From Pocillopora damicornis (lineage: Eukaryota), in contig NW_020844515.1 in the NCBI RefSeq assembly GCF_003704095.1, forward strand, positions 124,001 to 188,000: a DNA stretch of 64,000 nt, given 5' to 3'. Shown in pieces: positions 1-64,000 of the stretch. A program made the translations under genes and the position numbers. Position 1 is the stretch's first letter. The number at the start of each line of letters is the position of its first letter. The notes under the pieces are model-generated. The model did no database searches. It was given only the letters and a program-made list of their open reading frames with translations, and was not told where the DNA came from.

Positions 1-1472
1 GCCATTAGAAAATAAAACTTTATCACGGGCAAACCACTTATTATTGCCTGAATCAAATATGATTAACGTGCAAGTTCTTTCACAACCAACCTTTTTAAGG
101 TACCGCTTATTGTTCATCACCGTGCGGGGGCCAGGGGGATGGGGGGAGGGGAGGGGAAGTTTTTTAGTTGTGTTACGTAAAAATTTACCTGATCTCCCAT
201 AAGGCTCTGTGATTCCACCTCATTGGTGGTCAATTTTCTACNNNNNNNNNNNNNNNNNNNNNNCTCCCTTGAACACCATTTGACCTCCCTTAAATCCTCG
301 AACGTCCCCTCCCCCTTCCTCGCCAAGTGAAAAATAATGACTGGTCGTTGAGTAAACCTTCATGAACTCAGATATAATAAAATTCTAACATGTAAAACTG
401 TAACAATTCATAGAAAGAGGTATCTTTTCGTCTTGTCACGAGCGCAGGACAAAGAGAAATGTTCTAGGGAATCGAATCACAGACTTTCTGTAAGTCACAC
501 TCCGTAATAATCTTCGCNNNNNNNNNNACCTGTCGTTCTTTCTAATAAAATTGTCTTTACAAAAAAATCTCGCACTTTGCGTTTGAAAAATTTCGCACTT
601 TGCGATAAAATTGCCGCACTTTGTCATCATTGTTTATGACTGGAATGACAGCTATCATTGGGTTTGCTNNNNNNNNNNTCATCTGCTGTCGAAACTGTTT
701 AAAGTGGGATGAGCACTTAATACAGGTTGACCGGCAAATGACTTGCGTGATTTCGTGCGTAATATTTTTCCGTATAGTCTAAAGAAGAAAGATAATCTAC
801 AATGCGTTGACGACACTTGAACGGAAACTTGATTGCGGAAGATGAACATGGATTAAATTTGACTNNNNNNNNNNNNNNNNNNNNNNNNNNNNNNNNNNNN
901 NNNNNNNNNNNNNNNNNNNNNNNNNNNNNNNNNNNNNNNNNNNNNNNNNNNNNNNNNNNNNNNNNNNNNNNNNNNNNNNNNNNNNNNNNNNNNNNNNNNA
1001 ATTTCGGGACTTTGACCACCGACCGCATAATACAGGGTGACCGCTTAATACGACACCACTTAAAACAGGTTCGACTGTGTTCCAAGTTTATGAATATCAC
1101 AGTGCGATTAGTGATGTTTTGATGTGATTTTAGAGTGCGACAGTTTATTTAATTGCTAAGTGCCAGCGATTGTCTGTTATTTTTGTGCGGCAACTTTTAT
1201 ATTACAGAGTCCGACAGGTACAATATTACTATTTTTGTTAATAGTAAAAAACTTATTTGGGATTATAGTCAAGAGGAAATNNNNNNNNNNNNNNNNNNNN
1301 NNNNNNNNNNNNNNNNNNNNNNNNNNNNNNNNNNNNNNNNNNNNNNNNNNNNNNNNNNNNNNNNNNNNNNNNNNNNNNNNNNNNNNNNNNNNNNNNNNNN
1401 NNNNNNNNNNNNNNNNNNNNNNNNNNNNNNTGACACCATTTTATTGTATCGAATCTTGAATGAGATATAATC

Positions 1473-1601
1473 TTGAATCGTGAAAAAACGAGTGAGAGAT
1501 TTGAGGCCTATACGATTATCATGGCTGCTAAGTTCTGTTCGCAGAAGTTGGAAGAATATAAAAACCTTGTCGTTTATCATGGCGCATTCATGACAACAAT
1601 T
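1473..1601 (+). pseudogene. N-terminal fragment of a class-A GPCR of the same family as 1702-2152, cut by a gap
   Basis: SQKLEEYKNLVVYHGAFMTTI resembles QKVEEYRKLIRHNETFMLVF, which precedes TM1 in the adjacent minus-strand GPCR fragment; ends at a 100-N gap. Confidence 0.4.
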
Positions 1602-1701
1602 NNNNNNNNNNNNNNNNNNNNNNNNNNNNNNNNNNNNNNNNNNNNNNNNNNNNNNNNNNNNNNNNNNNNNNNNNNNNNNNNNNNNNNNNNNNNNNNNNNN
1701 N

Positions 1702-2152
1702 ACGCGGCCAAAGCCAAAACAATCTTTCTTGAAGTTACTAGCTCCTGATATCGGAAGTAGAGAGAAATGGCGAGAAGTCTATCCACTGCAATGCCGGATA
1801 TTGTCAAAAACGANNNNNNNNNNNNNNNNNNNNNNNNNNNNNNNCGTGCGTTTGAAATCGTTGGACAGAGGAAACTGATGTCATAATTTCCATCTTCCGC
1901 CATCTTTAACATAACTGCGTTTATTACACCGAACATTAATTGAGCCAGCAAACTAACAGCGAGATCAGAGACAGCGANNNNNNNNNNTAACTTTCTTAAA
2001 TTGGCTGGAATCGACGATGATTTCCACAAGGCACGGATAACAAGGAGATTCCCAAGAACTGCCACAAGTGGAAATATTAAGTTTAAAACACAAAAAACCA
2101 ACATGAATGTCTCATTATGACGAATGAGCTTTCTGTATTCTTCCACTTTCTG
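1702..2152 (-). CDS. Partial rhodopsin-like (class A) GPCR, TM1-TM4, interrupted by N gaps
   Basis: TM1 VAVLGNLLVI, TM2 AVSDLAV, TM3 IAVDRLLAI and ICL2 RYQELVT in one frame across small gaps; completeness cannot be judged. Confidence 0.75.
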
Positions 2153-3812
2153 NNNNNNNNNNNNNNNNNNNNNNNNNNNNNNNNNNNNNNNNNNNNNNNN
2201 NNNNNNNNNNNNNNNNNNNNNNNNNNNNNNNNNNNNNNNNNNNNNNNNNNNNNNNNNNNNNNNNNNNNNNNNNNNNNNNNNNNNNNNNNNNNNNNNNNNN
2301 NNNNNNNNNNNNNNNNNNNNNNNNNNNNNNNNNNNNNNNNNNNNNNNNNNNNNNNNNNNNNNNNNNNNNNNNNNNNNNNNNNNNNNNNNNNNNNNNNNNN
2401 NNNNNNNNNNNNNNNNNNNNNNNNNNNNNNNNNNNNNNNNNNNNNNNNTGCAGGTGGAAGGAAGAGCGTCTGTTATGCTTAGAGGAAGTTGGCACAACTG
2501 TAAATGATCGGTCATGGAAAACACAAGTATTTGAGATATGGATCGGGACATCAATGACCGTTTTCTTGCCCTGAACTCTATTTTTATTTTNNNNNNNNNN
2601 NNNNNNNNNNNNNNNNNNNNNNNNNNNNNNNNNNNNNNNNNNNNNNNNNNNNNNNNNTCAAACAAATTTAAGCCACTGGAGATCTTAGTTCAACAAATGT
2701 CCTAGATGTATCATTTCTGACTGTCATTGGGTTCATGGTCATGAGTGTGTTGTAAGGACTCTGGTAAATAAAACTCAAAGCTGTCTTGAAAACTTGAACA
2801 GTTTTGAATTCATTACCTNNNNNNNNNNNNNNNNNNNNNNATAGTATGCAAATTTTGGCGATGACATAAATATAGCATGTATTAATTACAGTTATACTTC
2901 CCTTCAATATGTAGATTACGAACAGCCTTCCTTTTTGGCAAAGTCTGACGCGCGAGAAAGAAAANNNNNNNNNNAAAATTGATGCTAACGCCCCGCACTA
3001 AACTCCGGGACTTTTCGTATTTCACGCTTCCAGAAATCCGCGGAGAAGGATGGAAAATAGCTGGCACGAAATCGTTGCTTCGAGTAGCTGCCAAATTCGA
3101 ACAAGATGGTGTNNNNNNNNNNAATTCAGAAGCAATCAGGCAAAATTTGTTATCACGATAGCCGATGTTACACTGGCCACAATTATACGTCATTAAGGCA
3201 CATTTTCCGGATCAGAAATCCTTTCATTAATGTTTTAACAAGGCTTGAGGCAAAGTAGAAGTTGATCTTAGTTGATCTGAAAATACCCGGTAAATAATCG
3301 TAAGTGTGCACATCGTTAATTAATCCATGGTTCTCGTAGATGAGTGAATTCTGTTCGCGGCCCAAAAGAATTAGATACCCGCAAAAAGCTTTCAACTTAC
3401 TTTGAAATAATAGCCAAACGCACAGCTTGTGTTCGGATCTAATCAAGTACTGTCAATTCATTATCAATGCCTTTGACGCAAATGGTTGATTCAATCGATG
3501 GTTACTTAAGCTTTGCATATTTTGCAAATCATGGTGTTCGGGGCAAGAAACATTTCACCTTCGACTTTAAATCATAGAAAACCTCAAAATTATGATAAAC
3601 GGGGTATTTCAGATTTATTTGTTTTTCTTTNNNNNNNNNNCACTTTCAGCTGAGCGTTTGCAGCGCAAAATTTTGGCGGTAGAAAGATCCTTTTGGTTGA
3701 AGAGGAAAACAAGTAGNNNNNNNNNNTGCACATAACTGGCATATGCAAAACTTGGCAGCCATCAGTCTAACAAAAGACATTTTGTTTTATCTTGAAAGCC
3801 TTTCTAAAGATG

Positions 3813-3974
3813 AGGGTCTCGATGGGGTTAACCAGTTGCNNNNNNNNNNTAGCCGTAAAATTTAGCACATTTTTACCGTTGGTGGAAAAAAATTAACTGT
3901 AGAATTTTTTTCAGTGGTAAAACGGCCAAAATATCAACCGTAAGCCGTCGATGCAAACACCCCATCGAGACCCT
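3813..3974. mobile_element. Small MITE with 16-bp perfect terminal inverted repeats
   Basis: AGGGTCTCGATGGGGT at 3813 and ACCCCATCGAGACCCT ending at 3974; a 10-N gap lies inside. Confidence 0.6.
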
Positions 3975-4905
3975 GGTACATGGAAAGGAGCCAAGAGAAA
4001 ATTAAAGAACGTTATTTTCTCTGGCTGGAACNNNNNNNNNNGATATGGATTCGCATTTTTTTTCTTTTACATAACAGAAATGTTGTAACACCACAGACCA
4101 TCAAGAAGTTTAAGATCTTTATCTAAGAGGCTACTGGTACCTGAAATCTTTACTTCAACTTAACTTTGATGTTCACGTTAGAATCACATGTTTCAGTAAA
4201 CTAGGTCCCTATTGCCTAGCTATCTTTCAACACTCGACAAAAGGGGACACACTTTTCTAGTCAGATTCATGAAAAACTGGAACAGCCTGGAAACAACGCT
4301 AAAGAAATCAAAACATAGATTTTCAAAGAGAACGATTTATAGTCAGCTGGAAAAACTAAAAGAATCCCTGAGTTTTAGCGCGTTACCTCGATCAAGATAA
4401 TTAAACTACAATTAGACTTCCTATTTATTTAAAAACACGTCACCAATTTTAAATTCTATATAATACTGAGGTTTCATACGATAATNNNNNNNNNNNNNNN
4501 NNNNNNNNNNNNNNNNNNNNNNNNNNNNNNNNNNNNNNNNNNNNNNNNNNNNNNNNNNNNNNNNNNNNNNNNNNNNNNNNNNNNNNNNNNNNNNNNNNNN
4601 NNNNNNNNNNNNNNNNTTTGTTATTTTTGGAGGGCAACAGGATCACCAGCTTGCTGTTCATCACCACGAACGATTAGAAACTTCAATTCACCATTTTGAG
4701 AAGTATATTGCATATGTTTGTAAAAGTGACTTGAATAATAACTTTTCTTGGTGCTATGTTGGTNNNNNNNNNNNNNNNNNNNNNNNNNNNNNNNNNNNNN
4801 NNNNNNNNNNNNNNNNNNNNNNNNNNNNNNNNNNNNNNNNNNNNNNNNNNNNNNNNNNNNNNNAATTTTCTAATTTTACCTCTCAATAAATAAAGCGATG
4901 AGATG

Positions 4906-7900
4906 TTAAGAGAATCTGTCAAGAGGACTAAGTTTAATACTAGAAAGGTCGATTGCGCATGTTTGTAATGGCAATTTTTATCTGATAGCTATCTGTGTAA
5001 CCTTTAATTATAGTCACCGAACATCATTCAAACATTACACCGGTAACTTACCGTGACAAGTTGGAGAGGATTGCGTTACAAACACCCTTAACGTCTGGGG
5101 ACTTTTTAGCTAACGCACTCCCCTGGATTCGCGTCACTCCTTCCTTGAGCTGATCTATCCGTAATACTGCTGCAGCCTAAAAGAAACGAGATACAATTTA
5201 CCTCTAATCACAATATGAGAACTTCACAACGAGCTACATGTGAAAGTCAACCTTCTCCATCCTAAGCCATCTTTCTTCCATTTTGATTCTTTACTATCGT
5301 TTATCAAGTTTACTGAATGAATATTCTGTATTCTCCTTCAAGTTACAAAGAGTTTCGCATGACACGCAGTTGCTCGAAAAATCAAGAGGTAAACAAAGAG
5401 GAAAGAGGAAACTATTTTCACAATCGCTTCACAAATCAAGAAAACTCCAACATTGAATTTATCCAGCTTTCACTTTGCCAAAACACCATGAACATCCTAC
5501 CTCTTCCGTATTTTTTACTTCATTGATGAACTTTGTGGTGAGTTTAAGAATTTCCCGAAGATGTCTTATCTTCACATCTGAATCGGATTCAGCGACCTTG
5601 GTCATTACCTTGGAAAGAGAATAAAGTAGTTTTCAACAGTTGACATAAAATAACGCCAACTAATGGTGTTGTTAAATAGTACAGTTAAATAAACTGTACT
5701 TCTTCATACAATGTGACAATTCACTCTGAGTAAGATCACCAGCGATCAAACTTGGAACCACTCAGAGTTACTACTTTAACACAGCACGAAAAGCAAAAAG
5801 TTTTCTTGGTAGTTATTAACAGTAAATGGTTTGAACCGGGGAAAAACATGTGATTGTGTAGTCTGATTGTCCGATTGTCCGATTGATTATTGTCCTGAGC
5901 AGGATTGTTATCAGGTAGTGGTAGCAAAAGTTTCGAAAGCCGTAAAGAAACTNNNNNNNNNNNNNNNNNNNNNNNNNNNNNNNNNNNNNNNNNNNNNNNN
6001 NNNNNNNNNNNNNNNNNNNNNNNNNNNNNNNNNNNNNNNNNNNNNNNNNNNNCAGTTGACATAAAATAACGCCAACTAATGGTGTTATGCATGCGGCCAC
6101 TTCCACTATTAAATAAACTGCACTTCTTCATACAATGTGACAATTCACTCTGAGTAAGATCACCGGCGATCAAACTTGGAACCACTCAGAGTTACTACTT
6201 TAAAAAAGCACGAAAAGAAAAAAGTTTTCTTGGTAGTTACTAACAGTAAATGGTTTGAACCGGGGAAAAACATGTGATTATGTAGTCTGATTGTCCGATT
6301 GATTATAGTCCTGAGCAGGATTGTTATCAGGTAGTAGTAACAAAAGTTTCGAAAGCCGTAAAGAAATTCAAATTCAAGCTACAGTGAGTCCCTTGACTAA
6401 GACGATAACCTCCGCTCGAGTTGTCGAAAAGTCAGTCANNNNNNNNNNNNNNNNNNNNNNNNNNNNNNNNNNNNNNNNNNNNNNNNNNNNNNNNNNNNNN
6501 NNNNNNNNNNNNNNNNNNNNNNNNNNNNNNNNNNNNNNNNNNNNNNNNNNNNNNNNNNNNNNNNNNNNNNNNNNNNNNNNNNNNNNNNNNNNNNNNNNNN
6601 NNNNNNNNNNNNNNNNNNNNNNNNNNNNNNNNNNNNNNNNNNNNNNNNNNNNNNNNNNNNNNNNNNNNNNNNNNNNNNNNNNNNNNNNNNNNNNNNNNNN
6701 NNNNNNNNNNNNNNNNNNNNNNNNNNNNNNNNNNNNNNNNNNNNNNNNNNNNNNNNNNNNNNNNNNNNNNNNNNNNNNNNNNNNNNNNNNNNNNNNNNNN
6801 NNNNNNNNNNNNNNNNNNNNNNNNNNNNNNNNNNNNNNNNNNNNNNNNNNNNNNNNNNNNNTTGTACGATCTGGATAATAAACTACAAAGGCTAAACACA
6901 AGGAATACAACAGTTAATATTTGATATTATTAAGTACCTACCTTTCTGAAATTGTTAACTGCAGTTTTAAGGTATTCAACTAAATCTGCAGCTAAATGCC
7001 ATTAATTTTCCTCAATGCATGAATGTCATTAAAAAATGAACAAATTTATGGTAGAAATGAGAAATAAGAAATAAAACGGACCCACTATTTTATGAGCTAG
7101 GACTTTCAGCTACACTCAAAATATTTCTCCTGTGAATTTCCTCGAAATACTTTACCATAGCAAATTTGGCGGATAAGGAAGAGTTCTGTAGCAATATAGA
7201 ATGAAATATGTANNNNNNNNNNNNNNNNNNNNNNNNNNNNNNNNNNNNNNNNNNNNNNNNNNNNNNNNNNNNNNNNNNNNNNNNNNNNNNNNNNNNNNNN
7301 NNNNNNNNNNNNNNNNNNNNNNNNNNNNNNNNNNNNNNNNNNNNNNNNNNNNNNNNNNNNNNNNNNNNNNNNNNNNNNNNNNNNNNNNNNNNNNNNNNNN
7401 NNNNNNNNNNNNNNNNNNNNNNNNNNNNNNNNNNNNNNNNNNNNNNNNNNNNNNNNNNNNNNNNNNNNNNNNNNNNNNNNNNNNNNNNNNNNNNNNNNNN
7501 NNNNNNNNNNNNNNNNNNNNNNNNNNNNNNNNNNNNNNNNNNNNNNNNNNNNNNNNNNNNNNNNNNNNNNNNNNNNNNNNNNNNCGCAACGATGCTTAAA
7601 ATGGTGGCAAGTGAAAACCACAATTTCGATGTCTTTTGCCCCAGTATTTTCACATTTCATCATTTCTCTGCGTTTCTGCTGGCTTCAGCCCCATTTTTTA
7701 CTGTAACCACCATGGCTTTGGATCGATTTCTTGCAATTTACCTCCTTTTGCGATATCATGAGCTGGTCACATCTAACCGCGTAACTGCAGTTTTGGCCGT
7801 NNNNNNNNNNNNNNNNNNNNNNNNNNNNNNNNNNNNNNNNNNNNNNNNNNNNNNNNNNNNNNNNNNNNNNNNNNNNNNNNNNNNNNNNNNNNNNNNNNNN

Positions 7901-10900
7901 ATTATTAAGTACCTACCTTTCTGAAATTGTTAACTGCAGTTTCAAGGTATTCAACTAAATCTGCAGCTAAATGCCATCCAAGATGCTGAAATCGAGTAGG
8001 AAACAGAAGATTCTTAGTATTTCTGATTAAATTGTGACAAAAAATAATAGTACAAAATGCAATACTCCAACCCATTCTCCAACTATGGACAACGCAAGGT
8101 CTGCATTTGGAGTAATTCAATCATTCTTAACAATAAAAGTAGTTAGCTACCAGTTAGTTCAATTCTTCAAACTATGCTTTCCAGACATTACGGCACATAC
8201 CGGTGTCAAGAAAAAAAGCAAAAAAGCAAAGAAAATCTTGGAGAGAAAGATGTCTGCCTTTTCTCAAGTTTTCTAGATTGGTGTCTGCCGTAAAGCATAG
8301 GAAGTTTATAAATCCTCGTTTTTAGGCTAATTCTTGCATCTCACCGGGAATCGCTTTATCAGTTCTGTGAATAGCACTGGATGAAGGTGTGTACTCCTAC
8401 AGAATGAAAACGCAGAATGTAAACTGGAAACTATAGTTAAATAAGCTCAGAAGCAAATCTGACCCGTTTAGTGTCAAACACAAAGATTATCGTCGTTTTC
8501 GTAGTAAAACTTAAGAGATCTAGACAAAAGAGTACTTAAAAATTAAAGTGAAGCTTCACTGGCGAAGCTTGGAAAACAGAAGTTACCCCCTATGAGTCCT
8601 CGTTGACGAAGTCAGACCCCTAAAATTACCAATGCGCATACACTACGCACCTCTTTAACATGAAGTCTTCCAGAGCTTTCTTAAATGCCGCTGTCACCCT
8701 TTTAGTGTTCAACAAGCACAGCTGTAAGGAGGAAATGGTAAAGAGTACCTCAAAACAACACTTGCTCTACTCGACCGTGATACAAACCCCTTGTTTAATT
8801 AAGAGCGCTTTCCGATTGGGTATCGGGGTAATCACAACGGCAACTTAAAGAAAGAAAAATACCCCTGAGAGCCAATGAAGAGCCAACTGTCAAAAGCGCG
8901 CGAAAACGCCGGTGATCAAGTCGTGAATGATTAAGTTTTGCATTTGATCGTTTGAGAGAGTGGCGCAAGTTGTTTTGGACCAATTATAAAACGAAGTAAA
9001 GCAAAACCAATGCAACCCTGTAATTATTCGGAAACTATTGACAACTTTTGTGTCACAGTATGGTAGGCTTTAAAATGATATGGAAGGAAACGATTTTACG
9101 GTCTTCAACACATACAAACATACCTTTTTAATCTTCAAGAAGCATAGGCTGAATGGAGCAGTAAAACAACAACAGCAACACTACATGACTTCTCATTTCT
9201 TTTACTTACTTTCGCCGTTTCCTCGTGACAACTTTCCTCTTTTTTCTTCATTCCAACTGCGACAGACTGCTTCGTCTGCGAGCCTCTCAATACACGAACC
9301 TAAACAAAAACAATTGAACATAGGATCGTAAAAGGCAAGACTTCGAAATGTGTGTTTATGTCGTATATTGTTCTCTTAACTTTCAATTCATAAATAGATA
9401 AATAAAAGTTGTAAAAAACATCGATAGACACTTCTTACCAAATATAAACAACCACGCGTTATCAGTGAGACAATCGCCATCGAGGGAGCTATAAAGATAA
9501 AATCATCAAAATTCACACAATAAGCCCATACAAGTCCCCATTTAGGTTAAATATTTCATTTTGGTTTCAGTACATTCTAGACAAGTGACGAGAATAGAAA
9601 ACGTAACAACTTAGGGCTGTATTCTTAATAAAATGTCTGGAAAAAATGCCAGGAAGCAGAAAAGCGGCAAAAATGTTAAATATAAATCGAGTAAATTGTA
9701 AATGCCTCACCCATCATTGCTTTCTGAATCAGATTTTCAAGCTTTTTGTGAACGTCTTTGGCGTTGATAGCCGAGACCGGTGGAAGCTATAACATAAAAA
9801 TGCATCAAATGATTTCGGCATCTGCAGTGTTACATATGGGAAGTAGCTTTGAACCACAGAAAAATCACGAGTACATTAGAAAACTGAAATGAACTACCAT
9901 GTCGTTCATGATTATTTATCTTATTCCAATATCAAACTAGTAACGCTACTTTGCGAAGATGACCCAGTGTAGTTTCAGGCAAACTGGAATTTCTTGTTTC
10001 TCTGATTTTTTTTTAATCTTCTTTCGTTTTTTCATCACTTCCTCTGATCGCATCTTTAGTCGACTGGCAAAATAACTCAATTCAAATAAAAAGAGCATAA
10101 GTTTTGGAGAGCTTTTCTTAATTTCCATAGCTATTCCGTAAGAATATAGGAAAAAGTTTAGAACGTCGTAATCAAAAATTCCTGCTCGTCCGAGAATTAT
10201 ATTTATTAAATGGGTAAAAAATTCATTCTTTACAAACTTACAAACATGTTACATTAAGATCCTACATGTTTGAAAAATGTACCTGTAATGATTTTAACCT
10301 TCTGTGAGTTTCTGCTATCACCTAAATATTTACCTCTTTTGCCGTGCATAACTTGTTTTGAAAGAGTGCTTGAGCCTTTTCGCCCAATGTATGGAAATCC
10401 TTAGAGTTCAGTGCAGACCAAGTCACATTCAACAGAGGAATAATCAACTCCTGCAAGGAAATACATCGTAAAACATCAACGTGATTTCATGCGTTCCACA
10501 CAGATAACTCAGTAAAACGTCCCGTCTCCGAAAGGAAGATTATGAGCTAAAACATCCTAAGAAAACCACCATGCACACGTTACAAGAATTAATCGTGAAT
10601 TAAATAGAAAAAGAGGGATGTGAATAGTTGATGAATTTTCCTGAATGTTTAGCCACAGAAAAATACACTCAAGAGATCTAGTTACAAAATCTGCGGAAAT
10701 TGAGGCCACTCGCTTCCTTCATATTATGGATGAGCACCACGACAGCTGTCCGTGCAATAAGGAAACCTTCAAGAACCTTCACGTTCAGTATTACACAAAG
10801 AGCTTCAAATTGACAAGATGTTTGGGGTGTACGTAACACATAAGAAGTTCGGAATTTTTTCAAACTCTTAAAACTGCTTGAAAAATACTCGTAATGTCAC

Positions 10901-13900
10901 TTTAAAATTTTCTTAATATAGTACACTTATTCGGGGAAAAAATGGCATTCCAGTAGAGGGAAAGTTTTAAGTTCAACTTACGAGTATCAGTGGATTGGAG
11001 GCTTGTTTCTTGATGAGTATCTCTATAATATCTAGCACCCTTGAAAAGAGTATAAAACGAAATAAACAAGTTTATCCAAACCTGATAAACCTAAAGAAAG
11101 ATTAAGTACAATGTAAAAGAAAACGGATCTCTAAAGACCGAACTTTACCTCAGTTTAAAATGGAGAATGATCTTTCTGGCATCTGCTCAAAATCCAAAAA
11201 TAAAAATAGAAGCGAGATTAGGTGCCCAATAACTATAAGAGAGGAGTAAGCCACGAAACTCACCTCTTCCACGCTAAAATATTTTGTGTAAATTAAGGGT
11301 TAACTTAATTTGTTCCTGTAACACTCTAAAGGAACAAAACTCTGAGCTTTCGACTCCGCTAGAATCTTGTTCTCCGCAAAATGATTAGTTCAATCGACAG
11401 AAGTGACTTAGTCTTGTGACCTAACCGGACTAATTCTTTCTTTCCCCGTCTCTCATTAAGGCCGGTTAAGTATTAAGATGAGGAGGTAAGTGACCTATGT
11501 ATGGCAAAAGCTAGTGGTATTTACCAAAATTAAAAAAGGTACGGCCCTTAAAAAGAATAGGCAACTTCTCATAATGATTTTATAGACATTAAGAAGACTC
11601 TTTAATCAAACAATGGGTTAAGGGATAAACGCGCGAGCTATTAAAACATTTTAAATGGCATGGCCCACTAAACAGTAAGCGACTTGGACACAAAACGTCA
11701 CCTTTCTTTTTGTTTATGTCCCTTTTGGCCTGCAACTGAGATTTGAAAACAGCGGCGAGGGCGCCATCGAGTCTCATCATCGCTTCATCGTCTAAGTCTT
11801 CATCACTGCTACTTCCCTACAAAAGAAAAATTACCATTTCCATCTTAGGCAACTACGTGTATACAGGGATACTCTCCGTGTGGATCACATCGGAACTTTC
11901 TTTAGGTCCCTTTTTATCACGGAGATATACATGCATGCCTGGGGTCGAAATACTGTAGATCTTGACCGAAATTTAGCTAAAAAACGAAGTCAGTAAATGA
12001 ATATCCGCTCAATGCTTTCCATCTTTTCTTCCTTATGTTTTTTGTTTTTGTTTTTGTTTTCCTCCCATTACTGGATAATCTGTCGTTCGAACTTGTTCAT
12101 TGATATAAAAACATGGTTTTATAGTAATCTAATACTCGCTGATAACTTTTTTGGGAAATGTTTAACAGTTATAGCTGATTCATCAGTAACCTGATAAGAT
12201 TTTGAAGCTATAAGGGAAAAGTCTCTAAATTTTAAGCGACAACATTCCGAAAATATCAGTTTGTATCAATAGTAGCCTCGAAGTCAAAACCTCAGAATCC
12301 TATTTCCAGCGAAACACTACTGCAGGGAAAACTATTGCACGTAATACAGTTAAAGGTGAAAAAGTACCTAATTTCTTTTACTCCTTCTCGCGATTAAATC
12401 CAAAGGATCTGAGTGTCGAAATTCAATCCGCCAACTTCTGAGCTGGTGACTAAAGCACGAGTTCACCCTATGCGAGTATTGGGAGCCAGTTGGCGAGAAA
12501 ATGTTACATAAACAAGAACTGTTTACACACTATCAATACAGCATTCTTTCTCGCGATTCTGTCATAACAAACCTCCTTGTCCACGTCCACCATGGCTGGG
12601 CCGAGGGCAGCTTGTACCTCAGCTCTAAAAGCTTCGTCCACTGCACCAACATTTTCCTCTTCCTCATCTGAGCTGCTAACACCCTCGTCATCATCGTCAT
12701 CGCCACTTTCACCTTTACCGTTTACGCCATTTGACTCTTCCTAAAACAGCCCAGTGAATTTCAACACAAGATAAAACACCACACTTTCTCGTCGTTCATG
12801 TTATCATCGTCGTATTTGCTTTTAAAGCAATTTTCAATTGAAAGTCGAAGTAATCTGAGGTTGCATTGGTTTTCCTTTACTTCGCTCTGTGATTGGTCCA
12901 GGAAACTCGCGCCACTTTCTCAACCAATCGAATGATAATTTAAAACCAATCACGACTTGGTCGCCCGCGTTTTCCCGCGCTTTAGGCGAATTGTTTGTTT
13001 TTACTTTGAGTTCTCATTGGCTCTTAAAGGTATTTTCGTTTCTTCTGATTGGCTGACGTGGTTACCTTGGTGTTAGCTTTACGACACTAAATGGAAAAGT
13101 GCTTTATAATTGCCGTACTTTTTTCTTTTGCTTGAGTATTGTCTTTCTTGATATATCTTTAAGCCGCCATCAAATTCTTATAAAGTGTGAAAATTAAGTA
13201 ATTTCATATTTGGTCATGTCACCTTTTCTTTTTCTTCATCGTCCTCCATTTCTTCATCATCCTCTTCGTTATCTGGAAAATAAAATACAAGTATATATAG
13301 TAGTTCTAAAATAAATAATTTACTACACTGACCAAAATTGAAACAGCTTCTGCTCGTTAGTTACTTTTGGAACTTTTGCCATACAGATAAATAATTAAGT
13401 TGGATCAGCACGCCAAAATTATTTCAGTTGTCAGCATTGCCACGCGTTTACCTTAAAGGAGAGGCCGAAAAGGGGAAGAAAATACAACGCAAGAATAAAA
13501 TTATGAAATAATAAGTTTCATAATTTAATATGTACTCACCTGATTCATCGACAATCTCTAAACTTTCACCATTAATTCCTTTTCTAGTATCCAGGCTCTA
13601 AAGCAACAACAGTAACAAAATAGTTACATTAAAGCAACGATCATATTGAGATCAGTTCAACGTTTCACGCTTGTGATACAAGGGGATTATTTTCATAAGG
13701 TCTCCTCAAGCAAAATAAATACTGAAACAACTAAAGATGTTTATCGTCCTAACAAGAGCGTGAGACAAAGAAATATTCTGAGTCCTTCCCAGGAGAAATC
13801 GGAACCCAAACCGTCGGATTCCGCGCTCCGAAGCTTTACCCCTGAGCTACAGAGAACTCCATGAGGAGCTAGGTCATAACTAGATTCATACGTGACACGT

Positions 13901-26800: not shown

Positions 26801-29800
26801 TATTTTGAGTATTAAAAAATGAATGTTGAGTTTTGCTAACTGGTAAGGAACTTTTCCAATGGAAAGTGAATGTAAGAGAATAAACAGAACTAGTGTCCAG
26901 AAAATTAAATATATTTATTAAAAAGAAAAATTGGCTTTCTTGCTAATAACTTTCAATGCATCTACTGCAGCAAACAGTTTAATTTGCTTGTACTGTTTGT
27001 GGATTATTTTGGCTGCAAATTTTTGTCGCTATCTTGGTGCATTCTATGATAATACACTGAGACGAAGCAAACTGATATTTTTAGTACTCAAAACTGAGCT
27101 TTAAATTATTGATAAAATTTTCTAGAACCTTATGATACATGAATTTTGTATTTTTGTCAAATACTAGGCTTCATATGGAGTGGAAGACCCAGAGTATGCT
27201 GTGACACAGTTGGCTCAGACAACCATGAGGTCTGAATTGGGTAAATATCATGTTACCTAAGTTTTAAGCTGAGATTTGTACATGTACAGCTAGTCTGAAA
27301 TTCACATCATGTCTGAAATTGACTGAAATGTTCCTGAGTCTTGTTACACTTACATTGCAGGTAAAATAAGTTTAGATCATGTCTTTCAAGAACGAGAAAG
27401 ACTGAATCACAACATAGTAGGTGAGATCTAGTGTCTTCTTAGGTGATGCTGTAATCTCAAAAAGAGGAAAATTTGCTAAAAGAAAACGGCAGTCAGCAAC
27501 TGAACATGTTAAAATGTTGATTCAGCCTTCCACTAAAAAAGTTGCTGTATAGTGCCTCAGTTACCAGTATGTGATAATCATTAGTCACTACAGTGTTGGT
27601 GCAAAAATATCTTGTAATCGTTTATCTAGATTTATACACTATGGCCAAACATGCAACAAGAAAGAAACAGTGAAGAGACACTTGCCTGTCTTTCATGAAT
27701 TTGTTGGTAAACTGTCAGTTGAGTAAGCACATGGTACATTTATTGCCAATTAATTGGACTGAAAGAAAGGGAAAAAATACTGTTTAACAGTGATGATTAC
27801 TTATATATTGTAAGGTGTGTTTACTTTTATTAGTTTTTTTCAAATTCTGAACTTGAATGACATCTTTCCCCTATTAGAGGCCATCAACCATGCTGCTGAA
27901 GTTTGGGGAATAAGATGCTTGAGATATGAAATCCGTAAGTGTAACAGTACTGTTTATTGTATATCAAAAAAAGGTTGGGGTATGGTTAGCTTGTTTCAGC
28001 AGCTGGATTTCTGGTCTCGAGATCAAGATTTAGATCTGCATGATGTGCCCTTTGTGCTGTGCTCTCACATAAGGTTCTTAACTCTCATAGAGCCCCTCCT
28101 GACCTAAGAATATAAAGGGTTGCCAGTGTCCCATCAGTTAAACCTGAAAAGTGCTGAATGGTCCTTGCAAAGGACCAACATCTTAGCGAGGTGGAGTAGA
28201 CGTACTCCCATGTCATGAAGTGTTATCAGTTGTTTTGTTGGACTTAACCCTTAACACCCAGTAATCAATATTTAAGTTCTCCATACTCTTCTTAATACAT
28301 TACCTTTGGTATTTATATGGAGAATTTTTCTAATAATCAAGGGCTTCTTGAGTTTGCCATCATTTCCTTTATTTTTACAACCTTATTGGGAGAAATTAGA
28401 TGCTTATCAATTGAAGGGATAAAAAGGTTAATGTCAATGTTCAAAATATATGATGGATGTGAGGCTTTTTAGGACATGAAATGATTACTTTTTTCCAGGG
28501 GATATTCAGCTTCCAAACACAGTAGTTGAGGCTATGCAAATGCAGGTATGGCAAATTTCTTCAGTTGACACCAAGACTTAAAATGGTACAAGTAATGAAA
28601 ATATTAGATAGTATAAGAAGCACTCAGATTACCCAAACCCTCAAGGTCAATCATTTCAATCTTCCTCTTCATCCTCAAAAAGTGTAACCAGTCAATGACT
28701 ATGAAAAATATCAAAACACTATGGAAAACTGCAAGTATCAATCAATTTTGAATGCCACGCTTAGCCCAATGTAATAACATCTTGCTAAAACAGCAGCTAC
28801 TGCAACAAACAGTTCACGTTGCTCTGTGCTGTTTGTGGATTACTTTGCTGCAAAAGTTAAAACAAAACGTTTGTCGCTATCTTGATGTTTTCTGCAATAA
28901 TGCATTGAGACGAAGCAAACTGAAATTACGCCAAATAAACAGCACACATGGACATAAAAAATCGTTTTTTGCGATGTTATTATAATGAACATTGCAGGTA
29001 GCCTTCGTTGGTTACATCACTCCTTCCCCCTGGTTGTTCGTTTGAATCGGAAGTCTTCCTTACTGTTAGCAGTTTCCTTTTAGAACGCTTTTTGATTAAG
29101 TGTCGTGAAACCAAACCCAAAGAAATTAGAACAAAGGAAAATCACAAGGCGCCAATGTGGAAAGCAACTATTGCCTGATGCGCGGGAAAATTTAAGTGAT
29201 CAAGGCGCGATTGGTTTCAGTTTCGCTTCGCGAAAAATCTGAGAAAAATGGCCCCTTGCCACTCCTCTTTATATTTGCCAGCGTTGTATGTAAACGGTTG
29301 AACACTGTTGCTAGCTAATAAAGACATTTTAAGTAATTTCTGTATTCTATCGGCTCAGGTGGAAGCTGAGAGGATGAAACGTGCTGCAGTGTTGAAATCA
29401 GAAGGTAAAAAAACAACAACACGTATTTCTAATACTTCCCTCTTGCCTTTATTAGCAGCATAAAGTCCTTGATAATTATTAACGGTGTCAATTGCTTTTT
29501 CAGAATTTATTTGTACCGTTTTGTTGGCTTTTAGGTGAAAGAGAAGCCGCCATCAATGTCGCAGAAGGGAAAAAACAAAGTCAGATTTTAGCATCTGAAG
29601 CAAGGAAGATGGAACAGATAAACATTGCTACTGGTAACTTGCTGCTTTCTACATTTCTCTGAATCACTAAAGGTGGCGTATGTCTAAATCAACACAGTAG
29701 CTTTGTGCGTAATGTGCAAACAGCTGCACACGCGTAGAAAATCTTTTAGCGAGAGTAGAAAACAGAGGCGGGTGTAAAGATGACGTTAGGGCGAGAATGG

Positions 29801-31752
29801 AAACCGTTCGCAACTGTTTACGCCCACGGAAAACGTGTGCGCGCTGTAATGAAACGATTGTGCTTGTACAGAAAACGTTTACACGAGAAAAGGAAAATAA
29901 GTTTAATTTGACCTATGTAACCTTTACCATACAGGTGAAGCGAATGCAATTGTTGCAAAGGCAACAGCTCGCGCGGAAGGAATTGAAAAAGTCTCTTTGG
30001 CCCTTCAACGGCAGGTGTGTTCGAATGCGTTTGCTTAAAAGAGCCGTGTTTATTTTTTGTGATGAGGTATGATACTTCCAATAGGATGTATGTAAACAAG
30101 AAAACTGCTGGGAAAACAAGGAATAAAATGCTTCTCCTCCTCCGAGGTTCAAAGGAGAGACCTTCATAATCCACTCAATCCTTTGACCCCTAATAGTGAC
30201 CAGTATCTAATTTCTCCTCACAATATCATCCCTGAAGCACACATTGAGGTCACGAGAATAAAGGAAATGATCACCTACTAAAGAAGTTGTGAATTGTTAA
30301 ACAAATTCTCCCTGTCAGCACCTTAGGAAATGTATAGAGAACAGTATGGAGAATATGCATACTGATGCTGGGATGTAAAGGGTAATATATTCGTAGACGT
30401 AGCGTAATCTACTGATGGGTCATTTGTTTTTTACATCACGCATCTAAGAACATGTACGTTTGCAGTTCTTGTGTTTTTTTCGGTAGTCTCTAGGCAGCAT
30501 TACTCAGGAGTGAACGTTAGCAATGGAACCTTTTCCGCGTTATCTCGTCTATTAACAGATTGCAATGGGAAAAATTTTTGAACCAATTCACTGATCTTAT
30601 TCTAGTTAGGTGAGAGAGCAGCTACGCTCAATGTCGCTGAACAGTACGTGAACGCATTCTCTAATCTGGCTAAAACAAACAACACGGTGGTGTTACCAGC
30701 TAATGTGGGAGACGCGGGTTCAATGGTGGCACAGGTGAGAGCCATTTTACTAGTGTTGTTCATAGACAACTGTTACAAAGACAGCACATCTTTGGGTCAA
30801 AACTTATGGGTTTTTTGAGTAGCTTGCGAGCAGGTACCCATTGTAAGTGTCGCGTGGCGCGGGTTTTCCGTCCGCGGGGAGATTTGAAACGAAGAAACGC
30901 TTGAGCCTAGGCTCCAATGATAAAGGCCTATTTGCCCAAGTGACGTGTGCTCTCTGTGTAAATCTATTAGGATCCTTAACTGTCTGTTCAGTTTAAGCGT
31001 CTGTATAACTGTCTGTTTGTTTGTTCGTATGTTGATTATTTTTCTTTAACTTGTCTTACAAAGCTTTATTAAGCTCCTTTATCTACGTAACTCAAGAATC
31101 AAACAGTGCTCATTCAATACCATGTTTGAGTTCTGGCGGCTGTTAGAGAAACGTAGTGTCGCTATCTTGCTGTGTTTAGCCGTAGGGCATTGAGACGAAA
31201 CACGCTTACTTCCGTCTATAAATTGTTGAATCATCGTCGTTACTGACTTAGAGACGTTACAATGTTGCCCTATCATGATAAAGGTTTTGTTAAAGAATGG
31301 ATTGATTCCGGGCTCAGCATCCTGTTACTGGCAGTTGTCAATTTGTCAAAACGATTTCTGTTGGAAAGTGAAATTTGGGAAATGCTGTTCTGGGAATGAA
31401 TTAGAGCATTCGTCTAGGGGAAAAAAAGTAGTCGTTACATCTCATCCCTTCTGTTGCTTTACAGGCTTTGGCGGTTTATGGCCAGGTCACAGGGAAGCCT
31501 AAGAATGACCCCTCACCCCCTTCCGGTGGGTTAACCGATTCTTCAACAGATAGTGCGAGCGCAGGCGGCGACCAAACACAGAAGGGAGGTGACGGGGACA
31601 CGCAAAAAGACAAATCGTCTGCTTCTGCTGCAAGAGATTTTCGGCAAGTCGAGGGTTCTCCAGCGGATTCACACATGAGATGGAACCCAGTCTCTTCAAG
31701 ATCACATTTCACTGCGGCTTCTTCACCAACTCGCGCACGAGACTTTTCGTGA
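23838..31752 (+). CDS. STOML2: Stomatin-like protein 2, mitochondrial (SPFH/band 7), about 412 aa
   Basis: Exons 23838-23885, 25017-25094, 25767-25841, 25962-26061, 26427-26485, 27168-27240, 27361-27420, 27878-27934, 28499-28545, 29359-29404, 29535-29633, 29935-30014, 30606-30734, 31465-31752. Motifs FVPQQEAWIIERFGKF, SAITLDNVTL, ASYGVEDPEYAVTQLAQTTMRSELGK, WGIRCLRYEI, AMQMQVEAER, VAEQYVNAFSNLAK; N-terminal presequence is Arg/Ser-rich and lacks acidic residues. Confidence 0.95.
26957..27080 (+). ncRNA. Candidate H/ACA-like snoRNA copy 1 (STOML2 intron 5), H box apparently lost
   Basis: Two hairpins with internal pockets (CTGCA/GGATT and TGTCGCTAT/ACG); terminal ATA; paralogous to 28791-28928. 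Confidence 0.45.
28244..28431 (-). mobile_element. TTAA-flanked piggyBac-type MITE copy
   Basis: ttaaccctt...aaggttaa ends; reverse-complement similarity to 30175-30385. Confidence 0.6.
28791..28928 (+). ncRNA. Candidate H/ACA-like snoRNA copy 2 (STOML2 intron 9)
   Basis: Hairpin, A-rich hinge containing ANANNA, hairpin, then AAA; same pockets as copy 1 with a compensatory stem change. Confidence 0.55.
30175..30385 (+). mobile_element. piggyBac-type MITE copy, about 210 bp
   Basis: cctttgacccc...gggatgtaaagggt ends; same family as 28244-28431. Confidence 0.6.
31088..31213 (+). ncRNA. Candidate H/ACA-like snoRNA copy 3 (STOML2 intron 13)
   Basis: caaacag/tgtttg stem, H-box-like AGAGAA, second hairpin with the identical TGTCGCTATCTT...TGAGACGAA pocket; terminal box is ACT, not ACA. 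Confidence 0.45.
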
Positions 31753-34700
31753 ATTTACAATTAGTCTATCCCGCGTTGTTCACGCAATTTCATCAAGAAA
31801 TCGAGCATAAAGCAGAACTGCCATGAACCCGTTCACGCTGACTTTATGCGCTACATTTGAATAAAATTTTTCAGGCGCAAGCTAAATAAAAGTCATTATT
31901 GAAGGACGTTCATCAGAACTAAACAAAGAAGTAATCCGGGATAAAAGACACCTTTTGGCAAGAGTACTGAAATTTCCTCTGGAGATGATATTTTTAATTT
32001 TCATGATAGTTCGTACCTACTTTATTAACAAGATGAAATTAACAGGGGATTCTTTACAAATTTAACACTTGGTGCGACTAATTTGCGCGAATGGGTCGCT
32101 TGGCTACTGTTGCTCTTTGTGTTATCAGGGTAGAATCGCTGAAGAAATTTGCCACATGAAACTCTTGATTAATGTGAAAAGATGGCGCGAACGTCGCTCT
32201 AAGGTGAAGGGAGTGCCTAAACCTTTGCGACATAATAAAAGCATGCCATTATGTTGAGGATTGAATTTCAAACAAAATCAGTTCACAAGGCTAAAGAGTT
32301 TCGTGATGAAGCGTGAGTGGTTTTTAACTGAGCTATTAGAGTAATCCGGGATTGTATAGGTAAAACCGATAAAACTTGGACGCTCGCGTTTTTACGCAAC
32401 TCACATCGATTTCCTTCGTTTTATAAGCTTCTTTTGTTGTTTTCCTTGTCGTTTTGAACAGTTTCGAGTGCACGAAACCAAATTGAAATGGCCCAAGACC
32501 TACAAAGTACCCAATTCTTTCATTCTTGAAGGTCTCACTAGCAGTTGTTGTTTGGTTTTGGCACCCAGCGCGCTCCCTAAAGATGTATCAACGTGTTACG
32601 ACAGGTTGCCTTCATTACGTGACTGGATTAAACAGCATGACTAGTTTAAAAGGAAACGATGAGTTGGCCTGCTTTCTAACAATAATCTGCCCATCCCCAA
32701 CAAGCTCTTTGCAGCTGGTGATCACATGACACTGTCAGTCAAAAAATTAATGAAAAGCTGGTCAAAAGTCTGTAGATTAAGTAAAAGGAAAGAAAAAGAA
32801 ATAAGACTGCGAAAACCCATGATTACCTCATGATAGAAATGGAAGTAAAATTAATTCAGAGGAAATAAGTATGCCTTGTCTTTTCTCGTTGACCAGAGTC
32901 TTCATCGACCAGTAAGAGTTGTCGATACGGATGATACGATTGACAATTTAAATTTCAGCCAGGGTCCAGTGGTACCGGTTGTCAGTTCAGAAGCTCAAAA
33001 AGGTATCTTTGTAATTCCGAGTTACTTATTGAAAGTTACCCTGAACAAGAAAGGCGAGTCCACAATTGGAAATACCGCAATGCCATGCGGCAAATTGCTT
33101 TCGATGACATCTCTCAAAAACCCCAAACCGGTTATCCAAACAATATTTTTGACAACGCAAAAAAAACCGAAATCTTAGTAATTTAAATTTCATTGAGTCA
33201 GCTGGTTTGTTTCACGATATTTGAGCGCTTTTGGGGCGGTTAAATTTAGGACTGATCAACTCTTGAGACTGCCGACAACCTAAAATAGTCAGTTCAACTT
33301 AACTTGTAAACAACACCAGGTAAATTATTTACGGCTATTATTAACTAATGGTCAGAGCTGTCTGAACCATACTTCAATCCTTTGTTCTCAGTACTTAATT
33401 GCCTTTCAAATGCAAACAAACGATCTGTAAACTCGTCGGCTAATATTTTGTGGTCACGGTTTATTGCGGTTAGAGGACTGCGAGACACTTCAGGCGCAAT
33501 TCTGTAAATTTTGTACGAACCCTCGATCACGGAATAGTTTTTAGGGTGACAAAGATGTCTTGACCTTTTGCAGAATCGAAGAAAGAAAGGTGAGATCTCC
33601 AGGTAGAATCGAGGACGACCCATGTTTGAGTTATTGTGTCAGTTAACACAAATTAAACGCGGTTTTCCGTAGCAGAAGTTCCACCGCGCCGACAGTCAAG
33701 GCTGACACTCGAGAGGTAAGCAGAATAGTCAAATTCTCATAGTTTGAAGTTCCTTTAATCATTGCAATTTTTGCCGGAGATAGTTGGCGCTTGATAATTG
33801 TAGTTGCAATTGAGTTGAATATGAACTATGAATAGTTTACAAACTCTTAGGTTAGACAAGCTAATGTAAACACTAAGATCGGCCGACATTGCTGAAATCT
33901 CAACGCCGCCAAAACTCATGTACATCGTATAGTATTCGGAATTGCTCTTTAACGATGTTTGAAAAGAATTTTTGAGTTAATTTTTCTAAGAAATCGTCCT
34001 GTTGTATTTTAATTAATTCACAAACTGCCAAAAACTATTTGAAGCAATGAGTCAGCGTTTAATTAGGTAACTAAACTCAACAAAAATTCGACCAAGAACT
34101 CGGTCGATGTGTTTAAAATATTTGTAACATATTGCCTAGTTTTAATTTAATCGGCTTTAAAGAAAATCTCTTTCAAAGACTTTAATTTAGGGTAACGCAA
34201 GACTCATTCTTTTGTCTTCACTCGATCGACAAAGACAAATGAATAATTCATATCTGATGTCTTAAAATATAATATTTTTAATTACTCTTTCTAATTCTTT
34301 TTTAACTTTGAGTGTGACACCATTAAAGAGCCGATAGCACAGCCACACAAGTTGCAGGGATGTTAACAACTCATGTAGTATATTGTTTGAGAAAATCGCT
34401 TCGCCTTGAACTCTTGGGAAACGAAAGCTGAGGTCGATCGGGAAGGAAAAAAATAACTAAAAAAAAAAAACTTTCGGGACTGTGATAAATTAGGGACTGC
34501 CTAAGATTTTGATAGCAACGGAATTTTTTCATTAGCTCCATTTCATCTTAAGCCTTTTATCTTGAAAACGATAATATGCCAGCGCATTGTTTGCTCAGCA
34601 CTTGAACTCTCAGGCTGGTTTTAAGAGCGAGCATAAATTATCCGCAGTGTTTAGTCAACTTCGTCCTTCGCGAGTTTGGCTTGTTTACATTGGCTGAATT

Positions 34701-35199
34701 TACCGTCAAAAACAATTCAACTCCTGTAGTTTACATTCTATAAGCAGTAGCCTGTCTTCGGTGCTCCGCTTTTGGCTAAGCTGTTTGTTTCTATGCAACT
34801 TAGCGATATTTTATTACATGTACTATTCACGACAAGCGTTAGCTCGCAATGAGCGCGTCTAGCCTTAGTTGAGTCGAAACGAAACTTGAGTTGACAACGG
34901 CAAATCTGGTGGATAAACGGATAGATAAGTTGAGAATAATTGTATTTCATAATTATGACAAAATCTTTGTCAAAAAGGAATTATATGAAAGGAATTCCAC
35001 TCCTTTCTTTCCTTTCTTTTCGGTATTTCAATCCTTTTAGTCTAAAAGTAACATGTTTAGAAAGCATCACGAAACTTATCAAGAATGTGCGTAGCTAAAA
35101 ATATGGACAAGGACGAAGAGATTTATCAAAATGGCGCAAAACTCCGATGAAAAAGGAAAAAAAGAAAAACGAAACATGTTCATCTACAGGGGTCAAGTT

Positions 35200-35350
35200 T
35201 CTACAGAAAATGTGGTGCTGCGTTGGTGGTAGATATCACCTGAGTTGATACTGTAAATTGGCCACCGTTGGTTGGAGTTTCTCAAGCTGACTTACGGACG
35301 TTAGATCTTCGTCATTCGCTCTGACCGAAAAACTTTCGGACGTTAGCTTT
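35200..35350 (+). repeat. Dispersed repeat family (gaaactgtggtgctgcgt...actgagttgataac...aattggccaccgt)
   Basis: Related copies at about 15375-15470 (-), 49108-49258 (-) and 54840-54960 (+). Confidence 0.65.
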
Positions 35351-35458
35351 AAAAAACTCCTTACTTTGGCCAATTTACATTATCAGGCTCATCTAAAGAT
35401 TTTGTCTTTTTCAGCTTATGGATGAAAGTAGTTCGTCTGCAAACCCAGGGTTAAAAGA

Positions 35459-36718
35459 ATGACTGGCCTTCTGGCTTCACCAACCAGCCGCTCCCAACCA
35501 GAGAAGGTCGCCGAGGTCTTCTTCCTTGGCATCTTGTTTGTGATAGCTTTGGTGGCAAACAGCACCATATGTTACGCCATGCTACAGCCCTACCGTTTAA
35601 AGACCTCTTCAAATCTGTTCCCTTTCTCGTTAGCAGTTGCCAACCTTAGTTTAGCCCTCCTGCACACTCCTTACACCATGGCATCGTTAATAGTGGATCA
35701 TTGGCCATTCGATATCGCATGGTGTCAAATATCAGGCATGCTGATAAATCTGGTATCAATGGCGTCCAATTTTTCCATAGTACTTATTGCAATTCATCGT
35801 TATTATCTCATCGTCAAGCCTCTATCTGACACAATAAGTGTTCGTCGAGCAAAAACAATGGTAGCATTTGTGTGGTTCACGTCGTTAGTGACCGCCGTTC
35901 CACCCTTGTTTGGTTGGAATTCATACAGATATATTCCTGGCAAAGCATTTTGCTCAGTCGATTGGCAAGATGGCGGACCGGACCTGGTGTATTCTGTATA
36001 TCTCGTGGTGATTAGTTTTTTTGTGCCGCTCGGGATTCTTTTCTATATCTATCGTGCTATTTATTTGAAGACAAAACGTCAAAGAAAAAAGACGGACTAC
36101 AATACACTTCGTGGACTGAGTGATCAGGGTAGTTTTACCTATCAACGTTCGCAAACTCTGTGTCAGAAACTGGCATGTTGCTTATCGAGGAACAATTCAC
36201 AAGGTAGTAATTCCTCTCCTTCTACTTCGGAAAAAGGAAATGTCTCTTCACCGGCCACATCGAGGTCGTATTCCTTCGAGCTATCTCCCTCGAGGAGAGA
36301 CAATGCCCTCCAAAGGGAAGAAATGAGAAGGCGAAGAGAAGTTATAACGCGAAGTCTAACGCGCCAGAGTTCCATCTATGAGCAGAAAACGGTGCAGAAT
36401 GCTCTTGTTCTGCTTTTAACTTTTGTCATTAACTTGGCACCGTATTACATCGTCGGTATTTGGTCGGGTGCTTCTCAGAAGACCGCTTCCAACGGGTTAG
36501 ATTTCTTTGTGACATTTTTGTTTGTTTGCATGACAGCTGTCAATCCTATGCTGTATGGGTTTTTTAATCGCCAAATAAGAAGAGTTGTTCTCAAGTCTAC
36601 GATAGGCCAGTTCGCTTGTCAGCTATGTAAATGTTGCGATAGTGATTTAGACACTAGGCCTGACGCTGCAACAACTAGACGAGGAAGAAATACCCTGGGA
36701 CCAGATTCCGAATGTTAA
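35459..36718 (+). CDS. Orphan class-A GPCR with uninterrupted CDS, 419 aa (GPR161-like or opsin-related, no retinal lysine)
   Basis: Seven hydrophobic segments; SLAVANL, WCQ, IAIHRYY, PPLFGW, CSVDW, FFVP, NPMLYGFFNRQIR; long Ser/Arg-rich ICL3; likely 5'UTR intron from donor 33716 to acceptor 35414. Confidence 0.9.
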   Translation: MTGLLASPTSRSQPEKVAEVFFLGILFVIALVANSTICYAMLQPYRLKTSSNLFPFSLAVANLSLALLHTPYTMASLIVDHWPFDIAWCQISGMLINLVSMASNFSIVLIAIHRYYLIVKPLSDTISVRRAKTMVAFVWFTSLVTAVPPLFGWNSYRYIPGKAFCSVDWQDGGPDLVYSVYLVVISFFVPLGILFYIYRAIYLKTKRQRKKTDYNTLRGLSDQGSFTYQRSQTLCQKLACCLSRNNSQGSNSSPSTSEKGNVSSPATSRSYSFELSPSRRDNALQREEMRRRREVITRSLTRQSSIYEQKTVQNALVLLLTFVINLAPYYIVGIWSGASQKTASNGLDFFVTFLFVCMTAVNPMLYGFFNRQIRRVVLKSTIGQFACQLCKCCDSDLDTRPDAATTRRGRNTLGPDSEC

Positions 36719-36749
36719 TGGGGTTTAGGAACAGGAAAGTATTTATAAT

Positions 36750-37213
36750 AGTAACTGAACTAAGTGCAGTACAATTTGGCCTGAAATCATATGCGTAATT
36801 TCAAAATCAAACGAGTGCGCAGCACAAGTTTGATGTTAAATTACTTGTATGATTTCAGAACAAAATTCCCCGACACAAAGTTCAATTACTACTTTATTAC
36901 ATCCATTTTGAAATCGCAAAATTCAGTTGGTCAGATATAGGATTTTAGTCCGTAAAAATATCGTACTGATCCAGTAGTGGGCTGGTTCGTAGAAAGTTGC
37001 AAAAGCTGTTTTTCATTTTGTTGCAATTTGTTTGGTTTCTTTGAACAAACCTCGAGATCTGATTAGTTGTTGTATCTTGGTAAAGCTTCCTCGTTCGCTG
37101 AGGGAAAGATGCGATTTAGAGCAAAACGTGGTGCGTGCGATTCGTGAATAAATCGCACCAATAAGAGCTTATCAGAATGCAAGGATCACCACATATATTA
37201 AAATGGATGTAAT
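36750..37213. repeat. Probable interspersed repeat just after the GPCR stop, with an internal inverted repeat
   Basis: ATTACATCCATTTT (about 36896) and AAAATGGATGTAAT (about 37200) are inverted copies; boundaries approximate. Confidence 0.4.
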
Positions 37214-37901
37214 CTAAATCTTCTTGATTTAGCTCGGGTCTATAACAAGAAAGAAGAAGAATTTCGATAAAAGATCAGAAGTGCGATTGAAGAGACACAC
37301 GAGAAGACATAGTTTACAAATCGTAAATACAAGTACAATAGATTTTAAATGCAATGGAAGGAAAATAGCTATAAAGTGGTTATTTATTTTCAAGCCTCTA
37401 TTTATTAAAGAACGACGAAATATTTTGAAAACCTTGAGTTTCTTTTGGTAATGAGTATTTTCTTTTAAACCCTGTAAAATTTGGTTGAAATGTTTTTCTT
37501 GGCGTGGTGTAGATGGAAAACCAATATGAGTTTTTGTTCGACGAGCCTCCTTGTTGAAAAAAAACTGACATGTCCGTGTTGGACAAGGATGAACAATTTA
37601 CACAGTTCTTTATACGATATCAGGATAGACCTTTCTGTGTGGAGTAAGGAGAAGTTTCGGCGAGAAAATTCTTGGAGCAATCCTGGCGAATATCTAGCAA
37701 AGGAAAACTCTTTTTCTCCTCTTCCTATGGTAGTATGTGGAACCTTACTTTGTGCTCACACCATAATTATCTGCCGGAGTTAACGTTGAGACTCGACTGT
37801 CACTCACAAACTAACATGGATCACTTTTATGCCAAAAAATACCTCTTCTTGTAATCCTTGCATCGAAAGAAAGCTATAATGATAAAAATACCATATATAG
37901 G

Positions 37902-40586
37902 TTACCGAGCACGTCTTGCTGAATTAAGCGAAGAACTTAATGGGGCTTGCGCTAGCTGTACACTTTGGCTCCTTATTCTGCTGCCTCTCCTTCCCGGGGA
38001 AAGGGCCCTTGAGGAGCTCACCGGAGGTGCCAATTGGTTTTGTTTCGGCCTGGGTGCGAGTGACGCTCTCTTTCCACGTGCCCCTTCAACCTGAAGTCTG
38101 CTCGGGGAATCCCTTGCTGTTGAGCGGATTTTCTCTGGTTTTGGTGGTGGTGGATTAAGCCGCTCTAAAAAAAACATGGGGAACATTTGCAATCAAGTTG
38201 CAAATTGAAAACAAATGAAGGCAGAATTTTTGCAATTTTATCAATATCTACGATAGCTGCAGGTTTCTTATAAACTCGATACAAACTCAAATCAAGTGCA
38301 CCTCGGTCCGCACGTTTTCCGGCGTTTTCAATACAAGAGGACGTTTAATTTGCATGTATTCACTTTGTTCTGATTGGCTGTGTTGGCTTGTTTACTTTTG
38401 GTTTTGCGGTGATCAATTGAGAAGCCTGCTAACATCAGATTTTAAACCACTTACCGAGAAATGCCTTATTTGTCTCCATTCCTTCCAGTAACGGTACAAA
38501 CGTCATATTTTCTCCGTCTGTTTCTATTGCAAAACAAGAAGAAATAATAATTAGGTTAGAAACTATGACTAGAGGCTAAGAGGAAAGAATAAGCGAGGTT
38601 GTAAGGTAAAAAACACATAATTGCAAAACTTACTTTCCCCTTTTACAAGAATAAGAATCTCTCTTTCATTCAAGTATTTTGTCCCATAATCCATTGGGTG
38701 ACTTTGAAGATTCTTTAGCGATCCACTTTCATCAGAGAGGTCGATGAAATCTGAAGGAAAATTTTGTCGTGCAGTTAAGTGATAAGTTCTCCCGTACCAT
38801 GTCTAACCCTGGTATTAAATTAATCTTAAACTTACGAATGGACGTAGAACATACTTGAATAACTTCAAATAAATGAACTTTTCGAATGAGTGTCGTAAAA
38901 CCCAGACCCAATTATAATTAAAAAAGCCAATCAGAAGAAAGGAAAATATCCTAAAGAGCTAATGAGAATTCAAAATAAAAACAAGCAAACCGCCTAAAGC
39001 GCGGGAAAACGCGGGCGACCAAGTTGTGATTGGTGATAGTTTTGCATGTGATTGGTTGAGAGAGTAGAGCGCGTTTTCTGGACCAATCACGGTAAAGCAA
39101 AACCCACCCAAGTTTTAAAGATTTATTGGTGGGTAAAGAATACCGGCAGGCAATATGGCGAACGATCGTGAAAGTAACAGGTAGCCAAGTGCCATATGCA
39201 AATTAACCTTTCTTCAAGAGTAACTCTGTAGGTATTCGTCTTGATTCTTTAGATTTTTTTCATTTCCTTTTCCAGTATCATATATCATCTTCGAACGTTT
39301 CATTCAAAATTTTTTTTTAGAAATGTTTTAATTTTCAAGCGCGATCCTATTCTAGTATCGAAATCTTCCCTTGATCTAGCTCCTGTGATCCTCCCACGAA
39401 TTGGATCATCGTTTAAATAAAAAAAAAACAATTGACGTCTTTTTATGAGTCAGTTTCCTTTTAGGTGTGTTCACCCACTCCTTCCTGAATGGATTCAGCG
39501 ACGAAGAAACACAATTGTCATTAACGCACGCAAAAACCGCAGAAGCGGCAAACGGTGTTTTCCATTCAATATCATGTTGAGTGTTATATTTTACAAGGAA
39601 TCCCGCCGAAGGCACTATATCTAGGTTCCACGTATTTTGGCAATTTTCTGCCAATAATTCTTGTGAACTGCCGACGAAGTTGCTAAGTTCTGAATTTTAT
39701 TATGTCTAAATATTGACATGAATTTCGGATGGGGTCAAAAAAAATTTCAAAGTTTTACATCCATGCTAAAGTTTGAGAAAAAAAAAACTCTCTTTTCACC
39801 GTCATCTTCACAGTCACATCTTTCTTTGATATTACTCAGCAGTAGGCAATTTCTACAATTCGGGTTGAAAAGTTCGGTTTTGTCATCTGAAAAAAAATTG
39901 AATCAGTCAAACAATTTGAGAATAAATAGAATCTACATATGTATGGAATAAAACGTGGGAATTGACTTGCTGATCTTCCAATAAGCCCTCGGATAATCAA
40001 TAAATTTTCTGGTGCGTGAACAAAGATTTTTAACATGAAATTGTGAACAGGAAATGATTTGTGTAATTTCGCTGACAATTTCAACACATTACGATTAAGC
40101 CGAAAGGTAAACACATCGGGCATCTTCCTAGTAAATAGAAAATCTATTTACGGTCGAGGAAATGACTTAATTTCCATATCGGACGGTTGTATTTCCAATA
40201 TAATTTTATTCAGTCCTGATTAAAAAGACAGAGCTGGGGAACCTTTTGGTCACATTATAACGGTAAAGATTCCCCATAAAATCCTTGAAAAAAGTCCTTA
40301 AGTACTTCAAGAAAAAAAATTCATTGTTCAATTAAAGACCTTTAAGGTTATTCACCCGCCTGTGGAGCACAATAAAGCATTTTTCCTTTAGCCATTTTTG
40401 AAAAAATTCTCAATTGCGTCTAATGCATCACCTCGAAATGATGATCCCCTCGGTGCTCAAGAATTTTTCGTGTGGTTCTTTTCAGTAGCGCAATATGTTA
40501 ACCGTATTTTCGCAAGCAAGTCGATATTTATTAGTCAATGTGCCTGAAAATTTCACCAAACCTGCAAATTTCACTGTTATGAACAT
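37902..40586 (-). CDS. CXorf65/C22orf15-like uncharacterized protein, about 186 aa
   Basis: Exons 40586-40562, 39886-39800, 38750-38634, 38523-38455, 38164-37902, all introns phase 1. Protein MFITVKFADDKTELFNPNCRNCLLLSNIKERC...IDLSDESG...YGTKYLNEREILILVK...FVPLL, then a basic Pro/Arg/Ser tail; matches the CXorf65 family pattern as I recall it. Confidence 0.8.
38878..39102 (-). mobile_element. CCAAT/GATTGG-rich MITE family copy
   Basis: cctaaagcgcgggaaaacgcgggcgaccaagt is the reverse complement of the core of 12826-13104. Confidence 0.7.
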
Positions 40587-40731
40587 GTTGTGGAGACTTT
40601 GGTTGAATCACTCTTTCGAAGGAACCGCTGCGAGTAGAAGGTCAGTTTGGGGAAATGACAGGCCCAAGCGAATCCTTGTTTCCTTTCTCTGAGGAATACT
40701 GCTAGAAAATAAAAGACGCCTCACCGCCAAT

Positions 40732-40746
40732 GTTTGCCTTAGAAAC
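40732..40746 (-). promoter_or_regulatory. RFX X-box-like motif GTTTCTAAGGCAAAC upstream of the CXorf65-like gene
   Basis: About 146 bp upstream of the ATG, inside the CXorf65-like/AGGF1 divergent region; 13/15 identical to the motif at 47806. Confidence 0.4.
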
Positions 40747-41124
40747 GTGAATTATACCCTTAGTGTATTTCTGCACCTGCTATTTCAGCCTCGTTCTCAG
40801 CGCGTAAGCCTCGTTCTCAGCCAACCGTCACTCTCAGAAGTCTGGCTCGAGATATCATTTTAAAATGGCCGCGATGGCCGCCGCGAGCTGTGTCATCAGC
40901 TGTAGATCCTGAAGCATTCTGCTGTTGGATATAGCATTGGTCTTTACTAGAGTAAAAGTTTCAAACGTTTACAACAGATTGAGAAATCTTTTAGCGCCAA
41001 TAGTGGTTTTGCACGCAATGTGGCAAGATATAAACAGAGAATTCGAAGCTCTTTGTGGAGTTGGAGGAAAACACCAACATATGTATTCTGTGTTCTTTGT
41101 AGATCTTGCGGCTCATGACGGCGA

Positions 41125-44100
41125 ATGGAGGATGAGAACAGGAAATTGGAAGGTTCGGCTAAAGATCTTGACGCGGCATCTTTGAAAGATGATAAGATCG
41201 CCGAATTGAACGGTCAAATAACCGAGTTAAAACGCGAGCTAGAGGCAGCTAGTAAGAAACTTCGGAAGGCTGAATTTGAACGTGATAGCGCACAAAGGAG
41301 TGTGGAAAATCTCAAAACTGAAGTGAGAGATTTAGGAAAAAAGCTGCAAGAAGAGAGAAAGAAGACTTTAGAGGGAAGAAATAAAAGCAATGATCCTCTA
41401 CAGGCTGAAAGCACGACACAAGGTTTTCTGCCACTTGTTTGCTTGTTTCTTAGTAATTGATATACATATCTGTGTGTACCTTTTCTTTGCAGATGAAGTT
41501 TTGGTTAGTCACTGTGATGATACTCTGGCACTAAAGTACAGTTACTTTTCTAACAACGGAGTTACTCCCAATGTAGATTGCATTGTTTCAACTACATACT
41601 GCAAGTCTTCTTCAGCCAATAATAATACTGACAACTAGATTAACACGTCATCTATAGTCAAAATACTGCATTCCACATTGAAGTGTCAATAATGTGAGAC
41701 ACAAAAATGTTTCTTTTCTTGGTGATTAATGAGTGGAGATGTAAGTTAATGGTTTTCTGAGACAAAGTTAACCTCCCTTAGGTACATGTATAGGGCTGGA
41801 GTATACCATTCTCTGAGGAATCAGAACTGTACCTCTTATTGCAACTTTTGAAATATTTTATATGTAGAGGCTTCAATTGGCAGTAACAAGAAGAAAAGCT
41901 GGCTATCAGGTGGTCATGGAAGCAAGGTAAAAAAATTGCTCTCAATTGGGCTTTTAATATTCAATGAAGAATTGCTGAAAAGTACAGCACTGCTGCTAAC
42001 ATGCATTTAAATGTACCATCCATATTTACCATTTACATGTACCACCCATATTTTTGTGGGAAAATGTGATGGGCACATTAAAGAGTGAATGAGGCTACAG
42101 TTACTATATGTGAAAGCAATGCTTCTTTTATTTATCCAGTTATGTTAAAATTTCTACAGGACCTCAAAGAGTCATTAGAACAAGCAGCTGCTGATGCCAT
42201 GTCTCTTGGTGGATTTGTTTATGATGAAAGGACAGGATTATACTATGACTGGAACACAGGTTACTACTATGACCCAGTAAGTTTTGAAGCTTGTACTGTC
42301 TTGATTATCTGAAAGCAGACCTTATACTCAAATTTGATTGAAGGGAACTGCAAAGGCTGTCTATTGCATAGCTATAAGTTTTAACAGCAGACTCTCTATT
42401 AAAGATGATAGATAATTCAATGAAATATTCACACAAAAGGCTTTTATTTATAGTGTAAGGTAGTGACAGCAAGCTGCAATTCAATTTTTTGTATATGTAC
42501 ATTGTATAGGTAAATTTTCTTACATAAATTTACAATATCATCATAAAAGGAAATAAAAATGAAGCAAGAAAATGTCACAGATCCATATTCTTAAGTTTTA
42601 TAGATTTCAGTTTAACTACAGCTGTAATGTTGTACATCTTTGTTATCTTCCACCGATAGATCTTCACTAAATGTCCTGAATGTGTCATAATTCATTACAT
42701 TTGTGACATCCATGAAACTGTTACTCTAAAATTAAAATGACGAGTTTCCTTTATTTTCTTTCAGAATAGCCGTTTATACTATGAAAACACTACAGGAACA
42801 TACTACTATTATGATGAACAAAGTGCTACTTACAAGTTTCACTCCAAAGTTGATTTGTCCTGTAATCTTGAAGAAGCAGCATCAACAGAAATAAAAAATG
42901 ACAAGGATGAAAGGGAGAGTGGTGAAGAAACCAGCGATGACGAGGAAAAAAATGACAAGGATTCAGAGAGTTAGTGGCTCTTTAATTATAAATTCTGTAG
43001 TATACATGAAGGGCTGTTTTTAGGAAAGTTTCTATAAGGTGCAATGATGTTTTATGGGAGGTGGTTGCATATAGGTTACATTCATCTGGGACTGGACAAA
43101 TTTTTGTGGGTTAAAAAGTTTTGCCTGAAATTTTGTTCTTATAGAACTACAAGTAGTAAACATCTCAACTTGGTTTGCTCATAACTGAGTGACCAGTTGA
43201 ACCTGTTTAATGGGTTTATGACCCAACTGTGCATACAATGTTGCTTTCTGCATTCTAAAATATTGGGGGTTTTTATTGTGCACCCATATGTATATGTAGC
43301 CATGCCCTTGCTATGCAAAAATTTTAAATGGTCATGATGTTCACACCATACAGTGTAATTTTGGAGACCATCTAGATAATATGTTAAAACCATCAAAAGT
43401 TATTTTTTATTTGTGTGTGCTGTGTTCATTTATTGTGAACGTGGTAAATTAATTGTTTAAGGGTTTTTTTTTTTTTTTTTGCAGTTACAGAGGTGCAGTT
43501 TCCTTGCATCAGAGCCATTGTAATCAAGTCTTTGAAAATGAAAGTCGGAAGTCTCTTTATTGTAACTTGTACTGGAGGAACAATTGGCAGGTATGTGTCA
43601 ATGACTATTAATGGGTGACCATAGTAATTAAAACAATTGTTTTGTTAAATACATAATAATATCTCCTAATTTTTTTCCCTTCTATTATGATACAGAACAA
43701 AAATAACCAACACCTAAGTGAATGCTGGACCACAATAAAAATTTCATACAACATTTGGATTTAGGAGATTTATCATTAATTGTCTTTGCGGTATTAAAAA
43801 AAAACCTTTGCCTTCTTACTGAGTGTACTTTAAAAGAAATTTAATGCGATTTTCTCTTGCAGAGAAAAAGATATGTCACATGTTATACGACTCCCTGATT
43901 TTGAAGTCAGTAAGGTATGCAGCACTCATTTGTGATTAGTTCTAAGCAAACATCTAATTGCTGAGAGCATCATTGTTTTGTAAATCCATTCACATTTTTC
44001 ACGATTTGTTCAGCTGCAGTGTAACATTGAGTTTGACAAAGAAAGGAGACAGTACTTCATCTGTGATGTTGGAAGCAGAAATGGAACATTCCTTAATGGA

Positions 44101-44974
44101 TCAAGACTTTCAGAGGTACACTGTAATCATCAAAATTATAAACACCAACCTACTCTGGTTCAAACTGATCATTGTGAATCAAACTCTTTACTGATTCTCG
44201 AAGACCTTAAATTGATAAACAGACAATAATGGCAGTGATTAATGTATAATGTGGACATTTTGTGATTTTATTATGAAATCATCAGAGCAAACAAAAGAGC
44301 CAGCTGCAGGTCATTACTCACGGTGACGAGCTGACCCTGGGAACCACCACATTTCATTTGCATATCCACCCAGGAACACAAACATGTGACTCCTGTGAGC
44401 CTGGCCAGGTACAGGCCCTGGCACATCAAGGCACCTCAACTGCTGTGGATGACGATGGTACTGTTGTTGTTTGTTACTGTTTGTAGGTTTTGTGCAGCAT
44501 ATGAACCAAATGTAGACAGTTATGAAGTTTTTTGTTTTAATAATGTTGACAATTTTATTGTTTCTAAGGTTTTTGTGAAAATATGGGTTTTTCATGGATA
44601 CTTACTGTACTTGTATGAAAAAGGTGAAACAGAATATTAGCAATTGGCATCTAGTTCAAACTGTTTCTTAGGTTATTACAGACTGAGTGCACATGATTGT
44701 TTGGGTATTGTAAGTTGATTATGTTGGATGATACAAGTAGATTGGTTGGTTTATCCCCTGAGCCAGTCTGATGGAGCTTACAAAGCGTCCCTCTTCTTGT
44801 ACATGTATGTGTGTTATATCATCAGTTTGCTCAACCAAGCAAGGAGAAACTGTGTGATAGAGTGCTACAACAACAACAACAACAACAACAACTTTATTTT
44901 TTTCACCCCAAAATATACAAGAAATAAAAATTTATAATAATAGTACAGACAATGATAGGGGTGCTGGCTGCCCA

Positions 44975-45010
<36 letters not shown>

Positions 45011-48000
45011 GTTAGTGAAAAATTGAAAATTTGGTTACCCTGTACATTCCGTTGCCTTTTGAGAGTTTACTTTTAGCACCAGGTGTAGGTAGGTGCGTAC
45101 GTTTGCCAAGTAACTTTTCGAAATTGGGCAATTTTCAACTGAGTGTCGCAAGAAATCAGTGATTGCACCGGGTTTGCTTTACTTTGCTCTGTAATTGGTC
45201 CAGATATCTCGCCCCACCATCTCAACCAATCAGGCATAAAAGTTGCTGCTTTGTACTATAACAGCCTCCGTTTGTTTAGGGCTTCTTTAGTTGGGCGGCT
45301 TTAAAGGACTGTAATAGTGGATCGTCTTTCTTGTAAGTCTTCTTTTTATGGTAGAAGTCAAACACTTCGTCCTTTTTAATGGCGATCATTTCTCCGTAGT
45401 CTATATTCCCATCATTGTCTGTATCTAGAATTCGAACGAGCTTCTTCAGCTGCTTTCTAGTCATTGGTATTCCAGCTTTCTTTACTCCGTTCATGAATTC
45501 TGCTCTAGAGATCTTTTTACTGTTGTCCTTGTCTAACTGGCGGAAAAAGTCTACCACCCGAAGACCTCTGAGCTCGATGTACTCCAAGAGCAAATTAAGA
45601 ACGTCCTGCAAAAAGAGGAGAGAAATTTGATTACTATAATTTCTGGGAAAATTGTTCACCTATCTCAACTTGGATAGCAACTTAGTGGTAAACGGCAGGT
45701 TTTTCTCTCAAACATTTTCCCGCCTTTCCGACTGTAATGTGAAAATTCCGCAACCAGCTTTTCCTTTTTTTCTGCTGTCAGTTGACAAAAAACCGCCGTC
45801 TTTAAATTAATTTTCCTCTTCCGTACCTATGAAAAATTTCTCGATTCATCTGCAATTTTAAGAATGAATAATTTGTTATCTTCGACTGCTCATCGTAAGT
45901 CAGAAGTAGCTATTTTTGCCGTATTGTCCGTAAATGATAGGGGTCAGTTGTGTGAACTGACAAAACTGGTTCTAGCCAAATTGAGTTCTCCCCTTCAAGT
46001 GAAATCAGTCTGATTATCCCAGCTCATTTCCTCTTCGCCTCGCAAAGCGCTTTTTGCTTACTCACCACTTTTTTCTTCATTCTCTTAACCCTGTCCTTCC
46101 CTTTCATGGCCGTTCCACACTGAACACTCAGATTCGGTCTCTCATCCAACACTTCCTCCAGTAAGTCCTCAAACTCGGCATTCATAGGAATGTCGTCGAA
46201 GTACAATTCTTCAATGGCGCTCTCTTTATTTTTCGCAACGGCGCTCAAGATCTCATAAGCACCCTCACTCTGGAACGGGTTCTGTCCGATGCGTAAGATC
46301 TGCAAGGTTGAATTTTTAGCCAGCCCGTTTGCCAGACTCTTTGCTCCAGCGACAGATATCCGGTTACTAGAAATATCAAGCTCAGTCAGAGTGTTGTTCT
46401 CGCTCAGTGCTTCGCCGATTGCTTTTGCGCCGTCGTCTGCGAAGCCATTCCATGACAAGTCCAGAAATTTTAAAGCGCAGTTGTTTCTCAATCCATAAGC
46501 AACGGCAATCGCTCCTTGCCTTCTGAAGTGATTCCAACTCAAATCGAGATACTCTAGACCAACATTGGCGTCAATTGCTGGGCCTAGCAGTCGTCCACCC
46601 ATTTCACAGAAGCGATTATGACTCAGATTCAATGATTTCAGAGTGTAATTCTGCTTCATAGCTTCCACTATAGGTTCAGCATCTTTTTCCTGGAAACCGT
46701 TATTCGAGAGGTTAAGCTCAAGGAGTTCGGAGTTCTCTCTTAGCATTTCTGACATAGCATACGCCCCTTGCGTGCGCAGATCATTCTGCGAGACGTCCAG
46801 TTCTGTAATATACGGGTTCTCGGTTAGCATCTTGGCCATGTAGATAGCCCCGTCTGCACCGATGCAATTATCAGCAATATTCACCGACAGCACTTTTGTA
46901 TTTTGCATCAGCGCTACCGCCACTGCTTCGGCTCCAAGCGACCCAAGATTGTAATGCTTCAGATTCATCTCTGCCTTACCGATTTGCTTGAGAAACGGAG
47001 TGCAAGGGATCAGGCCAAGATTTTTACAGGCTGTCAGATAATTTTCCCTTCCTTGGTTATTTTCCTGAGGATCTTCCTCTATGAAATCGTTTTCTAAGTC
47101 TGTGTCATATTCATCATCACTACTATCTGCTGTTTTTTCTGGATGTACAGGCTCAACCGCCGGGATTTCTTCGACCGTTTCGAGCGCCGTGGGTGGCACT
47201 TGTCTTATGCAGTCCACCTGAACTGGATACTTTGTTGACATAGCTGCTGAGACTGCAGAGCAAACAAAAACAGTGAGATAAGAATCGAACCTACATATGG
47301 TTTGAAAAGCCCTTTCTTCCGGCTTTAATATGTCGAAAGTTTGACAGGTCAAATTTTCAAGAATCCCGTCATATCAGAAATCTCGAGTTAAAATAAATCA
47401 AGTTAATATCGTTTTAAATCATTTCCCGTACATTTATTTAATAACAGCGCTTGATATTTTACTCAGAAGCTAAATAACTGTCAAATATGAAGTAAAGAAT
47501 TCTTTTAACCAAAATTGAAGCGAGATGTTATTATGGAGTACAATTTCACCTGAGTTGCCTTGTTCTTTGTTATTCTGTCTGCGTTCTTAATATAACTGAT
47601 GCTTCATAGATCCTTGGTAAAGGCACCTTATAATGATAAGTTGTTAATGCTGTTACCCATTCCAAATAAGCTAGTCCTTATGCTAAGAATCATTCGGAAG
47701 AGAAATAAATTTTCGTTTCTCGAGTGACTCACCGCATGTGAAATCCTGAATCACTTATTCAAAACAGCTAGGGCATGCTAAATGACTGAGGCATTTAAAC
47801 AATTTGTTGCTAAGGAAAACGAAAAGTTACTGCTGTGAAGACAAAACACAGGTTGAGCGTTGGAGAGATCTCGACCAATGATATTTTTCCCTGCAACATA
47901 AGGCCTTTGTCTAGAAATGTGCAAATATGAATTATTCATTGCACACGTAAACACACGACAGGTGGAATATGTTATGTTTACTGTTAACATTTACATTTAT

Positions 48001-51000
48001 CGGGTTTTAAGGAACTTTCAGTCCACGAGAAAGATTTGTTTTTGTTGAAAAGGCAGAGACAATGTAACTTTCCGATAATAAAAGACGATGTGTGGCCAAC
48101 CGATTGACTCTGAAATTTTTTACTTTATTTTTTTTTCCTTTTTTAACATATGCAAAGAGTAGATAGGCTTAGCCAGGAATTAAAATAAGGTTTGCAGCTT
48201 GTAGTTTATGGACCCTTTTTAGTGATTAAGGGAACAGATTCGTCAATTTGAGTGGGGAAGACGGGAAGAATTAATATTAGACCATGAAATTGATTCAGGT
48301 GATGAACATTTGCGATAAAGTTCGCTTAGTACTTAAAATATTCGTTCTCTTATGTATTTATTTTCAATGCAGATGTATGCCGTGTAGAATTAATATAATT
48401 TATTCAAGTCAATATGAATATTTTGGGCAAAGAATTTTCTTGTCCTGGCTGGGCGCCTCATTAAAATTGATTAGCTTGGTCAATGACGCGGTTTTCATGT
48501 GGCAGTCATCTGAAATACAGCAGAAGCCTGATGGGCGATAAAGATTCACATCTTTAAGGTGTTATTTTTATCGTCCATTAGGATTTGTGTGTAAAGATAC
48601 CTTAAAGTTGTTATTCCCTACAAATTTAAACGTTAACGTTCAGAAGCACAGTGTGAAGTACGAGTACTTGTATGGTCCTCATCGTCTATAGGTTTTGTAA
48701 ATTAGAATGGTTAATGTTGATGATGGTGTTCTTTTTATTCAAGCAATTATGTCGATTTCCAAATAAAGAATGTTGTTTGGACTTCGAAAATTCATCAACA
48801 ATTTAGAAAGCTTCCTTCCAATTCCGTAAATGACTTTAAAAATGCATAATACATTAGTTGTCTTAATAATCATGGAGATCGTTGTTTGTAGCCATCTTCG
48901 TGACCAGTTCACATCCATGATTTTAAACGCTTAGAGGTGTGGTAAACTCTTGCGCACTACATGCACCATCAAAATTTGGTTTTATTGGCTTTAAAGTTGT
49001 TTTTAAGGGATAGGAAAGTAAAAAAAAAAACCTTCGTACTTTTGTCATGTGTAGAAGGCTTAGTAAGGTAGAAACAGATTACGCTAATTTTTCAATTACT
49101 TATGTCAGTGAATTTGGTATTATCAGCTGAGTTGATAACGTAAATTGGCCACCGTTTAGAGTTTCATAGCCAATTTACGGTATCAACTCAGTTTATAATA
49201 ACAAATTGGCTTGTTATACTCTCCCACCAACGCAGCGCCACAGTTTCTTTAGAAACTTACCTATTTTGTCCACTTATTAAAGTGGTCTGTCAGTTTCTTT
49301 GACTTTGCTTCCTTTTCTTTTTACAGTTACCATTACAAAAGTTGTTCCCGGAGATAGATCGTTAAATTCACTTTCAGTTCAAGAACAGAGGAAATCAGAA
49401 CTGAAGAGAATCAAGAGAGCTTACGCGTTAGAGGTGGGCTTTATTTCTTTTGTAAGCTCCAGAGAGAATTTTTCACTTAGTTCACATTTCGGGGCAAACT
49501 TTCAAGCAAGTGTCGACAGCAATCTACGAATGTTTTGGATTTGATTCATTACGCTCAGTAATTGGTTTAAAAATCTCATACCACCTTCTCAACATTACGA
49601 AACAGATGCAAATAAATGGTCGTCGGAAGTGGACTGCGGTTTAAGCAGTTGCAGAAAAGAAGCCTGAAAAAATTCAGGCGTCGATAGGATTCGAGCCCGT
49701 GCCTCCCTAATACTAGTTGGTGCCATTATCAACTCAGCTACGAAGCCATACATAGGGAGCGAGGCAAATTTTAATGGCTTCATCTTTCCCCTCAGAGAAA
49801 GCTGATCTCCTTCAGTTCGGCGTTGAAAACCAGTCCTAAAGAATGGTAATTCCCGTGTATCTCTCGTTATGGCCGACCATGTTAGCGTACTCTCATCAAG
49901 ACCTCTTGGTTCATTATGAAATCTAGCTTTTAAAATGTATTTTCTCTTTCAGGATTCAACTTACTGTGAACAACCTACCGATGGAACTCTTGCAGGAAAA
50001 TACAAAAATCGTGCAGAAGTCAGGTTGGCTTTAATAACTTTTAGCTGAGTTCTGGTTTCATTTTATCGTTGCCAAATGGTCTTCATCCTTCAGCCCAGAT
50101 CTGATACGTGTACTTAACAGTTAAAAGTACACTCAGCAATTTTTATGATGTTCCACTTGATGGTGATTTTGTTTTTACTTGGATGTTAGACGCACCAAAG
50201 TGGGAAGTGACGTTCCTGTTGCGACTGCTGACGATCTCCCAGCATCCGTTCACCGGTAAAATGTGTTTTGATGTAGTGTGAGTGTATTCTGCTGATTGAA
50301 CATCAAGGGGAACTGCTAATGAAAAACAGTGTCAGCTTTTGCACTTTATTTCACGTGTTGGTTATGAGGAGTAAACTGGGTGGTCTGTTTGTTCTCTGTT
50401 CGCCCTCTTATTGCATTGCTTTTTATTTTCCACCGTGAGGAAAGGCGACATAAAGCAATCGTTTGCCGCTGACATCACCAGTTTGATTTGCCTTGGCTTG
50501 GTTTGGTTTTGTTTCTTGTTTTCCTTTTCTTCTTTCTAGGCTTTTGGTGAAAGTTGCTTCGCAAAATCTGTTTATATCCGGATATCTTCATTTTCAAATA
50601 CCTTGTACCCTAATGTTTTCATGTTTTCAGACCTATCAAAGAAGAAAATGTTGGACGTAAAATGTTGGAAAAGATGGGCTGGAAAGAAGGAGAGGGCCTA
50701 GGACGAGAGGGAGCAGGTCGCCTTGAACCCGTAAGGATTTACGAATTTTTTTTTGGATAAGGACACAGGAGTCAGTTTTAACAGCTCTGGGCTAAGGAGC
50801 TTGTGTTACAATATTACTTTAGCCGATTTTGAGTAATGAAAATATACAAAATAGAACTGATGTTAATTTGGCCCCGTCTCCTTATCGGTTATTCTCCAAA
50901 TCGACAATTTATCGAGCTCTGACACTCACACTTTTCTCACGCAAAACTTTCCTTTTTTCTGTTTTTCTTCAGGTAACAGTCGAAGTCCGTGACAGTCTCC

Positions 51001-51266
51001 GAGGTCTTGGTTCGGGTGTTAAAAGGAGCATTGATGACGTCGATAGCAAAAGTTACATCCGGGCTAAAACAAGAGAGAGGTTCGAACAGCCAAAATCGGC
51101 AACTTCTGGTACAGTGAAATTCGTGGCTGCCCACACCACTCGACCAGAAAAGGAATCATCGTCAAACTTCAACGAAATTAATGACATTTCTGTAGAGAAA
51201 CCTAGAAGTAGTCAAGAGTTACCGCTGACGCTGAAGACGGAAGAATTGGATATTTTTGCAGAGTGA
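41125..51266 (+). CDS. AGGF1: Angiogenic factor with G-patch and FHA domains 1, about 582 aa
   Basis: Exons 41125-41422, 41868-41926, 42160-42276, 42765-42969, 43485-43590, 43863-43914, 44014-44115, 44286-44457, 49327-49433, 49953-50023, 50190-50255, 50631-50730, 50973-51266. Coiled coil, OCRE ([22 protein letters not shown]), FHA (TIGREK...VSK...[12 protein letters not shown]), [18 protein letters not shown]-patch ([19 protein letters not shown]). Confidence 0.95.
44868..44892. repeat. (AAC)n microsatellite, about 8 units
   Basis: Read directly from the sequence. Confidence 0.9.
45276..47241 (-). CDS. LRRC74-like leucine-rich-repeat protein with a C-terminal EF-hand pair, about 501 aa, nested in AGGF1 intron 8
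   Basis: Coding exons 47241-46066 and 45605-45276 (phase 0). Acidic YDTDLE segment, [14 protein letters not shown]-like LRRs ([24 protein letters not shown]), EF loops [13 protein letters not shown] and [13 protein letters not shown]; an acceptor just upstream of the ATG implies 5'UTR exon(s). Confidence 0.88.
47806..47820 (+). promoter_or_regulatory. RFX X-box-like motif GTTGCTAAGGAAAAC upstream of the LRRC74-like gene
   Basis: Lies about 75 bp upstream of a strong minus-strand donor (GTGAGT near 47731), a putative first UTR exon. Confidence 0.4.
49630..49790 (-). mobile_element. Degenerate tRNA-derived repeat related to 16438-16663
   Basis: gcctgaaaaaattcaggc hairpin next to B-box-like ggattcgagccc and D-arm-like caactcagcta on the minus strand. 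Confidence 0.5.
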
Positions 51267-51950
51267 AAGGTGGATGTTAAGACGTTATAGCCATGTTTTT
51301 ACAGTAGTGAAAGTGTTCGCGGGCGCCCACAAACGCATGACAAGAGAGTTGCGATTGGGAATGTCAGAGGAAGGAATGTAGACTCATCTATTTCATTTAA
51401 TCACGTCTTGCCTATAAGAGAAGCAGATGATATTAACGATGAATTGAATCCCGTCCATCTTTTTTCGAATGATCACGAATGATCATCTGAACATTATAGT
51501 ACCCGATATCGGAAGACCATAAGGTGCTCAATAGAATTGCCTGGTTCAAAGCCAATTTCTCTTAGACAGCGCTACGGCAATTCACTAAGTAGCCTTTTGT
51601 ATATTCGCAGGTGTCTTTGAAGGCTATGTAGCAAACCGAAGTGACCTTATCCTTTAAACTTAAAAGATATAATTGATTCTCCGTATAAGTTTCCACACGT
51701 TGCTTTAAACTATTTTTAAAAAATTGGGTTTTACATTAAGATGGCTCTTGCTAGCACTAGTTTAAAATACTTGTTCTTCGAACCGCAGAGACCAGCTCTG
51801 ATGAAAATATTATAAGCCTCGGAAGACAATTCAACCACAGTTGTCATTGAAAGATTAAGAGGAGATGTTGGAGATAATAATTTTTTTTCCGTGATCCACT
51901 TGCCAGGCGATTCGGCACATAGTGCGGGATTGACGTTTAGCTTTGATTGG

Positions 51951-54900
51951 CTAACCACTGCAGTCTTTAATCCTCACGTCGTCTATACCAATGTCTCCTT
52001 TAAAACCTGAACCACGAATCCCCTCGAAATAAATCTAAAAGTAAAAAAAAATGCGTTCTTAAAGAAATTGCCTTTTTTTTTCTTCCTTACCAACACAGTG
52101 TACAATTACGTTACCTCATGCATTTTTTCGGCCAGGAATTGCTCTCAATCAGTAGGGTTTAAGATGGTGTTTAAATTTGCGCGCAACTCCAGACTTATTG
52201 AGACTTTTTATTTCCTAACTAAACGGGAGGCATACTCGTTTATTAACGATAAAGGTTGGTGCTAGAATGGAATTCAAATCGTATATCAATCGGTCACGCA
52301 TTTCACAATAATAGGTAGCAAATTAACGATTATTTGCCGGGCGTAAGTAACGAATCTCGTGAATTTCAAGTAACTATAGTATGCCTTCTTCTCCTTAAAA
52401 GCAACTAAGAAATCGCCTCGCAGCGAATCAAAGAATAACTTATTTAAGTGTCACTCTATCTCCAATGTCTCATTTTTTCTCATGTCTCAAAAGTTCTCGA
52501 GGTGCCTACTAACAAGGAAAATTTGGGGAGCTTTTGAATAGAGTTATATTAGATTAAAATAGTGTCTTCCGCTTTGGTTTTATACCTGAAATTTTTCTTT
52601 GCAAGAAATTACTACGTTAGCGAACATCCAGTGTGTTCCCTGCATGAAGGATCTCTTCCACAGAGTTGTTGCTGTTCCATCCGCAGTTTTCTTTAGGACC
52701 CTCAGTGTTCCCATCTGAGCTCCGTACATATGATACCAAAACGTCAATCGTCGACAAGATGTTGGAGGAATCTTAGGGCTGTGAAAGCAGGCGACGTCTC
52801 CATTCTCGGCCGGGGCTGATGCTTCAAAAAATAAGTATCTTCCTGTACACGAGAAAGGTCAGCAAGAGTGAATATCATTTGAAAAGTTTGATGGCGGAGC
52901 TCCAGCGCACGACAGAGGTGCGCCTGCTATTGTGGCCCTATTCTTTCACAGATGAAAGAAAAATGGGGGAGGAGACTGAAGAAAGAGAAAATGATAGAAT
53001 TATTGAAACCTTGCGTCGATCAATTCGAACTTTCGGGCAACCCCTCAAGCAAGTGAACTGTTGAAGATCGGTTTGATCAAATTCCCGTCTCCCTGAGCAT
53101 TCTGGCGTTCAAATTCCTACTCAAGCACAATTTCTTTATTAAACGGATTTTTCTGTGTGAGCAAAGTAACGTTTAAGTTTTAGGCGCTTCTGTTGAGTTT
53201 CTCGCTCGTAAGCATTATTCTATTAAGTGAGAACTTTCCTCTTAGCCATTTGCTTACAAAAGCGTACTCTTTGCTATTAAACTCCTTTTGTATTCTGCTG
53301 GTTGAATTCCCCACCCCACCTAGGCACCGGGGCACGAACGATATTCAAATTCCCATGGGTTAACCGGGGGAGGATGTTGATGCTCCGAATAAATCGGCGT
53401 AGATGTAGAAACTGCGGTTCAAAAATGGTCAATCTTGGGTACTTTTTTGCAAGAGGCAAACGTGCTGAGAGTGTTATCATTTGCTAGCTGGTGCATGAAA
53501 AATATATATTTTAAATAGGTGAACTCCAAGAGAAGAAAAAATTCAGAAAAAATTGAATAAAAATTAGATAAAACTATAATCTCGCCATACTTAGAACGCT
53601 TTCATATTTAAAATCTTGAGAGGTACCTGAGCCCGTAGTGTGATCTCTAACAGGTCCTGTGAAAGGTGATCCGGTTATTCCCATACTGAAATACCAATTT
53701 GGTCGATTCTTCTCTTTGTACGATTCGCACAATTTCCAGCCATGCATACCTTCTGATTCAAATGAAACATCAAATGGACCTGACAGTGAACAAGAAAAAA
53801 ATTACTTGTTAGTCGTCTGAAACTCATGAAGACCAAAGTTATTATAACCAAAACAAACAAGCAAAGAATCTTAGAATGTCATGATTGAGAAAATGTATTT
53901 GGTTGTCTGACTTCACTTGTGACAGGAACCCAACCAACCTATTATCCAGCGCGTCACATGAAAAGTTTAACCTATTGTACGCATTTTCGATGGTTTCAGT
54001 GGGATGAATGACATTAACTTACCAAGATCACAAACTGTCCTTAGACACTTGCCAACATCTTTCCTGTCTCCACCACATTCTTCTCCACCATTCTTTGGAG
54101 GTGGATCATTACATTTTCTTGTTCTAGTGTGGGTGCCATACCCGCATGTTACACTGCAAGGTGACCATGACGACCAACGACCCCAGTGGCCGTCAACTGG
54201 CACTAAGAGAGTTGAAGTTCACCTGTCATTTTCTTGATCAATAAGTATTATGGTTAACGGGAGTTTTTGAGCAAAAAGTAGACTCAAAGTATGTGGTCTT
54301 TTGCGCAAGGTGTAACAAGCATCTCGAGTGATGCTTGAATGTTTTGGACTGAGTACTGATAGATGCCATAGGGGATGTCAAGAGGAGCAAAATTTGAAGT
54401 TGGTTATCTATAATAATAATCGTACTTACAGGAACAGCTCTGAGGACATGGCTTTGTCTGTGTCTGTACACCATACATGTTTGCACCAGGACACTTATCT
54501 CTATTTTTGTTTGAACAGTATCTCTGGCGATCATGAAGGCATTTAGAATTAAGCTTATAACAGGGACCAAAACTTGTCCACGAACTCCAGCCGCCTGTTG
54601 CTGTGTGAACATAAGACAGTTGAATGAGAAATTTTTAGTTAAAATTTTGTGGCAGTTGACTTCTCATAGATGATCAAAGAGTCCTTTGATATGGGGTAAT
54701 TTCTTTCAGTTATCGGCAACACATTACAAAGCAAACATATGAGAGTAGAAGACTGCTTAGGCTAAAGGGTGAATCTATAGAACTTGAAGAAGATAGAATG
54801 GCTTTTCAGAACTAATCAAGTAACTGATAAAGAGAGTAAGTTTCTTAAGAAACTGGTGCTGCGTCAGTGGGCGAGTATAACATGACAATTCACCCTTTAT

Positions 54901-57900
54901 CTACTAAGTAGATAATGTAAATTAGCTCTGTAAAGAGTTTCTAGCGCAACGCTTAGCGGAAACTAGAAATAGTCGCTATGTTTCATTTGATAAAATTAAT
55001 TAAATGGGTTACCGTTGTTTGAAAGTAAATAATGCATGTACAGGGGTGGATCAAGGGGAGGGGTGCAGGGGATGCACANNNNNNNNNNNNNNNNNNNNNN
55101 NNNNNNNNNNNNNNNNNNNNNNNNNNNNNNNNNNNNNNNNNNNNNNNNNNNNNNTTTCAAGAATTTATGTTAAACGCCGTCAAAATGATAGATTGGCACT
55201 GACGCTTCGTGCATTAACCCCTCTATTCGTCTGAGATGTCAGTCATATCATTCCTTGTAGAGCACCCCTTCCGGAGAAAAATCCTGGATCCGCCCTTGAT
55301 GTAAGATGTATGTGTGCAAGTGAGAGTCTTAAAAACTTACCATCATTGGAGCAGTCATATAGAACGTTTAACTGTTCAATATCTGTTTTACTGAATCCAA
55401 ACCGCTGTCCAATTACTTTATAGGGATTACCGATAACCTCGATTGTTGGTCTGCCATTTTTGTTGAATGTGTACCTGCCATAATGCATGATACTGCCCGT
55501 ATCGTACGGTGCGTTCAAAGGATCAAGGTCTTCCTCACTTTGCTTTTTAAAGTTGTGTTCCTTTCCTAAGAATGACAAGTACATGAACACCCTAAAGAAG
55601 TTGAAACAGCTTAATCGGGTCTTTTTTCTCATGCACTTCCTGCTCCAAAGAGATAAAAAAATATTGGTTCGAGAAGAGAGAAAAACACAAAAGAGGAAAT
55701 AATGATACAAGAAGGAACAAAGATGGCTAATCATGGTGAAAATTGAATCAGATTGTAAATGACAACAAAATATTAGTTTGGTTGGATAGAAACCACAGAA
55801 GAGGAAGGAGAAACAAGGAGCAAGGATGGAGAGGACTGACACAAATTGCTCATAAAGATCCGTGGAAAAATTTTAAGACGTCGTTACCACAGCTCACTCG
55901 TCGAAAAGATGTCAGTGTGAAGTACAACCAAACTTTTAAGGAGAAAAGGCATTGCGATATGAAACAAAACAGTTCACTGACCAGGTTGAATATTCTCCCA
56001 GTAAATTGCCACGTATTTGTCTCGGTCCGGTCGACCTTGTTCGTGGTAGAACCCAAGAGTATGCATCATTTCGTGGCAGATTATGCCTTTTTGGTTGCAA
56101 CCAACTCCAAGGGAAATCAACTGAGGTGATTTTCGCCTGTACCCAACCGGTGACCAACACCTGAGCAGACACAAGAAAAGATCTGATAATTAAAGATTTT
56201 GACAATGTATCCAATAGTCAACAATGACATACACACGCACCAACAAAGTATGGGGTTAGTGATGGCGAGCTGGACTGGAAATGGTGATGTCGCGTAACGG
56301 GCGCTGGCCGAATCGTTGTGGTATGTTTTTGGGCAAGACACTTTACGTTCACAAAGTGCCTCTTCTCGAATCACGAGTATAAATGAGTACTGACCAAAGA
56401 TCAGGGTCACTCAGGCTAAATCAGTGATGAATGGATGACAAAAATTCTCGTTGGTTCATGCTACGGAAAACGGAATTCGCTCCGTTAGGACGGGCCTTAT
56501 GACTCGAGAGCTATCTCTAAATCTCTTATACCAACAAGAATATGATAAAGCGATTTCTTAAAAGGGGCTAACGAAGCCCGTGTTCCTAACATTTACAATT
56601 ACTTAAATCCTCGTAAAGTAATATAAAAGTTCATCCAATCTTTATTTTTTTAAGAAGTTGTAATTATTTACCCTTTACCCTTGATGAATCTGACCCAATA
56701 TTTCTCTTTTCCTCTTGGTTTCCATTTGATGCAAGTGTACTTATTAAACTCAGCAACTGCAGCTCGAATATTTGCCATGTAACCAGATGACACTTGAGGT
56801 TAGCAAAAATAAGGAGATAATGCATGTTTATTTAATTATTTAATTAATAATTATAAATTATTTAAGCTTTACTTTTATCTGCAGGTTACACATTAGCAAG
56901 ACTTTTAAATGTCCAAAACATGTTAGAGCTATATCAGTTGCAAACAGGGGCTTTTGCTGTTGCGATACTTGCCCTCAGGAAAATTATAAAATTCCGTTCT
57001 TCTTAGAATCTCAGTCCAGTTACATATGACAAATGACATAAAAATGTAATAATTTCCAAAAATATATGCTCTTACCATGAAGTCAGTTGTGCATCAGTAC
57101 GAAATAGACGACTAATCACAGAGCTCGTAGTATTCAGTTTCAAAATTGTATAATTTTCCTCCACAAATGTTGAATCTTACCAAGCTCTTGAGAGATTTCG
57201 TATGGAATGATCTTCGTCCTCCATGTATACTGTCGGCTTCGTACTGCATCGTTAATCTTTTCCTCGTCGGTGGCATTTTTTAAATCAAGATCAGTTTTGA
57301 TATCACCTTCTAGTAAGTCAGTAACGTCCTCAGCTTAAATATAAAGCAATATTCCTCTTGTTGATTGCGATACTGATTAAGTCAGCTTCAAGTTAGAAGA
57401 ATTACCTCATCACATTTACCTCATCAGATTTGAATTAAAATCTCAGAATATGTGGCACAAAAACATCACAGAATAAAGGAGATTACAGCGTGACTTTCAT
57501 CAAGGTCGTCAACTCAAAAATAGCTAATCCGAATACAGGAAATGAACGACGAATTCCATTCACTTGTTTGTTACATTTCTTTTCTCTGGTTCTCAATTCA
57601 ATTCAATGGAAATCAATGTGCGTTTCCCATAAATGCGATCGGTCAATTTTGTTTGATGGACCCCGGTACACGACCTTCAATAACGACCTCAAATAAAAAA
57701 ACTTGAAAAGTGTAGGGTAAATTCTTCAAGTTGTGAGCTGTTAAGTAAGTTTTCAAGTCAACGCTAAACGAATAAGTTCTTAAAGGAAAACAAGAACACC
57801 ATTTTGACAGTTTTCAGTCGGAGGTAAAGTTCCTCGAAAAAGTGTTAGCAAAAGGAAATGCTCATCATCTATACTGAAACAAAAAATTCACCATTATTGC

Positions 57901-59069
57901 GATTAACTTAATATTTAAATCATTTGGAGTACGGTTTTTATATTTTCTTTGATCCTGAGAGATACTCTTAATATCGATCATGGATAAACACGTTTTAATT
58001 TAATTAATTTCATTAACTTAATTCGTAGGGAGGATCGTATCATAACGCTCGAGATCTAAAATAACATATGTGGCCACCGACCTTCATTTATTTTCCAAAT
58101 CTCATCAAAGGCAGACAGAGTTTCATAATCCTCTGGCAGCCAGTTTGGATCTTCGCTATCAAAATAATTCTCCCAACCTGTGATATAAGAAGAAATATAA
58201 CATAGTAACTTCTGCAACAGAAGAGGACGCCGACGAAGGCAAGATATATTTTGAGACAAAACGAGGCAATCTAGTGAGAGTGTTCACTTCCTATTTTTTC
58301 GTCACTTTAACTCATGGAAATAACGATGAAATACGGAAGTCTAACGATCGTAGAGAAGGTGCCTCGTGCTGTACATCAAAATAAATCATTGCAGTCGCTT
58401 AAGATCGAAATTTTGTTGTTAGGAGACATGGAGTATCATAAGTAACACCTTCCAGTCGAAAAAAACAGACAACCATTTTTAGAAAGCTCTACAAGAAGAA
58501 CACGATTCCTCAGATCTGGATTACGTTAAAATACTTTCACGATTTTCAGAAGGGAAAGAGAGAAAAACCGTTTCCATGTTCACAGGGTATTTTTCATTCT
58601 TCCTTTATAGCTTTTTTGAAAAGTGTGGTCTTGTTCTCGAAACAAGTGACACGGCATTTTCCTCGGTGTCTTAAATTTGTCTTTAACCTACAATGTTTAT
58701 GGTAAAACAGGATAAAAATAACCTGCTTTATGGACTGGTTATCGATATTTTCCCACAAGTATAAACATCCTCAACCGTTACCCATGGGAAGCTTTCACCT
58801 AATAATTGGGGAAATAGTAAATAAGGTGTTTTTGAGTGAAGTTTTTCACATGAGTAATATAACTCTTTAAGTTTAAGTTCCACCTACATGGTTAACACCA
58901 GTAGCAAAGAAAAGTTAGTCGCCTGACAAAAAAAAATTGACTGAGTTCACCTGAGAGAACAAAAGTGAATCTTTTTTGTGAACTTACCCTCTTCGCGCTT
59001 AATAACAGTTCCTCCGCAGATTTCGCCTATGACAAAGAAATAAAGCACCGCTCTACACAGAACTAACAT
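51951..59069 (-). CDS. Secreted astacin-family (M12A) metalloprotease with two TSP1 domains and a C-terminal MAM domain, about 566 aa
   Basis: Exons 59069-58988, 58177-58082, 57333-57181, 56792-56672, 56160-55982, 55565-55341, 54600-54430, 54202-54023, 53779-53627, 52842-52586, 52034-51951. Signal peptide, propeptide LEGDI, zinc motif HEMMHTLGFYHEQGRPDRD, Met-turn SIMHY, TSP1 WSSW motifs, MAM motifs TGPVRDHTTGSGRYL, FWYHMYG and GDIGIDD. Confidence 0.93.
55041..55298. mobile_element. PIF/Harbinger-like MITE containing a gap
   Basis: TIR-like ends CAGGGGTGGATC / GATCCGCCCTTG. Confidence 0.5.
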
Positions 59070-61387
59070 GTTGATCTGGGATTATGAGTTTGAGCACTTG
59101 AATCCAACCTTGAACTTTGATTTTGTTTGGATGTTATTCAGTTCCTCTAGGCGGGAGATCTTGGTAACTTTACCCTAATTCCTACGAAGATTTCAAAAGC
59201 AACGAGTCACGAAAACGCTTGGCTCACTGAGAAAATTTAAAAAGCCCGCCCCCTCTTACTTCAAATCCCCAAAAACACTTCACGCTTGTTTAGTTTACAA
59301 AAGTATCATAGCACTCTTATAAGTTTATATTTTTATTATCTTTTTTACCAGTTCCTTTTGACAACACAACCAATCTATTAAGACTAAATAAACCTTTGTC
59401 AGTCAATAAGAAGATATCACTCTATGTCATATTTTCATTACGTATTTTGAACTTAAACACCACGCAGAAAAAAGTTGAATACCTTTTTAACTCTTGAAAA
59501 TGCACCATGTTATACGTCCTCTCTTTCTATGCTGTCAGCTAATGTTCATCTGTTGACTTCATGTTTCGTTAATTTTCCGAAAGAGTTTACGGAATATAAG
59601 ATGTTGCGAGGGACTAAGTCGAGTGCAGTAACAAAGTCACCCGTGGAGAGCCGGCCAGGGAAAATGGGTTGACTACATCGCGTCGAGGCTTTCCGATTTC
59701 ATTCCGCATAACAAGTTTGTGTTAAGAATCATCAAATTATCAAATTTGATTTCATTTCAAATCAAATGAACCGTACAATTTTAGTGCGACTCGCTCTTGC
59801 TGAGTGACTGTTGGTAGATGTGATCAGTTTACTGAAATCCCATCCGATAGACAAATAACGGTTTCGTTACTTATTGTGGGCTTGACGCTAGTGATAAGTA
59901 ATACTCTCGGCAGTTCGCGCCTTTTAAGGAGACCTTCGATTTCCGACCCTCCCTTATTCAAAAAGGTTTGTTCGTCGATCGTTTTCAGGGATAGGATTTC
60001 ACGAAACGCGAAATGCGATAGCGTGTGTCACAGGTCAGTCAGCAAGACTTAAAATCGCGATAAACTTGTGGGTCATCTACAGCAAAGTAAGAATTTTGAC
60101 TAATGACTTAAATAATGATACGATTGATGGTCCTGAAGATCTTTGCAGCTTAGAGCAATGTTGGGGGAAAAAAATCAGTGTTCCCTGTATTGCTACGCTT
60201 CATTCTTACGTCCAAACATGACATGCCCTTTCAATCGTTTAACTCGAACCATCACCTGTCGAGGCACCGCGCCAGGATAGAACTCGACTAATTGTGAACG
60301 AGAACGCTTTCAATATTTCTATCCATTCAAGACACTTCTTTCAAAAATTGGAGAATATTAAAAAGTCATTGCCAATTGGTTTAGCAAGCAGCATATCTAT
60401 CCTGTATGGTCAAACAGCACAGATCAAGTTCACATGAAAAATGAAAAAAAAAAACTCTTGGTACATCCCTAGCCTGCAGAGCAAGTATGATTTTGCTAAG
60501 GGAATGCTCTGTCTTTATTAGTGAAAATCATAGGTTCCATCTTTTATTTTTACAGCAGTGGAAAGTGGGATGAAGTAAGAAATTTGCTGTGAGGGAAAGA
60601 GGGATGGGAGGAGGGGGGAGGGGAGGGAGAGGGTGAGTGATATAAAAACAAGAGAGTTAGTAAAAGGAGGGGAAAGGGCTGCTAATGTTCCTCCCCCTAC
60701 CCCTTTCCCACACTCATACTATTCATTCTAACTCCTAATCAAATGTAAACAACCTGGATCTTTTAATGCTAACTCACCCTATTAGGATGCCTGCATGCCC
60801 CCCAACCCTTCTCCTCCTTGATAAATAAGTCCCTCTCAAAGTAGGTCAGAAGTACAATGTAAGCCCTTACCCCCCTATGCTGGAGTGGAAACTTTGAAAT
60901 AGGCATCAGACAACTACTGTTCAAGCAATAAGTCAAATGTAACAGTTGGTAGTGTAAAGAACACTTTTTACTTCTAGTAATCTGCCAAAATGCACAATAT
61001 ACATGCCATAATATATTTTTTTAATTATTTTAAAAAAAGCTATTAGATATCAGACCGCATTGAGTTAATGCTGCCATAAATATGTGAACATTCTGACTAG
61101 CAATTTAATATCATAAGAGCACAAGATAGTATAGTAATGTTCTTATCAAGGTACTTGGAAAAAATAATTTTTGAAAACTCCATCGCTTTGCAGTTACCTA
61201 CTCTATACTGGTTGATATTAGGTTCCATAAAACAAGGTAGACAATTCAATTAGTCCTTATCCTCAGAAAAGTGAATTCACTCGAAGAAGTTTTCTTTTCT
61301 TTCGAAAATACTCTGATTCAATGCCCCACTGATTTCTTCAGCAACTCCGAAGTCCAAGTATTTCAAGACGTGTTGTACCATGTAAGA

Positions 61388-62551
61388 TCATCCCATCAGT
61401 AGTAATAAAAGTATTGTAAGTGAGTTAAGCAAAATAAGAGGTACTGAAAAATGAGAAGAGAAGAAATAACTTTTACAAGGGTGAGAATTTGAATCATCAC
61501 TTACTAACCATGCATTCCTTTTCATTTATTTATACATATTTATTTTCTAAGATGTAAGTATACTTACTGAAAAATATTGTGTTGTCACTGCTAGTTTGAT
61601 TTGTACGTCAGATTTAATTGACAGAGAGGCACCAATTCAAGGCCAGTTTGTTCATTAAGAATCAAAGATCTAAGAAGCATTTTGACATTTAAAATTCTAG
61701 TTGAATTTTGATGGCTTAAGCTATTTCCTACTCATATGGAGAATAATTAAAAGTCACTTTGCACAATTTTCTTAGTACTACATTTCTCTTTAAAAACCCA
61801 GTTAATCAGCTGTCAAGCAACTGGAAGGTGGAGAATACTTTACAATGTTAACCATGTTATACCAACTTAAACCCTTCAACTTACTTCTCATAACAGTCCT
61901 GACTGAATGTATGAGATTAATAACTTGGTGTTTTGTTCCTCTTTCGTCTCCAAATCCTGAGAGCTGGTCCGTACCCCATCCAACTGGAACAGAGAAAATA
62001 TAAAATTCACCAAATATCCCCAACACCTGTCACCTCTCCCCACCACTATGCAGTGTACACTCAAGAGGTGGCCAGCTGTACGCAGCAAATAAAACTTGAT
62101 CCTGTACATAACCCTGTTGGTATACCAAGGTTCTACAACGTTAAATGTTCCAATTCGATCCTTAAAAGTACCTAATTCAAAGCGTGACTTTAATAGCGAA
62201 CGCTGACTCAGTGAATTGCATAAACCGCGTGTTTTCTTGGCAGGTAACCGCGCATTTCGAGGTAAGAACCAATGAATTACCATATCTCTAGATTGAAAGT
62301 ACATTGAAACTGAAGACAAAGATACCCTGAGATATTCAATAGGATCTATTCTGAGTATTCCGAAGTCATTTATAAGCTGATAATCAGTAAACTAATTGTT
62401 CACCGTAAATCAAACAAACCTTTCTCTGAAAAATGACAAAAATATACACATGTAACTTACTTTTCGCCAGAAATCGCTCCTCGTGAAGCACTGCAACAGC
62501 ATTTACCACTAAAAGACAGGCTTCGAGTAAACTGTAGAATGTGAACGCCAT
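61388..62551 (-). CDS. IER3IP1: Immediate early response 3-interacting protein 1 (Yos1 family ER membrane protein), 81 aa
   Basis: Exons 62551-62461, 61983-61885, 61443-61388: MAFTFYSLLEACLLVVNAVAVLHEERFLAKIGWG...NLIHSVRTVMRIPLILLNSLTILLLLLMG. Confidence 0.95.
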
Positions 62552-63096
62552 CTTGGATTTTCTGACGTGTAAACATGCGCATTGATATCTTCGAAGATTT
62601 CGTACCCAGGGCTTTGCGATATGTATTGTCCCACTTCCGCCGGATATGCGTTCACGCGCAATATGGCGGCAAACTGATGCAACTTTTAACCACTTCGTAT
62701 TTTCCCCCACCAGGAAGCTTATCCTCAACAATTAGTCAGAACCAGTTTTATTAGAAGAAAGTGAAAGCACTCTTTCTACCTCTATCGCTAGAGAACCGGT
62801 CTGGAAACTTACAAACGGCGCATGATGTTCAGCACAATCCTTTCTAGATCGATGACGATTTTGAATTTTAGAGATGATGCAATTTGCGTGATTCAGTTCC
62901 TAAAATGATCATCAAAGTTTCGAGGAACAAGGGGGTGTAGCATGTACGTGGCATAATGTGAAAGAACCACATTTCTTCCGACGTGGTCTTGAGACGTAAT
63001 ATAAGTTCACCAACAAAACCTCTTCTTCAAAGTTCGATTTGTCTCTTCAGTCAGATGTCAGTTAAGAGCCATTCAATTTCAAGAACAGTGTTCAGG
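62552..63096. promoter_or_regulatory. Bidirectional promoter IER3IP1 / small HSP with ACGTG-core (XBP1/CREB3/UPRE-like) motifs
   Basis: TGACGTGT 62563-62570, ACGTGGC 62946-62952, GACGTGG 62980-62986; TATA-like AATATAAG near 62998. Confidence 0.45.
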
Positions 63097-64000
63097 ATGA
63101 AGAGTCTTCTCCTATTCTTTGTACTCGTGGTAATAAGTGGTAGAAGTGAAGGTTCATGGTTAATGAGCCAACCCTTCGATGATTTTGGGTGAGTGCAGTA
63201 TTTAAGTTTTTTTTTTTTTTTTTTCTCCACGACACCGTCCAATGGTAAATCGCATGGCAGGTTTATGAGAATACCTATCATTTATTGTTTAGCTGTCCGA
63301 CCAGATCTGTAGATTCGTTGCCAAATTGCTTTAATCGGGACTGCCTGACCGTATCTAAGAAACCCTCAGTCATAATTATCTATGCAACTGAATTGGTAAA
63401 GCAATTGGGGACACTCAGATTTTAATTGACTGGTTTTATTTGTTGACCTTGACGAGATGTTTGGCAGTTACATCCCACAACCAGATCCCATCGAGTTATT
63501 TTTAAGAGTTTGACAGCTTACGGTGGAAAAATTGAAAAACCAAGTTTTCACAAGGTCTTCAAAATTTACTAACTAGGGAATGTCGCAATAAATAATATTC
63601 TCTTAGCGCATATTGTTGTGAAACCATAATCTCAAACTCTTATTATCTAGAAGGGACCTCACAAACTCTTCCTCACACCTTGTTGTTCTGGAACTTCCGG
63701 ACTCTCCTTCCCGTTCCCGGGACATCGAATTCCTTGTAAAACACCGTGATGCGTGTGAATATCTTTCGTTATCGCAGATTGTGGCACAGAAATAACTTTC
63801 TTGACTTTGTCAACTGGGATCCATTCGAAGACGATCCGTTGGAAACGGCCTTTTTCCACAACCAAGATCCTTATTTTCCAAGAATACACAGAACAATTGG
63901 TGCCAGTCATAGACCAGTTTCGTACCCATTCGTGAAACGAAATGACGAGGACGTTTTCAAACTAGTCTTGGACGTCAATGGATTCAATCCGAGTGAACTT
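63097..64000 (+). CDS. Small heat-shock protein (HSP20/alpha-crystallin family) with an N-terminal signal peptide, 3'-truncated by the window
   Basis: Exon 63097-63188 (MKSLLLFFVLVVISGRSEGSWLMSQPFDDFG) joins in phase 2 to an exon from 63778 that stays open to the window end: LWHRNNFLDFVNWDPFEDDP...NDEDVFKLVLDVNGFNPSEL, i.e. a WDPF motif plus the start of an alpha-crystallin domain. Confidence 0.75.

Follow-up and report, generated by a model that had tools for sequence, protein, structure and literature searches.

A two-exon small heat-shock protein gene of Pocillopora damicornis with a predicted secretory signal peptide, conserved across a hexacoral clade

The stretch of DNA analysed here, referred to as the window, comprises 64,000 nucleotides of a Pocillopora damicornis contig, and its right-hand end carries the 5′ part of a gene for a small heat-shock protein (sHSP). 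The remainder of the gene was read from downstream DNA of the same contig (L002, whose positions plus 62500 give window coordinates). Taken together, two exons read from the contig DNA encode a product of 30 + 1 + 202 = 233 residues (Table 1). The ATG at 63097 has an A, a purine, at position −3 and opens MKSLLLFFVLVVISGRSEG/SW..., and the exon that it begins ends in the donor GG/GTGAGT (63188/63189), beyond which an unspliced reading meets an in-frame TGA at once. The acceptor, ...TCGCAG/A at 63777/63778, follows a pyrimidine-rich stretch, and the split codon (GG+A) encodes Gly. From 63778 the frame stays open past WDPF and FKLVLDVNGFNPSEL as far as the window end and continues uninterrupted for another 387 bases up to the stop, giving exon 2 a length of 202 codons.

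Table 1. Features of the sHSP locus, in window coordinates
Feature	Position	Strand	Remarks
Window	NW_020844515.1 (G000:C1150), positions 124001-188000	+	Reference frame for coordinates
TATA-like AATATAAG	63008..63015	+	About 40 nt upstream of first in-frame ATG; possible core promoter
Upstream in-frame ATG	63055..63057	+	Pyrimidine at −3; adds 14 residues (MSVKSH...), total 247 aa
Exon 1, coding part	63097..63188	+	30 codons + 2 bases of split Gly codon; end confirmed by spliced RNA
Predicted cleavable signal peptide, 19 aa	63097..63153	+	MK, 10-residue hydrophobic core, SGRSEG; Ser at −3, Gly at −1
Intron	63189..63777	+	589 nt, GT..AG, phase 2; contains T20 run
Heat-shock-element-like TTCnnGAAnnTCC	63686..63698	+	8/9 core bases, within intron; weak evidence
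In-frame ATG within intron	63749..63751	+	29 nt ahead of acceptor; opens 212-aa ORF (P0181) deposited for contig
Exon 2, in-window part	63778..64000	+	Stop TGA at window-equivalent 64385-64387, then 3′ UTR
WDPF motif, N-terminal region	63815..63826	+	P and F nearly invariant in family alignment
Alpha-crystallin (HSP20) domain	63938..64000, ending at window-equivalent 64213	+	Exon-2 residues 54-145

The frame of exon 1 offers two possible start codons. The RefSeq model of Pocillopora verrucosa (P0182) begins at the equivalent of the upstream ATG at 63055, and this codon and its frame are kept without indels in a Stylophora-like contig (L021). In both pocilloporid genera, a pyrimidine occupies position −3 of the 63055 ATG and a purine that of the 63097 ATG. 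Outside the pocilloporids, the 14-residue extension was found in none of the genera compared (Montipora, Porites, Acropora and Nematostella). The Montipora reading frame has a stop 7 codons before its start, in mRNA contigs that end in poly(A), and the Montipora protein must therefore start with the signal. As judged from the sequence, a signal-type N-terminus results from either start, 63055 or 63097. A third in-frame ATG lies within the intron, at 63749, and is the start of the ORF model deposited for the contig. It is probably not a real start, judging from the sister genus: in the Stylophora-like intron, no in-frame ATG occurs from the last stop up to the acceptor. We therefore rejected the intronic ATG and its 212-aa ORF as a conserved product and regard the model P0181, which carries no signal peptide, as an ORF-calling artefact.

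Splicing of the two exons is documented in RNA. One contig of a polyA metatranscriptome run (X1) joins 63188 directly to 63778 (L002 687/688 to 1277/1278) and skips 589 bases with GT..AG ends, with 29 letters on the shorter side of the joint, where sides under 30 are flagged. Other contigs of the same run stop exactly at the end of exon 1 or start exactly at the beginning of exon 2, and a separate contig covers the intron. An independent Logan contig (L016, 1924 nt) matches L002 158-688 and passes from there straight to 1277-2682, and its ORF reads ...FDDFG/LWHRNN across the junction. The same join is present in the database protein P0179 and in the P. verrucosa RefSeq protein XP_058956382.1. 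The sequence-only reading of the window had placed a GT-AG, in-phase splice between exon 63097-63188 and an open exon starting at 63778 with WDPF and FKLVLDVNGFNPSEL; all of its coordinates proved correct, and the junction that it expected in transcripts is the one carried by the X1 joint and by L016. Furthermore, at least eight lineages have the same signal-type exon ahead of the orthologous domain exon, so the two-exon reading reflects more than chance.

Contigs that run unspliced through the intron also exist, in runs X5, X7 and X14 and in ten Stylophora-like contigs. We rejected these as evidence against splicing because they are contigs rather than reads, several carry adapter and poly(T) sequence, and others run into the convergent downstream gene; some of them look like antisense or DNA-derived sequence. 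Three of the Stylophora-like contigs (L022, L024 and L025) begin at their left ends with adapter or non-templated poly(T), followed by intron sequence (window-equivalent ~63310-63320), and are colinear from there through exon 2 and ~445 nt beyond. Such starts look like polyadenylated antisense RNA that ends in the sHSP intron, perhaps as the 3′ UTR of the convergent downstream gene. Two further features of the RNA contigs lie 3′ of the coding region. In all four runs, a short stretch of the 3′ UTR (L002:2001-2100, window-equivalent 64501-64600) has 10-20 times the contig depth of the sequence around it, and many loose ends occur there; it is probably a dispersed repeat. Further downstream, at L002:2210-2508, runs X5, X7 and X14 skip 297 bases with TC..GA ends, a segment that includes a long poly(C) run; this is an indel between strains or species and not an intron.

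On the 5′ side, the gene lies head-to-head with a Yos1-like gene (IER3IP1-type, Pfam PF08571, E 8.7e-9) on the minus strand, whose first exon spans 62384-62731; the gap of ~550 nt between the two start codons is bridged by RNA contigs. A scan of 1300 nt found no canonical TATA box. The TATA-like AATATAAG does not settle the transcription start, because the RNA contigs extend much further upstream, at least 440 nt from the ATG and into the Yos1-like neighbour. The same 1300 nt hold two heat-shock-element-like sequences with 8/9 matches, including the intronic TTCnnGAAnnTCC, against ~0.3 expected by chance by our own estimate, which places them near chance level. We accordingly make no claim of heat inducibility from sequence.

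Having been searched separately, exon 2 alone matches the Pfam HSP20 family (PF00011) with 47.3 bits against a cut-off of 20.8 (E 2.3e-12) over profile positions 3-101 of 102. The domain, of which only the first part falls in the window, is thus complete in the downstream DNA, where it had been expected from the window sequence. For the structure we turned to a natural full-length protein, the P. verrucosa ortholog P0182, which is ~96% identical in exon 2. Its AlphaFold model has a mean pLDDT of 60.9, rising to 82-91 over the domain (residues 96-180), which forms seven strands; the signal is modelled as a helix, and the regions flanking the domain are of low confidence. In Foldseek, the domain of this model matches the cores of Hsp27, alphaA/B-crystallin and SIP-1 with TM scores up to 0.85, the Hsp27 core 4mjh superimposing with TM 0.85 and rmsd 2.3. 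Among solved structures, the closest by sequence are that of C. elegans SIP-1 (4ydz, E 1.9e-7) and then those of vertebrate alpha-crystallin/HSPB cores.

Within the domain, proteins of the clade described below have 2-4 cysteines, compared with 0-1 in sHSPs outside it, in raw counts that ignore kinship. In exon-2 numbering, C99 is invariant, C105 occurs in at least 90% of the sequences and C88 is mostly kept, so that two near-invariant cysteines six residues apart form the motif C-x5-C-W-R-R-x-L-P. In the P0182 model, C133 lies at the end of one strand and C144 ahead of the next; C150 is inside this second strand, which is the dimer-interface strand in metazoan sHSPs. The C-terminal tail carries a second signature, the acidic motif ATVE[IV]VPD[DE], which is nearly invariant in the clade, with tails varying after VPD[DE]. 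The nearly invariant V-E-[IV]-[IV]-P near the C-terminus fits, as a pattern match alone, the I/V-x-I/V anchoring pattern.

The N-terminus encoded by exon 1 is of the signal-peptide type. The Pocillopora signal has an uncharged run of 13 residues and reaches a maximum Kyte-Doolittle value of 3.79 in a 9-residue window. All seven orthologs with a known N-terminus have 12-15 uncharged residues, small residues at −3/−1 and few charges, and in the orthologs of Porites, Montipora, Acropora and Nematostella the small-residue site is followed by S-[LWF]-L. The layout proposed from the window sequence, a basic residue, a hydrophobic core and a small-residue cleavage site, thus agrees with the sequence metrics, from which entry into the secretory pathway is predicted. 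A KDEL/HDEL-like signal had been suggested as something to look for at the C-terminus. None is present: the product of the locus ends in ...VPDDNVESDSQ, and no ortholog tail in the family alignment is KDEL-like, which points away from simple ER retention. There are also no conserved N-glycosylation sites, which weighs against the secretory reading.

The signal exon is conserved well beyond Pocillopora. It is kept in the Stylophora-like contig L021, in Porites evermanni (P0016), in Montipora (P0017/XP_068694465.1), in Acropora digitifera (LOC107348279) and in the sea anemone Nematostella vectensis (XP_001639719.1), so that the check proposed from the window alone, a search for cnidarian orthologs that keep the signal peptide, was passed. 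The guess that the animal was probably a coral was also right, the nearest named proteins being those of P. verrucosa and Stylophora pistillata. Between Pocillopora and L021, exon 1 is 80% identical without indels and exon 2 is 87% identical, with the intron at 76% and 41 gap columns. In two more distant relatives, P0041 and P0050, the domain exon is preceded at 225-245 nt by a mini-exon of signal type; that of P0041 ends in ...CQG/SYLMNFPF, followed by a GTAAG donor. Distant members of the clade with such a mini-exon occur at L031:3776-3880 and L033:919-1015, in a metagenome scaffold from ENA and a contig from Logan.

To place the protein among sHSPs, we considered both the genome's own paralogs and homologs from elsewhere. 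The genome holds at least 13 HSP20 matches, mostly in tandem-domain genes on three contigs (C1457, C625 and C1365). These other sHSP genes (C1457:109-147 kb, C625:126 kb and C1365:247 kb) encode mostly tandem two-domain proteins; the C1457 cluster comprises at least four of them, one copy being interrupted by an assembly gap, and a short upstream exon seems to be present in most of these genes. When a profile of the coral proteins was compared with 1.84 billion representatives, XP_001639719 was the best full-length single-domain match outside stony corals (E 2.1e-29), and searching it back in the genome returned this locus with E 1.1e-19 and the next locus with 5.5e-4. Multi-domain matches to the profile (P0030 with six repeats, and P0037) were rejected, since their high scores arise from summed repeats and they have no cysteine motif. 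In a tree of the domain, a branch with support 100/98 has on one side the window protein, all coral homologs, the Nematostella protein, P0041, P0050 and P0032, and on the other the genome's own paralogs together with bilaterian sHSPs. There is, then, a hexacoral clade of signal-peptide sHSPs that stands apart from the genome's other sHSPs.

Public gene models represent this clade unevenly. Full-length RefSeq models with the signal exon exist for P. verrucosa (XP_058956382.1), A. digitifera (LOC107348279) and Montipora (XP_068694465.1), the last under the name "spore protein SP21-like"; the coral models are uncharacterised or misnamed. The S. pistillata RefSeq model, a "heat shock protein 23-like" protein of 180 aa, is N-terminally truncated and has no signal exon. 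Expression or proteome studies that rely on the contig model or the Stylophora model would therefore miss or mislabel the signal-peptide protein. The databases also hold a disrupted allele. In one Pocillopora lineage, a one-base deletion turns GAGCTTCTT into GAGC-TCCT at window-equivalent ~64025 (L016:700-900 versus L002:1440-1640); the reading frame is lost after ...LAGRELL, which cuts the alpha-crystallin domain short, and the transcript is still spliced. Four database proteins carry this frameshift (P0012, P0178, P0179 and P0180, from several Logan/ENA contigs), and its presence indicates that the gene is dispensable in at least one Pocillopora lineage.

A gene of this kind is already known from another sea anemone. 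Working on Anemonia viridis (AvHSP28.6/AvHSP27), Nicosia et al. (2014, PLoS One 9:e105908; PMC4175457) cloned AvHSP28.6 and reported that it has a single intron, an exon 1 consisting of the ATG and 32 residues, and an exon 2 with the domain, the tail, the 3′ UTR and WDPF-like motifs. Its predicted signal sequence (residues 1-20) overlaps a predicted transmembrane segment (5-27), in the authors' view a first among sHSPs, and they discuss membrane insertion (PMC4175457). XP_001639719 clusters with AvHSP28.6 and has the same two-exon structure, and AvHSP28.6 is expressed constitutively and induced 3-8-fold by heat, cold, Cd, Pb and LPS (PMC4175457). The Pocillopora gene resembles it in having two exons, a short exon 1 with the start and the signal (~31-32 codons), and an exon 2 that holds WDPF, domain and tail. 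They differ in length and order, AvHSP28.6 having 248 aa and belonging to Actiniaria, whereas the Pocillopora product has 233 aa and belongs to Scleractinia; the two are linked via Nematostella and the tree of PMC4175457 itself. A word-indexed protein search with XP_001639719 found only that protein itself. The idea of a secretory sHSP in such an animal is thus less new than the sequence-only reading had supposed, a signal sequence on a two-exon anthozoan sHSP having been predicted in 2014 (PMC4175457), and the Pocillopora gene is a further example of the kind described in silico for AvHSP28.6. The present analysis adds the junction in Pocillopora RNA, the cysteine and tail signatures and the lack of a retention signal; it also shows conservation across the sampled stony corals, a sea anemone and other relatives, and that some public models omit the signal exon. 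Neither the conserved cysteines nor the spread across corals is reported in PMC4175457, and the literature searched contained no paper on AvHSP28.6 or the coral loci after 2014.

Comparison with other sHSPs sets the clade off more sharply. The Nematostella protein XP_001639719.1 (P0038) is the reciprocal best match of the Pocillopora protein and shares with it an N-terminal signal-type segment, the C-x5-C-W-R-R motif and a corresponding acidic tail (TTIEIIPED), but identity over residues 53-234 is only 34%, its N-terminal region is longer and its domain contains two rather than three cysteines. Plant ER-lumenal sHSPs likewise combine an alpha-crystallin chaperone with a signal peptide, and they end in a C-terminal ER-retention tetrapeptide, a tail that the coral and anemone clade does not have. 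The domain of the clade groups with metazoan sHSPs, and its origin is therefore independent of the plant ER proteins. Human HSPB1 (Hsp27), alphaB-crystallin and SIP-1 have the core domain fold and the WDPF motif in common with the clade, but they are cytosolic, have no signal peptide and carry at most one domain cysteine, in contrast to the fixed i/i+6 pair plus a third in the clade. HSPB1 carries a cysteine in its dimer-interface strand through which two subunits can be disulfide-linked. For an insect sHSP of oviduct secretion, a signal peptide is not reported (PMC12152657). A search of the literature found neither a localisation experiment on the present protein nor its occurrence in nematocyst or skeletal-matrix proteomes.

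Taken together, we consider it likely, with a probability of roughly 0.7, that this two-exon gene encodes a 233-aa sHSP (247 aa if the upstream ATG is used) with a cleavable ER signal of 19 residues, that it is a member of a clade of signal-peptide sHSPs in hexacorals, together with XP_001639719 and, by the literature, AvHSP28.6, and that its product is exported in soluble form and acts as a holdase. The nascent chain would enter the ER co-translationally and be cleaved after SEG (Gly19), leaving a mature protein of 214 aa that keeps the WDPF region, the alpha-crystallin domain and the acidic tail motif. Given that there is no KDEL/HDEL signal, this protein would be expected to leave the ER and to move on to the cell exterior or to a post-Golgi compartment, where it may act as an ATP-independent holdase. 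In an oxidising environment, the pair of cysteines at and within the dimer-interface strand and the third at the end of the preceding strand would probably form disulfides. Cysteines at i and i+6 may lie on the same face of the interface strand, so that an antiparallel dimer could pair i with i+6′. Alternatively, the first two cysteines might close a loop and leave the third free for an inter-subunit bond, as in HSPB1; either arrangement would suit an oxidising compartment.

Other fates of the N-terminus have to be weighed against soluble export. The hydrophobic segment could instead stay on the protein as an uncleaved signal anchor, tethering the sHSP to an ER or post-ER membrane in type II orientation. 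The overlap of signal and transmembrane segment 5-27 predicted for AvHSP28.6, and the membrane insertion discussed for it (PMC4175457), are in line with such an anchor, as are the long basic n-region that the upstream ATG would supply and a maximum 19-residue hydrophobicity of 1.6-1.9. However, an uncharged core of 12-15 residues, the length found in every ortholog, is short for a membrane span, and it is always followed by a small-residue −3/−1 site and S-[LWF]-L; we thus consider a membrane-tethered protein unlikely. We give a very low probability to the idea that the N-terminus directs the protein to mitochondria or another organelle, as in Drosophila Hsp22 and the plant organellar sHSPs, especially with a start at 63055, which would place a basic, Ser-rich stretch before a hydrophobic sorting segment. 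That 14-residue extension does contain three basic and no acidic residues and several Ser/Thr, and it is kept in the Stylophora-like DNA. Yet it is absent in Montipora (with its upstream stop), Porites, Acropora and Nematostella, whose N-termini carry 0-1 positive charge and then an unbroken hydrophobic core, the pattern of a signal peptide, and the −3 positions in both pocilloporid genera, a pyrimidine at the upstream and a purine at the second ATG, also speak against it. No amphipathic basic presequence of the Hsp22 type was found; the proteins begin with 0-2 basic residues followed by the uncharged core.

It is also conceivable, if distinctly improbable, that the signal form is a minor or additional isoform and that the main product is a cytosolic sHSP made from the intronic ATG at 63749, on a transcript that starts within the intron, possibly under the heat-shock-element-like sequence at 63686. 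This very 212-aa ORF is what public databases list for the contig, and an 8/9 match to a heat-shock element lies 50 nt upstream of the ATG, but the codon is not conserved even in the sister genus and the match is near chance. A contig of run X7 covers L002 992-2210 at a depth of 16.5, against ~3-4 for the exon 1 region, although contig depth cannot rank the parts of a gene, and the contigs that start with adapter and poly(T) suggest antisense polyadenylated RNA rather than sense pre-mRNA. Finally, the conservation of the signal exon from corals to Nematostella argues against a main product that does without it. A soluble, secretory sHSP thus remains our preferred reading of the locus.

It is tempting to speculate further that this hexacoral lineage of sHSPs works outside the cytosol, as secreted or post-Golgi proteins (in mucus, the calcifying space, the symbiosome or cnidocysts), in dimers stapled by the cysteines of the interface strand, a proposal to which we would give slightly less than even odds. 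To our knowledge, animal sHSPs are treated as cytosolic, nuclear or, rarely, mitochondrial. If the proteins are indeed secretory, corals and anemones would gain an ATP-independent chaperone in places where no ATP is available, such as mucus, the extracellular calcifying medium and the space around the symbionts, all of them directly exposed to heat stress. Conservation in both major stony-coral lineages and in Actiniaria indicates that the gene is not an oddity of one species, and the fixed cysteine pattern gives a structural prediction that can be tested. Should the proposal hold, the lineage would offer the first case of an animal sHSP made for the secretory pathway, and its proteins would be candidates for maintaining protein stability outside the cell in corals under heat stress.
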